Positions 1 through 64,000 of a stretch of DNA of 64,000 bases are shown here, one piece after another (within the stretch, counting starts at the first letter, position 1; each line of letters begins with the position of its first letter). Origin of the DNA: an uncultured delta proteobacterium (GTDB lineage: Bacteria; Myxococcota; Myxococcia; Myxococcales; Myxococcaceae). The stretch is taken from positions 1-64,000 of the forward strand of contig CAVZMH010000006.1 in the NCBI GenBank assembly GCA_963776345.1, given 5' to 3'. The notes under the pieces are model-generated. The model was not told the origin of the DNA and searched no databases. It saw nothing but the letters and a program-made list of their open reading frames with translations. The position numbers and the translations under genes are program-made.

Positions 1-696
1 GCCCGCCGCCACCCGCCCGAGCAGACCCGCATCCACGTCGAGCAGCGAGCGCACCACGGCATGCGCGCTGCCGAACCGCGGGTCCTCCACCGGCCAGCGC
101 TCCGGCACGGCGATGCAGCGCATCCCGGCGCCGGTGGCCGAGAGCACCCCGTTCACCGAGTCCTCCAGCGCCACGCACGCCGCCGGTGCGACGCCGAGCC
201 GCGCCGCGGTGGTGAGGTAGACGCCGGGGTGCGGCTTCCCGAACCGCTCCCCCTCCGCCGACACCACCTGCTCGAACTCGCCCCGCAACCGGAAGCGCTC
301 CAGCACGCCCTCGATCAGCACCAGCGGCGACGACGAGGCCAGCGCCACGCGCAGCCCGGCCCGGCGCACCACCTCCAGGCTCTGGTGCACGCCCGGCTTG
401 AGCGGCGCACGCTCGCCCAGGAGCGCCAGCACCCGGTGCAGGATGCGCCGCACCACCTCGTCCCGCGCAGGCACGGTCCAGGGGTGCCGCGCCGCCCAGT
501 ACGCGACAGCCTCGTCCATCCGGAGCCCGGTCGTCTCCTGGCAGCGCTCCCTGGTGAGCGGCACGCCCAGCGCGCCGAGCACCTCCATCTCGGCCTGCAT
601 CCAGCACGGCTCGGAGTCGATGAGCAGCCCGTCGAGATCGTAGATCACCGCGCGGAGCGCCCCTGCCGCCGAACCTCGGACCGGGCCGGGCGTCAC
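1..696 (-). CDS. HAD-IA family phosphatase (YniC/HxpB-like); 3' end runs off the window
   Basis: Not in the ORF track. Manual translation from GTG 696 (GTGA overlap with the uvrA stop) gives VIYDLDGLLIDSEP (HAD motif I), ALASSS, GKPHPGVY and ALEDSVNG; no stop before position 1. Confidence 0.85.
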   Translation of the reverse strand, partial: MTPGPVRGSAAGALRAVIYDLDGLLIDSEPCWMQAEMEVLGALGVPLTRERCQETTGLRMDEAVAYWAARHPWTVPARDEVVRRILHRVLALLGERAPLKPGVHQSLEVVRRAGLRVALASSSPLVLIEGVLERFRLRGEFEQVVSAEGERFGKPHPGVYLTTAARLGVAPAACVALEDSVNGVLSATGAGMRCIAVPERWPVEDPRFGSAHAVVRSLLDVDAGLLGRVAAG

Positions 697-3578
697 CGGG
701 CGGCGGCCGCCTGTCCCGGAGCCTCGACCGTCCGCGCCGGGCGCGACGTCCGCCCGCGCTCCAGGACCTGACCCAGGTACCGCCCGGTGTGGCTCGCCTC
801 GACGCCGGCCACCTGCTCGGGCGTCCCGGTGGCCAGGACCCGCCCTCCGCCGGCGCCCCCCTCGGGCCCCAGGTCGATGACCCAGTCCGCGCTCTTGATG
901 ACGTCGAGGTTGTGCTCGATCACCACCACCGTGTTGCCCGTCTCCACCAGCCGCTCCAGCACCCGGAGCAGCTTGCGGATGTCGTCGAAGTGAAGCCCGG
1001 TGGTCGGCTCGTCGAGGATGTAGAGCGTCTTCCCCGTCGCCACCCGCGCCAGCTCCCGGCTGAGCTTGATGCGCTGGGCCTCGCCGCCGGACAGCGTGGG
1101 CGAGCTCTGCCCCAGCCGGAGGTAGCCCAGGCCCACGTCCTCCAGCGTCTGGAGCACTCGCACGATGTCCTTGTGCACCGCGAAGTGCTCCTTCGCCTCG
1201 CGGACGCTCATCTCCAGCACCTCGGCGATGTTCTTGCCCTTGTACCGGACCCGCAGCGTGGCGTCGTTGAAGCGCTTGCCGCCGCAGACCTCGCAGGGGA
1301 CGTAGACGTCGGCGAGGAAGTGCATCTCCACCAGCTTGACCCCGTCGCCCTCGCACGACTCGCACCGGCCGCCCTTGACGTTGAAGCTGAAGCGGCTGGC
1401 CTCGTAGCCGAAGGCCCGCGCCTCCTGGGTGAGGGCGAACACCTCGCGGATGGCGTCGAACACCTTGGTGTAGGTCGCGGGATTGCTACGCGGGGTCCGG
1501 CCGATGGGCTTCTGGTCGATGTCGATGACCTTGTCGAGGTGCTCGACCCCCTTGAGCGCCTTGTGCCGCCCGGGCACCACCCGGGCCTCGCTCAGTCGCT
1601 GGGACAGCGCGGGGTAGAGGATCTCGTTCACCAGGGTGGACTTCCCGGCGCCGCTGACGCCGGTCACCGCGACCACCAGCCCCAGCGGGAACTCCACCGT
1701 GACGTTCTGGAGGTTGTTCTCCTTCGCTCCCTCCACCACCAGCTTCGCCGTCCCGGGCGTGCGCCGCCGGCGGGGGACCTCGATCGCCTCGCGACCGCTG
1801 AGGTACGCGCCGGTGAGGCTGTCCGGCGACGCCATCACCTGTGCCGGGGTGCCCTGGGCGACGATGCGGCCGCCGAGCTCGCCCGCGCCCGGACCGAAGT
1901 CGACGATCCAGTCCGCCGAATGCATCGTCTCCTCGTCGTGCTCCACGACGATGACCGAGTTGCCGAGGTCACGCAGCCGCTTCAGCGTCGCCAGCAGCTT
2001 GCCGTTGTCCCGCTGGTGCAGCCCGATGCTCGGCTCGTCCAGGATGTAGACCACCCCGGTGAGCTCGCTCCCCATCTGCGAGGCGAGCCGGATGCGCTGG
2101 CTCTCGCCGCCCGAGAGGGTCGCGGCGCTCCGGTCCAGCGTCAGGTAGCCGAGACCGACGTCGAGCAGGAATCCGAGCCGGCTCTGGATCTCCTTCAGGA
2201 GCTCCCGCGCCACCGGCTCCTCGGCGGCAGTGAGCGGCATCTTCGCCAGGAACTCGCGCGCCTCGGCGATGGTCAGCCGCGACAGCTCGACGATGCTCTT
2301 GCCGTGCACCTTGACCGCCCGCACCTCGGGCTTGAGCCGCTCGCCGTGGCAGGTGGGGCAGGGCTGGGGCGAGAAGAAGCGGGCGTAGTACTTCCGCATC
2401 GCCTCGCTCTGGGTCGTGCGGAAGCTGCGCAGAAGCTTGTGGACCATCCCTTCCCACTCCATGGTCCACTTTCCGCCCGAGCCCCACTTGACGGTGAACT
2501 CCTTGCCGCCGGTCCCGTAGAGCACGACGTCCCGCTCGCGCTTGCTCAGCTTCGACCACGGCACGTCCAGGTCGAGGTCGAACGCCTTCGCCAGCTGCTC
2601 CACGAACTCGGCCGTCCAGCCCTCGCCGCGGACCATCCCGCTGCTCCACGGCTCCACCGCGCCCTCGCGGATGGTGCGCGACGGGTCGGGGACGATGAGG
2701 TCCGGGTCCATCTCCGGCTTGGTCCCGAGCCCGTTGCAGTCCGGGCACATCCCCAGCGGGTTGTTGAAGCTGAAGTGCGCCGCCGTCAGCTCGCCGAACG
2801 ACAGGCCGCAGTGGTGGCAGGCGTTCAGCTCGCTCATCACCCGCGGGTTGCCCCCGGTCTCGTCGGTGAGGAGCAGCACGCCCTTGCCCTCGCGGAGCGC
2901 AGTCTCCACCGAGTCGGTGAGGCGCGACCGGAGGTCGGGCTTGAGGACCAGGCGGTCCACCACCACCTCGATGCTGTGCTTGGCCTTCTTGTCCAGGGTG
3001 ATGGGCTCCTCGAGGCCCCGCACCCGCCCGTCGACCCGCGCCCGGGCGAAGCCCCGCTTCTGCGCGTCGGCCAGCAGCTCGCGGTGCTCTCCCTTCCGCT
3101 CCTGGACCAGGGGAGCGAGGACCATCAGCTTCGTGCCCGCGGGCATCCGGAGGATCTCGTCGACGATCTGCTGGGCCGACTGCCGCCCGACCCGCCGGCC
3201 GCACTTCCAGCAATGCTGCACCCCGATGGAGGCGTAGAGGACGCGGAGGTAGTCGTGGACCTCGGTCACCGTGCCCACGGTGGACCGGGGGTTGTTGCTC
3301 GCCGCCTTCTGCTCGATGGAGATGGTCGGGGACAGCCCCCGGATCGTCTCGTACTTCGGCTTCTCCATCTGCCCGAGGAACTGCCGGGCGTACGCCGACA
3401 GGCTCTCCACGTACCGGCGCTGCCCCTCGGCATAGAGGGTGTCGAAGGCCAGCGAGCTCTTCCCGCTTCCGCTCACCCCGCTGAAGACCACCAGGGCCTT
3501 CTTGGGGATGTCGAGGGAGACGGACTTGAGGTTGTGCTCGGAGGCGCCCCGGATGGAGATGACGTCGGGCTCGGACAT
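693..3578 (-). CDS. uvrA: Excinuclease ABC subunit A
   Basis: Two Walker A motifs (GVSGSGKSS, GVSGAGKST), two LSGGE signatures, CxxC zinc fingers, EGQRRYVESLS. Confidence 0.98.
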   Translation of the reverse strand: MSEPDVISIRGASEHNLKSVSLDIPKKALVVFSGVSGSGKSSLAFDTLYAEGQRRYVESLSAYARQFLGQMEKPKYETIRGLSPTISIEQKAASNNPRSTVGTVTEVHDYLRVLYASIGVQHCWKCGRRVGRQSAQQIVDEILRMPAGTKLMVLAPLVQERKGEHRELLADAQKRGFARARVDGRVRGLEEPITLDKKAKHSIEVVVDRLVLKPDLRSRLTDSVETALREGKGVLLLTDETGGNPRVMSELNACHHCGLSFGELTAAHFSFNNPLGMCPDCNGLGTKPEMDPDLIVPDPSRTIREGAVEPWSSGMVRGEGWTAEFVEQLAKAFDLDLDVPWSKLSKRERDVVLYGTGGKEFTVKWGSGGKWTMEWEGMVHKLLRSFRTTQSEAMRKYYARFFSPQPCPTCHGERLKPEVRAVKVHGKSIVELSRLTIAEAREFLAKMPLTAAEEPVARELLKEIQSRLGFLLDVGLGYLTLDRSAATLSGGESQRIRLASQMGSELTGVVYILDEPSIGLHQRDNGKLLATLKRLRDLGNSVIVVEHDEETMHSADWIVDFGPGAGELGGRIVAQGTPAQVMASPDSLTGAYLSGREAIEVPRRRRTPGTAKLVVEGAKENNLQNVTVEFPLGLVVAVTGVSGAGKSTLVNEILYPALSQRLSEARVVPGRHKALKGVEHLDKVIDIDQKPIGRTPRSNPATYTKVFDAIREVFALTQEARAFGYEASRFSFNVKGGRCESCEGDGVKLVEMHFLADVYVPCEVCGGKRFNDATLRVRYKGKNIAEVLEMSVREAKEHFAVHKDIVRVLQTLEDVGLGYLRLGQSSPTLSGGEAQRIKLSRELARVATGKTLYILDEPTTGLHFDDIRKLLRVLERLVETGNTVVVIEHNLDVIKSADWVIDLGPEGGAGGGRVLATGTPEQVAGVEASHTGRYLGQVLERGRTSRPARTVEAPGQAAAAR

Positions 3579-3625
3579 GCGCAGCCAACCTTGTTAACAC
3601 CGGGCCCGAGCCGAGGGCACGGGCC

Positions 3626-4486
3626 ATGAGCGACACCGCTCTCATCGTGGGGGTGGGTGACATCCACGGGCGTTTCCACCGGGTGCGGACCTGGCTGGAC
3701 GCGCTCGAGCGCACGCTGGACCGCGCCATCGACGCGGTCCTGGCGGTCGGCGACGTGGAGGCCTTCCCGGTGGCCGACGACCACCGGCGCAAGGCGGTGA
3801 AGCGGAGCATGCCCGCCGAGTTCGCCGCCTTCGCCCGCGGCGAGACGCGGATGCCGCGGCCCTTCTACTTCATCGGCGGCAACAACGAGGACTTCGAGAC
3901 CCTCCACGGGCTTCCCCAGGGCGGCGAGGTGGCGCCCGGAGTCCACTATCTGGGCCGGGTCGGCGCGGCGACCATCGCCGGCGTGCGCATCGCCTGGCTG
4001 TCGGGCATCTACGCCCCGAAGTGGCTGGAGGCGCCGCTGCAGGCGCCGACCACCAGCGCGACCCGGAAGCAGGCCGGCTACTTCCGGCTCCCGGAGGTCG
4101 AGCGGCTCCGCTCCGAGCGCGACGTGGACCTCCTCTTGGCCCACGAGTGGCCGCGCGGACTCTTCGCCCGCACTCCCGGCAAGCCCGTTCGCCCGTGGAT
4201 GGGCAACCCGCTCACCCGCTCGGTGGCGGACGAGGTGCGGCCGCAGTGGCTGCTCTGCGGACACTCCCACGAGAGGTTCGCCGCGACACTGCACCACCCC
4301 GGGGACGTACAGACCCGCGTCGCCTGTCTCGACGAGGCGGGAGAGCCGGACGGCGCCGTGCTGTGGATGGAATGGAGCCGCGGCCAGGCCACGCGGGTGG
4401 GGTGGGGAATCGACGGACATGTGTCGTGGACACCCGCCCAGCCGTGGGGCGCTGCGCGAGGTGCCACCGTGCGGCGCGTGCCCTGA
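3626..4486 (+). CDS. Calcineurin-like metallophosphoesterase, Dbr1 (lariat debranching enzyme)-like
   Basis: GDIHG, VGD, FIGGNNE, LAHEWPRG and CGHSH motifs; the intervening segments also match Dbr1 (see findings). Confidence 0.88.
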   Translation: MSDTALIVGVGDIHGRFHRVRTWLDALERTLDRAIDAVLAVGDVEAFPVADDHRRKAVKRSMPAEFAAFARGETRMPRPFYFIGGNNEDFETLHGLPQGGEVAPGVHYLGRVGAATIAGVRIAWLSGIYAPKWLEAPLQAPTTSATRKQAGYFRLPEVERLRSERDVDLLLAHEWPRGLFARTPGKPVRPWMGNPLTRSVADEVRPQWLLCGHSHERFAATLHHPGDVQTRVACLDEAGEPDGAVLWMEWSRGQATRVGWGIDGHVSWTPAQPWGAARGATVRRVP

Positions 4487-4523
4487 ACGCACGCGCGGAT
4501 CGACCTGCTACGCTTCGCCCCGC

Positions 4524-6245
4524 GTGCGCACCTCAACGATGTCTCTCTGCCTGGTGCTCGCCGCGCTCGGGTCTGCATGCTCGGGGAGTACGCCGAACCT
4601 CGGGTCGGCCTCCTGCACTCCGAGCTGCGCGAGCGGGCTCACCTGCGTGGACAACGCCGACTTCCCGGGGGGCGTCTGCACCACCTCCTGCTCCGCCACC
4701 GGCACCTGCCCCTCGGGGAGCGCGTGCGTGCAGATGTCCACCGGCCAGTTCTGCGCGCCCTCCTGCGCCTCCGGGGACGGCTGTCCCACGGGCCTGGTGT
4801 GCGGCACTGCCGGCAGCGCGGGCAAGGTCTGCCTCGCCCCGGCGGCCGCGCCGGCCACGGCGGTCAGCTGCCCGAACGCCCCGGCGGTGAACAGCGGCGG
4901 GACCATCGCCGCCGCCGAGACCGCGGGCTGCGTGCAGCCCATCGTCCAGAGCACCTACGCCCCGGCCCCGCCGGCCGTCGGCGCGACGCTGGCGCTCGGC
5001 GTGCACCAGGTGGGGGAGAAGGTGCAGTTCCAGCTCCCGGCCGGGACCAGCGGATTCACCGTGGTGTCGCAGGGACAGTCGACCAACGTCTCGAAGGTGA
5101 GCGTCTTCGGAGGCGTGCTGCCGAACTCGCCGCTGCCGACGCCCATCGACGAGCCGAACGGGACCTTCTTCAACTACCCGAACTCCTTCGGGCAGGCCCC
5201 GTCCGACCGGGCGCTGACCTGGTCGCCCATCTCGCCGGTCACCGCGGCGGTGACCTTCCCCAACGGCACCGCGGGGCTGCTCAAGGCGGCGCAGGGGCTC
5301 ACCCCGGGGACGTGGAGCCTGACCGTCAGCGACCTCCTGCACGAGTGCGGGGCGCTCGCCTGCGGTGACCCCGCGTCGGGCTCCACCGCCAACCACTACG
5401 ACGTGACGGTCCTCACCCGCTCCGGCGGCATCCCGGCGCGCGGCGGGCTCGACCTCGCCATCTATCTGGTGTCCGGCAGCATCTCCGCGGCGACCGCCCC
5501 GGACGATCCCGACCTCCGGCGGATGGTCCAGCGGGTGACGGCAGACTTCGCGCGGGCCGGCGTCTGCCTGCAGACGGTGACCTACTACGACGTCCCCGCC
5601 TGGGCCCGGACCCGCTGGGCCGTGGTGCCGGTGAGCGCGGGCATCGCCGCCGAGCCGTGCAGCGAGTACCGCCAGCTCCTCACCCTCGCCCGGCCAGGCA
5701 ACGTGGTGAGCCTGTTCCTGGTCGATCAGATCACCGAGCCCAACGCCCCGCCCGGGACGAGGCTCGTCGGCTACGACGGCGCCATCCCGGGCGTGTCCAC
5801 CTTCAGCGGGACGACGGCGGGCGGAGCGATCGTCTCCGCGGCAGACGTCCACAGCACCGCCGGGTGCGGGACCAGCTTCAGCGTGTCCTGCGGCCCGGAC
5901 GTGGTCGGGGAGACGGTGGCGCACGAGGCCGCCCACGCGCTGGGGCTCTTCCACACCACCGAGAGCCAGGGCGCCTCGGGCGAGGACTTCGACCCGCTGA
6001 ACGACACGCCCCAGTGCCTGTGCTCCCTCTGCGTGAGTGCGTCCGACCGCGCGAGCTGCGCCGATCAGCCGAACGCGCCCGCGCAGCCCACCCTGGTGGA
6101 CGGCTCGAACTGCGCCCAGGGAACGCAGCCCTGCGGCGGGGCGGACTACCTCATGTTCTGGCAGCTCACGGACCTGTCGCGCGGGAACCTCTCGCCGCAG
6201 GAGGGCCAGGTGATGCGGATGAACCCGCTGGTGCGTCCGCTGTGA
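4524..6245 (+). CDS. Cys-rich lipoprotein with C-terminal metzincin metalloprotease domain (M43/pappalysin-like)
   Basis: Lipobox-like LGSAC after GTG 4524 or ATG 4539; N-terminal Cys repeats; HEAAHALGLFH zinc motif at about 5922-5954; candidate Met-turn YLMFW. Confidence 0.75.
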   Translation: MRTSTMSLCLVLAALGSACSGSTPNLGSASCTPSCASGLTCVDNADFPGGVCTTSCSATGTCPSGSACVQMSTGQFCAPSCASGDGCPTGLVCGTAGSAGKVCLAPAAAPATAVSCPNAPAVNSGGTIAAAETAGCVQPIVQSTYAPAPPAVGATLALGVHQVGEKVQFQLPAGTSGFTVVSQGQSTNVSKVSVFGGVLPNSPLPTPIDEPNGTFFNYPNSFGQAPSDRALTWSPISPVTAAVTFPNGTAGLLKAAQGLTPGTWSLTVSDLLHECGALACGDPASGSTANHYDVTVLTRSGGIPARGGLDLAIYLVSGSISAATAPDDPDLRRMVQRVTADFARAGVCLQTVTYYDVPAWARTRWAVVPVSAGIAAEPCSEYRQLLTLARPGNVVSLFLVDQITEPNAPPGTRLVGYDGAIPGVSTFSGTTAGGAIVSAADVHSTAGCGTSFSVSCGPDVVGETVAHEAAHALGLFHTTESQGASGEDFDPLNDTPQCLCSLCVSASDRASCADQPNAPAQPTLVDGSNCAQGTQPCGGADYLMFWQLTDLSRGNLSPQEGQVMRMNPLVRPL

Positions 6246-6805
6246 GCGCGCGGTCGACACCGCTGGCGCTGGCGGCGGCGCTGGTCCTGTGCGCATCGGT
6301 GCGCGGCGCGCCGGCCGAGCCCGAGGTCCGGGCCCGGGTGGAAGGGCTCCTCGGGGCCTACCGGGCGGTGACCGTCGCCGAGTGGCGGGCGGTCGGCCCC
6401 GACGCGGCGCCGGTGCTGGAGGCGGTGGCCCGCGATGCGGCCGCGCTGCCGACCTGGCGGGCGCGGGCGCTGGCGGCGCTCGGGGTCGTCCGGCCTGCCG
6501 CGGCCGCCCCGCTGGTCCGGCAGCTGGCGGCGGACGTCGGCGCCCCTCCTCTCGTTCGCTCGGCGGCGGTCGACGCCGCGCCGGGAGTGCTGGGAGCGGA
6601 CGCGGTGGCGTTCCTCACCCCGTTCCTCCGTGACGCGGACTCCGTCGTCCGCCAGAGGTCGGCCGAGGCGCTGGCCCTGTCCGGCCCCGCCGGTTGCCGG
6701 GCGGTGCTGGCCGAGGCGAAGGCGCATCCGCCGTCGGGCGCGCTGGCCAGGACTGCGGCGAGCTGTGCCGAGCAGCTCCGCACCGGCGCGCCGCCCGAGC
6801 GCTGA
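6242..6805 (+). CDS. Exported HEAT-repeat-like protein
   Basis: GTG overlaps the upstream TGA; signal peptide LALAAALVLCASVRGA; HEAT-like repeats RARALAALG, VRSAAVDA, LRDADSVVRQRSAEALAL. Confidence 0.65.
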   Translation: MSARSTPLALAAALVLCASVRGAPAEPEVRARVEGLLGAYRAVTVAEWRAVGPDAAPVLEAVARDAAALPTWRARALAALGVVRPAAAAPLVRQLAADVGAPPLVRSAAVDAAPGVLGADAVAFLTPFLRDADSVVRQRSAEALALSGPAGCRAVLAEAKAHPPSGALARTAASCAEQLRTGAPPER

Positions 6806-6919
6806 GCGCCGACGCGAGCGGTCGCTCGCTGGATCGCGAGGGCACCTCGGGAGGGCGCGCCGTCATCGGAGGAGCGGCCGGGTGGTGTCATCGCCCGGGC
6901 GTAGGGTGGCCGGTCCACC

Positions 6920-9900
6920 ATGGAAGCCCTGGGCCACGAGGAGGGCTGGACGCCCGAGCGGCTGCGGGATGCAGTCGTGCCTCCGTCCGGACTGAGGACG
7001 TGCAGCGGCGCCGCCCTGCAGGGGTTGCTCCTGGCGGCCGTGGACTCGGTCGGCCCGGGCCCGTTCGGCGCCGTCGCGCGGAGCCCCGCCTTCCTCCGGG
7101 GCCTCGAGGCGCTCCTCGACGAGCTGGCGCTGGGCGGCGTTTCCGCTGCGACGCTCGCCGAGGCGGCGGAGCGCATGGGCCCGCCCGGGGCCCGGCTCGC
7201 GCATCTCGCACAGGTGGTCGAGGCGTGCGGGGCCCGGATGGCCACCGCCCGCGTCGAGCTCGCCTCGGCACGCTGGGCCGCGGCGAGCGGCCTCCTGGCC
7301 CGCGGCTGGCCCTCGGAGCTCGGGGTCGACCCGCTGACGCTGATGCTCACCCCTCCCTTCGCCCCCGGCGTGGTGGGCTTCCTGGCCTCGCTGGCCCGGG
7401 CCGCCTCGGACTCCGGCCGCACGCTCGCGCTCCGGGTGCCGCTCGCCGGAGACGCCGGGCTCGACGCCGCGCTCGAGCCGCTGCTCCAGGCGTTCGAGGC
7501 CGGCCCGGACCTGCCAGGGGTGGAGCTGCTCCCGGAGCTTCCGGAGGGTCCGCTGTCCGGGCCCGTGCGGCACATGGCCGTCGCCGCGCCCGGCAGCGTC
7601 GCCACGGACGCGCTCCAGGCGGTGGTCGCTCCCGGCGCCCGGCGCGAGGCGGCTGCGCTGGTGGATGCGCTCCGCCGCGCGATCGAGGCCGGTGCTCCGC
7701 CCGACCGCTGCGCGCTGGCGGTGCTCGTGCCCCAGGACGCCCCCGAGCTCCTGAAGGCGCTGGAGGACGCAGGCCTTCCCTGCGGTCGCCGCCCCCCGGT
7801 CCCGCTGGGCAGCACCGTGGCGGGGAGGGTGGGGCTGGTCTGGGCGGGGCTCGCCGCCCGTCGCGCGCCCGCCGAGGATCTGGCGTGGCTCCTCCGCCAG
7901 CGGCTCCTGCCCGGCCTCCGACTCGACGGCCGGCTGGACCCGCTCCCGCTCCTGCGCCGCGCGGGCGTGCGGGATGCGTCGCTCGGCGCCGAGGGCCCGG
8001 CCAGCGCCTACCAGGTCCGGCTCTCGGCGTTCGCCGCGCGGAGGCGCGCCGCGGGTGAGCCACGCGACGCCGAGTCGGCGGAGCGGGTCCTGGAGGCGAC
8101 GCACGCGCTGCTCGGCCTGGCCGGGCGCATCCCCCGCCGGGGCCGGCTGTCCGAGCTGCTCGAGGCGTGGCGCGCCGGACTCGAGGCTGGAGGCTTCTGG
8201 ACGGCGCTCGAGCGCGAGCCTCTCGAGGCCGACCCGCCGGCGCGCCGGGCCACCGCCCGCGAGGCGGCGGCGGTGGAGGCGTGGCGGGCCTTCGTCCGCG
8301 ACACGCGCGCCGGCTGGAAGGCCGCCGGCACCCGGGGTCCGGAGATGGACCGCGCCGGGTTCGCGCGCTGGCTCGCCGATGCGGCCGCGAGCCTCCCGGT
8401 CGGCTCCGGCCCCGGGGTGCCGGGCGGAGTCGACGTGCTCCCCCTCGAGTCGCTGGGGGCCAGGCGCCTGGCCTTCCTGGGCGTGGCGGGCCTCGACGTG
8501 ACCAGCTTCCCCCGGCGCGCGGAGCCGCCGCTGCTCGGGGACGAGGAGCGGCAGGCCGTCCACGGCGTTCTCGGGCGAGTCGCGCTCCCCTCGCTGGTGG
8601 GGAGTGGAGACGCGCGGAGCGCGGTCGACGAGGCGGTGGACCGCTGGCGGCTGGGCCGGGCCATCGCCTCGTCGGAGCGGGTCGTGCTGGCGCGGCGCCG
8701 GTCTGCGGGCGGCGCCCCGGCGGACGTGGTGCAGCGGCTGCTCGCGGTGACCGGCGCCGTGGAGAGAGACCTCTCGGGCGAGCTGGTTCCGTGGCTCGAG
8801 GAGGCGCCGGGACCGGCCTGGGCGCGCATGCGGCTCGGGCTCGAGGCCTCCGTCGCTCCGGACCTCCGGAGCAGCCCGCTCGATCCGGTCGGCGCGGCCG
8901 CGCTCGACGCGGTCGCCGGTGCGCCGTGGCTCGGGGAGGCGTTGGCGCTCGCGGGCGTGGAGTCCGAGCGCCTCCGGGTCGGCGCGGGTCTCCTGGCGCC
9001 CGGCCCGCACAGCGGGCGGCTCGGCCCGGCGACCGACGTCGTCGCGGCCGTCGAGGCCAGGCTGGGAGGCGCCCCGGAGGGCCCCCTCTCCTCGACCAGC
9101 CTGACGGCGCTCGCCAACTGCCCCTTCCAGGGCCTGTCGCGGAAGGTGCTCGGCCTCGAGCCCCCGGAGGACGGCGCGGAGGAGCTCGACGCCCGGGGCC
9201 GGGGGCAGTTCCTCCACCAGGCGCTGGAGCAGCTGGTGAAGCGGCTGCTCCAGCTCGGGCTCGCCGAGGCGGACCCGGCCACGCTCCCGGAGGACCTGGT
9301 CCCGGCTGCGGTGGAGGCCGCGGCGCGTGAGCACGCCCGCCGCGCGCCCACCGGCCACCCGCGTCTGTGGGCGCTGGCGCAGGCCCGCGCCCGGCGGACG
9401 CTGGAGCGGCTGCTCCGCTCCGGGAAGCTCTACCCCTTCCCGGGCCTCCGGCCTGCCGCGGCCGAGGAACGCTTCGGGCCGGGCCTCGAGCTGCCGGCGG
9501 CGCTGCCCGGCGAGCGCCCGATCTACTTCCGGGGGACGCTCGATCGCGTCGACCGTGGCGACGCCGGGACGGGCGTCCTCGATTACAAGAGCAGCAAGCG
9601 CCGCGAGCGCGCCCGGGCGGAGGTCCTGGTCACCGACTTCCAGCTCCCGCTCTACCTGCTCGCGCTCCGGGCCCGCGGCGAGCGCCCGCCGTTCCAGGCC
9701 GGATGGTTGTCGCTGAAGACGATGGAGTTCCTCCCGCTGGATCCAGACCGCACCGGTCCGCTGGAGACCTTCCTCGCCACGGACGCCGCGACGCGCACCT
9801 CGGCCAGCAGCCCGAACCTCGCGACCGCGGTGCACGCGCTGCTCGCCGAGCCGCGCCAGGGGCTGTTCCCCGTCCGCCCGCGCGAGTGCGGCTTCTGTCC

Positions 9901-9954
9901 GCTCGGCTCGGTGTGCCGCATCTCCGAGCGGCGGGCGCCGCAGGGGGGAGAGGG

Positions 9955-9958
<4 letters not shown>
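6920..9958 (+). CDS. addB: AddB/RexB-like subunit with C-terminal PD-(D/E)XK nuclease
   Basis: RGTLDRVD...VLDYKS, FQLPLY, Fe-S staple cysteines (NCPF; CGFCPLGSVC); ATGA-coupled to the helicase gene. Confidence 0.8.
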
Positions 9959-14768
<4,810 letters not shown>

Positions 14769-14886
14769 GCGGCTTCCAGGTCCCTGGAAAGCGGCTTCGG
14801 GGTGCAGCCGAGGCCGCGCCAGGGGTATGAGGGAGCCGAGCGCGGGGCAGCGGTGGTCATCCCGGGGCTCAGGAGCGGGTGCAGTC

Positions 14887-16329
14887 ATGAGACAGGCCGT
14901 GGAGATCGGTTCGGCGCAGGACTGGCGCGGCGAGGTTCGCCGCCTGTTCGACCTCCAGGCCGGGTCGCGCTGGACGGTGTCGCGCTCCGGCGCCGCGGAT
15001 CGGCGGAAGAAGCTGCAGCGGCTCAGGACCGCTCTCCAGAAGCACCGGCCGGCGCTGGCGGAGGGCATCCGGCGCGACTTCGGCCGTCCGCCGGAGGAGT
15101 CCGAGTTCGTCGAGTTCCACCCCATCTTCGAGGAGCTGAACCACGCCATCGCCCACCTCGGCGAGTGGATGCGGCCCGAGCCGGTGGAGGCGACCCTGCT
15201 GCTCGCCGACACCGCGAGCGAGATCCGCTGGGAGGCCAAGGGGCAGGTGCTGGTCCTCGCGCCCTGGAACTACCCGGTGTTCCTCACCCTCGGCCCGCTG
15301 ATCGGAGCGATCGCCGCAGGGAACGTGGTCCTGGTGAAGCCCTCGGAGAAGGTGCCCGAGACCAACCGCGCCCTGCGGGCGTTCCTGGCGGAGACCTTCC
15401 CGGAGTCGGAGGTGGCGATGGTGGAGGGCGAGGCGCCCGTGGCCGAGGCCCTGCTCGACCTCCCGTTCGATCACATCTTCTTCACCGGCAGCACCCGGGT
15501 GGGGAAGCTGGTGATGGCCGCTGCGGCGAAGCACCTGGCCTCGGTCACCCTGGAGCTCGGCGGCAAGTCGCCCGCCGTCGTCGCCCCGGATGCGCACATC
15601 GCCCGGGCGGGCGCGGCGATCGCCTGGGGCAGCTTCGTCAACGCCGGTCAGACCTGCATCGCTCCGGACTACGTCCTGGTCCAGGAGGGACAGCGGCAGG
15701 CGCTGCTCGACGCCCTGCGCGCCGCGATCGAGCGGAGCTACGGACCCGAGTCGGGGTGGTCCACCAACCGGGACTTCGCGCGGCTCGTCGACCCGGGCGC
15801 GTTCTCCCGGGTGAAGGGCCTCCTCGACGACGCCGTCCGGCGAGGGGCGAAGGTGGTGGTCGGTGGTGAGACCAACGCCGCCGAGCGGTACCTGGCCCCC
15901 ACCGTGCTGGTGGACGTGCCCGACGATGCGCCGCTCCTTCAAGAGGAGATCTTCGGTCCGCTTCTCCCGGTCGTCACCTACCGCACGCTCGAGGACGCGC
16001 TGGAGTACGTCCGGAAGCGGCCCAAGCCGCTCGCGCTCTACCTGTTCTCCCGCTCGGGGAGCACGGTGGAGGAGGCGCTGGAGGGGACCACCTCGGGTGG
16101 GGTGTGCGTCAACAACACGCTGCTCCACCTCGCCAACCCCCGGCTGCCGTTCGGCGGCGTCGGGCCCAGCGGCGTCGGCAACTACCACGGCCGGGCGGGG
16201 TTCCGGGCCTTCAGCCACGAGCGGGCGGTGATGCGGCAGCAGGGCAATCCGCTGGCCCGCTGGCTCGCGCCGCCGTACGGCGGCCGGATGAACCGGATGG
16301 TGGCCCGGCTGGCGCGGCTTCTCGAGTGA
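14887..16329 (+). CDS. Aldehyde dehydrogenase (ALDH3/fatty-aldehyde type)
   Basis: PWNYP, FTGS, LELGGKSP, catalytic NAGQTC, EEIFGP, PFGGVGPSG. Start could be 14827 or 14887. Confidence 0.93.
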   Translation: MRQAVEIGSAQDWRGEVRRLFDLQAGSRWTVSRSGAADRRKKLQRLRTALQKHRPALAEGIRRDFGRPPEESEFVEFHPIFEELNHAIAHLGEWMRPEPVEATLLLADTASEIRWEAKGQVLVLAPWNYPVFLTLGPLIGAIAAGNVVLVKPSEKVPETNRALRAFLAETFPESEVAMVEGEAPVAEALLDLPFDHIFFTGSTRVGKLVMAAAAKHLASVTLELGGKSPAVVAPDAHIARAGAAIAWGSFVNAGQTCIAPDYVLVQEGQRQALLDALRAAIERSYGPESGWSTNRDFARLVDPGAFSRVKGLLDDAVRRGAKVVVGGETNAAERYLAPTVLVDVPDDAPLLQEEIFGPLLPVVTYRTLEDALEYVRKRPKPLALYLFSRSGSTVEEALEGTTSGGVCVNNTLLHLANPRLPFGGVGPSGVGNYHGRAGFRAFSHERAVMRQQGNPLARWLAPPYGGRMNRMVARLARLLE

Positions 16330-16360
16330 CGGGACGGGGCCCGTTCCAGGCGCCGCCCCG

Positions 16361-16376
16361 TTGACTTTCGGGTCAA
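16361..16376. promoter_or_regulatory. Palindrome TTGAC-N6-GTCAA upstream of the thiolase (operator, -35 element or UUCG hairpin)
   Basis: ttgactttcgggtcaa in the short intergenic gap, ending 20 nt before the ATG at 16397. Confidence 0.35.
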
Positions 16377-16396
16377 TCCCGTCGTGTCCTCCGCTC

Positions 16397-17569
16397 ATGG
16401 CCGAGGCGCTGATCATCGATGCGGTCCGGACTCCTCGCGGGAAACGCAAGGGGAGCCTGGCGGGAGTTCACGCGGTGGACCTGGCGGCGCACGTGCTGAA
16501 CGCCGCGCTCGAGCGCACCGGCGTCCCGGCCGGGCGGGTGGAGGACGTGGTGCTCGGCTGCGTCACCCAGATCGGCGAGCAGGCCTTCGACGTCGCCCGC
16601 GGCGCGGTGCTCGCCGCCGGGATGCCCATCGAGGTCCCGGGGAAGACGGTGAACCGGCTCTGCGGCAGCGGGCTCACCGCCGTGGCGGACATCGCCCAGG
16701 GCATCCTGGCCGGGCAGATCCAGCTTGGCATCGGCGGCGGAGTCGAGGCGATGACCCGCATCCCGATGGGCTCCGACGCGGGCTTCGGTGACGGACCCAC
16801 CTCGCCGCGGCTCGCCGAGCGCTTCCCGGACCTCACCCACCAGGGGCTCTCGGCGGAGCTGATCGCCCGCCGGTGGTCGCTGTCGCGCGGGCAGCTCGAC
16901 GAGTTCGCCGCCGCCTCGCAGAGCAAGGCCATCGCCGCACGGGCGGCGGGCTGGTTCCGGCAGGAGATCGCCCCCGTCCCGGTGAAGGACGCCGACGGGA
17001 GCCGGCGGCTCTTCTCCGACGACGAGCATCCCCGCGCGGGAACCACGGTCGAGTCCCTGGCGACCCTCAAGCCGAGCTTCCGGGAGGACGGCGTCATCCA
17101 CGCCGGGAGCTCCTCGGGCATCGTGGATGGAGCTGCCGCGGTGGTGGTGGCCTCCGGCGAGGCGGCCCGGGCGCTCGGGCTCCGGCCGCGGGCCCGCATC
17201 GTCACCACCGCGGTGGTCGGCTCCGACCCCGTTCTCATGCTCACCGGCCCCATCCCCTCGAGCCGCCTGGCCCTCGCGCGCGCCGGATGGGCCGTGGAGG
17301 ACGTGGACCTCTGGGAGATCAACGAGGCCTTCGCCCCGGTCCCCATCGTCGTGGGGCAGGAGCTGGGCATCCCGCTCGACCGCATCAACGTGCAGGGTGG
17401 GGCCATCGCGCTCGGCCACCCGCTGGGCGCGACCGGGGCGATGCTCCTGGCGACGCTGCTCGGGGCGCTGGAGCGACGCTCGCTCCGCCGGGGGGCGGTC
17501 AGCCTCTGCATCGGCTACGGGATGGGCATCACCATGCTCGTCGAGCGGGTGGACGGGGCCCGGGGGTGA
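16397..17569 (+). CDS. Acetyl-CoA C-acyltransferase (thiolase)
   Basis: NRLCGSG, NEAFA, GGAIALGHPLGATG, LCIGYGMG. Confidence 0.95.
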   Translation: MAEALIIDAVRTPRGKRKGSLAGVHAVDLAAHVLNAALERTGVPAGRVEDVVLGCVTQIGEQAFDVARGAVLAAGMPIEVPGKTVNRLCGSGLTAVADIAQGILAGQIQLGIGGGVEAMTRIPMGSDAGFGDGPTSPRLAERFPDLTHQGLSAELIARRWSLSRGQLDEFAAASQSKAIAARAAGWFRQEIAPVPVKDADGSRRLFSDDEHPRAGTTVESLATLKPSFREDGVIHAGSSSGIVDGAAAVVVASGEAARALGLRPRARIVTTAVVGSDPVLMLTGPIPSSRLALARAGWAVEDVDLWEINEAFAPVPIVVGQELGIPLDRINVQGGAIALGHPLGATGAMLLATLLGALERRSLRRGAVSLCIGYGMGITMLVERVDGARG

Positions 17570-17623
17570 CGCTTTCGCACCGGGGCCGACACCTGGCGGC
17601 CCCGGGTCGCGTGGCACGCGCCG

Positions 17624-18070
17624 GTGGGAGGCACTAGCCTGGAGTCCGTGGACTTCAGCCCGGCCCCAGCGCCCGAGGTCTTCCGGCCGCGGCCCGTCCT
17701 CGCCGCGGCGATGGGCACCGCCGCGCTGCTCTGGCTCTTCGTCCTCGTCTACCTGATGCAGTTCGAGGGGGTGCCGGCGAAGACGTTCATCTCCGCCATC
17801 TTCTTCGTCGTCTTCTTCGGGGTGTCGCTGACCTACTACGCCCGCACCGCGATCGTCGTCGACGACGGGGGGGTGACGTACCGGGGCCTGGTGCGGACCG
17901 ACTACTTCGCCTTCCGCGACATCCTGAAGGTGGACATTCTCCCCGGCCCGGTCACGGTGTACGCGGTGCGCGGGCGCGGCCGCGGGATGCACTTCACGAG
18001 CTTCTTCGCCCAGCACCGCCGTCTGATGGAGCTCCTGGTGAAGCGGGCAGGGCTGTCGCCGATGAGGTGA
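17624..18070 (+). CDS. Small membrane protein, two TM helices plus possible bacterial PH-like domain
   Basis: Two hydrophobic segments followed by IVVDDGGVTYRGL; strong GC3 codon bias. Confidence 0.7.
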   Translation: MGGTSLESVDFSPAPAPEVFRPRPVLAAAMGTAALLWLFVLVYLMQFEGVPAKTFISAIFFVVFFGVSLTYYARTAIVVDDGGVTYRGLVRTDYFAFRDILKVDILPGPVTVYAVRGRGRGMHFTSFFAQHRRLMELLVKRAGLSPMR

Positions 18071-18734
18071 GCCCGGCGGGGAGCGCTCGCGCCTGCACCT
18101 CCGCCCGGTAGTGGAGCAAGGAACGGCCCACGCCGAGGATGTCGCCGTCCGACAGCCGCAACCCCGCGCGGAGCCATCGCCCGTTGCACCGCGCGCGGTT
18201 GCGCCCGCCCAGGTCGCGGACCCGGTGCACGCGGCCCTCGCGGACCAGCTGGAGGTGACGGCGGGAGACCGCTCCATCGCTGAGGCGCACCGCGCAGGCC
18301 GGCAGCCGTCCCAGCTCCGGCGCGGGCCCGACGAGCGGGAAGATGGCCCCCGCGTCCTCGCCCGCCACGCAGGTCAGCACCGGCGCCGCCGAGCACAGAG
18401 GCGCGCCACCGGGCGCGAGCAGGGACCGGACCAGCGCCACGGTGTCCGGACGGTCGGGGACCGGCTCGACCCAGAGCTGCGCCTCGCGCGACAGCCGCAC
18501 CCGTTCCCCGGGAAGGAGCCACCGGCGGACGCCCGGATCGAGCACCGCGCGCCCGACCGCGCGAGCCTCGGCGCACCGGACCCAGACCCGCTCCTCCGTG
18601 AGGTCCAGCTCCAGGAGCCGTGGCGGCAATCCGGGGAAGCGGACGCCATCGTCCACGCCCCCGCCCACCGTCCAGGTTCCCGGCTGGAGCTCCAGCTCGG
18701 AGCCCACCCCTCGTGCCTCGAAGCGGACGTGCAT
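17994..18734 (-). CDS. FHA domain protein (degenerate N-terminal FHA-like domain plus C-terminal FHA)
   Basis: LGR...DGAVSRRH...DLGGRN...LSDGDILGVG; ATG at 18734. Confidence 0.75.
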   Translation of the reverse strand: MHVRFEARGVGSELELQPGTWTVGGGVDDGVRFPGLPPRLLELDLTEERVWVRCAEARAVGRAVLDPGVRRWLLPGERVRLSREAQLWVEPVPDRPDTVALVRSLLAPGGAPLCSAAPVLTCVAGEDAGAIFPLVGPAPELGRLPACAVRLSDGAVSRRHLQLVREGRVHRVRDLGGRNRARCNGRWLRAGLRLSDGDILGVGRSLLHYRAEVQARALPAGLTSSATALPASPGAPSDGGAGRRSS

Positions 18735-18786
18735 GGGAGGCCTCGGTGGCAATGGACGTGCCAGCCCGGGGCGTGCAGCGAGTAGG

Positions 18787-19977
18787 GTGCGCCCCGTGCG
18801 CCTTCGACGCCGTTCCACGTTGCTCGTCTGTCTCGGACTCCTCGTCTCGGGATGCCGCGACGAGCAGGCGGGTCCTCGTCCGCGGGTCCGGGCGCCGGCG
18901 TCCGGCGGCGCGGAGGCGGCGGCGGGCTCGGTCCAGGGCACCTGGGCCGGCGGCGCCATCAAGTACCTCGGGACGCGGGTCGAGCGGGGCAAGGACGACC
19001 GTGGGAAGGACGCCGTCCGGCTGACCCATCGCTTCGAGGCGACGCAGCGGCTGCCGCCTGGGTGGCAGATCTTCGTCCACCTGGTCGATGCCCGGACCGG
19101 GCAGATGCTGGCCAACGGGGATCACGCGCCACCGGTCCCGCTCGAGCAGTGGCCGGTGGGGCAGCCGGTGCAGGACGTGCAGATTCTCCAGCTCCCGCCC
19201 GGGGCGCCGGAGGCGCGGGTGCTGCTCGGGTTCTGGCACGACGACCAGCGGCTCCCGGTGGACCAGCCTTCGGCGCAGGACGGGCAGCAGCGGATGCTCG
19301 GACCGGTCATCGGCGGCGGGCCGCCCCCGGTGCCCGAGGCCCACGTGCGGCGGACCCCGACGCCACCGAAGCTCGACGGAGTCCTGGACGATCCGGCCTG
19401 GCAGAGCGCGACCCCGCTCACGCTGGTGGACAGCCTCGATGGGCGGCCGGCGCAATTCCGGACCACGGTGCGGATGACGTGGGACGCCGAGGCTCTGTAC
19501 GTCGCCTTCGACTGCGAGGACCCCGATGTCTGGGGGACGTTCAGCAAGCGGGACGAGCCGCTGTACACCCAGGAGGTGGTGGAGATCTTCGTCGACGCCG
19601 ATGCGGACGGGCGGACCTACGACGAGATCGAGGTGAGCCCCCACAACGTGGTGTTCGACGCCTACTTCCCGGCGCGCCGGCAGGGCATGGACCTGTCGTG
19701 GGACTCCGGGCTGGAGAGCGCGGTGAAGGTCAACGGCACGATTGACGACGCGCGCGACCGCGACCAGGGCTGGACGGTGGAGATGCGCATCCCCTTCGCC
19801 CGCCTGCACGCGGTGCCGCACGTCCCGCCGAAGCCGGGTGACCGCTGGCGCTTCAACCTCTACCGGCTCGAGCTGCCCGACCGGAAGAGCGCGCAGGGGC
19901 AGGCGTTCTCGCCGCTCTTCGTCGGCGACTTCCACGCCGTGGACCGCTTCGCCTGGCTGGTCTTCGACGAGCAGTGA
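18787..19977 (+). CDS. Lipoprotein with CBM9/DOMON-like sugar-binding domain
   Basis: Lipobox LVSGC; PKLDGVLDDPAW, WDAEALYVAF, VEIFVD, WTVEMRIPF, WRFNLYR. Confidence 0.8.
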   Translation: MRPVRLRRRSTLLVCLGLLVSGCRDEQAGPRPRVRAPASGGAEAAAGSVQGTWAGGAIKYLGTRVERGKDDRGKDAVRLTHRFEATQRLPPGWQIFVHLVDARTGQMLANGDHAPPVPLEQWPVGQPVQDVQILQLPPGAPEARVLLGFWHDDQRLPVDQPSAQDGQQRMLGPVIGGGPPPVPEAHVRRTPTPPKLDGVLDDPAWQSATPLTLVDSLDGRPAQFRTTVRMTWDAEALYVAFDCEDPDVWGTFSKRDEPLYTQEVVEIFVDADADGRTYDEIEVSPHNVVFDAYFPARRQGMDLSWDSGLESAVKVNGTIDDARDRDQGWTVEMRIPFARLHAVPHVPPKPGDRWRFNLYRLELPDRKSAQGQAFSPLFVGDFHAVDRFAWLVFDEQ

Positions 19978-20040
19978 GCCGCCTGCCGTCGTCGATCTCG
20001 GAACTCCCCACCTGGCCGGCGCGGGGCGGACCGGCTTCGC

Positions 20041-20148
20041 AGCAATCGTGGACATAGCAACTTCGACGAAGCTTCAATGGCTTGGAGTGACGATGGGGTC
20101 CGGAGATACGGACGACTGACATGCGAAGTTGCTATGTCCACGCTTGCT
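20041..20148. repeat. 25-bp inverted repeat (1 mismatch) around a 58-bp spacer; MITE/REPIN-like or structured RNA
   Basis: agcaatcgtggacatagcaacttcg (20041-20065) and cgaagttgctatgtccacgcttgct (20124-20148). Confidence 0.8.
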
Positions 20149-20245
20149 CCGGGCCCGGTGCCCCGGGGCTCGCGCTCGTCGCCGGTGCCGTCGGCGCGGT
20201 CGCTCGTGGCCGGACGGCCTTGACACGTCGCTCGCCGGAGCAACC

Positions 20246-20506
20246 TCAGCCGGTCCGGAAGTCCCAGCGGCTCTCCGCCTCGCTCGGCGCGCGCGGATCT
20301 CCGAGGAAGTGCAGGTAGCCCTGGAGCTCGAGCGTGTCGACGACCGACTCGGCCTGGAGCTCGCTGAAGCCGAGCAGGTCCACCAGCGCATCGCGCATCC
20401 TCGCCTTGCCGCGCAGGTAGCCGACCGGCTCGCCCGGGCCGAGTGCCCGGTGGAGGTCCCTGCTCAGCGCGGCGAGGTCCAGCTCCTCGGGAATCATCCA
20501 GCTCAC
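20246..20506 (-). CDS. Small hypothetical protein coupled to comEC
   Basis: GTG 20506 overlaps the comEC TGA (alternative ATG 20497); MIPEELDLAALSRDLHRALG... with typical codon usage. Confidence 0.7.
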   Translation of the reverse strand: MSWMIPEELDLAALSRDLHRALGPGEPVGYLRGKARMRDALVDLLGFSELQAESVVDTLELQGYLHFLGDPRAPSEAESRWDFRTG

Positions 20507-22917
20507 GGTGCGCCGGCCTCGCCTGCGCCGGCAAGCGGGCGGGCCACCAGCCGTCCGTGCCGCCCCCGGAATGTCTCCCAGCGGACGCCCCCCGGTTCGA
20601 GCGCGACCCGGATCGCCCCGTCGACGTCGGTGCGCAGCACCTCGGCTCCGCTCGAGCGCCAGCGCTCCACCACCTCGGGCGCGGGGAGCCCGAAGCGGTT
20701 GGCCCGGCCGTCGGAGAAGAGCGCCAGCCAGGCCTGGCTCGCGGAGACCAGCCGAGGCGAGCTCGAGGTGCGTGAACCGTGGTGGGGCACCTTCACCACC
20801 GTGCTCTCGAGCGGCGGGAGCTCCTCCTCCGCCGCCTCTCCGGCGTCCCCGGCGAGCAGCACGGAGCGCCCCGCGGCGCTCAGATGAAGGACGAGGCTCC
20901 GGTCGTTCACCGAGCGGAGCCGGCTCGCCTCCCGGGGCGGAGAGAGGACACGCACCGTCGTCCCTCCGAGCGTCCGCACCTCCCTCGCCGCGAGCCACTC
21001 CACCCGGGCCGCTCCGGCCGCGGCCAGCAGCGCATCGACGAGCGGCCCACGCTCGACGCCCGCCGGGAGCCACAGCCGGTCCACCGGGATCTCCCGGAGC
21101 ACGGTCAAGAGCCCGAGCGCGTGGTCCGGATGGGGGTGGGACAGGGCCACCACCTCGAGGCGCCGGATGCCTCGCTCACGGAGGTACGGCACCACGACGC
21201 GGGCGCCGGGGTCGATGCCGCCGGGCACGCCTCCCCCGTCGACGAGCAGATGTGCCGCGCCGGACGAGACGAGGATCGAGTCCCCGTGGCCCACCGGGAG
21301 CACCGTGAGCTCGAGCGGCGGATGCGGCTCGAGCAGTGGACGGGCGAGCACGGCGAGCATCGCCAGGACCGCGACCCACCCCGCGCGCCGCACGCCGAGG
21401 GCGACGCCCAGCAGGCCCAGGCCGAAGGCCAGCGCCGCGGGCCAGGGGAACGAGGGGGTGGTGAGCACACCGGCCGGCACCGCGGCCCCGGCGCGGACCA
21501 GCGCGAGCAGCGCCTGCGCGGCGCCCGAGGCCACGCGCAGCGGCGCGGCGGCGAGGGCAGGGGAGAGGCAGAACAGGCCCCCGGTGACCGCGGAGGCCAG
21601 CGTGAGGACCGAGGCCACCGGGAGGGCGATGACGTTGACCGCCCAGCCGACCAGCGAGATGCGGTGGAAGGCGGTCGCCACCAGCGGGATGGAGGCCAGC
21701 GTGACCGCCGCGCTGGCGGTGCAGACGCCGAGGAGCGCTTCCCGGAGCTGCTCCCGCGCCCGCCGCCAGCGCTCGGGCCGGCGCGGATCCGGCGGAGGCA
21801 CCGGCACCCACGCGCGGAGGCGGGGCGCGAGCAGCACCAGCGCCAGCACCGCGGTGAAGCTGAGCTGGAGCGACAGGTCGCGGACGGACGCTGGGTCGGC
21901 CACCAGGAGCGCCCCGGCGGCGAGGGCCAGCGCGTTCAGCGCGTCGGTCGGCCGCTGGAGCGCCCGACCGGCGAGCACCACGCCGAGCATCAGCGCGGAC
22001 CGGACGGCCGGCGGCTGATTCCCGGTGAAGACGACGTAGCCCCAGACCAGCGGCAGCGCGGCGAGCGCAGCCGGGCGCCGCGGGTCCATCCGGCGGACCA
22101 GGGCCGGCGAGGTCCGCAGCAGGGCGGCGAGGACGGCGGCGAGGACCAGAGCGAGCGCGGCGACGTGGAGCCCGCTCACGCTCAGCACGTGGGCGAGGCC
22201 GCTCCGGGCAAAGCGGTCCTCCCACTCCGGCCCGAGCTCCGACCGCAGCCCGGCGGCGAGCGCGCCCACCAGCGCGGAGGCGTCGGCATCGGTGAGCCGC
22301 CCCTGCGTCCAGTGGCCGAAGGCCTCGCGTCGCTGCGTCACCCAGAGCCGCCACCGCTCCGGGGGGAGGAGCGGGACCAGCGAGCCAGGAGCGATGCGGC
22401 CGGAGGTCGAGAGCCCGCGTGCCCGCGCCGCCGCGCCCGCGTCGTACTGGCCCCAGGACTCGGTTCCGGCATCGGGGCGGAGCTCGGCCCGGAGCTGGAC
22501 CCGCTGCCCGGGCCAGGGATGGAGGTCCGGGTCGCTCCACCAGAGCCGGGTCCGGGCCCTGGCCGGAGCCCCGTCCGCCCGCGCGACCTCGAGGACCGCC
22601 CGGCCACCGCGCGCGTCCACCTCCACCGGCCCCAGCCGGCCCTCGAGGAGCACCGGTCGTCCGGTGGGGAGCGGGGTCGACCGTTCGGCGCGGGCGGCGA
22701 GCGTGGAGCCGGTGAGCAGGGCGGCCGCGAGGAGCGCCAGGTGCCCGCCCGGCCGCGCGTGGGAGGCCAGTGCGACAATCGCCAGCACGGCAGCCAGGCA
22801 GGCAACCAGCACGGGCACCGGGCGCGACAGGCCGGGGAGGGCGCAGCCGAGACCGAGGGCGAGCACCGGGAAGACGAGCGGGCGGATCCCCAGGTCCTTC
22901 CAGGTCCAGCTCCCCAT
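20503..22917 (-). CDS. comEC: DNA-uptake competence protein ComEC/Rec2
   Basis: HVLSVSGLHV, SLQLSF, multiple TM helices, metallo-beta-lactamase domain (VGHGDS, SHPHPDH, KVPHHGS). Confidence 0.92.
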   Translation of the reverse strand: MGSWTWKDLGIRPLVFPVLALGLGCALPGLSRPVPVLVACLAAVLAIVALASHARPGGHLALLAAALLTGSTLAARAERSTPLPTGRPVLLEGRLGPVEVDARGGRAVLEVARADGAPARARTRLWWSDPDLHPWPGQRVQLRAELRPDAGTESWGQYDAGAAARARGLSTSGRIAPGSLVPLLPPERWRLWVTQRREAFGHWTQGRLTDADASALVGALAAGLRSELGPEWEDRFARSGLAHVLSVSGLHVAALALVLAAVLAALLRTSPALVRRMDPRRPAALAALPLVWGYVVFTGNQPPAVRSALMLGVVLAGRALQRPTDALNALALAAGALLVADPASVRDLSLQLSFTAVLALVLLAPRLRAWVPVPPPDPRRPERWRRAREQLREALLGVCTASAAVTLASIPLVATAFHRISLVGWAVNVIALPVASVLTLASAVTGGLFCLSPALAAAPLRVASGAAQALLALVRAGAAVPAGVLTTPSFPWPAALAFGLGLLGVALGVRRAGWVAVLAMLAVLARPLLEPHPPLELTVLPVGHGDSILVSSGAAHLLVDGGGVPGGIDPGARVVVPYLRERGIRRLEVVALSHPHPDHALGLLTVLREIPVDRLWLPAGVERGPLVDALLAAAGAARVEWLAAREVRTLGGTTVRVLSPPREASRLRSVNDRSLVLHLSAAGRSVLLAGDAGEAAEEELPPLESTVVKVPHHGSRTSSSPRLVSASQAWLALFSDGRANRFGLPAPEVVERWRSSGAEVLRTDVDGAIRVALEPGGVRWETFRGRHGRLVARPLAGAGEAGAP

Positions 22918-22998
22918 CGCCCCCCGCCCCCCGTCCAACCCCGCCGAAAAAGGCGGGCAAGCCTAGTCGGTGCAGCGTCGGCGGGTCAAGACGACGCG

Positions 22999-23027
22999 TT
23001 GCAATAAGTCAGATTTCGTGGTAAGTT
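22999..23027 (+). promoter_or_regulatory. Putative sigma70/SigA promoter of cdnL
   Basis: TTGCAA, 17-nt spacer, TAAGTT with TG extended -10, in an AT-rich patch 45 nt upstream of the start. Confidence 0.55.
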
Positions 23028-23072
23028 TGCGAAATTCGGCGGCGTTCCAGGCCGCGAGGAGGCAGCTTCCCA

Positions 23073-23567
23073 GTGCAGACCAGCTTCAAGATGGGCGACA
23101 AGGCCGTGTATCCGGGCCAGGGCGTGGGTGAGGTGATGGGCATCGAGCACACCGAGGTCGCCGGCCAGCGCCAGTCGTTCTACGTCCTCCGGATTCTCGA
23201 AAACGGGATGCGGATCATGATCCCCATCAACAAGGTCGGCTCGGTCGGCCTGCGGGAGATCATCAGCGAGGACGACGTCAAGCAGGTCTACGCCATCCTC
23301 CGCGAGAAGGACATCTCGGTCGACTCCACCACCTGGAACCGGCGGTACCGGGAGTACATGGAGAAGATCAAGACCGGCTCGGTCTTCGAGATCGCCGAGG
23401 TGCTCCGCGACCTCTACCTCCTCAAGGGCGACAAGGACCTGTCCTTCGGCGAGCGAAAGATGCTGGACACCGCCCGGGCCCTGCTGATCAAGGAGCTCAG
23501 CCTCGCCAAGGAGTGCACCGAGGACGAGATCGAGGCCGACCTCCGGAAGATCTTCAGCATCACCTGA
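23073..23567 (+). CDS. cdnL: CarD/CdnL family RNA polymerase-binding regulator
   Basis: FKMGDKAVYPGQGVGEV, TWNRRYRE, LSFGERKML; 164 aa with no AT-hook domain, so CdnL rather than myxobacterial CarD. Confidence 0.93.
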   Translation: MQTSFKMGDKAVYPGQGVGEVMGIEHTEVAGQRQSFYVLRILENGMRIMIPINKVGSVGLREIISEDDVKQVYAILREKDISVDSTTWNRRYREYMEKIKTGSVFEIAEVLRDLYLLKGDKDLSFGERKMLDTARALLIKELSLAKECTEDEIEADLRKIFSIT

Positions 23568-23583
23568 GTCGTCCGGAGGTCCG

Positions 23584-24276
23584 GTGACGGCGCGCGATCC
23601 ACTCTCGCCGGAGGAAGCGCGCGCCGAGCGCATCGCCCAGCTCGAGCGAAGCACCCGACGCCGGGTGACCGGCGTGCAGCTCCCGGTGGCAGTGCTCTGT
23701 CTCCTGGGCGCCCTCTACTTGCTGGGCCGGGAAGCGCCGGACGTGGCCTACGTCTTCGGCCGGCGCGAGCCGGTCACCCTGGGCAGCGAGGGCGCGTACC
23801 GGTTCGACCGGCTCCAGCCGAACGTCTACGCCCAGGTGCACGGGGTGCCGCTGGGCACCGCCTTCTACGGCGTGGAGCGTGACGCCCGGGTGGTGCTGGT
23901 GCCGCTCCAGGACACGCCGCTGCTGGTGCGCCGGCCGACGCTGCCCACCGAGGACTGGGTGCCCGGCCGGCGGCCGCCTCCGCCCGACCCGCGCCCCTTC
24001 GGGGTGCGCGGGCGGCTCCTCCCGCTCGAGGACGTCCCCGGCTACCGGGACGCGGCGCCGCGGTTCCGGGCGCTCCAGGGGCTTCGGCCGGTGGACGGGC
24101 GGCTCTGGGTGCTCAGGGAGGGCGAGCGCCCGGGCGAGGACCGGGGGCCGCTCCTCATCGGGCTGGTGCTGCTCGGCTTCGGCGTGCTGAACGCGGTGCT
24201 CGCCGTTCGCGGAGCGCAGGCGCTGATTCAGGAGAGAGACGCCCGGCGCCGGTCGAAATACCCACGGAGCGTCTGA
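23584..24276 (+). CDS. Hypothetical membrane protein (N- and C-terminal TM helices)
   Basis: Two hydrophobic helices flanking a soluble domain; begins 16 nt after cdnL. Confidence 0.7.
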   Translation: MTARDPLSPEEARAERIAQLERSTRRRVTGVQLPVAVLCLLGALYLLGREAPDVAYVFGRREPVTLGSEGAYRFDRLQPNVYAQVHGVPLGTAFYGVERDARVVLVPLQDTPLLVRRPTLPTEDWVPGRRPPPPDPRPFGVRGRLLPLEDVPGYRDAAPRFRALQGLRPVDGRLWVLREGERPGEDRGPLLIGLVLLGFGVLNAVLAVRGAQALIQERDARRRSKYPRSV

Positions 24277-24297
24277 GCCCGGGTCGGCCTCGCCTGC

Positions 24298-25032
24298 TCA
24301 GCGCTGGGGGGCGCGGGCCGCCGGCGCCGCGAGTGGCCGCAGCAACCCCGGATGCGTCTGCGCGGTCCAGAGCGCGAGCGCGGTCGCCAGGAGGAAGCCG
24401 GCCGTCGCCGCGAGCACCGCGATCTTCACCGGGCGCACCGACGTCTCTTCCTCGGAGGCGGCGGGACGGCGCCGCGGGCGCTCGGTCCCCGCGCTCCCGC
24501 CGGGCATCCGGAGCCGCAGCACGGCAGGCCCGATGTGGATCCGCTGCCCGACCTGGAGCTCGCTCGGCCCGGCCAGCCGCTCGTCGTCGAGGAAGGTACC
24601 GTTCTGGCTCCCCAGGTCCTCGAGAAACAGACGCTCCCCGCGGCGGGTCAGCCGGGCGTGCCGTCGGCTGATGGAGGCGTGGGGGAGCCGCAGGTCGCAG
24701 CTGCTCGACCGGCCGAGGATCACCGCCCCCTCGCTCACCGGGAGCAGCTGGCCCGTGCCGGGGCCGTGCTCGGCGTAGAGGAAGATCTCCTGGGTGCCCA
24801 CCGCGGCCACCGTGGAGACCATCGTCGCCGGACCGACGGTGTCCCGGCCCGCGCGCCGCTTCCGACCGGGGCGCACCGGATAGGTCGTCACCCGCTGGGG
24901 CGCCGGATCATCGGCGTTGAGCGGCGTGGCCTCGCGCTCGTCGAACGGGAGCTCGCCCGTGTCGTCGGAGTCCTTCTTGCCATCCTCGGTGGGAGGTCGC
25001 CGTGGGGGTCGCTTGGGGTTGGATGGCGCCAT
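24298..25032 (-). CDS. FHA domain protein with C-terminal TM anchor
   Basis: ILGR, HASISRRHA, EDLGSQNGTF; hydrophobic C-terminal helix. Confidence 0.85.
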   Translation of the reverse strand: MAPSNPKRPPRRPPTEDGKKDSDDTGELPFDEREATPLNADDPAPQRVTTYPVRPGRKRRAGRDTVGPATMVSTVAAVGTQEIFLYAEHGPGTGQLLPVSEGAVILGRSSSCDLRLPHASISRRHARLTRRGERLFLEDLGSQNGTFLDDERLAGPSELQVGQRIHIGPAVLRLRMPGGSAGTERPRRRPAASEEETSVRPVKIAVLAATAGFLLATALALWTAQTHPGLLRPLAAPAARAPQR

Positions 25033-25104
25033 GCGGGTTCGCGGGGTCCCTCATCCCCCGGCCGTGCAATGATGTCACGTTCCTCGATTTCCCGCGCCAC
25101 TCTC

Positions 25105-26577
25105 TTGTCACCGTCCCACGGCCCCCCCGCCCTCTCCGTCTACAACACGCTGACCCGCCGCAAGGAGCCCCTCGAGACGCTCCACCCCGGTGAAGTGCGT
25201 CTGTACGTGTGTGGTCCCACCGTCTACTCGTGGGTGCACATCGGGAACGCCCGGACGTTCACCATCTTTGACGTCGTGGTGCGTTATCTCCGCCACCGCG
25301 GCTACCGGGTCTCGTACGTCCGGAACTACACCGACGTCGACGACAAGATCATCAACGCCGCGCGAGAGGCCGGCGAGGACCCGGCGGCGCTCGCCGAGCG
25401 CTACGTCCGCGCCTTCGAGGAGGACGCCGCCGCGCTCGGCCTGCTGGCTCCGGACGTCGCGCCGCGGGTGACCGAGGTCATCCCGGAGATCCTCGCGCTC
25501 ATCCAGACGCTGCTCGACGAAGGCGTCGCCTACCCGGCGGGCGGCGACGTCTACTTCCAGGTCTCGCGCTGGCCCGAGTACGCCAAGCTCTCGCGGCGCA
25601 ATCTCGACGACCTGCGCGCCGGCGAGCGGGTCACGCCGGGCGAGCACAAGCGCGAGCCGCTCGACTTCGCGCTCTGGAAGGCCGAGAAGCCCGGCGAGCC
25701 GGCGTGGGATGCGCCCTGGGGCCGAGGCCGTCCCGGGTGGCACATCGAGTGCTCGGCGATGAGCGAGAAGTTCCTCGGTCGGACCTTCGACATCCACGGC
25801 GGCGGGCTGGACCTCATCTTCCCCCACCACGAGAACGAGATCGCCCAGTCCGAGGCCGCCCACCACGCGCCGCTCGCCCGGGTGTGGATGCACGCCGGCT
25901 TTCTCAATCTCGAGAACGCCAAGATGTCGAAGAGCCTGGGGAACGTGGTCCGGCTCCGCGACGCGCTGGCGAAGGTGGACGCCGAGGCGCTGCGATACTT
26001 CTTCGTCACCAGCCACTACCGGAACGGGCTGGACTTCTCCGACGAGGCGCTCTCCGACGCCGAGAAGCGGATGGAGTACTTCTACGAGACGCTCCAGCGG
26101 GTCGACGAGCGGCTCGGCGCGCGCGAGGTGAAGCCCGGGCCGGTGCACGGCGACCCGGACGCCCACCTCCGCGCGTTCGAGGAGGCGATGGACGACGACT
26201 TCAACACCGCCGGGGCTCTGGCGGCGCTCTCGGGCCTGTTCGGACAGCTGAACGAGCTCCTCGATCGTCCGCCCGTGCCCGACCGGGCCACGGTGGTCCG
26301 CACCCTGGCCACGCTGCGGGCGGTGGTTCCGGCGATGGGCGGCGTGCTCGGCATCCTGGGGAGCAACCCCGCGGCCTGGCTCGAGCGTCGGCGAGACCGG
26401 CTGGTCCGGCAGCGCGGCCTGGACCGCGCGCGGATCGAGTCGATGCTCGCCGAGCGGACCGAGGCGCGAAAGGCCAAGGACTTCGCCCGATCGGACGCCA
26501 TCCGCGACGCGCTCCTGGCGCTCGGGGTGGAGCTGCGAGACGGGCCGTCCGGAACGCAGTGGAAGGTCCGCTCCTGA
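25105..26577 (+). CDS. cysS: Cysteinyl-tRNA synthetase
   Basis: YVCGPTVY, HIGN, GRPGWHIECSAM, DIHGGGLDLIFPHHENE, KMSKS. Start uncertain (TTG 25105 or ATG 25069). Confidence 0.97.
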   Translation: MSPSHGPPALSVYNTLTRRKEPLETLHPGEVRLYVCGPTVYSWVHIGNARTFTIFDVVVRYLRHRGYRVSYVRNYTDVDDKIINAAREAGEDPAALAERYVRAFEEDAAALGLLAPDVAPRVTEVIPEILALIQTLLDEGVAYPAGGDVYFQVSRWPEYAKLSRRNLDDLRAGERVTPGEHKREPLDFALWKAEKPGEPAWDAPWGRGRPGWHIECSAMSEKFLGRTFDIHGGGLDLIFPHHENEIAQSEAAHHAPLARVWMHAGFLNLENAKMSKSLGNVVRLRDALAKVDAEALRYFFVTSHYRNGLDFSDEALSDAEKRMEYFYETLQRVDERLGAREVKPGPVHGDPDAHLRAFEEAMDDDFNTAGALAALSGLFGQLNELLDRPPVPDRATVVRTLATLRAVVPAMGGVLGILGSNPAAWLERRRDRLVRQRGLDRARIESMLAERTEARKAKDFARSDAIRDALLALGVELRDGPSGTQWKVRS

Positions 26578-26667
26578 GCTGACACCGCGCGAGGGCGGGC
26601 CGGAGCCCCGGCTCCTGCCGAGGCCGCCCGCGAGACCGATGCCGCTCCTGGTGCTCGCCGGTCGCCG

Positions 26668-27372
26668 TCAGCGCGCCCGCTCGATGCGCACGGTGAACAG
26701 GTGATGGACCGAGACCGCGCGCCCCTCGATCTGCGCCGGCCGGTAGCGACGCGCCTGCAGCGCGGCGAGCACCGCGGCCTCGGCGAGCGGGAGGCCTCTG
26801 AGCACCTCGCATCCCTCCACGGTCCCCGAGGCGGTGATCACGCAGCGCGCGAGCAGCGTGCCCTCCACCCCGCTGCGCCGCGCCTCGGCGGAGAGCATCA
26901 CCCCCGGTCCGGAGAGCAGAACCGGCATCTGCGCCACCACGTCCTCGGAGAAGGCGCCGGGCCCGTCGCCGCCGCACGGAGGCGTGGCGCACTCCGGGCC
27001 ACCGCCGGGGCCACGCCCGTCGCCGGTCGGTCCCCCGGGGCCGTCCTGCGGGTTTCCGTCCAGACCCTCGGTCGACACCGGCGGGGGCGGCGGCTCGGTC
27101 GGACGCGCCACCTCGACCGGGCGCGCAGTCCCGGGCCGCACGGGCCGGCGAGCTCTCGGAGGCAGCGCCCCCGGCTTCTGACCGGAGCCTCCGCCGCTCG
27201 CGATCGGCCCTCGGGGGATCCACCGCACGGGGGGAAGCCCGTCCCGCGGTGGCGTCGGGCGGGAGAGAGCCAGCGCCCCGGCGAGCAGCACGGCGTGGGC
27301 GAGGAGAGAGAGGGCCAGGGCGGGTCGCAGCCGCGTGGGTGCGCTGGACCGCCCGCGAACGACGTCGAACAT
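26668..27372 (-). CDS. TonB-family energy transducer
   Basis: N-terminal TM with SLLAH, Pro/Gly-rich linker, TonB_C-like [23 protein letters not shown]...YRPA. Confidence 0.8.
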
Positions 27373-27521
27373 CGGAGAGCCTGCCCGGGGGCCGTCCGCC
27401 ACGTCCCCTCGGCGAGGGCCGCCCACGGGCACCCCGCAGTCTCTCGCCCGTCCGCTCCTGCCGTCCAGTGGGCGGGTCCGCGGTGGACGTCGCCCCGCGC
27501 CCCGGGGCAGAACCAGGCCCC

Positions 27522-29186
27522 ATGCTCTCCGCCGCCCTCGTCCTGGCGCTCGCCGCCGCGCCGCCCGCCCGGACCTCCGCCGCCGCCGAGCGGGCCATCA
27601 CCGCCGACGCCCTCCGCGCCCACGTCCGCTTCCTCGCCTCCGACCTGCTCGAGGGCAGGGGACCCGGGACCCGCGGCGATGCGCTGGCGGAGGCCTACAT
27701 CTCCTCCCAGCTCGAGGCGCTCGGGCTCCGGCCCGCCGGCACGCAGGGGTACCTCCAGCCGTTCGACATCGTGGGCGTGGACGGCCACGCCCCCACCGTC
27801 CAGTTCACCCACGGCTCCAGCGCGCTCGTCCTCCGCCACCCCGACGAGGTCATCGCGGTGGCGGGCGACGCGGCTCCCCACACTGCGCTCGAGGCGGCGG
27901 AGCTGGTCTTCGTGGGCTACGGCATCCGCGCACCCGAGTACGCCTGGGACGACTTCAAGGGGCAGGACCTCCGGGGCAAGGTGCTGCTCATCCTCAACAG
28001 CGACCCCGAGGACGACCCGGCGCTCTTCGCCGGCCGGACGCGCCTCTGGTACGGCCGCTGGGACTACAAGTACGAGATGGCCGCGAAGGTGGGGGCCGCG
28101 GGCGCCATCGTCCTCCACACCCCGCACAGCGCCGGCTACCCCTGGCAGGTCGTCCGCACCTCGTGGACCGGGCCGCAGTTCTCGGTGCCCACCACCGAGC
28201 GGCGGGTGCCGGTGCGCGGGTGGGTCACCGAGGAGGCGTGCCGGAAGCTCGTGGCGCTCGCGGGCAAGAGCCTGGACGAGCTCGTCCGCTCGGCGAACCA
28301 GCGCCAGTTCCGCCCCGTCCCGCTGGGGATCGCCGTCACCGCCGCGTTCGACAGCCGCGTCGAGCGGACGCACACGGCGAACGTGCTCGCGGTGCTCCCC
28401 GGGAGCGACCCGCGGCTGTCCTCCGAGGTGGTGCTCTACACCGCCCACCACGACCACCTGGGGATGCGCGCCGATGCGCCGCCGGGCGAGGACGCCATCT
28501 ACAACGGCGCCGAGGACAACGCCTCGGGGGTGGCCCTGATGCTCGAGGTGGCGCGCGCGTACGCCGCGCTCCCCGAGCCCCCGAGGCGCAGCATCCTCTT
28601 CGCCGCGGTGGCCGCCGAGGAGCAGGGCCTGCTCGGCTCCGAGTATCTGGCGCGCCACCCGCCTGTGCCGCTGGGACGCATCGCGGTGGACATCAACATC
28701 GACGGGGCCAACGTCTTCGGCCGGACCCGCGACGTCACCGTCATCGGCCTCGGCAAGACCGATCTCGACGTGACGCTCCGGGCGCTCGCCCGCGCGCAGG
28801 GCCGGGTGCTGCGGGGCGACCAGCTCCCGGACCGCGGGTACTTCTACCGGAGCGACCAGTTCAGCTTCGCCCGGGTCGGGGTCCCCTCGGCGTACTTCGA
28901 GAGCGGGCTCGACTACCGCGGTCGCCCGCCCGGCTGGGGCCGGGAGAGGCGCGAGGCCTGGGAGGAGACCCGGTACCACCAGCCCTCGGACGAGCTGACG
29001 CCCGACTGGGACCTCTCGGGCGCGGTGGAGGATGCCCGGCTGCAGTTCGCCCTCGGGTACAGCGTGGCCCAGGCGCGGGTCCTGCCTGCCTGGACGAAGG
29101 GCGACGAGTTCGAGGCTCCCCGCCAGCGCTCGCTGGAGGCGCTCCGCCAGCGTCCGCCCGGAGCGAGCCCGGCCAGCACTCATTAA
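27522..29186 (+). CDS. M28 family aminopeptidase with PA domain
   Basis: Signal peptide; [35 protein letters not shown]. Confidence 0.9.
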
Positions 29187-29195
29187 AGTGTTTCC

Positions 29196-31333
<2,138 letters not shown>

Positions 31334-31334
<1 letters not shown>

Positions 31335-33283
31335 TGCCGTCGGCGGCGCTGGAGGAGAAGCTGGAGCGGCTCCCGACCGCCCCCGGCGTCTACCTGATGA
31401 AGGACGCCCGGGGAGAGGTCATCTACGTCGGCAAGGCGGTGAATCTCCGCAGCCGCGTGCGCTCCTACTTCGGGCGGAGCAGCGACACCCGCGCCTTCAT
31501 CCCCTTCCTCGAATCGGTGCTCGAGGACGTGGAGACGGTGGTGGTGAGCAACGAGAAGGAGGCGCTCCTCCTCGAGAACGAGCTCATCAAGCGGCACCAG
31601 CCCCGGTTCAACGTCCTCCTCAAGGACGACAAGAACTTCATCTGCCTGAGGCTCGACCCGGCCGGGGAGTGGCCGCGGCTGGAGGTGGTGCGGCGCTTCA
31701 AGCGCGACGGGGCGCTGTACTTCGGGCCCTACGCCTCGGCGAGCAGCATCCGGGAGACGCTGCGGATCATCAACCGCTACTTCCAGCTGCGGACCTGCTC
31801 GGACCACGTGCTCCACCACCGGAGGCGGCCCTGTCTGCTCCACCAGATCGGCCGCTGCCCCGCGCCCTGCGTCCACGACGTCTCGCGGGAGGAGTACGCC
31901 GAGTCGGTGCGGGAGGTGGCCCTGTTCCTGGAGGGGAAGGGTGGCGAGCTGCTCTCGGCGCTCCGGGGGCGGATGAAGGGAGCGGCCCAGGCGCTCCGCT
32001 TCGAGCAGGCGGCGCGGCTCCGGGATCAGCTCTTCGCCATCGAGCGCTCGCTGGAGCGGCAGAAGGTCGCCACCACCGAGCCCATCGACCAGGACGTGTT
32101 CGGCTACCACCGCGAGGCGGACCGGCTGGTGGTGTACGTGCTCTACGTGCGGCAGGGCCGGCTCAACGGCGGCCAGGCCTTCCCCTTCACCGGGCAGGAG
32201 TTTCCCGACGAGGAGCTGCTCGGCAGCCTGGTCAACCTCTACTACGGAGAGGACAACGTGCTGCCCGACGAGGTGCTGCTGCCGCTCCGGCCGGAGGGTG
32301 GGGTGGATCCGCTGGCGGAGCTGCTCACCGAGAAGCGGGGCCGGCGGGTCCGGGTCCTGGTGCCTCAGCGTGGAGAGAAGCTCCAGCTGGTGGAGATGAG
32401 CGCGGCGAACGCGCGCCAGGCGCTGCTCGACCAGCGGCGGAGCCGGGACGAGCTGGACGCAGTCCTGAAGCGACTCGAGGACCGGCTGCACCTCTCGGCC
32501 CTGCCGCGCCGGATGGAGTGCTTCGACATCTCGCACTTCCAGGGCAGCAGCATCGTCGCCAGCCAGGTGGCGATGACCGACGGCGAGCTGGACCGGGCGC
32601 GCTACCGGCGGTTCCGGATCAAGAGCGTGCAGGCCCAGGACGACTTCGCCTCGATGTACGAGGTGGTGAGCCGGCGGCTGCGGCGGGGACGCGAGGCGGG
32701 CGACCTGCCGGACCTCCTGGTCATCGACGGCGGCAAGGGGCAGCTGGCCTCGGCGCGGGCGGCGATGAAGGACCTGGGGGTGAGCCTCGACGTGGTGGGC
32801 CTCGCCAAGTCGCGCGAGCTGGACTCGGACGACCAGGCCGGCGCGGCGGCCCGGAGCCCCGAGCGGGTGTTCATCCCGGAGAAGCGCGACCCCGTCGTCC
32901 TGCCGCAGAACTCGCCCGAGCTGTTCCTCCTGGTCCGCCTGCGCGACGAGGCCCACCGCTTCGCCATCACCTATCAGCAGAAGCTGATGCGGCGGCGGAA
33001 CTTCAAGAGCGTGCTCGAGGACGTCCCCGGCGTGGGCGAGGGCAGGAAGAAGGCGCTGCTCCGGGCCTTCGGGTCGCTGAAGCGCATCCGCGAGGCGAGC
33101 ATCGAGGAGCTGGCCGCGCAGGCGGGCCTGGGGACCACGCTGGCCGAGCGGATCCACGCCCACCTGCACGCCTCGGAGCGCGAGCTGCGGCGCGAGCTGG
33201 CCGAGGGGCAGGTGGACGAGGACGCGGTCCGGGAGGCGTCGCTGGAGGACGCGGCGCAGGACGAACCCCGGCCTCCCGGTTGA
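31334..33283 (+). CDS. uvrC: Excinuclease ABC subunit C
   Basis: GIY-YIG PGVYLM...[28 protein letters not shown], HhH motif; TGATG overlap with uvrB. Confidence 0.97.
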
Positions 33284-33394
33284 CCGTCCTGGCCGGACGC
33301 AGTCCGTGCAAGGCGGGCTCCGGGCCGCTCTTCGCTCCCGGGACGTCGATCTCGCTCCGGGCGGGCCGATGACCGCGGTAGCCTGCACGCCCCG

Positions 33395-33804
33395 ATGCGG
33401 CTCGACCCCACGGCCATCCCTGCCATCTCCCGCGAGGCGATCGCGGTGCTGACCCGCGAGGGGGACATCGAGGTCGAGCCGACGCGGGTCGCCGACGCCG
33501 AGATGGACCTCGCCGCCATCATGCGCGAGCACCTCACCGGCGAGGAGCGCGTGAACCAGGCGACCCGCGAGGCGCTGGAGCGCCGGGGGTACTGGCGGAC
33601 GTGCGCGGGTTCAAGCTCGGCGACGAGGGCATCGCATCGGTCGTCGGGCAGATGTCCGAGTTCCTGCTCCTGAGTCGGAGTGTGGAAGAGGTCTTCTCCG
33701 CGGACGACGTGCTCCGGGCGAAGCTGGGTGCGGTCATGGCGAAGCACCTTGCCGCGGAACCCGGTCGGCCTCCGTCTGGCTCGGGTGGCACTGGCGCCGG
33801 CTGA
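33395..33804 (+). pseudogene. Frameshifted, truncated tandem duplicate of the DUF507-like gene
   Basis: ORFs 33395..33673 and 33601..33804 align in turn to the protein at 34001..34519; 34-nt deletion at about 33592; no homology after KHL. Confidence 0.85.
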
Positions 33805-34000
33805 TCGCTTCCCGGGTCGAGTGAGCGGCGGAGCGGGTCGCCCTCGGGCCCACGGGGCTCGACCGGCCGCTTGCTCACGAGACCGAAAAAACTCCCTGTT
33901 TTCGTTGCGGCGCGGACCCCCCGGTGATGTATAGCGGGGGCTTCCACGAGCGACGCCGACGGTCAATCTTCGGGGGGCTCGCCGGTACCCAGGAAGGGTT

Positions 34001-34519
34001 ATGAGGCTTTATCCCAAGGTGATTCCCGTCATCTCCCGCGAGGCGATCCAGCTGCTGATGCAGGACGGGGACATCGAGGTCGAGCAGATGCGGATCAACG
34101 ACGCGGAGATGGACCTCTCCGCCATCATGCGTGAGTACCTCACCAACGAGGAGCGCGTGAACCAGGCGACCCGCGAGGCGCTGGAGCGCCGGGGCTACGA
34201 CTACAGCAAGTTCAACCAGGTGAAGCGCGAGATGGCCGACGTCCGCGGCTTCAAGATGGGCGACGAGGGGATCGAGTACGTCATCAACCAGATGATCGAG
34301 TTCCTCCTCATCAGCCGGAACGTCGAGGAGGTCTTCTCGGCGGACAACGTGATCCGGCAGAAGGTCTTCGCGGTGATGAAGAAGCACCTCGACGTCGACG
34401 AGGAGATCGACCGCGAGGCCCGGGCGCGCCTGAAGCACCTGCAGGAAGGCACCAGCGCCTTCGACATCGAGTACAACAAGACGGTCGAGCAGATCCGCCG
34501 CGCCCGCGGCCTGATCTGA
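34001..34519 (+). CDS. DUF507-like family protein
   Basis: Clean ORF with RBS-like ggaagg and very strong codon bias; family name recalled, not searched. Confidence 0.8.
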   Translation: MRLYPKVIPVISREAIQLLMQDGDIEVEQMRINDAEMDLSAIMREYLTNEERVNQATREALERRGYDYSKFNQVKREMADVRGFKMGDEGIEYVINQMIEFLLISRNVEEVFSADNVIRQKVFAVMKKHLDVDEEIDREARARLKHLQEGTSAFDIEYNKTVEQIRRARGLI

Positions 34520-34575
34520 CCGCCGGCTCCGGCTCGAAAGTTGACCCGTCAGGCCGGCCGTCTACCGTTCGCTCC

Positions 34576-34938
34576 GTGTCCAGCTCCGAGCTCGCGCCTC
34601 CGACCTCTCCCGGGACCTCCCTCGAATCGCTCTCGCAGACCGCGGGTGATGCGCTCCGCCGGGCGCTCGCCTCGTCCGGCACGGGCAGCGTGCTCTCCAC
34701 GCAGGTGGAGGAGGACCTGCGCTCGGCGCTGACCGGACTCGAGGCCCTGCACTCGCACCTCGAGGATCTGGTCTCCACCCTCCTCGAGCCGCGACCCACC
34801 CCGCTGTCGCTGGTCGAGGCGGCCGACGACTCCCGGGCCCAGGAGGCGCTGGTCTCCCTCGAGGAGACGCTGACCTCGCTCCGCCGCCGGCTCGGCCAGG
34901 CCGCCGCGCAGCTCCGCATCCGGCCCGAGCCCGCCTAG
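34576..34938 (+). CDS. Hypothetical alpha-helical protein
   Basis: 120-aa ORF with heptad-like Leu pattern; preceded by TTGACC-16-TACCGT. Confidence 0.6.
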   Translation: MSSSELAPPTSPGTSLESLSQTAGDALRRALASSGTGSVLSTQVEEDLRSALTGLEALHSHLEDLVSTLLEPRPTPLSLVEAADDSRAQEALVSLEETLTSLRRRLGQAAAQLRIRPEPA

Positions 34939-35053
34939 CGCTCGGAGCACTCGGGAGCCGAACAGGTGAGCATCACGCGGCCGCCCTGATCCCCGCCGAC
35001 TGCAGCCCGCCTGACGACACCCTGACCCGGACCTCGACCGCGGCCGCCGTGAC

Positions 35054-36370
35054 CTAGAGCCCGGCGAACGACAGGCCCAGCCTGGCCGCGCCGCCGAGCA
35101 CCAGGAGCCACACCGGGTTCACGTCGAAGCGCACCGCGGTGAGCGCGGTGGCCGCCGCGATGCCCACCTCCAGCCTGGCGTCGAAGCTCCCGCCGAGGGT
35201 GATGGCCGCCGCCGCCATCAGCCCCACCACCGCCGGGGTGAGGCCGCGCAGCGCCGCGCGCACCCAGCGACGCGACCGCACCCGGTCGAGCCACGTCCCG
35301 AGCAGAACCACCAGGGCGAAGGGCGCCGAGAAGATGGCCACCGTGGCCACGCCCGCCCCGAGCCAGCCGTGCTGCAGGTAGCCGATGAACGTCGCCAGCA
35401 GCAGCACCGGCCCCGGGGTGAGCTTCCCGATGGCCACCGCGTCGGCGAACTGCCGGTCGGTGATCCAGTTGTGGGCGTGCACCATCTGGCGCAGGTGGGG
35501 GATGATCGCGAAGCCGCCGCCGTACGCGCCGAGCCCGGTGCGGAAGTAGACCACGGCCATCTCGATCAGCTTCGCGTCCAGGCCGGTGGCGTGCACCATC
35601 GCGGCGAGCACCAGCAGGGTCCCCACCAGCGCCGGGGTGTGGAGCTCGGCCGGGGGCGGGGAGGCCGGCGGCGGGTCCTCGCGCCCGGGCGGATCGAGCG
35701 GCGCCCCCTCCTCGGGGAGAGCCACCGGCACCCGCCGGCCGACGAGACCCCGAGCCCGCGCCAGCGCCCGCCGGGCCCCGAGGTCGACCGCGAGCCCGAT
35801 GCAGATGGCGAGCAGCACCACCTCGGCGGGCGACGCGCCGCCCACCGCCGAGAGCAGCAGCGCGCCGGCGGCGACGCCCATCTGCCAGAGCTGGTTCACC
35901 CCGGTGCGGACCATCTTCAGGGTGATGGCGCAGATGATGCCCACCACCGCGGCGTTGAAGCCCGAGAGGAGGCGGTCCGCCGAGGGAACCGTCCCGAAGC
36001 GCACGTAGAGCCAGGAGAGCGCCCCCACCGCCACCGCGCCGGGGAGCACGAAGCCCACGTACCCGGCGAGCGCCCCGGTCCAGCCGCCGAAGCGCATCCC
36101 GATGTAGGCCAGGGCGTTCGCCGCCGCCCCGCCGGGCAGCATCTGCGAGACGGTGAGGGTGTTGGAGAACTCGCGCGGGGTGAGCCAGCGGCGCTTCTTC
36201 ACCACCTCGTCGTCGATCTGCGAGAGCACGCTGATCCCGCCCCCGAAGCCCACGCACCCCAGCCAGAGGGCGGTAACGAAGAGGTCCCGGCGGGAGGGAC
36301 GTTCGCGGGGGGTGGAGCGTGCGGTGGCGCGGCGGAGCCACTCCGCGGTGCTGCCGAGGACACTGCTCAT
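35054..36370 (-). CDS. chrA: Chromate ion transporter (long-chain CHR family)
   Basis: Two homologous halves: GFGGG...SQMLPG and GAYGGG...GKLTPGP. Confidence 0.9.
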   Translation of the reverse strand: MSSVLGSTAEWLRRATARSTPRERPSRRDLFVTALWLGCVGFGGGISVLSQIDDEVVKKRRWLTPREFSNTLTVSQMLPGGAAANALAYIGMRFGGWTGALAGYVGFVLPGAVAVGALSWLYVRFGTVPSADRLLSGFNAAVVGIICAITLKMVRTGVNQLWQMGVAAGALLLSAVGGASPAEVVLLAICIGLAVDLGARRALARARGLVGRRVPVALPEEGAPLDPPGREDPPPASPPPAELHTPALVGTLLVLAAMVHATGLDAKLIEMAVVYFRTGLGAYGGGFAIIPHLRQMVHAHNWITDRQFADAVAIGKLTPGPVLLLATFIGYLQHGWLGAGVATVAIFSAPFALVVLLGTWLDRVRSRRWVRAALRGLTPAVVGLMAAAAITLGGSFDARLEVGIAAATALTAVRFDVNPVWLLVLGGAARLGLSFAGL

Positions 36371-36418
36371 GGGAGCATCGACAACTCTAGCCCCGCGGCC
36401 CGGATTCCGCGCGCGTGT

Positions 36419-37180
36419 CTAGAGGCCGCGAGCGAGCGCGGAGCGGTCGAAGGGGCGTCCTGGCTTGTAGTCCGTCCACTCCACGACCACCGGCCCAAGC
36501 GCGAAGTCCGCCTCCATCCGCATCGGGACGTGCGCCGCGTCGTCGCTGAACCACATGCGCAGCTCGCGCGCCGACAGATTGCCCGAGAACTCGGTGCGCA
36601 GCCGCACCCGGACTGCCTGCTTCGGGCCCAGCGGGGTTTCCACCGTTCCGCGGCCCTCCACCAGGGCGATGCCCTTGAAGAGCTTCGACCCGGTGAAGAT
36701 GGGCATCGAGAGCTGGTCGCCATCGGCCAGGCGCGCGGCGCGGAGGAAGAACACCGCCGAGGCGACGTCCACCGAGCCCAGCGGCACCTCGACCTGCGAC
36801 TCGCGCCGCGACTCTCCGTCGACCTGCCGCATCACCTGCGCCTTGCCCAGCACGCCGTCGAAGTCGATCCGCATCCGGCGCCGCTTCCGGTTCTCGTCGG
36901 CGTAGAGCTCGAGGCCCCGCGAGCGGATGCTGGTCGGATCCCACCAGGCCACGATCTTCTCCCGGATCGGGTAGATGACGAGGTCGCACCGGCCGTTGGT
37001 CACGATGGGCCAGCTGCCGGGCCGGTCCGCCGCCTCGGCCCCGACGGTCACGTCCGCGGTCCCGGCGGGCAGACCGAGCCAGCTCACCCGGTAGGTGATC
37101 TGCTCGCCCGGACCGAAGGCGGCCGCGGGCAGCGGTTCGGGGGAGGCGGCGAGCATCAGGGCCAGGACTGCAACGGACAC
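36419..37180 (-). CDS. DUF3108-like exported beta-rich protein
   Basis: Signal peptide; FGPGEQITYRVSWLGLPAG, DVASAVFFLR, WFSDDAAHVPMRMEA. Confidence 0.75.
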   Translation of the reverse strand: MSVAVLALMLAASPEPLPAAAFGPGEQITYRVSWLGLPAGTADVTVGAEAADRPGSWPIVTNGRCDLVIYPIREKIVAWWDPTSIRSRGLELYADENRKRRRMRIDFDGVLGKAQVMRQVDGESRRESQVEVPLGSVDVASAVFFLRAARLADGDQLSMPIFTGSKLFKGIALVEGRGTVETPLGPKQAVRVRLRTEFSGNLSARELRMWFSDDAAHVPMRMEADFALGPVVVEWTDYKPGRPFDRSALARGL

Positions 37181-37284
37181 GCTCCGAATTCTAGCCCTGG
37201 CGGCCGACGGATGCTCGTCCCGGTGCGGCGGCGCGCCTGGGGGGCCGGCGCCCGGGCTGCCGGTTGGGCGTAGACTCCCTGGGC

Positions 37285-37494
37285 GTGCCGATCGACAAGA
37301 ACGCCGAGGAAGAGGACCTGCGCGAGGACCGGCGGAGCCGGGCCTACACCGACTACGACTGCCCCTCCTGCAACGCCAACAATCCCACGGAGATGGCGCT
37401 GCGCGACGGGGACGAGACGCGCTGCAACTACTGCGGAACCGAGTACAAGGTCCGCATCACCGACGACGGCCGGCTCAGGCTCAAGGAGCTCTAG
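37285..37494 (+). CDS. Small zinc-ribbon protein
   Basis: CPSC...CNYC; acidic N-terminus; GTG 37285 (alternative TTG 37264). Confidence 0.75.
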   Translation: MPIDKNAEEEDLREDRRSRAYTDYDCPSCNANNPTEMALRDGDETRCNYCGTEYKVRITDDGRLRLKEL

Positions 37495-38168
37495 GCCGGG
37501 GTCCGCGGGGGGCGCTCCCCGAAGATGGCCGTCCCCACCCGGACCACGGTGGCCCCCTCCTCGATGGCCACCTCGAAGTCGTGGGTGCTCCCCATCGACA
37601 GGCCGGCGAGCCCGTGCTCCCCGGCGAGGACTGCGAGGGCGCGGAAGAGTGGACGCACCTCCTCCGGGGGGGCGAGCGGGGGCATGGTCATGAGCCCGAC
37701 CACCTCCAGGCCCGGGAGCGGTCGCACCGCCTGGAGGAGTGGCCCGAGAGCGCCGGGCCCGACCCCGCTCTTGGAGGCCTCGCCGGCCACGTTCACCTCC
37801 ACGTAGACCAGGAGCGGCGACCCGGTGCGGCGCCGCGACAGCTCCTGGGCCACCTCCCGGCGATCGAGCGCGTGGAAGACGTGCGCCGAGCGGGCCACGT
37901 AGCGGGCCTTGTTGGTCTGCAGGGGGCCGATGGCGTGCCACCGGATCCCTGGCAGGTCCGAGAGCGCCGCCGCCTTGTCCCGGAGCTCCTGGGCGTAGTT
38001 CTCGCCGAAGGCGCGCGCCCCGGCGGCGTAGGCGGCGCGGATGGCCTCGGGCGGCTGGAGCTTGCTCACCGCCACCACCTCGACCGAGCGATCCGGACGG
38101 CCGGCGCGCGCCGCCGCGGCCCGGACCCGGTCGAGCACCGCCCTCCAGCTGGCCGCCACGTCGGTCAT
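37491..38168 (-). CDS. yggS: PLP homeostasis protein YggS/PipY
   Basis: [52 protein letters not shown]. Confidence 0.95.
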
Positions 38169-38740
38169 CGCCGCTCCCACGGCAGGGTGTACCCGGCCTC
38201 GCGGAGGAGCGCGAGCGTCTCCACCAGCGGCAGCCCGACCACCGCGCTGTGGGAGCCCTCGATGCGCTCCACCAGGAAGCCGCCGACGCCCTGCACGGCG
38301 TAGGCCCCGGCCTTGTCCATCGGCTCCCCGGTCGAGACGTACCAGCGCAGCGCGGAGTCCGTCGCCTGGGCGAACGTGACGGAGGCGGTCACCAGACGCT
38401 CGCCGGCGCCCGCCACCGCGACCGCGGTCAGGACCTCATGGCTTCGGCCGGCCAGGGCGCGGAGCATCGCCAGCGCCTCGTCGGCGGTTCCGGGCTTGCC
38501 CAGCACCGCGCCGTCCAGGACCACGCTGGTGTCCGCGGCGAGGACCGTGGCGGCCGGGTGACGCACGCGCACCGCCTCGGCCTTGTCGCGGGCGAGCCGC
38601 AGCACGTAGGCCGCGGCCGGCTCACCTGGCCGGACGGCCTCGTCCAGGTGGGCCGGGTCGACGCGGAGTGGAATCCCGAGCTGCTCGAGCAGCGCCCGGC
38701 GCCGCGGGCTTGCCGAGGCGAGGACCAGTGAGGGAGGCAT
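38165..38740 (-). CDS. maf: Maf family nucleoside triphosphate pyrophosphatase
   Basis: [32 protein letters not shown]. Confidence 0.95.
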
Positions 38741-38808
38741 GATCGACCCACCCTCTAGCCAAACGGCGGTTGACCTGCCACGGCGGCCCTGCCCATCGTG
38801 CCTACACC

Positions 38809-39855
38809 ATGAGGGCCACCGACCTGCTCACAGCGCTGCGCCGAACGGTGGAGCAGCTCGCCGCCTTCAACGAGCTGGCCAAGGCCCTGACCTCCACGCT
38901 CGAGTCCCGCGAGGTGCTGGGGCTGGTGATGCAGAAGGTCTCCGCGCTCCTCCGCCCGGCCAACTGGTCGCTGCTCCTGCACGACGAGACCACCGACAGC
39001 CTCTACTTCGAGATCGCCGTCGGGGCGGGGTCCGACCGGCTCCGGAACGAGCGCATCGCGGTGGGGGAGGGCATCGCCGGCACCGCGTTCCGCACCGGGA
39101 AGCCGCGCCTGGTGGACGACGTGCGGAGCGCCCCGGACTTCTCACCCCGCTTCGACGCCGTGACCGACTTCCGGACCGGCTCGGTGCTCGCCGTCCCCCT
39201 GATGTTCCGCGGCCGGGCGCTGGGGATCATCGAGCTGGTGAACGGAGAGGGCGATCCGCGCTTCGGCGAGGAGGACCTGGCGGCGGTGATGGCCATCGCC
39301 GACTTCGCCGCCATCGCCATCCAGAACGCCCGCGACTTCCAGCGGGTCCAGGAGCTCACCCTGGTGGACGAGCACACCGGCCTGGGCAATGTCCGCTCGC
39401 TCCGGAAGCAGCTCGACGCCGAGGTGACCCGCGCCCGGAGCCTCGGGCACCCGCTCACGCTCCTCTTCCTCGACCTGGACCACTTCAAGACGGTGAACGA
39501 CACCCACGGGCACCTGGTGGGGAGCGCGCTGCTGCGCGAGGTGGGCGGCCTCTTGCGAGAGGAGCTCCGGCCGGTGGACGCGGCATTCCGCTACGGCGGG
39601 GACGAGTTCGCGGTGATGCTGGTCGAGGTCGATGCGCGCAGCGCGGTCGGCACCGCGGAGCGAATCCTCGGCCGGTTCCGCGCCCACCGCTTCGGCCGCG
39701 CCTCGGGCCTGGACCTCCGGGTGACCGCGAGCGTGGGCATCGCGGCCTGCCCCGACCACGCGGCGCACGCCACCGAGCTCATCGAGGCCGCCGACCGGGC
39801 GATGTACCTGGTCAAGGCGCGCGGGCGGGACGGGCTCGCCGTCGCCGCCAGCTAG
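38809..39855 (+). CDS. gacB: GAF-GGDEF dinucleotide cyclase of Hypr type (probable 3',3'-cGAMP synthase)
   Basis: GAF domain; [18 protein letters not shown] (Ser at the canonical Asp position); RxxD I-site RPVD; YGGDEF. Confidence 0.8.
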
Positions 39856-39870
39856 GCTCTCGCAGCCTTC

Positions 39871-41439
39871 TCAGCCCTCGGCGGCGGGGGCGATGAGCTC
39901 CTCGTTCTTGACGATGCTCGCCGACTTCTTGAGCGCCGCCACGTACGATTCCTGGAGCTCCCCCTGGCGCTGGCGGAGCGCTTCCTCGCGGAGCGCGACC
40001 TTCTTCGCCAGCCAGGCGGCGTCGTCCGCCTTCTCCCGGGCGGTCACCTCGGCCACCACCAAGGCGTCCCCGGCCCGGTAGGTGCCGGGGAGCAGGCCCG
40101 GCCTCTCCGCGGCGAAGGCGGCGGCCTGCAGCTCCGGCGCCGGCCCGAGGCGGGGGATGGACGAGGCGCTCCGGGGGAAGCTCCCGGTGTCCACCGCGCG
40201 GGGCTTCTCGCCGGCCTCGACCGACTGGGCGTCGGCGTCCTTCTTGTCCGGGAACTGGGTCGCCAGCGAGGCGCCCTTCTGCAGCGCGGCGGCGGCCTTC
40301 TTCGCGTCGGCCTCGGCGAGCACCGCGGCGCGCTGGCGCTTCACCAGGATCTCGGCGATCTCGTTCGAGACCGAGGCCAGCGGCTTCTCCTCCGCGGGCT
40401 TCTTCTCCTCGACCTGGACGAGGTGCCAGCCGAAGGGCGTCAGCACCGGCTCGGACAGCTCGCCCACCTTGAGGTTGAACGCAGCCTGGGCGAACGCCGG
40501 GACGAAGGTGCTCCGCTCGTTCCAGCCCAGCTCACCGCCCTTCGCCTTGCTCCCCGGGTCGTCCGAGGACTCCCTGGCCACCTCGGCGAAGTCCTTCCCG
40601 CCCTGGATCTCCTTGCGGAGCGCGAGCGCCTTGTCGTTCGCGGCGGTCTTGTCCGCGTCCGAGGGGTTGCGGTCCATCCGGACGAGGATGTGGCGCACCC
40701 GGACCTGCTCGCCCTTGGAGTAGGTGTGCTTGTTGGCCTGATAGTAGGCGGCGATCTCCGGACCGTGCGTCTTCTCCCAGGCCGACACCTCGGCCGGGGT
40801 GGGCTGCTTGATCTTCCCGGCGTAGGCCGCGGGGTCGAAGCGGACCACCGAGAGGCTCACCGTGTCGCCCTCGCGCTGGAACCGGGCCCGGACCTCGTCC
40901 TCGGAGACCTCGACGGTGTCGGACACCAGCGCCAGGAGCCGCCCGGCCGCGAGCCGCCTCCGCAGCCCGGACTCGTAGTCGGGCGGGGTCTTGCGGAGGT
41001 AGGTCTGGAGCACCTGGGTGTAGGTCTCCGGGTCGAACTGGCCGTCCTTCTGGAAGCTCGGGTCCTTGCGGAGGTAGTCGAGCAGGTCGGTGTCCGACAC
41101 GGTGATGCCGTGCGCCTCGGCGGCCTGCTGGAGCAGCTCGGCGGTGATGAGCTCGTCCAGCACCCGGCCCGGGATGCCGAACTGGCGGGCCAGGGCCTCC
41201 GGGAGGTCCCCTCCGCCACTGCGCTGCCGGAGCGCGTCGAGCCGGAGGGCGTAGGCCCGGCGGAAGTCGGCGAGGGAGATCTCCTGCCCGTTCACCCGGG
41301 CCGCCGCGTCCTTCACCGAGGGAGCGAGCGGCGCGTTGCAGCCGCGGCTCCCCGGTCCGAACTGGAGGACGAAGACCAGGGCGATGGCCAAGATGAAGAG
41401 GTAGGAGAAGAAGCGGCGGGCGTCGAATCCGGAGCTCAT
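39871..41439 (-). CDS. PpiD/SurA-like membrane-anchored parvulin PPIase chaperone
   Basis: N-terminal TM, SurA-N-like region, VRHILV, FAEVARESSDD, GGELGW, LSEPVLTPFGWHLV. Confidence 0.9.
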   Translation of the reverse strand: MSSGFDARRFFSYLFILAIALVFVLQFGPGSRGCNAPLAPSVKDAAARVNGQEISLADFRRAYALRLDALRQRSGGGDLPEALARQFGIPGRVLDELITAELLQQAAEAHGITVSDTDLLDYLRKDPSFQKDGQFDPETYTQVLQTYLRKTPPDYESGLRRRLAAGRLLALVSDTVEVSEDEVRARFQREGDTVSLSVVRFDPAAYAGKIKQPTPAEVSAWEKTHGPEIAAYYQANKHTYSKGEQVRVRHILVRMDRNPSDADKTAANDKALALRKEIQGGKDFAEVARESSDDPGSKAKGGELGWNERSTFVPAFAQAAFNLKVGELSEPVLTPFGWHLVQVEEKKPAEEKPLASVSNEIAEILVKRQRAAVLAEADAKKAAAALQKGASLATQFPDKKDADAQSVEAGEKPRAVDTGSFPRSASSIPRLGPAPELQAAAFAAERPGLLPGTYRAGDALVVAEVTAREKADDAAWLAKKVALREEALRQRQGELQESYVAALKKSASIVKNEELIAPAAEG

Positions 41440-41571
41440 CGGCGTGTCTTGGGGAGGCTCGCCCGGGGCGGCAAGCGGCCAGCCGGCCCCGGGAAGCGTC
41501 CTTGACCCTCTAGGGGACGGACTGTGAAAATACAAGCGCTTCTGCAGCAATGAGAAGGACCCCCCGACCCA

Positions 41572-42435
41572 GTGCTGTCCTTCGTCCGGCGTCACCGTGA
41601 GCCACTGCTGGTGTGCATCATCCTCGCGCACGCGCTGGGGATGTTCCTCGGCTCGAGCCGCCGGGTGCGCGAGCCCAACCTCGTCGACCGGGTGGCGCTG
41701 GCGGTGACCGCGCCGGTGCAGCGGGCCGCGGTGGCCGCCGTCGACGGGGCGGTGAATGCGTGGCAGCAGTACGTCTCGCTCCGCAGCGTGCGCCGGGAGA
41801 CCGCGCAGCTCCTGGAGGAGAACGCCAAGCTCCGCGCCGACGTGGTGGGGCTCGCCGAGGCCCGCGCGGAGAACGAGCGGCTGCGGCGGCTGGTCCACTA
41901 CGACGAGACCAGCCCCGGACCCAAGGTCGTGGCCCGGGTGCTGGGCATCAACCCCGATCCGAACCGGCTCACCCTGCGCATCGATCGCGGCGAGGGCGAC
42001 GGCGTGCGGCGCGGGCAGGCGGTGGTGACGGCGGACGGCGTGGTGGGGCAGGTGCTGCGGGCGACCGCCAGCGCCGCGGACGTGCTGGTGGTCTTCGACT
42101 CCAACTCCCGGCTGGGCGGCCGGATCCAGCGCACCCGCGCCCGGGTGGGCATCTCCGGCGCGGGAGACGACCAGCCGCTGAAGCTCGAGTACCTCCTGCG
42201 CACCGAGGACCTGGAGGAGGGCGACCTGGTCGTCACCTCGGGCACCGACGGCGTCTACCCGCCGGGCCTGGTGGTCGGCCGGGTGACCTCCGTGCAGCGG
42301 CAGACCAGCGGGATGTTCCTCAACGCGGGCATCCTCCCGGCGGTGAACTTCACCAAGGCGGAGGAGGTGGTGGTGCTCGCGCCGCAGCCCGCCGCGTCGT
42401 TCCCCACTCGCACCGGGAGCGAGGGCCGCCGATGA
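41572..42435 (+). CDS. mreC: Rod shape-determining protein MreC
   Basis: TM plus coiled coil ENERLRRL, IDRGEGDGV, VTSGTDGVYPPGLVVG. Confidence 0.95.
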   Translation: MLSFVRRHREPLLVCIILAHALGMFLGSSRRVREPNLVDRVALAVTAPVQRAAVAAVDGAVNAWQQYVSLRSVRRETAQLLEENAKLRADVVGLAEARAENERLRRLVHYDETSPGPKVVARVLGINPDPNRLTLRIDRGEGDGVRRGQAVVTADGVVGQVLRATASAADVLVVFDSNSRLGGRIQRTRARVGISGAGDDQPLKLEYLLRTEDLEEGDLVVTSGTDGVYPPGLVVGRVTSVQRQTSGMFLNAGILPAVNFTKAEEVVVLAPQPAASFPTRTGSEGRR

Positions 42436-42947
42436 ATGCGTTCGTCCGGCTGGCCGTGACGCTGCTGCTGACGCTGCTCTTCCTCGCCCTGGAGTCGGTG
42501 GCGGTGAAGTACGTGGGCCTGGGCGTCTCGCGGATCGACGTGACGGTGGCCATCGTCGCCTTCCTCTCGCTCCGCGCGGGGCTGCTCGAGGGGGCGCTCG
42601 CCTCGTACGCGGTGGGGTACCTCCTGGACCTCATGAGCGGCCGCCCCACCGGGCTCTACACGCTGCTGGCGGTCATCACCTTTCTGCTCGGCCGCATCGC
42701 CGCCTCGCTGGTGGACGTGCGGACCGGCCGCTCCTTCGCGCTCTTCGCCATGGCCGCGGATGCCACGCACGGCCTGCTGGCCTGGGGCATCAGCGGGGTG
42801 AGCAGCAAGCAGATGGCCCTCTCGGGACTCTCGGGGCTGCCGCTGGAGGTCCTGCTCACCGGCGTCGCGGCCCTGTTCCTCCACCCGCTGCTCAAGCGCT
42901 TCGGCCTCGGCGCCGAGAGGCGTGACCCGGGGCTGCTGCCCTCATGA
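42432..42947 (+). CDS. mreD: Rod shape-determining protein MreD
   Basis: Hydrophobic 171-aa ORF between mreC and mrdA with ATGA overlaps on both sides. Confidence 0.8.
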   Translation: MNAFVRLAVTLLLTLLFLALESVAVKYVGLGVSRIDVTVAIVAFLSLRAGLLEGALASYAVGYLLDLMSGRPTGLYTLLAVITFLLGRIAASLVDVRTGRSFALFAMAADATHGLLAWGISGVSSKQMALSGLSGLPLEVLLTGVAALFLHPLLKRFGLGAERRDPGLLPS

Positions 42948-44980
42948 CGCTCGGCCAGAACAGCGCGGGCAAGGACCTCAAGGCGCGCTACCTGTGGCTC
43001 GGCCTGGTGATGGTGGGCGGGCTCCTGCTGCTCGCCGGCCGGCTGTACCGGCTGCAGATCGCCCGCGGCGACGAGTACGCGGCCAAGTCGGTCGCCAACT
43101 TCGTCAAGGAGATCCGGGTCAAGGCCGACCGGGGCATCATCAAGGACCGGCGGGGGGAGATCCTGGTCGACAGCCGGCCCTCGTTCGACGTCTTCATCAC
43201 CCCCGCGTTCTGCGAGCGCTGCTCCGAGGAGGTGCTCCCGCGGCTCGCCGGCATGCTCTCCTGGGACGAGGAGCAAGGGAAGCACGTGGAGCAGCTGCTC
43301 CGGGTGGCGAGGCGCAGCGCGCCCTTCCAGCCGGTCCCGGTGCAGCTGGACCTGAACCGCGACGAGCTGGACACGCTCAACGCCCACAAGCTCGAGCTGC
43401 CGGGCGTGGACTGGCCGGCGGTCCCGCACCGCAACTACCGGACCGGCACCGTGCTGCCCCACGTGGTGGGGTACATGAACGAGATCACCCAGGACGAGCT
43501 GGAGCGGCTCAACTCGGAAGGGGAGGGCTACGCCCTCGGCGACTTCATCGGCCGGCGCGGGGTGGAGCGCTTCTTCGAGCGCCGCCTCCGGGGCAAGGAC
43601 GGGAGCCGCAAGGAGGTGGTCAACGCCCGGGGCGAGACCATCCAGGAGCTGAACGACCTCATCACCGGCGAGGCCACCGTGGCCAGCGCGCCCGGCGACA
43701 ACGTGGTGCTCAGCATCGACATGCGGCTGCAGGCCGCGGCGGAGAAGGCCTTCCTTGGCACCGCCGGCGCGGTGGTGGCGATGGACGTCCGCTCCGGCTT
43801 CATCCTGGCCATGGTCTCGCGGCCGGGCTTCGACCCGAACGTGCTCACCGGCCGGGTGACGCCGGCGCAGCTCGCGGCGATGAACAAGGACCCGCTGCAG
43901 CCGATGATCTTCCGCCCGGCGCAGCAGCACTACAGCCCCGGCTCGACCTTCAAGCCGGTGAGCATGCTCGCTGCGCTGGAGAGCAAGAGCTTCTCGCCCC
44001 ACAGCACGGTGAGCTGCGGCGGCGGCTACCGGCTCGGGGCGCGGCTCTGGCGCTGTCACAAGGACTCGGGCCACGGCCTGGTGGACGCCCGGCGCGCGCT
44101 GCAGTGGTCGTGCGACACCTGGTTCTACAGGGTGGCGGACACGCTGGGCCTGGACCCCATCGCCGCGATGGGCCGGAGCTTCGGCCTCGGCGCGCCCACC
44201 GGCGTGGGCGTGGTGGCCGAGGTGCCGGGCATCATGCCGGACAGCGCGTACCACGACCGGGTCACGCCGGGCGGGTACACCAAGGGGTTGGCGCTGAACA
44301 GCGTCATCGGACAGGGCGACGTGAACGTGACGCCGCTGCAGCTCACCATGGCCTACGCCACGGTGGCCAACGGCGGACACCTCTACCGGCCGCAGCTGGT
44401 GCGCCGGCTGGAGACGTCGGACGGGCGGACTCTCCAGGAATACCAGCCGGAGGTCGTCCGCGAGCTCGACCTCGACCCGGACGCTCAGCGCCTCGTGGTG
44501 GACGCGCTCACCGCGGTGGTCAACGAGCCGGGCGGCACCGCCTACCGGTCGCGGCTTCCGGAGGTGAGGATCGCCGGGAAGACGGGCACCGCGCAGGTGG
44601 TCGCGGTCGGCAAGACGCGCCTCAAGAAGGAGGCGATGACCTTCTGGCAGCGCGACCACGCCTGGTTCGCCTCGTTCGCCCCGGCGGAGGATCCGGAGAT
44701 CGCGGTGGTGGTGCTCAACGAGCACGGCGGCCATGGCGGCAACGAGGCGGCGCCCGCCGCCGCGGCGGTGATCAAGAAGTACTTCGAGCTCAAGCGCGAG
44801 GACGCCAGCGCCACCATCGCCGCCTCGACCGGGCTCCCGGTCATGCCGGTGCGCCCGGCGCCTCCGCCCCCGGCGCCGCGGTCGGCTCCGCCCCCGCTCC
44901 TGGAGGAGCTGCCTCCGGGCCCGGCGGCCGCGCCGTCGGTGGCCCAGGTGCCGGTGAACCCCTCGGGGGGGACACGCTGA
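42944..44980 (+). CDS. mrdA: Penicillin-binding protein 2 (class B), Pro-rich C-terminal tail
   Basis: RGIIKDR, PGSTFKP (SxxK), SCD (SxD), GKTGTAQV, DHAWF. Confidence 0.95.
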   Translation: MTLGQNSAGKDLKARYLWLGLVMVGGLLLLAGRLYRLQIARGDEYAAKSVANFVKEIRVKADRGIIKDRRGEILVDSRPSFDVFITPAFCERCSEEVLPRLAGMLSWDEEQGKHVEQLLRVARRSAPFQPVPVQLDLNRDELDTLNAHKLELPGVDWPAVPHRNYRTGTVLPHVVGYMNEITQDELERLNSEGEGYALGDFIGRRGVERFFERRLRGKDGSRKEVVNARGETIQELNDLITGEATVASAPGDNVVLSIDMRLQAAAEKAFLGTAGAVVAMDVRSGFILAMVSRPGFDPNVLTGRVTPAQLAAMNKDPLQPMIFRPAQQHYSPGSTFKPVSMLAALESKSFSPHSTVSCGGGYRLGARLWRCHKDSGHGLVDARRALQWSCDTWFYRVADTLGLDPIAAMGRSFGLGAPTGVGVVAEVPGIMPDSAYHDRVTPGGYTKGLALNSVIGQGDVNVTPLQLTMAYATVANGGHLYRPQLVRRLETSDGRTLQEYQPEVVRELDLDPDAQRLVVDALTAVVNEPGGTAYRSRLPEVRIAGKTGTAQVVAVGKTRLKKEAMTFWQRDHAWFASFAPAEDPEIAVVVLNEHGGHGGNEAAPAAAAVIKKYFELKREDASATIAASTGLPVMPVRPAPPPPAPRSAPPPLLEELPPGPAAAPSVAQVPVNPSGGTR

Positions 44981-46125
44981 TGCTGCTGCGCATCGAGCGC
45001 CGGATGGTGCTGAAGATCCCCTGGGGGCTGGTGGCGGTGACGGTGGCCATCGCGCTCCTCGGGATCTGGAACCTGGCCTCGGCGTCGCGGCCGCCGCACA
45101 CCCCCCTCTGGGCGCGGCAGCTCCTGAACCTCGGGGTGGGGGTGGCTGCCGGGATCGGCGTCTGCCTGATCGACTACCGCTTCATCCAGCGAATGGCCTG
45201 GCCGATCTACGGGGCGAACGCCGCGGCGCTGATGGCGCTCAAGATCGTGGGCCACCGGGCGAAGGGCGAGGCGAGCTGGTTCGCCCTCGGCCCGCTGAGG
45301 ATCGAGCCAGCGGAGTTCATGAAGCTCGCGCTGATCATCGCGCTTGCCCGCTTCTTCCACGACGACTACCGGGAGGGCGAGGAGCCCTACGGCCCGGTGC
45401 GGCTGTGGAAGCCGCTGCTGCTCGCCCTCTTCGCCGCGGGGCTGGTGCTGCCGGACCTCGGCAACACGATGATGCTCCTCCTCACCGCCTGCACCATCCT
45501 GGTGTTCTCGCGGCTGCGGCTGTGGGTGATCGGCGTGGGGATGGCCGCTCTGCTCGCGGTCTCGCTGGTCATCTGGAACGACTACGTGCGCGACCCGGCC
45601 GACGGGCACCGGACGGTCATCCGGCAGGTGCTGAAGCGGCACCAGAGCCAGCGCATCGCGGGGTGGCTCTCGCCCGAGTCGGACCTCCGGGGCTCCGGCT
45701 ACCACGCCGCGCAGTCGAAGATCGCCGTGGGCTCGGGCGGGCTTCTGGGGAAGGGCTGGCGGCAGGGGACGCAGACCGGGCTCTTCTTCCTCCCCGAGCA
45801 GCACACCGATTTCATCTTCTCGGTCTGGGCGGAGGAGCACGGCTTCCTCGCCTCGCTGCTCCTGCTGGGGCTGTACGGGCTGATCTTCGCCTTCGCCCTG
45901 GGGGTGGCGATGCAGGCCCGGGACCGCTTCGGGGCGTTCGTGGCGGTGGGCGTGGCGGCGATGATCTTCTGGCAGGTGTTCGAGAACATCGGGATGGTGG
46001 TGGGCCTGCTCCCGGTGACCGGGATCACCCTGCCGCTGATGAGCTACGGCGGCTCGTCGATGCTCAGCGTGCTCCTGTCGCTGGGGCTCCTGGCGAGCAT
46101 CGCCATGCGACGGCACATGTTCTGA
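44980..46125 (+). CDS. rodA: SEDS family protein RodA
   Basis: IEPAEFMK, PDLG, QSKIAVGSGG, LPEQHTDFIF, GITLPLMSYGGSS. Confidence 0.95.
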   Translation: MLLRIERRMVLKIPWGLVAVTVAIALLGIWNLASASRPPHTPLWARQLLNLGVGVAAGIGVCLIDYRFIQRMAWPIYGANAAALMALKIVGHRAKGEASWFALGPLRIEPAEFMKLALIIALARFFHDDYREGEEPYGPVRLWKPLLLALFAAGLVLPDLGNTMMLLLTACTILVFSRLRLWVIGVGMAALLAVSLVIWNDYVRDPADGHRTVIRQVLKRHQSQRIAGWLSPESDLRGSGYHAAQSKIAVGSGGLLGKGWRQGTQTGLFFLPEQHTDFIFSVWAEEHGFLASLLLLGLYGLIFAFALGVAMQARDRFGAFVAVGVAAMIFWQVFENIGMVVGLLPVTGITLPLMSYGGSSMLSVLLSLGLLASIAMRRHMF

Positions 46126-46246
46126 GGCGCCGGGCTGGCGCATCTTGCGGTGGCTGCAGCGCCGGTCACCTTGGCAGACTGTGCTGGCGCGGGACCGCGC
46201 GACTCGAGCACCCTGGTCAGTCCATCGCTTCACCGGAGGTTTCGCC

Positions 46247-47392
46247 TTGAGGGCCGAGCCGATCGCCGTCGCGCCGATTCCCGTCGCGGTCCCCGCCGAG
46301 TCGGGCCGGCAGCTTCCCTTCGACTGGCTCCGGGGGCTGGTGATGGTGCTGATGACCATCGACCACGCCTCGGGCGAGTTCAACGCCGGACGGCTCTTCA
46401 CCGACGCCACCTTCCTCTACCGTCCGGGCACGGCCCTCCCGCTGGACCAGTTCCTGACCCGGTGGATCACCCACCTCTGCGCGCCGACCTTCGTGTTCCT
46501 GGCGGGCTACGTGATGCAACTGAGTGTGCGGAGGCGGGTCGAGCAGGGTGAGTCGCAGGGCAGCATCACCCGGTTCATCGTCACCCGGGGGCTGATCATC
46601 GCCGCGCTGGACCCGCTGTGGATGAGGCTGATCTTCCGTCCGCCCGGCGGGGGCATCGTGCTTCAGGTCCTGTACGCCATCGGGATGAGCTTCGTGGTGA
46701 TGGCGTTCCTGCGCCGGATCCCCGCGCTCACCATCGGCGTCCTCGGGCTGGTGCTGGCGTTCGCCTCCGAGCCGCTCCGGGCGCTGGTGCCGGCGACGGG
46801 CCCGGTCCACGTGGTGGCCACCTTCCTCCTGGGGGCAGGGCCGGTCGGCCCGTTCCTGGTGGGCTACCCGCTGATCCCCTGGCTGGCGATCATGATGATG
46901 GGGTGGGGCGCGGCCGAGCTCGCGCGCTCGGCGCCGTCGCGCCTTCCGGGGCGGGCGGCGCTCGCCGGGCTCGTGGCCCTGGCGCTGTTCTTCCTCGTCC
47001 GGGGGCTGAACGGGTGGGGGAACATGGGGCTCTTCCGCGAGGACGGCTCGCTGGTGCAGTGGCTGCACGTCTCCAAGTACCCGCCCTCGGTCGCGTACGA
47101 CGGCCTCGAGCTGGGCATCGGCTGGCTGCTCCTGGCGCTGTTCCTGCTGTGGCGGCCACCGGCCTGGGCGGACGCGGTGCTGCGGCCGCTGGGGCAGAGC
47201 GCGTTCTTCTTCTACCTCCTGCACGCCCACCTGCTCGGCGCGGCGTCGGTCGTGCTCGGGATGCACGGCCGCGCGGGGCTGGTGGCGACGTACGTCTCGA
47301 CCGCGGTGGTCATCGCGGTGCTCGTGCCGGCCTGCAACGCGTACCGGCGCTACAAGCTGGCGCACCCGAAGAGCATCGCCCAGTACATCTGA
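46247..47392 (+). CDS. DUF1624/heparan-alpha-glucosaminide N-acetyltransferase-like membrane protein
   Basis: DWLRGLVMVLMTIDH, RWITHLCAPTFVFLAG, KYPPS, FFYLLH; RBS ggagg before TTG 46247. Confidence 0.8.
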   Translation: MRAEPIAVAPIPVAVPAESGRQLPFDWLRGLVMVLMTIDHASGEFNAGRLFTDATFLYRPGTALPLDQFLTRWITHLCAPTFVFLAGYVMQLSVRRRVEQGESQGSITRFIVTRGLIIAALDPLWMRLIFRPPGGGIVLQVLYAIGMSFVVMAFLRRIPALTIGVLGLVLAFASEPLRALVPATGPVHVVATFLLGAGPVGPFLVGYPLIPWLAIMMMGWGAAELARSAPSRLPGRAALAGLVALALFFLVRGLNGWGNMGLFREDGSLVQWLHVSKYPPSVAYDGLELGIGWLLLALFLLWRPPAWADAVLRPLGQSAFFFYLLHAHLLGAASVVLGMHGRAGLVATYVSTAVVIAVLVPACNAYRRYKLAHPKSIAQYI

Positions 47393-47455
47393 TCCGACGC
47401 CCTCGGGGCCAGAAGCCGGCCCTCGTCAACTTGGGGATCTTCGTCGTCGCGATCA

Positions 47456-47866
47456 TCACGCCCGGCGCTCGATCGCCCGGTCGAGGCCGAGGATGACTAG
47501 GTTCTGCCGCGTGAGCTCGAAGACCCGAGGGTCGAGCTCGAACGCCAGGCCCTCCGACGCCGGCACGTGCCTCAGGGTCCAGGACAGGGTGTTGCACGAG
47601 CCGGCGAAGGGGTCGATGGCCAGGTGCCGCGCCATCGGTGAGAGCCGCTGCACCCTCGCCGCAAGATCCCGCCCGATGAGGTCGGCCAGCCCGTCCCGGG
47701 TGCACTCCACGGCCGTCCGGCCGAGCAGCCGGACCCCCCGGCAGTACCACTCCCGGGGCGGCAGTCCGTAGAGTGACACGTAGTCTGCATCGCCGAAGGA
47801 ATCCCGCCCGTACTGCTCCACCTCGGCCAGCGTCAGCACCTGGTTGCGCTTGGCGCCATGGAGCAC
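47456..47866 (-). pseudogene. Truncated class I SAM-methyltransferase-like gene remnant
   Basis: Frame reads ...IDPFAGSCNTL...GLAFELDP...TRQNL, then stops about 50 codons after motif I; no convincing start or RBS. Confidence 0.55.
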
Positions 47867-47919
47867 GGCCCGCCAACCAACCGGATACGTCGCGAGGAGC
47901 GTACGCCGGAATCCCGGCT

Positions 47920-49299
47920 CTACAGCAGCGCGCCCCGGAGGATCAGGCTCGCCACCGTGAAGTAGATGATCAGCCCGCTCACGTCGACCAGCGTGGCCAC
48001 GAACGGCGCCGAGGCCTTCGCCGGGTCGAACCCCAGCCGCCGGAGCAGGAACGGGAGCATCGAGCCCACCAGGTTCCCGTAGAGGACGACGCCGATCAGG
48101 CTCAACCCCACGGTGAGCGCCACCAGGACCGAGTGCTCGCCGTAGAGGTGGAACACCTTCGCCCAGATGACGATGCGGAGGAAGCCGATCGATCCGAGGA
48201 GGCAGCCCAGCGCGACGCCCGAGGCGACCTCCCGGCTCGCCACCCGCCACCAGTCCCGGAGCTTCACCTCGCGGAGCGCCAGCGAGCGGATGATGATCGA
48301 CGTGGCCTGCGAGCCGGAGTTGCCGCCCGAGGAGATGATCAGCGGCAGGAACAGCGAGAGCACCACCGCCTTGGCGATCTCGTCCTCGAAGGCGCTCATC
48401 GCGGTGGCGGTCAGCATCTCGCCCAGGAACAGCGCCGACAGCCAGCCGCCCCGCTTCCTCACCATCGAGGCGAAGCCCACGTCGAAGTACGGCGCCTCGA
48501 GGGCCTCCACGCCGCCGAGGCCCTGGATCTCCTCGGTGGCCTTCTGCTCGGCGACGTCGAGCACGTCGTCGACGGTGATCATCCCCACCAGCACGCCGCG
48601 GGAGTCGGTCACCGGGAGCGCCACCCGGTCGTACTTCTCGAACGTCGCCACCACCTCGTCGCGGGTCGCGGTGGCCGGGATGCTGACCAGCGACGCGTCG
48701 TTCAGCTCCGAGACCTTCTGGTCCGGCTTGGCCAGGACCAGGATCGGCAGCCGGAGGTCGTCGAGCAGCACGCTCTTGTCGTCGGTGACGTAGATGACGT
48801 TGAGCGTCTCGATGTCCTGTCCGTGGTCGCGGATGTAGTCGAGCGCCTCGCGGGCGGTCCATTCGGGCCGCACCGCGACGTACCTGGGCGTCATGAACCG
48901 CCCGGCGCTCCCCTCGGGGTAGCCGAGCAGCTGCCGCGCGATCTTCAGCTGGTCGGGGTTCAGCGTGCTCAGCGCACGCTTGGTCACCTCGGCGGGGAGC
49001 TCCTCGAAGAGACGCGTCCGGTCGTCGGGCGCCATCTCGTTGAAGACCCCGGCCATCTGGCCGGTGCCGAGCGTCTCCACCACCTCGCTCTGCTGATCCA
49101 GGGGGAGGTACTCGAACACCTGTGTCGCGGTGTCACGGGGCAGCACCCGGAAGATGACCCCCGAGTCCTCCGGCGGAAGGTCCTCGATGACCTCCGCGAT
49201 GTCGGGTGGGTCCATCTCGGAGAAGGCCTCGCGCAGCGTGGCGTAGTCCTTCGCCTGGATCAGCTCCTCGAACTCCGGCTTCAGAAGGTTGCCGAGCAT
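47920..49299 (-). CDS. mgtE: Magnesium transporter MgtE
   Basis: MgtE_N, CBS pair, SSGGNSGSQ, PFVATLVD. Confidence 0.95.
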   Translation of the reverse strand: MLGNLLKPEFEELIQAKDYATLREAFSEMDPPDIAEVIEDLPPEDSGVIFRVLPRDTATQVFEYLPLDQQSEVVETLGTGQMAGVFNEMAPDDRTRLFEELPAEVTKRALSTLNPDQLKIARQLLGYPEGSAGRFMTPRYVAVRPEWTAREALDYIRDHGQDIETLNVIYVTDDKSVLLDDLRLPILVLAKPDQKVSELNDASLVSIPATATRDEVVATFEKYDRVALPVTDSRGVLVGMITVDDVLDVAEQKATEEIQGLGGVEALEAPYFDVGFASMVRKRGGWLSALFLGEMLTATAMSAFEDEIAKAVVLSLFLPLIISSGGNSGSQATSIIIRSLALREVKLRDWWRVASREVASGVALGCLLGSIGFLRIVIWAKVFHLYGEHSVLVALTVGLSLIGVVLYGNLVGSMLPFLLRRLGFDPAKASAPFVATLVDVSGLIIYFTVASLILRGALL

Positions 49300-49369
49300 C
49301 GCTCTCTCGCGTCCCCGCTCTGGACGGTGTGACGGAGCGGCATGGTGATATGAAAGCGGGGCACAAGCC

Positions 49370-49987
49370 ATGGCCAAAGCGAACGAGACACGAAGTCGCT
49401 CCAAGGCAGCGTCCACCGGCCCCGCGAGCCGCGAGGGCCTCTCGACCGCCCTTCACCGGCCCGACCTGGTCGGCCCGCGCATCGAGCTCGACACCCACGA
49501 CGACGGTCCGGAGCACCGCGCGTTCCCCCGCGCCAAGCTCGCCGTTCCCTTCGTCCTGTGGATCGGCGAGGGCGACGGGCGCCGATTCTCGGCCACCCTG
49601 GTCTCCACCAACGTCAGCGTGAGCGGGGCCTTCCTCAGGAGCAGCTTCTTCCTCCCGGTCGGTACCGAGACCGCGGTCCGCTTCCAGGTGGAGCCCACCG
49701 GGCCCGCCGTCGAGGCCAGGGTCGAGATCCTGCGCCAGGAGACGGAGGGCGACCACACCGGTCGGACCGGCATGGGCGTCCGCTTCCTCGAGTTCTTCCG
49801 CCAGACCGAGGTCACCCTGGCCCGGCTCTTCCTCGGCGAGCAGCTGCGGAAGTTCGCCGAGGGCTACCTCACCTCGTCCCGCGCCCGGTCGCTCAGCTCG
49901 GAGCTGGACCGGGTGGTGGACGCGCTGGCCGCCTGGGAGCTGCTCAAGGTCACCTCGCCCAACGACCCCTGGAGGTTCTCCAAGTAG
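49370..49987 (+). CDS. PilZ domain protein
   Basis: RAFPR (RxxxR), NVSVSG (D/NxSxxG), GMGVRF. Confidence 0.85.
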   Translation: MAKANETRSRSKAASTGPASREGLSTALHRPDLVGPRIELDTHDDGPEHRAFPRAKLAVPFVLWIGEGDGRRFSATLVSTNVSVSGAFLRSSFFLPVGTETAVRFQVEPTGPAVEARVEILRQETEGDHTGRTGMGVRFLEFFRQTEVTLARLFLGEQLRKFAEGYLTSSRARSLSSELDRVVDALAAWELLKVTSPNDPWRFSK

Positions 49988-50008
49988 GGCGCGGGCCGTC
50001 GATGAGGC

Positions 50009-50338
50009 TCAGGCGAACTTCTTGAAGCTCTCCTCGAGCCGGCTCTTGGGCACGGCGCCGACGATCTGCTCGACGACCTTCCCGCCCTTGAAGACCAGCA
50101 GGGTGGGGATGCCGCGGATGCCGTAGTTCTGCGCGGTCTCCTGGTTCTCGTCGACGTTCAGCTTGGCGACCTTCACCTTGCCCTTGTACCGGGCGGCGAG
50201 CTCCTCGAGCGCCGGCGCGATGGCCTTGCACGGCCCGCACCACGGCGCCCAGAAGTCCACCAGGACCGGCTCCTGAGAATCGAGCACGGTCGCCTTGAAC
50301 TCCGCATCAGAGACGCTCACCGTATCCTGCCCAGCCAT
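50009..50338 (-). CDS. trxA: Thioredoxin
   Basis: VDFWAPWCGPCK, GIPTL; RBS aggaggag before ATG 50338. Confidence 0.96.
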   Translation of the reverse strand: MAGQDTVSVSDAEFKATVLDSQEPVLVDFWAPWCGPCKAIAPALEELAARYKGKVKVAKLNVDENQETAQNYGIRGIPTLLVFKGGKVVEQIVGAVPKSRLEESFKKFA

Positions 50339-50479
50339 TGCTCCTCCTAATACCAGTTCCAGGCCCTCTGCATTGCACCGGAGCCTGACAGGCGCCGTCC
50401 GCGAGCCGGGGAAGGGACCGATGATGTACACGGACCGCGACCGGCGCGCACGCACCTCGATGCTAATGTGCCGAGACCC

Positions 50480-50828
50480 GTGAAGCTTTTCCTTCCGCAG
50501 AGCACCCTCGAGGAGTGGGCCACCGCCGACAAGGCCGACGTCCACGACCGTGCGCTGGTGGTCACCGGGGAACCGCGTCCGTTATCCGGTGGAGCCTGCG
50601 GTGCACGTGATGTCCCTGGTCTCCGGACCGGACGAGCACCAGCTCTTGAAGAAGGTGAAGACGGATGCCCAGCTGGCGGAGCTCGGCGCCGAGCGGCTCT
50701 CCGACTCGGTGGTGGCAGGCGAGAGCGCGTACGACGTCGAGAGCGGGTACGTGGTGCAGCTGCCGGATCCGACCGGACAGCCCACCGAGACCGCGCTCCT
50801 CGCCGACTTCCTCCTGAACAAGCTCTGA
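50480..50828 (+). pseudogene. Small hypothetical gene with a +1 frameshift (real or sequencing error)
   Basis: Protein-like text runs in one frame to LVVTG and continues in the next frame (RYPVEPAVH...FLLNKL); the switch is at the GGGG run 50567-50570; stop is 1 nt before the next gene. Confidence 0.6.
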
Positions 50829-50829
50829 C

Positions 50830-51627
50830 ATGTTCCGCACCTGCTTCACGCTCGCCTTCCACGCCTATGCGCTCGGCGCGCTGGCCTACCTCTCGGTGCT
50901 GGCGCAGGGGTGGAAGGGGCTGGCCTGGCTGGCGCGCGGCCTGACCTTCGCCGGCTGGGTGCTGCACGGCATCGGGCTGGTGCTCCTTCTCTCCGGACAG
51001 GGGTGGTTGCCGAGCGGCTTCGGCCAGGCGGTCAGTCTGCTGGCGTTCCTCCTGGTGGCGGTGTTCCTGGCGGTGGACCTGCGTGCCCGCGCCGCCCTGC
51101 TCGGCGCGTTCCTCTCGCCGGCGGCGGTGGCCGTCCTGGTCCCCTCGCTGTGGATGCGCACGCCCGGTCCCGAGCTGGCCGAGGGCCTGCGGCAGCCGCT
51201 CCTCCCGGTGCACATCGCCGTGGCCCTCGCCGGCCTGGCCGTCTTCGGGGTGGCCACCGCCGTGGCGGGCGTGTACCTCGCCGCCGAGCGGGCCGTGAAG
51301 GGCAAGCGCTTCGGGCCGCTCTTCCGCCGCGTCCCCTCGCTCGAGCTGCTCGACGACCTGAACCGCCGGCTGGTGGCCTGGGGCTTCATCGCCCTGTCCC
51401 TGACGCTGCTGACCGGGGCATGGGTGCAGGCCCGGCTCCGGCCGGATGAGCGCTGGGGCCCGGCCGAGCTGGCGGTGGTGGTGGCGTGGCTCGCCTTCGG
51501 GGTGCTGCTCCAGGCCCGCATCTTCGCCGGGTGGCGCGGGCGCCGGGTGGCCCTCCTCACCATGGTGGGGTTCGGGGTGCTGGTCGTCTCCTTCGTGACC
51601 CGCTACGGCCCCTGGGTGACGCGATGA
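50830..51627 (+). CDS. Cytochrome c assembly family protein (CcsA/HemX-like)
   Basis: Multi-TM; LLPVHI, PSLELLD, LLTGAW, GWRGRR; first intact gene of the hem operon. Confidence 0.85.
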   Translation: MFRTCFTLAFHAYALGALAYLSVLAQGWKGLAWLARGLTFAGWVLHGIGLVLLLSGQGWLPSGFGQAVSLLAFLLVAVFLAVDLRARAALLGAFLSPAAVAVLVPSLWMRTPGPELAEGLRQPLLPVHIAVALAGLAVFGVATAVAGVYLAAERAVKGKRFGPLFRRVPSLELLDDLNRRLVAWGFIALSLTLLTGAWVQARLRPDERWGPAELAVVVAWLAFGVLLQARIFAGWRGRRVALLTMVGFGVLVVSFVTRYGPWVTR

Positions 51628-52898
51628 GCCCGCCCCTGGTCGTCGTGGGACTCTCGCATCACACCGCTCCCCTGGACGTCCGGGAGCGTCTGGTCCTGTC
51701 GGAGGACCGGCAGACCGAGCTGCTCCAGGCCATGGCCCAGGCGCCCGCCGAGGCGCTGCTGGTCTCCACCTGCAACCGGGTCGAGCTGTACGTGGTCGGC
51801 CCCTGGCCCGACCTCCACGACCGGACCCGCACCGCCCTGGCCAGCGCTGCCGGCGACGACCTCGCGCCGTACCTCTACTCCCACCACGGCGAGGCCGCGG
51901 TGCTGCACCTGTTCCGGGTGGCGGCCAGCCTCGACTCGATGGTGCTGGGCGAGCCGCAGATCCTCGGCCAGGTCAAGGATGCCTTCGAGCAGGCCCAGCA
52001 GCTGGGGGCGGCCCGGGGCGAGCTGGCCCGCATCTGCGCCGCGGCGTTCGGGAGCGCCAAGCGGGTCCGCACCGAGACCGAGCTGGGGCGTGCGGCCACC
52101 TCGATGGCCTCGGCCGCGGTGGAGATGGCCCGGCACATCTTCGACGGGCTCGACGGCAAGACGGTGCTCCTGGTGGGCGCAGGCGAGATGGCCGAGCTCT
52201 GCGGCCGGCACCTGGTCTCGGCCGGCGCCTCGAAGGTCCTGGTGACCAACCGGACGCTGGAGCGGGCGCAGGCGCTGGCCACCGCCCTGGGCGGGAAGGC
52301 CGTGCCCTTCGACCGGATGGACGAGAGCCTGGTCCAGGCCGACATCGTCGTCTGCACGACTGCGTCACCGACGCCGGTCATCACCCGGGAGACGGTGGCG
52401 GCGGTGCTCAAGCCGCGGAAGCACCGGCCCCTCTTCTTCGTCGACCTGGCCGTCCCGCGTGACGTCGAGCCCGAGGTGCACACGCTGGACGGCGTCTACG
52501 CCTACGACGTGGACGACATCCAGAAGGTCATCGACCAGAACCAGGCCGCGCGCGCTGCCGCCGCGGCCAAGGCCGAGGTCCTGGTGGCCGAGGAGGTTGC
52601 CCGGTACATCCGCCAGCGCGCGGTGCGCGAGCAGGTCCCCGTCCTGGCCCAGCTCCGGGCCCGCGCCGAGCAGATCCGAAAGGCCGAGCTGGAGCGCGCC
52701 CTCACCAACCTGCCGGCGCCGCTCACCGAGGAGCAGGTCCGGGTCATCGAGGCGATGACCTCGGCCATCGTGAACAAGATGCTCCACCAGCCCACGGCGA
52801 AGCTCCGGGCGGTGCAGTCCGGGGAGAGCGACCTGGCCGAGGCCGTGGCCGAGCTGTTCGGGCTGGACGGCGGGCCCCGCAAGGCCGGCGAGGGCTGA
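51624..52898 (+). CDS. hemA: Glutamyl-tRNA reductase
   Basis: GLSHHTAP, STCNRVELY, SLDSMVLGEPQILGQVK, GAGEM, DLAVPRD. Confidence 0.97.
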   Translation: MSPPLVVVGLSHHTAPLDVRERLVLSEDRQTELLQAMAQAPAEALLVSTCNRVELYVVGPWPDLHDRTRTALASAAGDDLAPYLYSHHGEAAVLHLFRVAASLDSMVLGEPQILGQVKDAFEQAQQLGAARGELARICAAAFGSAKRVRTETELGRAATSMASAAVEMARHIFDGLDGKTVLLVGAGEMAELCGRHLVSAGASKVLVTNRTLERAQALATALGGKAVPFDRMDESLVQADIVVCTTASPTPVITRETVAAVLKPRKHRPLFFVDLAVPRDVEPEVHTLDGVYAYDVDDIQKVIDQNQAARAAAAAKAEVLVAEEVARYIRQRAVREQVPVLAQLRARAEQIRKAELERALTNLPAPLTEEQVRVIEAMTSAIVNKMLHQPTAKLRAVQSGESDLAEAVAELFGLDGGPRKAGEG

Positions 52899-52919
52899 GC
52901 CCGGTTCCTGTCTCGCACC

Positions 52920-53852
52920 ATGCCGCCCCTCCGCATCGCCACCCGCAAGAGTCCGCTCGCGCTCTGGCAGGCGCGCCACGTCGCGGGGCTCCTCCGCGCC
53001 CGCTCGCCCGGCACCGAGGTGTCGCTGGTCGAGCTCTCCACCGAGGGCGACCGGGTCCTGGACAGCCCGCTGTCGCGCATCGGCGGCAAGGGGCTCTTCG
53101 TCAAGGAGATCGAGGCCGCGCTGCTCGACGGCCGGGCCGACCTGGCGGTGCACAGCCTGAAGGACGTGACCAGCAGCTTCCCGCCGGGGCTGGTGCTGGC
53201 CGCGGTGCCCGAGCGCGAGGACGCGCGCGACGCCTGGGTGAGCCCCCGCGGCGTCGCCTTCGCGGACATCCCGAAGGGCGGGCGCGTCGGGACGTCGTCG
53301 CTGCGCCGCGCCTGCCAGCTGCGGGCGATGCGGCCGGACGTGGAGGTGGTCCCGCTCCGGGGCAACGTGGGCACGCGGCTGCGGAAGACCGAGGAGCTGG
53401 ACCTGTCCGGCTCCATCCTGGCGCTCGCAGGTCTGCGCCGGCTCGAGCTCGAGAGCCGGGTGACCGAGCTGCTGGCCCCCGAGGTGATGCTCCCGGCGGT
53501 GGGGCAGGGGGCGCTGGCGCTCGAGTGCGCGGCGGAGAGCCCGCACCGGAGGCTGGTGGAGTCGCTCGAGGACCGGGCGACGCGCGTCCCGATCGACGCC
53601 GAGCGGGCGTTCCTCGAGTTGCTGGAGGGCGGCTGCACCGTCCCGCTCGCCGCCCACGCCATCCTCGAGGGCGACCAGCTCTGGGTCCGGGGGCTGGTCG
53701 GCGCGCCGGACGGGAGCGAGGTGGTCCGCGCCGAGCGGCGCGGGCCCGCGTCGCACGCCGCCGCGCTCGGTCGGGAGCTGGCCGAGGAGCTGCTCCGCCG
53801 TGGCGCCCGGGCTCTGCTCGACGCGCACGCCGGAGCGCGCTCCGGTGTCTGA
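52920..53852 (+). CDS. hemC: Hydroxymethylbilane synthase
   Basis: [42 protein letters not shown]. Confidence 0.97.
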
Positions 53853-54643
53853 GCCCAAACGCCCCGGCGGAGCCGGGTCACGAGCACCGCCTCGCCGGCG
53901 TCCGGGTGCTCGTGCCGCGGCCCCGGGAGCGTGCCGAGCCGCTCTGCTTCCTGCTCGAGGACGAGGGCGCGGAGGTGCTGGCGCTCCCGCTGCTCGAGCT
54001 GGAGCCGCCGTCGGACCCGCGCCCGCTGCAGGCGGCGGCCGAGCTGCTCCGGCGTTTCGCCTGGGTGGCGTTCGCCAGCGAGCGCGCGGTGTCGGCCCTG
54101 GTGGAGGCCGCCCGGACGGCCGGGACGCTGGACGTGCTCCGGACCCGGAAGCTCGCCGCGGTGGGGCCGGGCACGGCGGCGGCGCTGACCGCGCACGGGC
54201 TGGAGGCGACGCTGGTGGCGAGCGTGTCGACCGGGGAGGGGCTGGCCGAGGCGCTGCTCCCCAGGCTCCAGGCGGGCGAGTCGGTGCTGCTGCCCGCGGC
54301 GGAGCAGGGCCGGCGCGCGCTCGAGGAGGGGCTCGCGGCGGCCGGCGTCACGGTCGAGCGGGTGGCGGCGTACCGCTCGAGCCCCGCCGGCTCGGCGCCG
54401 GAGGGCTGGGCGGAGGTGGTCAGCCGTCCTCCACGGTGCGTGCTCTTCGGGTCTCCGCGCACGGTGGAGGCGTTCCTGTCGCTGCCCGGGGCCGGGGCGC
54501 TGGTCCCGGTGGTGCGGGCGGTGGCCGTGGGCCCGACGACGGCGGCGGCGCTGCGGGCGCGGGGGTGGGAGCCGGCGGCCATCGCCTCCTCGCCGACCCC
54601 GCCGGAGTGGGTGGAAGCGGCGGTGCGGGCCATCGAGGGGTAG
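53849..54643 (+). CDS. hemD: Uroporphyrinogen-III synthase
   Basis: [32 protein letters not shown]; follows hemC. Start uncertain (CTG 53849 or GTG 53906). Confidence 0.85.
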
Positions 54644-54662
54644 ACTCCCGGGTCGCTCCCCC

Positions 54663-56480
54663 ATGACCCAGGCCGCCGTGGCGCGCACCAGCGCCGACTT
54701 CACCCTCAGCTTCGTCCTCAACGCCCTGGTCGCGGCCAAGCTGCTCACGCCCAGCCAGGCCCAGGACGTGCGGACGAAGGAGATGGCCGCGCGGGCCCGG
54801 GTGCTGAAGCATCTCGGCGCGGACAAGGACGAGGCCCGCTACACCGTCTCGCCCATCGAGGTGGTGGCGGCGTTCCAGGTTCCGATGCCCGGTGGACGGT
54901 CGCTGGACCAGGACAAGGTCTCCGAGGTGGTGGCGGCGGCCGCGGGGGTGGGCTACCGGAAGATCGACCCCCTGAAGCTGGACATGGGGCTCGCGACCCG
55001 GACGGTGTCCAAGCCCTACGCGCAGAAGCACGTCCTGCTCCCGCTGGAGCGCACGGAGGCAGGCGCGCTGCTGGTGGCGGTGGCCAACCCCTTCGACCGC
55101 GAGCTGCTGGAGAACCTCCACCGGCTGGCGGGGATGCCCATCGAGCCGGTGCTCTCGGCGAAGGCGGACATCCTCAAGGCCATCGCCGACATCTACGGCT
55201 TCAAGCGGACGCTGGCCCAGGCGGCCACGGACTTCGCCGCACCGACGGGGCCGCAGCTGCAGAACTTCGAGCAGCTGGTCTCGCTGTCCGGGAGCGGGGA
55301 GCTCGACGCCTCGGACAAGCCCATCGTCCAGGCGGTGGACTACCTGCTCCGCTACGCCTACGACAACCGGGCCTCGGACATCCACATCGAGCCCAAGCGC
55401 GACAGCACGGTGGTGCGGCTGCGCATCGACGGCGTGCTCCACCCGGTCTACACGCTTCCCACCGGCGTGCACGCGCCGATCATCAGCCGGGTGAAGATGC
55501 TCTCGCGCATCGACATCTCGGAGAAGCGGCGGCCGCAGGACGGGCGCATCAAGACCGAGCGTGACGGCCGGGAGATCGAGCTCCGGGTCTCGACGCTGCC
55601 CACGGCCTTCGGGGAGAAGGTGGTCATCCGCATCTTCGATCCCGAGACGCTGGTGCAGGACATCGCCCAGCTGGGGTTCGACGAGGACGAGAAGGGCCTC
55701 TTCGAGTCGTGGATCGACGAGCCCCACGGGCTGATCCTGGTGACCGGCCCCACGGGCAGCGGGAAGACGACCACGCTCTACTCGGCGCTGAAGGCGCTGG
55801 CCGGGCCCGAGGTCAACGTCACCACCATCGAGGACCCGATCGAGATGGTGTGGGACGGCTTCAACCAGGTCCAGGTGCAGCCGAAGATCGACCTCGACTT
55901 CGCCAACGCGCTTCGCCACATCCTCCGGCAGGACCCGGACGTGATCATGGTGGGCGAGATCCGCGACGCGGAGACGGCGGAGAACGCGATCCAGGCGGCG
56001 CTCACCGGCCACCTGGTGCTCTCGACCCTGCACACCAACGACGCGGTGGGCGCGGTGAGCCGGATGAAGGACCTGGGCGTGCCGTCGTTCCTGCTCTCCA
56101 GCTGTCTCTTGGGGGTGATGGCCCAGCGCCTCCTGCGCCGGGTCTGCAGCCGGTGCGCGGTGGAGCACAACCTGACCCAGGACGAGCTGCTGGCCCTCGG
56201 CGCGCCGCTGCCGCTGCTCCCGGGCGGGGTGCAGATCCTCCAGGGTGCGGGCTGCGTGCACTGCCGGGGGACGGGCTTCTACGGCCGGACCGGCGTGTTC
56301 GAGATCATGGGGGTGAACCCCGAGATCCGCGAGGCGATCGCCCAGGGCGCGAACACCCCCGAGCTGGTGCAGCTGGCGCGGAAGGCCGGGATGCGGACGC
56401 TCCGCGAGGCGGCGGTCCGGAAGCTCGCCAGCGGCCAGACCGCCTTCGCCGAGGTGGTCCGGATGACCGCCAGCGCCTGA
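54663..56480 (+). CDS. GspE/PulE/PilB family secretion ATPase
   Basis: [56 protein letters not shown], CxxC...CxxC. Confidence 0.93.
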   Translation: MTQAAVARTSADFTLSFVLNALVAAKLLTPSQAQDVRTKEMAARARVLKHLGADKDEARYTVSPIEVVAAFQVPMPGGRSLDQDKVSEVVAAAAGVGYRKIDPLKLDMGLATRTVSKPYAQKHVLLPLERTEAGALLVAVANPFDRELLENLHRLAGMPIEPVLSAKADILKAIADIYGFKRTLAQAATDFAAPTGPQLQNFEQLVSLSGSGELDASDKPIVQAVDYLLRYAYDNRASDIHIEPKRDSTVVRLRIDGVLHPVYTLPTGVHAPIISRVKMLSRIDISEKRRPQDGRIKTERDGREIELRVSTLPTAFGEKVVIRIFDPETLVQDIAQLGFDEDEKGLFESWIDEPHGLILVTGPTGSGKTTTLYSALKALAGPEVNVTTIEDPIEMVWDGFNQVQVQPKIDLDFANALRHILRQDPDVIMVGEIRDAETAENAIQAALTGHLVLSTLHTNDAVGAVSRMKDLGVPSFLLSSCLLGVMAQRLLRRVCSRCAVEHNLTQDELLALGAPLPLLPGGVQILQGAGCVHCRGTGFYGRTGVFEIMGVNPEIREAIAQGANTPELVQLARKAGMRTLREAAVRKLASGQTAFAEVVRMTASA

Positions 56481-56488
56481 GAAGCCGT

Positions 56489-56986
56489 CTACTCGCGCCG
56501 CAGCCTCGCCGAGATGTAGGGCCGGAACTCCGTCGCGCCAGGCGGGGCGATCTCGAACGTGACCTCGAGCGTCCCCTTCGCCGGCCAGACGTAGGTCAAC
56601 CGGAACCGTGGGGCTCCGGCCCGAGCGTCGCTGAGAAAGACGAGCCGGTCGGCGGACGGCGCCTGGACCTCGTACCGGATGACGTGCCCCTCGTTGTCGA
56701 AGTACTCCGCCCGGAGCCGTCCGTCCTCGGTGAAGATGACCATCAGGTCGTCGTGGGTGTAGGCGGGCTTGCCGTCCCTGGCCGGGGACGACGCATGGTT
56801 CTTGCGGACGACGACCCGGTCGCCGAGCTCGCGGGAGAACGACGCCCGCCCGGTCACTCCCGGGGTCCGGGGGTCTGCCTCCGCGACCCAGGTCCCCAGG
56901 AGGGGGGTGACGGCGCTGAGCAGGTCCTGCGGGCCGGCATCACGACCGTCGGCAGGTGAGGCCGCGAGAACGAGCGGGAGCAGCAT
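56489..56986 (-). CDS. Exported hypothetical protein, possible lipocalin-like beta-barrel
   Basis: Signal peptide; LLGTW, YFDNEGHVIRY; beta-strand pattern. Confidence 0.65.
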   Translation of the reverse strand: MLLPLVLAASPADGRDAGPQDLLSAVTPLLGTWVAEADPRTPGVTGRASFSRELGDRVVVRKNHASSPARDGKPAYTHDDLMVIFTEDGRLRAEYFDNEGHVIRYEVQAPSADRLVFLSDARAGAPRFRLTYVWPAKGTLEVTFEIAPPGATEFRPYISARLRRE

Positions 56987-57068
56987 CGCGAGGGAGGTGG
57001 GGCACATGCCGCCTGACGCTGCCACCCTCGCCCGTCGCGTGTCGCGGCTGGTGCAGCGAATGGCCCGT

Positions 57069-57875
57069 CTAGCCGAGCAGCCCGGCCCGCACTGCTTGAT
57101 CGAGCACCTCGGCCAGGACGTCCACCGAGCTGCGCGTCTCGCTCCGTCGCACCTCGGAGCCGCCGGAGCGGAGGACCTGCTCTCCGCCGAACACGAAGGG
57201 GAGGCTGCGCCGGCCGAGGCGGACCAGCCGGTCGTCGTGGAAGGCCCGGGGCGCCCGCCGCTTCAGCTCCTGCGACACGACGCCGATGTTCGCCGCCCGG
57301 GCCGGCTGGAGCAGCGGACCGAGGCCGGAGAACTCCAGGACCTTCTCCGCGAGGAGGATCCGCTCGCCGCCGTTTCCGTGGACGAGGACGAACTGCTCCG
57401 AGTCCTCCTGCGAGCCGCGCACCGTGGAGCTCGTCTTCTTGGTCAGCACCAGCCCCCCGGTGAGCACCGCCCGGCCCATGGAGAATCCCCGGGACGTCTC
57501 GGTGTGCTCGGTGGTGGTCCGGGCGGTGCGCAGTCCCCGGAGCACGAGCCGCACCTCGGCCCAGCCGAGGGCGAGCGTCGCGCCGCTGCGGGCGGTGAAG
57601 GTCGGGCCCTCGTCCAGGAAGACGAAGCTCCGGGCCTGGAAGCGGTCGGCGTCGGAGGGGACCGTCTCGTCGATCGCCAGCGCCACCGCTCCCGCCCGCC
57701 CCAGCGCCGCGACGAGCTCCGCGGCGCGCTCCGCCGGGACCCGTGCCAGGAGCGCCGGTGGCTCGGGGGCGAGCCGCATCCGCGCCTCCGCCTGCGTCAT
57801 CCCCGCCGACTCGACCAGCACCAGGACGGCCCGGTCGAGGTCTGCCGCCTGGCGCACCGTGGCGACGAGCTTCAT
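57069..57875 (-). CDS. Hypothetical protein
   Basis: 268-aa ORF with typical codon usage; no family recognised. Confidence 0.7.
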   Translation of the reverse strand: MKLVATVRQAADLDRAVLVLVESAGMTQAEARMRLAPEPPALLARVPAERAAELVAALGRAGAVALAIDETVPSDADRFQARSFVFLDEGPTFTARSGATLALGWAEVRLVLRGLRTARTTTEHTETSRGFSMGRAVLTGGLVLTKKTSSTVRGSQEDSEQFVLVHGNGGERILLAEKVLEFSGLGPLLQPARAANIGVVSQELKRRAPRAFHDDRLVRLGRRSLPFVFGGEQVLRSGGSEVRRSETRSSVDVLAEVLDQAVRAGLLG

Positions 57876-57946
57876 CCCGCGAGCCTACGCCACGGGCGGG
57901 CAGAGGCGCGCCCTGCTCGCGCGCGCCCCTGCCACGTCCTCGGGTG

Positions 57947-60163
57947 CTACTTGATGATGATCGGCGGCCGGCGGAACTGGACGAAGTGAGGGTCGAAGAA
58001 GTTTCCGCTCTGGGGCGGTTGCCGGGTCTTCAGCGTGAACCCCACCGCGGCGAACTGCGAGGGGTCCGACCCCACCGGGCGGATGGCCACGTAGTCACCC
58101 CATCGCCCCTGGCTCGCGTCACTGCTCCGGGGCGGGTAGACCACGAAGTCTCCCCAGTAGCCCACGGCGTGGTTGGCGTGGAGGGTGCCCCCGCCCCCGT
58201 AGGCGAGCGACAGCCCGATCTCCCCGCCGACGTTGGTGGACAGCGCCGGGTAGGCGAAGGCGAAGCTGCCGTTCCAGATCTGCACCTGCTCGACGAGGCT
58301 GAAGTTGTTCGAGCGATTCAGGTGGACCATCTGGATGTGCGGATGGGCGAAGCCGCCGCCGCGCGCCGCCATCCAGGCGAACCAGAGGTCGTTCCCCGAG
58401 CGCGTGGCGCCGATGACCCCGGCCCCCGGGAACCCGTTGGACATCTGCAGCCAGTCGATGCCGCCCGGGGTGATGGAGGTGTAGTCGGTGTTGGGCCAGC
58501 TGTTGATGTTCACGTTCCGCCAGAAGTAGGTGTTGGAGTCCTCGCGCAGCGAGTACACGACCATCTGGCTGGTGGAGTTGTGCCCGGCCCAGAAGATCTC
58601 GTCGCCGGTCACCTGGGCGAGGTGACCGCCGTAGGCACGGGCCGAGTTCGACGGGTTGGTGTAGCCGATGTTGATGCCGGTGGAGTCACGGATCTGCGCC
58701 AGCGGGATACGGAAGACGAGGAGTCCCGCCCCCACCTGGTCCACGCTCCCGTAGAGGAAGTTCTGGCCCACCGAGAGATCGGGGTAGTCCATCCAGTTGT
58801 TTCCCATCCCGAAGGTGGACGAACGCAGGTCCCAGTAGGTCCAGGCGCTGCCGTTGCTGCTGATGATCTGCGCGGGGCTGGCCGCGGCGATGCGGAGCAT
58901 GTTCGGTCCGCCGCCGCTTCCCCTCCAGAACTGCATCAGCCAGATGAAGCGATCGATCTGCGGCACGTAGAGAATCACCTGATCACAGCAGAGCCCACCG
59001 TCCAGCTGCCTCCCGAGAGAGTCGAGGGTCGGGCGGCTGGGGAAGATGGTGGTCGGATCGAGCCGGGTGAAGGTGAGGCCTCCGTCCTTGGAGAACGCGG
59101 CGAAGGTGTTCCCCGAGACCAGCACCACGTTCCCGCTGCTCGCGCCGCTCATGTCCGGCGGCGAGCCGCTGAAGGCCGAGGCCGAGAGGAAGGAGGTGAT
59201 GACCGGGAAATCGACCCCGCCACCCGCGTTCCCCGCCAGGGGACTCATCACCGAGACCCCGTCCTGGCTGGGAGAGAGCGTTCCCCGGAGCGGGCCAGGA
59301 GCGACCAGCTGTGGATCGTCCTCGTTGCGCTCGTCCTCGACGTTGATGTCGAAGTGGTCGAACAGGCCCCCGGCCACCTGGATCGGAGGGGCGAGGGTCT
59401 GGATCAGGACGTCGGATCTGGCTCCGTCGCACATCGGACCGGCTGCCACGTGGATCGGCACGGTCAGGGACGCGGTGTGCCCGAGCGGGTCGGAGACCGT
59501 CACCGTCACTGCGTAGTCGCCCGGGGTCCGGGCCTCGAAGCCGGCGTGGTTCCCCGCGGGAGTGAGGGTGTAGACGGCCCCCGCGGGCGCCGAGGTCACC
59601 GCCCAGGCGTAGCTGAGCGGGAGCCCATCCGGGTGGCTCGCGACCACCTCCATCGCCACGTCCTCGCACACGGCCGTGAACTTGCTCGGGCGGAAGCGGA
59701 AGTCGGTGATCCGTGGCGGATGCTCGGTGACCACCGGGATGTCGAGCCCGCCGGTGCCACCGTCGTCGCAGAACAGCGCCAGCACGACCTCGGTGGTCTG
59801 GCCCCGGACCACGTTGGCCGAGGCCGAGGCCGCGGTGCACTTGGTGCTCGGACCTCCCGAGGCGCCGAACGGCGTTGCAGTCACCAGATACGTGCCGGGC
59901 TGGAGGACGAAGAATGCGTCGCCCCCGGTCCGCTGCTGACCATTGAGCGTGATGGTGGAGAGGGTGATCTCCTCCTCGGCCACCACGGTGGCTCCCTGCT
60001 TCACCTGGATCTGGACCGAGGCGATGTCGTCGGTACTCGCGGCGACGAGCGCGGCCCGGATCCGGGTGGTCTCGGGTGAGTCGCCGGGCGCGGCGGAACG
60101 GCCACAGCCGAGCGGGACTGCTGCCAGCACCAGCAGCAGGACGGATGTGTAGCGAGCGTACAT
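57947..60163 (-). CDS. Secreted lipoprotein with Ig/PKD-like domains and an uncharacterised C-terminal beta-rich domain
   Basis: Lipobox VPLGC; PKD-like LSYAW...PGDYAVTVTVSD; Asp-box-like SKDGGLTF; GRWGDY near the C-terminus. Confidence 0.8.
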   Translation of the reverse strand: MYARYTSVLLLVLAAVPLGCGRSAAPGDSPETTRIRAALVAASTDDIASVQIQVKQGATVVAEEEITLSTITLNGQQRTGGDAFFVLQPGTYLVTATPFGASGGPSTKCTAASASANVVRGQTTEVVLALFCDDGGTGGLDIPVVTEHPPRITDFRFRPSKFTAVCEDVAMEVVASHPDGLPLSYAWAVTSAPAGAVYTLTPAGNHAGFEARTPGDYAVTVTVSDPLGHTASLTVPIHVAAGPMCDGARSDVLIQTLAPPIQVAGGLFDHFDINVEDERNEDDPQLVAPGPLRGTLSPSQDGVSVMSPLAGNAGGGVDFPVITSFLSASAFSGSPPDMSGASSGNVVLVSGNTFAAFSKDGGLTFTRLDPTTIFPSRPTLDSLGRQLDGGLCCDQVILYVPQIDRFIWLMQFWRGSGGGPNMLRIAAASPAQIISSNGSAWTYWDLRSSTFGMGNNWMDYPDLSVGQNFLYGSVDQVGAGLLVFRIPLAQIRDSTGINIGYTNPSNSARAYGGHLAQVTGDEIFWAGHNSTSQMVVYSLREDSNTYFWRNVNINSWPNTDYTSITPGGIDWLQMSNGFPGAGVIGATRSGNDLWFAWMAARGGGFAHPHIQMVHLNRSNNFSLVEQVQIWNGSFAFAYPALSTNVGGEIGLSLAYGGGGTLHANHAVGYWGDFVVYPPRSSDASQGRWGDYVAIRPVGSDPSQFAAVGFTLKTRQPPQSGNFFDPHFVQFRRPPIIIK

Positions 60164-60395
60164 GGGACCCCCTTACTGGTTACTTGTGCTCAACACTCAC
60201 TGGGCGCCGGTTGCCAGCCCGGCACCACTGCACCCGAGCGAGCTTCCGGTCCAGAGCCGTCGCGTCTGTGCCGCGGAGCGGCGTAGGTCCCCGCCGGAAG
60301 CCCCGGGCTCCTCGCCGTCCGTCTCGGAACGCGCACCGGGCGTGCATGTGCATGGGCGTGGGCGCACGGCCCCGTGGTCTGGCATCGTCCTCTGC

Positions 60396-61094
60396 ATGGA
60401 CGGCTCGCCGCGCAGCGTCGTGACCGGGATCGAGGTGGTGGAGGACGTGACGGCGCGCTCGCGCTGCGACGAAGGCTTCCTCCACCTGAAACGGCTGGTG
60501 TGCCGGAACCACCGCGGCGACGGCTCGACCTCCCGCGACTACCGGGTGGACGTCGTTGATCGTCCCATCCCGGACGCGGTGGCGGTGCTCATCTGGCGTC
60601 GCGGCTCGCAGGGCATCGAGGTGCTCACCCGCAAGACGCTCCGGCCCGCGGCGCACTTCCGCGCCGGCATGAAGCTCCCCGTGCCCGACCCGCGCGCGTA
60701 CCTCCTTCTCGAGGAGCTCGTGGCCGGGGTGCTCGAGCCCGACGACCGGGGCGAGCCCGGCCTTCGCCGCCGAGCCGCCGAGGAGACGCTCGAGGAGGCG
60801 GGCTACCGCGTCTCGCCCGAGGAGGTGACCTTGCTCGGCGGCAGCTTCTTCCTCGCCCCCGGCATCCTCTCGGAGAAGATCCACCCCACGGCGGTGGACG
60901 TCACCGGGCGCGCCCAGGAGACGCCCCGGGGCGACGGCTCGCCGCTCGAGGAGGGGGCGACGCTGCACTGGTGGCCGATCGACGCGCTGCTCGAGGCTTG
61001 CCGGAGCGGCGAGGTGGAGGACGCCAAGACGGAGATCTCGGTCGGGCGCTTCCTGGCCCAGGGGGTGCCCTCGACCCCCGCCCGACCCCCCTGA
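60396..61094 (+). CDS. NUDIX hydrolase (ADP-ribose pyrophosphatase-like)
   Basis: Nudix-box variant AGVLE...RAAEETLEEAGY, APGILSE, EDAKTE. Confidence 0.8.
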   Translation: MDGSPRSVVTGIEVVEDVTARSRCDEGFLHLKRLVCRNHRGDGSTSRDYRVDVVDRPIPDAVAVLIWRRGSQGIEVLTRKTLRPAAHFRAGMKLPVPDPRAYLLLEELVAGVLEPDDRGEPGLRRRAAEETLEEAGYRVSPEEVTLLGGSFFLAPGILSEKIHPTAVDVTGRAQETPRGDGSPLEEGATLHWWPIDALLEACRSGEVEDAKTEISVGRFLAQGVPSTPARPP

Positions 61095-61160
61095 CCCACC
61101 CGAATCCCTGCAAGTCCAGCGGTTTGCGGGCAGGCCCGCGGGGTGCATTCCCCACAGGAC

Positions 61161-61358
61161 ATGGCCGATCCCGCCAGCCCCCGTCCCGTCCCGGTGCTCG
61201 ACCTCGTCGGGGCCATGTCGCTCGACCCCGACTTCCGGATGGAGGACGTGCTCCGCGCCCTCGACAGCATGACGCCGGAGGAGCTGGAGGAGCTGGCGGC
61301 GCTGCTCGACGAGCACGACGCCGCGGTCCGCCGCCGCGCCCGCATCCTCGCCCGCTGA
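61161..61358 (+). CDS. Small acidic hypothetical protein
   Basis: 65-aa ORF with typical codon bias and agga just upstream; fills the intergenic gap. Confidence 0.55.
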   Translation: MADPASPRPVPVLDLVGAMSLDPDFRMEDVLRALDSMTPEELEELAALLDEHDAAVRRRARILAR

Positions 61359-61413
61359 GGCTTGCCCCGGGGCTGTCGACGCGGCCCGGGCCCTGGCATT
61401 AGAGGGGCCCGAG

Positions 61414-62154
61414 ATGCAGTTTCCGCCCCACCCGGAGTGGCAGGACGTCCTGACCGGCATCCTCGCCGTGGCGACCGAGTCCGGCCCGGCGGGCGTCATC
61501 GCCTTCGACCTCGACTCGACGCTCCTCGACAACCGCCCGCGCCAGGCGGCCATCATCCGGGACTTCGCGAGCGTGCACGGCATCTCGGTCCTGGAGGGCT
61601 TCCAGGCCGAACATCTGGAAACCGGCTTCGACACCCGCGAGGCGCTGGCCCGCGCTGGCCTCGACGCCGACAGCATCGCCCGGTGGCTCCCGGCGCTCCG
61701 GGCGCACTGGGTGGAGCGCTTCTTCACCTCGGACGCGTGCCTGCACGACATCCCGGTGCGGGGGGCGGCCGCGTACGCCCGGCGCGCGCATGCCACCGGG
61801 GTGCAGCTGGTCTACCTGACGGCCCGGCCCGAGCGGATGCGCCCCGGCACGGAGGAGGTGCTCCGCCGCTTCGGGTTCCCGCTGCCAGGCCCCGGGGTGC
61901 AGCTCTGGATGAAGCCGGAGGACCCCTCCATCGGCGACGACGCGTTCAAGCGTTCGGCGCATGCTCGGCTGGCCTCGCTGGGCCGTCTGGTGGCCGCCTT
62001 CGACAACGAGCCCGGCCACGTCAACGACTTCCGGACGACCTTCCCCGAGGCGGAGGTGGTGCTGGTCGCGACCGGACACTCGGGCCGGGTGTCGACCCTC
62101 GAGGCGCGGGTGTGCGTGGTTCCGCACCTGGCCCTCGAGCCCAGCCCGGAGTGA
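61414..62154 (+). CDS. HAD superfamily (acid phosphatase-like) hydrolase
   Basis: FDLDSTL, YLTAR, conserved Lys in AFKR, AFDNE. Confidence 0.8.
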   Translation: MQFPPHPEWQDVLTGILAVATESGPAGVIAFDLDSTLLDNRPRQAAIIRDFASVHGISVLEGFQAEHLETGFDTREALARAGLDADSIARWLPALRAHWVERFFTSDACLHDIPVRGAAAYARRAHATGVQLVYLTARPERMRPGTEEVLRRFGFPLPGPGVQLWMKPEDPSIGDDAFKRSAHARLASLGRLVAAFDNEPGHVNDFRTTFPEAEVVLVATGHSGRVSTLEARVCVVPHLALEPSPE

Positions 62155-62235
62155 CCGGAGCTGGTGGCTTCGCCGCGCCGCGGCATGCCGAACGCTTGGA
62201 AAATCGGGCACCGAGCCGATATGGAGCGGCCCGGC

Positions 62236-63369
62236 ATGGCATCCGCTTATTCGAAAGAGCTGCTCCTCTCGATGTACCGGCACATGTACCTCATCCGCCG
62301 GTTCGAGGAGCGTGCAGCGCAGGCCTACACCCAGGGGAAGATCAACGGCTTCTGCCACCTCTACATCGGGCAGGAGGCGGTCGCGGTGGGCACGACGGAG
62401 GCGCTCCGTCCCGACGACTACCAGCTCGGCGCGTACCGCGATCACGGCTACCCGCTCACCCGGGGCGCCGACCCGGGGATGGTGATGGCCGAGCTGTTCG
62501 GCAAGGCCACCGGCTACTGCAAGGGCAAGGGCGGCTCGATGCACATCTTCGACGTCGAGCACAGCGTGCTCGGCGGCTACGGCATCGTGGGCGGGCAGAT
62601 CCCGCTCGCCGCCGGCCTGGCCTTCGCCTCGAGGTACCGGAGCGACGGCCGGGTGACGGTCTGCTACTTCGGCGAGGCCGCGACGAACCAGGGCGCGTTC
62701 CACGAGACGCTGAACATGGCGGCCAAGTGGTCGCTCCCGGTCATCTTCCTCTGCGAGAACAACCGCTACGGCATGGGGACCGCGTTCGCCCGTGTCTCGC
62801 CGATGCCCGAGGTCTACAAGCGCGCCGCCGCCTACGGCATCCGCGGCGAGCCGGTGGACGGGATGGACGTCCTTAAGACTTACGAGGCCGTCAAGGATTG
62901 CGCCGCCCACTGCCGCGCGGGGAAGGGGCCGGTGCTGCTGGAGGCCAACACCTACCGCTATCGCGGCCACTCCATGTCCGACCCGGCCACCTACCGGAGC
63001 AAGACCGAGGTGGAGCAGGAGCGGAAGGGAGACCCCATCCCGAAGCTCCGGCAGTGGTGTGTGGAGCAGCAGAAGTTCCCCGAGTCCGAGTTCGAGGCCA
63101 TCGACGCCGAGATCCGCGCGACCATCGACGGGGCAGTGAAGTTTGCCGAGGAGTCCCCGGAGCCCCCGCTCGACGAGCTGCACGAGGACATCTTCGTCGA
63201 GCCCGGTGACCCGGACGTGAAGCCGCGGGAGCGGGTGCTGGGGATGAAGGTGGACTGGCCGCGCCATCCCGGACCCCAGGAGTACCGCGTGACCTGGGAC
63301 CTCGAGCCGCGCGAGCAGGCCGAGGTGGCGGAGAAGAAGGCGGGGCTGAAGCAACCGGCCCGGGCGTGA
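62236..63369 (+). CDS. pdhA: Pyruvate dehydrogenase E1 alpha subunit
   Basis: [30 protein letters not shown]...[20 protein letters not shown]. Confidence 0.96.
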
Positions 63370-63397
63370 CACCAGCGAGCGACGAGGGACGACTCCG

Positions 63398-64000
63398 ATG
63401 CCCGAACTGATGTGGCGCGAGGCGCTGAACCAGGCGCTCTCCGAGGAGATGGAACGCGACGTCAACGTCTTCCTGATGGGAGAGGAGGTCGCGCGCTACA
63501 ACGGCGCCTACAAGGTCACGCTGGGGCTGCTCGACAAGTTCGGGAGCGCCCGGGTGGTGGACGCGCCGATCAGCGAGCTGGGCTTCGCCGGCCTGGGCGT
63601 CGGCGCGGCGATGGTGGGGCTCCGGCCGGTCATCGAGATGATGACCTGGAACTTCGCGATTCTCGCGATGGACCAGATCGTCAACAACGCCGCCAAGCTC
63701 CGGCACATGTCGGGCGGGCAGCTGCGCTGTCCGATCGTCTTCCGCGGCCCCAACGGGGCGGGTGGCCGGCTCTCCTCGCAGCACAGCCAGTCGCTCGAGG
63801 CGAACTACGCGCACTTCCCGGGGCTGAAGATCCTCGCGCCCTCCACCCCGGCCGACGCAAAGGGCCTGCTCAAGGCGGCCATCCGCGACGACAACCCGAT
63901 CATCTTTCTCGAGGCCGAGCTGCTCTACGGAGTGAAGGGCGAGGTGCCAGCGGGCGAGCACGTGCTGCCCATCGGCAAGGCGGACCTCAAGCGCGAGGGG
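63398..64000 (+). CDS. pdhB: Pyruvate dehydrogenase E1 beta subunit (runs off the window)
   Basis: Manual translation [18 protein letters not shown]...GEEV...[17 protein letters not shown]...QHSQ. Confidence 0.93.

Follow-up and report, generated by a model that had tools for sequence, protein, structure and literature searches.

What does a protein related to the RNA lariat debranching enzyme do in a bacterium? In the literature consulted, no enzyme other than Dbr1 is described as able to cleave the 2'-5' bond of lariats, and it is treated as eukaryotic. The window analysed here, a stretch of 64,000 nucleotides from an uncultured member of the Myxococcaceae (contig CAVZMH010000006.1), contains a gene which an initial annotation described as a bacterial homologue of Dbr1. 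A conserved bacterial family with the Dbr1 fold and loop, and without the C-terminal domain, provides an experimental handle on the origin of branch recognition and on the job of the pocket in cells without spliceosomes.

The Dbr1-like metallophosphoesterase gene (P0001) lies at 3626–4486 on the plus strand, stop codon included, and its frame is open throughout, translating into 286 aa. Its codon-position G+C contents of 0.735, 0.537 and 0.920 fit a real gene in a genome of 73% G+C, a Shine-Dalgarno-like GAGGG is found 11–15 nt 5' of the ATG, and the gene is under purifying selection (dN/dS of 0.14–0.19 against seven congeners). The product is likely cytosolic. All of the protein segments quoted in the initial annotation (GDIHG, FIGGNNE, LPQGGEVAPGVHYLG, GVRIAWLSGIY, DLLLAHEWPRG, GHSHERFAATLHH and TRVACLDE) are present in the translation, as is the AAC codon at 3884–3886, which encodes Asn87. 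A few low-depth metatranscriptome contigs from RNA libraries span the uvrA start, the adjoining intergenic region and the first 80–140 bases of the gene, and none covers 3962–4701, a pattern that speaks neither for expression nor for silence.

Judged by sequence comparison, the likeness of this protein to Dbr1 is far above chance. A phmmer search of all PDB sequences returned Dbr1 and CWF19L1 only, with five distinct Dbr1 sequences matching query residues 8–220 at E-values of 4.2e-18 to 2.9e-17 and CWF19L1 matching at 1.2e-6 and 2.1e-4. BLASTP against the library Dbr1 P0215, which has the C-terminal domain, gave 31% identity over 231 aa (E 4e-30), and P0215 has strings near-identical to the human Dbr1 segments quoted in the initial annotation (FIGGNHEA, LPYGGWVAPNIYYLG, GVRIAGLSGIY, SHDWPRG, AHLHCKFAA and TKFLALDK). 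In a structure comparison of the AF2 model (pLDDT 93.4, pTM 0.92), the closest metallophosphoesterase fold was that of Dbr1, with Mre11 much farther away. By both sequence and predicted fold the protein is nearer to Dbr1 than to any other solved metallophosphoesterase; the homology proposed initially is genuine and concerns the catalytic domain. The likeness extends to the lariat recognition loop defined for Dbr1 (PMC4176325), to which an insert of similar length aligns (residues 129–157; 4010–4096, plus strand) with gaps of only 2–3 residues; in the structure comparison as a whole, 244 of 251 residues superpose. Within this insert Pro141 is near-invariant and Arg154 invariant; Arg154 pairs with the Arg that is conserved in the Dbr1 loop in the BLASTP and MAFFT alignments, the HMMER alignment being offset by three residues.

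The C-terminus is different. No match to PF05011, the C-terminal domain which in Dbr1 buttresses the lariat recognition loop (PMC4176325), was obtained at E up to 1, and the protein stops 26 residues past its last strand. Where Dbr1 carries this domain, the window's protein has a short Trp-rich tail (residues 254–281; 4385–4468, plus strand) in which G259, W260, G261, G264, W268 and W274 are invariant. The tail is distinct from the Dbr1 domain and is modelled confidently (pLDDT block means of 98, 98 and 88). CWF19L1/Drn1, by comparison, is a pseudo-metallophosphoesterase with CwfJ domains, Drn1 having lost nearly all catalytic residues (PMC4105757), whereas in the window's protein no metal ligand is lost and the Pfam search revealed no CwfJ domain.

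The protein matches PF00149 (1.4e-11; 45.6 bits, the cut-off being 21.5) and combines a beta-sandwich fold with the motifs of the calcineurin-like metallophosphoesterase superfamily (DxH, GD, GNH(D/E), H and GHxH), save for the His of motif III. Motif I, GDIHG (residues 11–15; 3656–3670, plus strand, as are the four following), supplies the metal ligands Asp12 and His14 and has Asp at the Cys position of Dbr1 (GCxHG), GC.HG being found in 37 of 37 library proteins with PF05011. Motif II (Gly42-Asp43; 3749–3754) supplies the bridging metal ligand and is invariant in alignments A1, A2 (71 rows) and A4. In motif III, GNNE (residues 85–88; 3878–3889), Asn86 is a metal ligand and Asn87 occupies the site of the general-acid His of GNHE (His86 in yeast Dbr1, His91 in that of Entamoeba). 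Motif IV, HEWPRG (residues 173–178; 4142–4159), contributes His173 and has Glu174 in place of the Asp found in Dbr1 and most bacterial relatives, an Asp which is important in yeast Dbr1. Motif V, GHSH (residues 212–215; 4259–4270), contributes His213 and His215. All seven metal ligands (D12, H14, D43, N86, H173, H213 and H215) are thus kept, and they are invariant in 18/18 Myxococcaceae orthologues aligned, as is GGNNE. The two active-site replacements noticed at the outset, Cys to Asp and catalytic His to Asn, are present and both are conserved; Glu174 is a second change besides Asn87. Further invariant residues are basic and surround the loops (R16, R19, R55, K56, K59, R60, K148, R154, R177 and R189). 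Searches of specialised collections gave no NCBIfam family match, a weak PDC-S10 match alone in PADLOC (9.7e-4) and the generic phage metallophosphoesterase phrog_1649 alone in PHROGs (2.6e-10).

The protein belongs to an uncharacterised short Dbr1-like family with representatives among Myxococcota, Cyanobacteria, Acidobacteriota and Abditibacteriota, whose members are ~230–300 aa long, lack the C-terminal domain, carry a motif I Asp as well as a loop insert of the Dbr1 type, and cluster with Dbr1; the window's protein has all of these features. Within the family it falls in a subclade restricted to the Myxococcaceae and represented in over a hundred genomes. Library representatives with at least 44% identity that span motif III all have GNNE, against GNHE in the wider short family. 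Relatives of the latter type (GDVHG/FIGGNHEP/GHMH) share the length, the motif I Asp, the loop insert and the missing C-terminal domain, and differ in keeping the general-acid His, in having mostly HDWP and in lacking the Trp-rich tail, which is confined to the GNNE subclade. They are 30–38% identical to the window's protein, constitute its top non-orthologous matches (E 3e-35 and weaker), and occur in many phyla, often as tandem pairs. Many Myxococcaceae hold such a GNHE-type second copy. No characterised member of the GNHE-type family was found in the literature searched.

The closest known system is Dbr1 itself, through the Entamoeba histolytica structures (4pef, 4peh, 5k71 and 5k77) and the biochemistry of the yeast enzyme. 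Asn87 is the same change as yeast H86N, carried naturally by the subclade. In the yeast study (PMC5113202), DBR1-H86N phenocopies dbr1-delta, the H86N enzyme has its debranching abolished with 42% of its bis-p-nitrophenylphosphatase activity left, and the authors assign to His86 the part of general acid towards the O2' leaving group. Our tentative preference, which we regard as a serious possibility still somewhat short of probable, is that the product of the window's gene is a two-metal phosphoesterase of the cytosol, from a bacterial family akin to the Dbr1 catalytic domain, and that it acts on phosphoesters or phosphoanhydrides whose leaving group is good and not on 2'-5' RNA branches. The binuclear centre would still activate water and bind phosphate, so that chemistry would be retained; with nothing to protonate a leaving ribose O2' or O3', turnover would be likely for activated substrates only. 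Because both the C-terminal domain and the debranching His are missing, it is another, more easily broken phosphate bond that is likely to be cut. Candidate substrates would be nucleotide pyrophosphates, nucleic-acid ends that are adenylylated or triphosphorylated, and aryl-type esters; since so many of the Arg and Lys near the loops are invariant, the sequence suggests that the substrate is a polyanion, for instance a nucleotide or a nucleic acid. On the other side, with its loop Arg and Dbr1-like fold the protein may still recognise some branched or kinked nucleic acid, another residue could serve as the general acid, no genomic neighbour indicates a substrate, and the kept metal ligands would be needed equally by a metal-dependent binder that does not cleave.

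Such a binder, a natural substrate trap whose Dbr1-like pocket and loop hold branched, kinked or end-modified nucleic acid uncut and which sequesters it or marks it for another factor, is a coherent alternative, unlikely by itself yet next in likelihood to the phosphoesterase; branch binding was also among the options of the initial annotation. Its precedent is the catalytically dead Dbr1-H86A, which, according to PMC5113202, binds branched RNA with a Kd of 53 nM and only with Mn; the loop-sized insert with its conserved Arg and the many invariant basic residues are consistent with it, and the eukaryotic paralogue Drn1/CWF19L1 shows that a non-catalytic role is open to Dbr1-like domains (PMC4105757). 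Against it, all seven metal ligands are kept throughout the subclade, whereas Drn1 lost nearly all of its catalytic residues; the C-terminal domain that buttresses the loop in Dbr1 (PMC4176325) is absent; and no conserved partner gene was found beside the Dbr1-like gene in the loci compared. As a natural version of H86N under selection, the subclade poses the question of whether evolution has given a debranching-type pocket a different chemistry or left it with binding only.

It had also been suggested that the protein may hydrolyse 2'-5' phosphodiester bonds, its targets being msDNA, the lariats of group II introns or 2'-5' nucleotide signals, in which case another residue, or the substrate, would have to donate the proton. 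Its closeness to Dbr1 in sequence and fold, the loop with its Arg, and a 47-row tree that pairs the subclade with eukaryotic Dbr1 as sisters (support 88/85) are in keeping with this, as are the reverse transcriptases (RVT_1) present in 32 of the 48 orthologue-bearing genomes examined, many of them large Myxococcaceae genomes. However, the H86N-type change is null for debranching in yeast (PMC5113202), the Dbr1 C-terminal domain is absent, and the distribution of reverse transcriptases fits poorly. No RVT_1 match was obtained in the window's own genome (98.4% complete), in any of eight congeners or in the remaining 16 of the 48 hosts, while a reverse transcriptase is carried by 11/20 genomes of the family that have no orthologue. 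Absence from draft genomes may reflect unassembled mobile elements, yet a match is equally missing from G080 (7 contigs), G070 (9 contigs) and G203 (1 contig). As neither the window's genome nor any of the eight congeners gave an RVT_1 match, it is unlikely that the substrate is msDNA or a group II lariat. Moreover, the His-bearing second paralogue in Myxococcus and Corallococcus would be a better candidate for the role. True 2'-5' cleavage is the least credible of the functions weighed here and, for msDNA or group II lariats, is not supported as the main reading of the gene. The host range is also unlike that of eukaryotic Dbr1, the protein being bacterial and restricted to the Myxococcaceae, with many hosts lacking reverse transcriptase matches.

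The position of the gene hints at a further alternative, a DNA-repair nuclease or end-processing phosphoesterase of the Mre11/SbcD or MPE type. The divergent neighbour is, as had been reported, uvrA (693–3578, minus strand; 961 aa; UvrA_inter 4.8e-40 and UvrA_DNA-bind 3.5e-30 in Pfam), separated from the Dbr1-like frame by 47 bp (3579–3625, no strand assigned). This intergenic region, which holds TTGTTAACA and the ribosome-binding-like GAGGG, is near-identical at nine of nine loci of the genus. On the other side lies a gene for a predicted secreted or lipoprotein-like protein (4539–6245, plus strand), with no Pfam match and a metalloprotease-like motif, HEAAHALGLFH, read by eye; its listed frame starts at 4419, the start near 4539 being placed by eye from the signal-peptide-like MSLCLVLAALGSAC. 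It is followed on the same strand by genes for an AddB-like PD-(D/E)XK nuclease (6920–9958; PF12705, 2.1e-32) and an AddA/UvrD-like helicase (9367–13431 in listed-ORF coordinates; PF00580, 1.7e-42), the true start of the latter probably being near the end of the AddB-like gene.

That the place between uvrA and addAB reflects a repair function is nonetheless distinctly unlikely. The adjacency to uvrA is conserved local synteny and not an operon: the arrangement pointed out in the initial annotation is kept within the family and is no evidence of a shared function. The conserved order is not independent evidence because the loci are all from one bacterial family. In the large genomes the Dbr1-like gene is separated from uvrA or addB by unrelated genes, whose products were recognised by eye as an EamA-like transporter, a PAP2-like protein and a secreted protein of large size. 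By eye, neighbours in the Myxococcaceae encode proteins that are secreted or lie in the membrane, and none has a clear connection with the gene; their counts are approximate since the GC3-based gene picker mis-called some genes and missed, for example, the Dbr1-like and AddB-like genes of the window. Neither a sigma-70 consensus nor a LexA-type site was recognised in the intergenic region, and a promoter and terminator scan at the locus gave no match. No conserved repair neighbour was found among 80 loci of the wider family from many phyla, a set collected with the 25-row alignment A3 of His-bearing relatives and targeted at FI[GA]GNHEP, by which GNNE orthologues are not retrievable; the sole cross-phylum cluster there, besides the gene itself, was its antisense shadow ORF. 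Finally, the fold is much nearer to Dbr1 than to Mre11, and the missing general acid disfavours ordinary DNA diester cleavage.

With regard to ancestry, Dbr1 and the short family form a clade apart from six metallophosphoesterases of the window's own genome in the first tree (support 98), and apart from three of them in the 47-row tree (support 100/98), the sequences of which are a subset of those in a 107-row tree. The clade of Dbr1 proteins with the C-terminal domain excludes the window's protein in both trees (support 99 and, with 47 rows, 100/99). P0136, which is sister to the subclade in one tree, gave no matches at 1e-10 in a search of five Myxococcota genomes. The initial annotation considered that the protein could bear on the origin of Dbr1. 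A bolder scenario of this kind, quite doubtful in our estimation, is that among living bacteria eukaryotic Dbr1 has its nearest sister in the Myxococcaceae GNNE subclade, and not in the broad family, as the subclade's placement in the one 47-row tree would have it. The Dbr1 catalytic domain would then have entered the eukaryotic stem from a myxobacterium-like lineage, and the subclade would keep a pocket for branch recognition that predates Dbr1 (the loop with its Arg, and the strings FAA...H and T(R/K)xxxLD) as a sensor of unusual nucleic-acid linkages that is now non-cleaving or altered in its chemistry.

For the window's gene the practical message is one of caution against the annotation 'lariat debranching enzyme', which some pipelines now apply and which it should not receive. 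At JGI, the GNHE-type relatives are labelled either 'lariat debranching enzyme' or 'predicted phosphodiesterase'.

The open reading frame at 3626–4486 (+) was found to be uninterrupted and to encode 286 residues on translation. Its G+C content at codon positions 1, 2 and 3 is 0.735, 0.537 and 0.920, respectively, in a window of 72.9% G+C; such a profile marks a genuine gene and was not found in the frames overlapping it. A GAGGG element is located 5' of the ATG, with both element and start codon being kept in 9/9 loci of the genus.

The product had been described in the initial annotation as a bacterial homologue of Dbr1, the eukaryotic RNA lariat debranching enzyme, and all of the strings quoted there are present in the translated ORF, the codon at 3884–3886 being AAC (Asn87). 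A Pfam scan returned the generic Metallophos profile only (1.4e-11), and no NCBIfam family was matched. When all PDB chain sequences were searched with phmmer, seven distinct sequences were matched and no others, five being Entamoeba Dbr1 variants (E-values of 4.2e-18 to 2.9e-17, query residues 8–220) and two being CWF19L1 (1.2e-6 and 2.1e-4). An AlphaFold2 model (mean pLDDT 93.4, pTM 0.92, 71-row alignment) was aligned to 48,161 PDB representatives without the Foldseek prefilter. Dbr1 4pef_A ranked first (29.0, 2.0; 244, spanning 3–253 of the model), followed by CWF19L1 (21.9, 3.0; 223) and aq_1956, the first generic metallophosphoesterase (17.9, 3.4; 213), with Mre11/SbcD at rank 10 and below (12.7–14.1, 3.9–4.5; 202–213). 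The Dbr1 likeness is real, and the assignment was right at family level; the best matches did not fall to other metallophosphoesterase families without a recognition loop.

Montemayor et al. (2014; PMC4176325) place the lariat recognition loop of Dbr1 at residues 130–158 with an invariant Arg158, describe other metallophosphoesterases as being without it and have it buttressed by the C-terminal domain. A loop-sized insert is also present in the window's protein (residues 129–157), where Arg154 corresponds to the loop Arg of Dbr1 in BLASTP and MAFFT alignments (HMMER being offset by three residues). The C-terminal domain of Dbr1 is missing according to the Pfam scan. A Trp-rich tail of 28 residues is confidently modelled and is specific to the GNNE subclade, namely the Myxococcaceae orthologues in which Asn87 replaces the general-acid His.

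A set of 401 evenly drawn Myxococcota genomes was searched with the protein (E ≤1e-10). Matches were found in 113 of 171 Myxococcaceae genomes, a count including one genome with a distant match only (G364, 1e-17) and one flagged as unpublished (G195). Another family of the order gave one orthologue-grade match (49% identity) and the rest of the phylum weak matches only (1e-13 to 1e-19, six genomes). A second, His-bearing copy at 31–38% identity is present in at least 35 family genomes, with the window's own genome having the GNNE copy alone. Conservation of the GNNE motif, a check proposed in the initial annotation, was confirmed by 18 aligned orthologues, in which Asn87 is invariant, as are all seven metal ligands, Glu174, the basic residues R55, K56, K59 and R60, K148–R154 and the Trp-rich tail. 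These invariant residues, together with a dN/dS of 0.14–0.19 against seven congeners, indicate that the GNNE-type protein is functional and constrained and not decaying.

According to Schwer, Khalid and Shuman (2016; PMC5113202), His86 of Dbr1 is essential for debranching and is given the role of general acid towards the O2' leaving group; yeast strains H86A, H86N and H86Q phenocopy dbr1-delta, with H86N keeping 42% of the activity on bis-p-nitrophenylphosphate. On these H86N data, the GNNE subclade has as its wild type a substitution which kills debranching and spares activated-ester chemistry. The favoured, though tentative, reading is a two-metal phosphoesterase which has dispensed with general-acid catalysis and would act on an activated phosphate linkage, probably one of nucleotide type. 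The main rival is a metal-dependent binder that does not cleave, which we consider rather unlikely. Dbr1 H86A is reported by Schwer and colleagues to bind branched RNA (Kd 53 nM) in a manganese-dependent manner. Nearly all catalytic residues are gone from the other relative, Drn1/CWF19L1 (PMC4105757), a loss which is not seen in the window's protein.

It had also been suggested that this Dbr1 relative may act as a 2'-5' debranching enzyme of msDNA or lariats. The relationship holds at family level, but such debranching is unlikely for the GNNE subclade, on the H86N precedent and on the absences of reverse transcriptase. The Pfam profile RVT_1 was not found in the window's genome (98.4% complete, 24 contigs). 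The search was extended to 68 hand-chosen genomes, comprising all 8 congeners, all 7 of another Myxococcaceae genus (g6), a further 33 genomes with the orthologue, selected chiefly for their low contig number, and 20 family genomes recorded as without an orthologue. No match was obtained in 16 of the 48 orthologue-bearing genomes (including 8/8 congeners, 3/7 of g6 and the single-contig G203), and a match was present in 11 of the 20 without an orthologue; in these tallies kin are not independent and mobile elements may be missed in drafts. The phosphoesterase gene is nevertheless clearly retained in genomes without a detectable reverse transcriptase. By genus, RVT_1 gave no match in 9/9 genomes of the window's small-genome genus (about 5 Mb) and up to 13 matches in the large-genome genera of the family.

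Full-text literature searches outside subscription journals and supplements found no paper describing a bacterial Dbr1-like protein, and a published description may exist all the same. The terms debranching, CWF19 and metallophosph do not occur in the main text of a study on spliceosome origin (PMC9887622).

In a word-indexed search, relatives of similar length numbered 332, with 55–99% identity among the best 120. Among these 120, the NCBI names are metallophosphoesterase and, once, serine/threonine protein phosphatase (Myxococcaceae, Corallococcus, Myxococcus, Hyalangium). The JGI names are "Icc-related predicted phosphoesterase", "predicted phosphodiesterase", "hypothetical protein" and "lariat debranching enzyme", the last meaning that the Dbr1 likeness is already built into automatic annotation. 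An exhaustive search over 1.84 billion representatives yielded 1343 matches at E ≤1e-3, 27 of them at 1e-30 or better. PF05011, the Dbr1 C-terminal domain, was found in 37 of 130 proteins scanned from the best 150 (20 fragments of ≤239 aa being left out), starting at E ~1e-24; the better-scoring non-orthologues among the matches listed are mostly of 230–300 aa with Metallophos only. Motifs I, III and V read GDIHG, GGNNED and GHSH in the orthologue group (44% identity or more), and GDVHG, FIGGNHEP and GHMH in the short bacterial group. Proteins with the C-terminal domain have GC.HG and GGNHEA, the GH.H pattern of motif V matching only some of them. There are a few exceptions (P0218 with GNNE and P0142 with GNRE).

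A pattern scan for the His-bearing type, with one genome per species, confirmed 151 relatives, and a set of 80 was retained. These occur in Myxococcus, Corallococcus, Pyxidicoccus, Archangium, Sorangium and Polyangium among the Myxococcota, and elsewhere in many Cyanobacteria (including Trichodesmium, Prochloron, Dapis and Symploca), Abditibacteriota, Acidobacteriota, Geobacter and others. No neighbour is common to the His-bearing relatives of other phyla, although tandem pairs occur. Such paralogue pairs are frequent in this type (loci L006:1646–3532, L002:5689–7874, L013:5977–7847, and L061 and L062 at about 4879–6843); the pair of Myxococcus xanthus is of 276 and 349 aa, and Abditibacterium loci have two or three copies inside a few kb.

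The Dbr1-like proteins separate cleanly from six other metallophosphoesterases of the window's genome in a 107-row quick tree (SH-aLRT 98), and from three of the six in a 47-row careful tree (100/98). Support is strong both for the clade with the C-terminal domain and for the GNNE subclade (100 for the latter, with a long stem of ~1 change per site). The deep order among the Dbr1-like clades, including the GNNE subclade and Dbr1, differs between the two trees. The quick tree groups the GNNE subclade with two His-bearing sequences (96) within a bacterial clade (94), whereas the careful tree makes it sister to the Dbr1 clade (88/85), where two long stems meet. Placing all bacterial rows together was not rejected by the AU test (delta lnL 2.49, p 0.42). 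Judged on sequence similarity alone, the protein is closer to the short proteins of bacteria (best E-value 3e-35) than to Dbr1 (1.4e-24). Three library proteins, P0164 (801 aa), P0136 and P0149, carry an Asp at motif I and read CI(G/S)GNHES at motif III. P0164 is the basal branch of the eukaryotic Dbr1 clade, and P0136 and P0149 join the GNNE subclade in the quick tree of 107 rows but fall elsewhere in the careful one of 47. The three may be intermediates that are informative on how Dbr1 arose.

The divergent neighbour of the gene, 47 bp away, is uvrA (693–3578, −; UvrA_inter 4.8e-40, UvrA_DNA-bind 3.5e-30). On uvrA synteny, another check proposed in the initial annotation, the two genes are divergent and directly adjacent in 9/9 loci of the genus (gaps of 47–48 bp) and in 6/7 of g6 (80–115 bp, the seventh having 701 bp), but adjacency was not seen in 14/14 loci of two other genera with 1.5-kb flanks. 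With 8-kb flanks, 10 of 13 loci (12 further genomes and the window) had uvrA within ~5 kb. In large genomes, transporter-like and ~1000-aa secreted-protein genes, co-directional with the phosphoesterase gene, lie between it and uvrA, and in several loci AddB-like and AddA-like genes follow it; neighbour counts are approximate because the gene picker is crude. The arrangement is a conserved chromosomal neighbourhood inside one family and not an operon with uvrA. Downstream in the window are a 608-aa ORF without a Pfam match (+; lipoprotein-like signal and HEAAHALGLFH motif, read by eye), an AddB-like PD-(D/E)XK gene (6920–9958, +) and an AddA/UvrD-like gene (+).

The product of this first downstream gene, placed at 4539–6245 (+), is Cys-rich, and its HEAAHALGLFH motif is zinc-protease-like; the gene is conserved in a congener (locus L120). 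In loci L111–L118, the ~1000-aa secreted protein has DNSGSM (vWA/MIDAS-like, by eye) and the transporter is EamA-like. The intergenic region at 3579–3625 (47 bp) is almost invariant over nine genomes of the genus (loci L082–L089 and the window), compared with a dS of ~0.55 in their coding DNA. It contains a palindrome-like core, TTGTTAACA, and in g6 a related ATAACA element is found close to the uvrA start.
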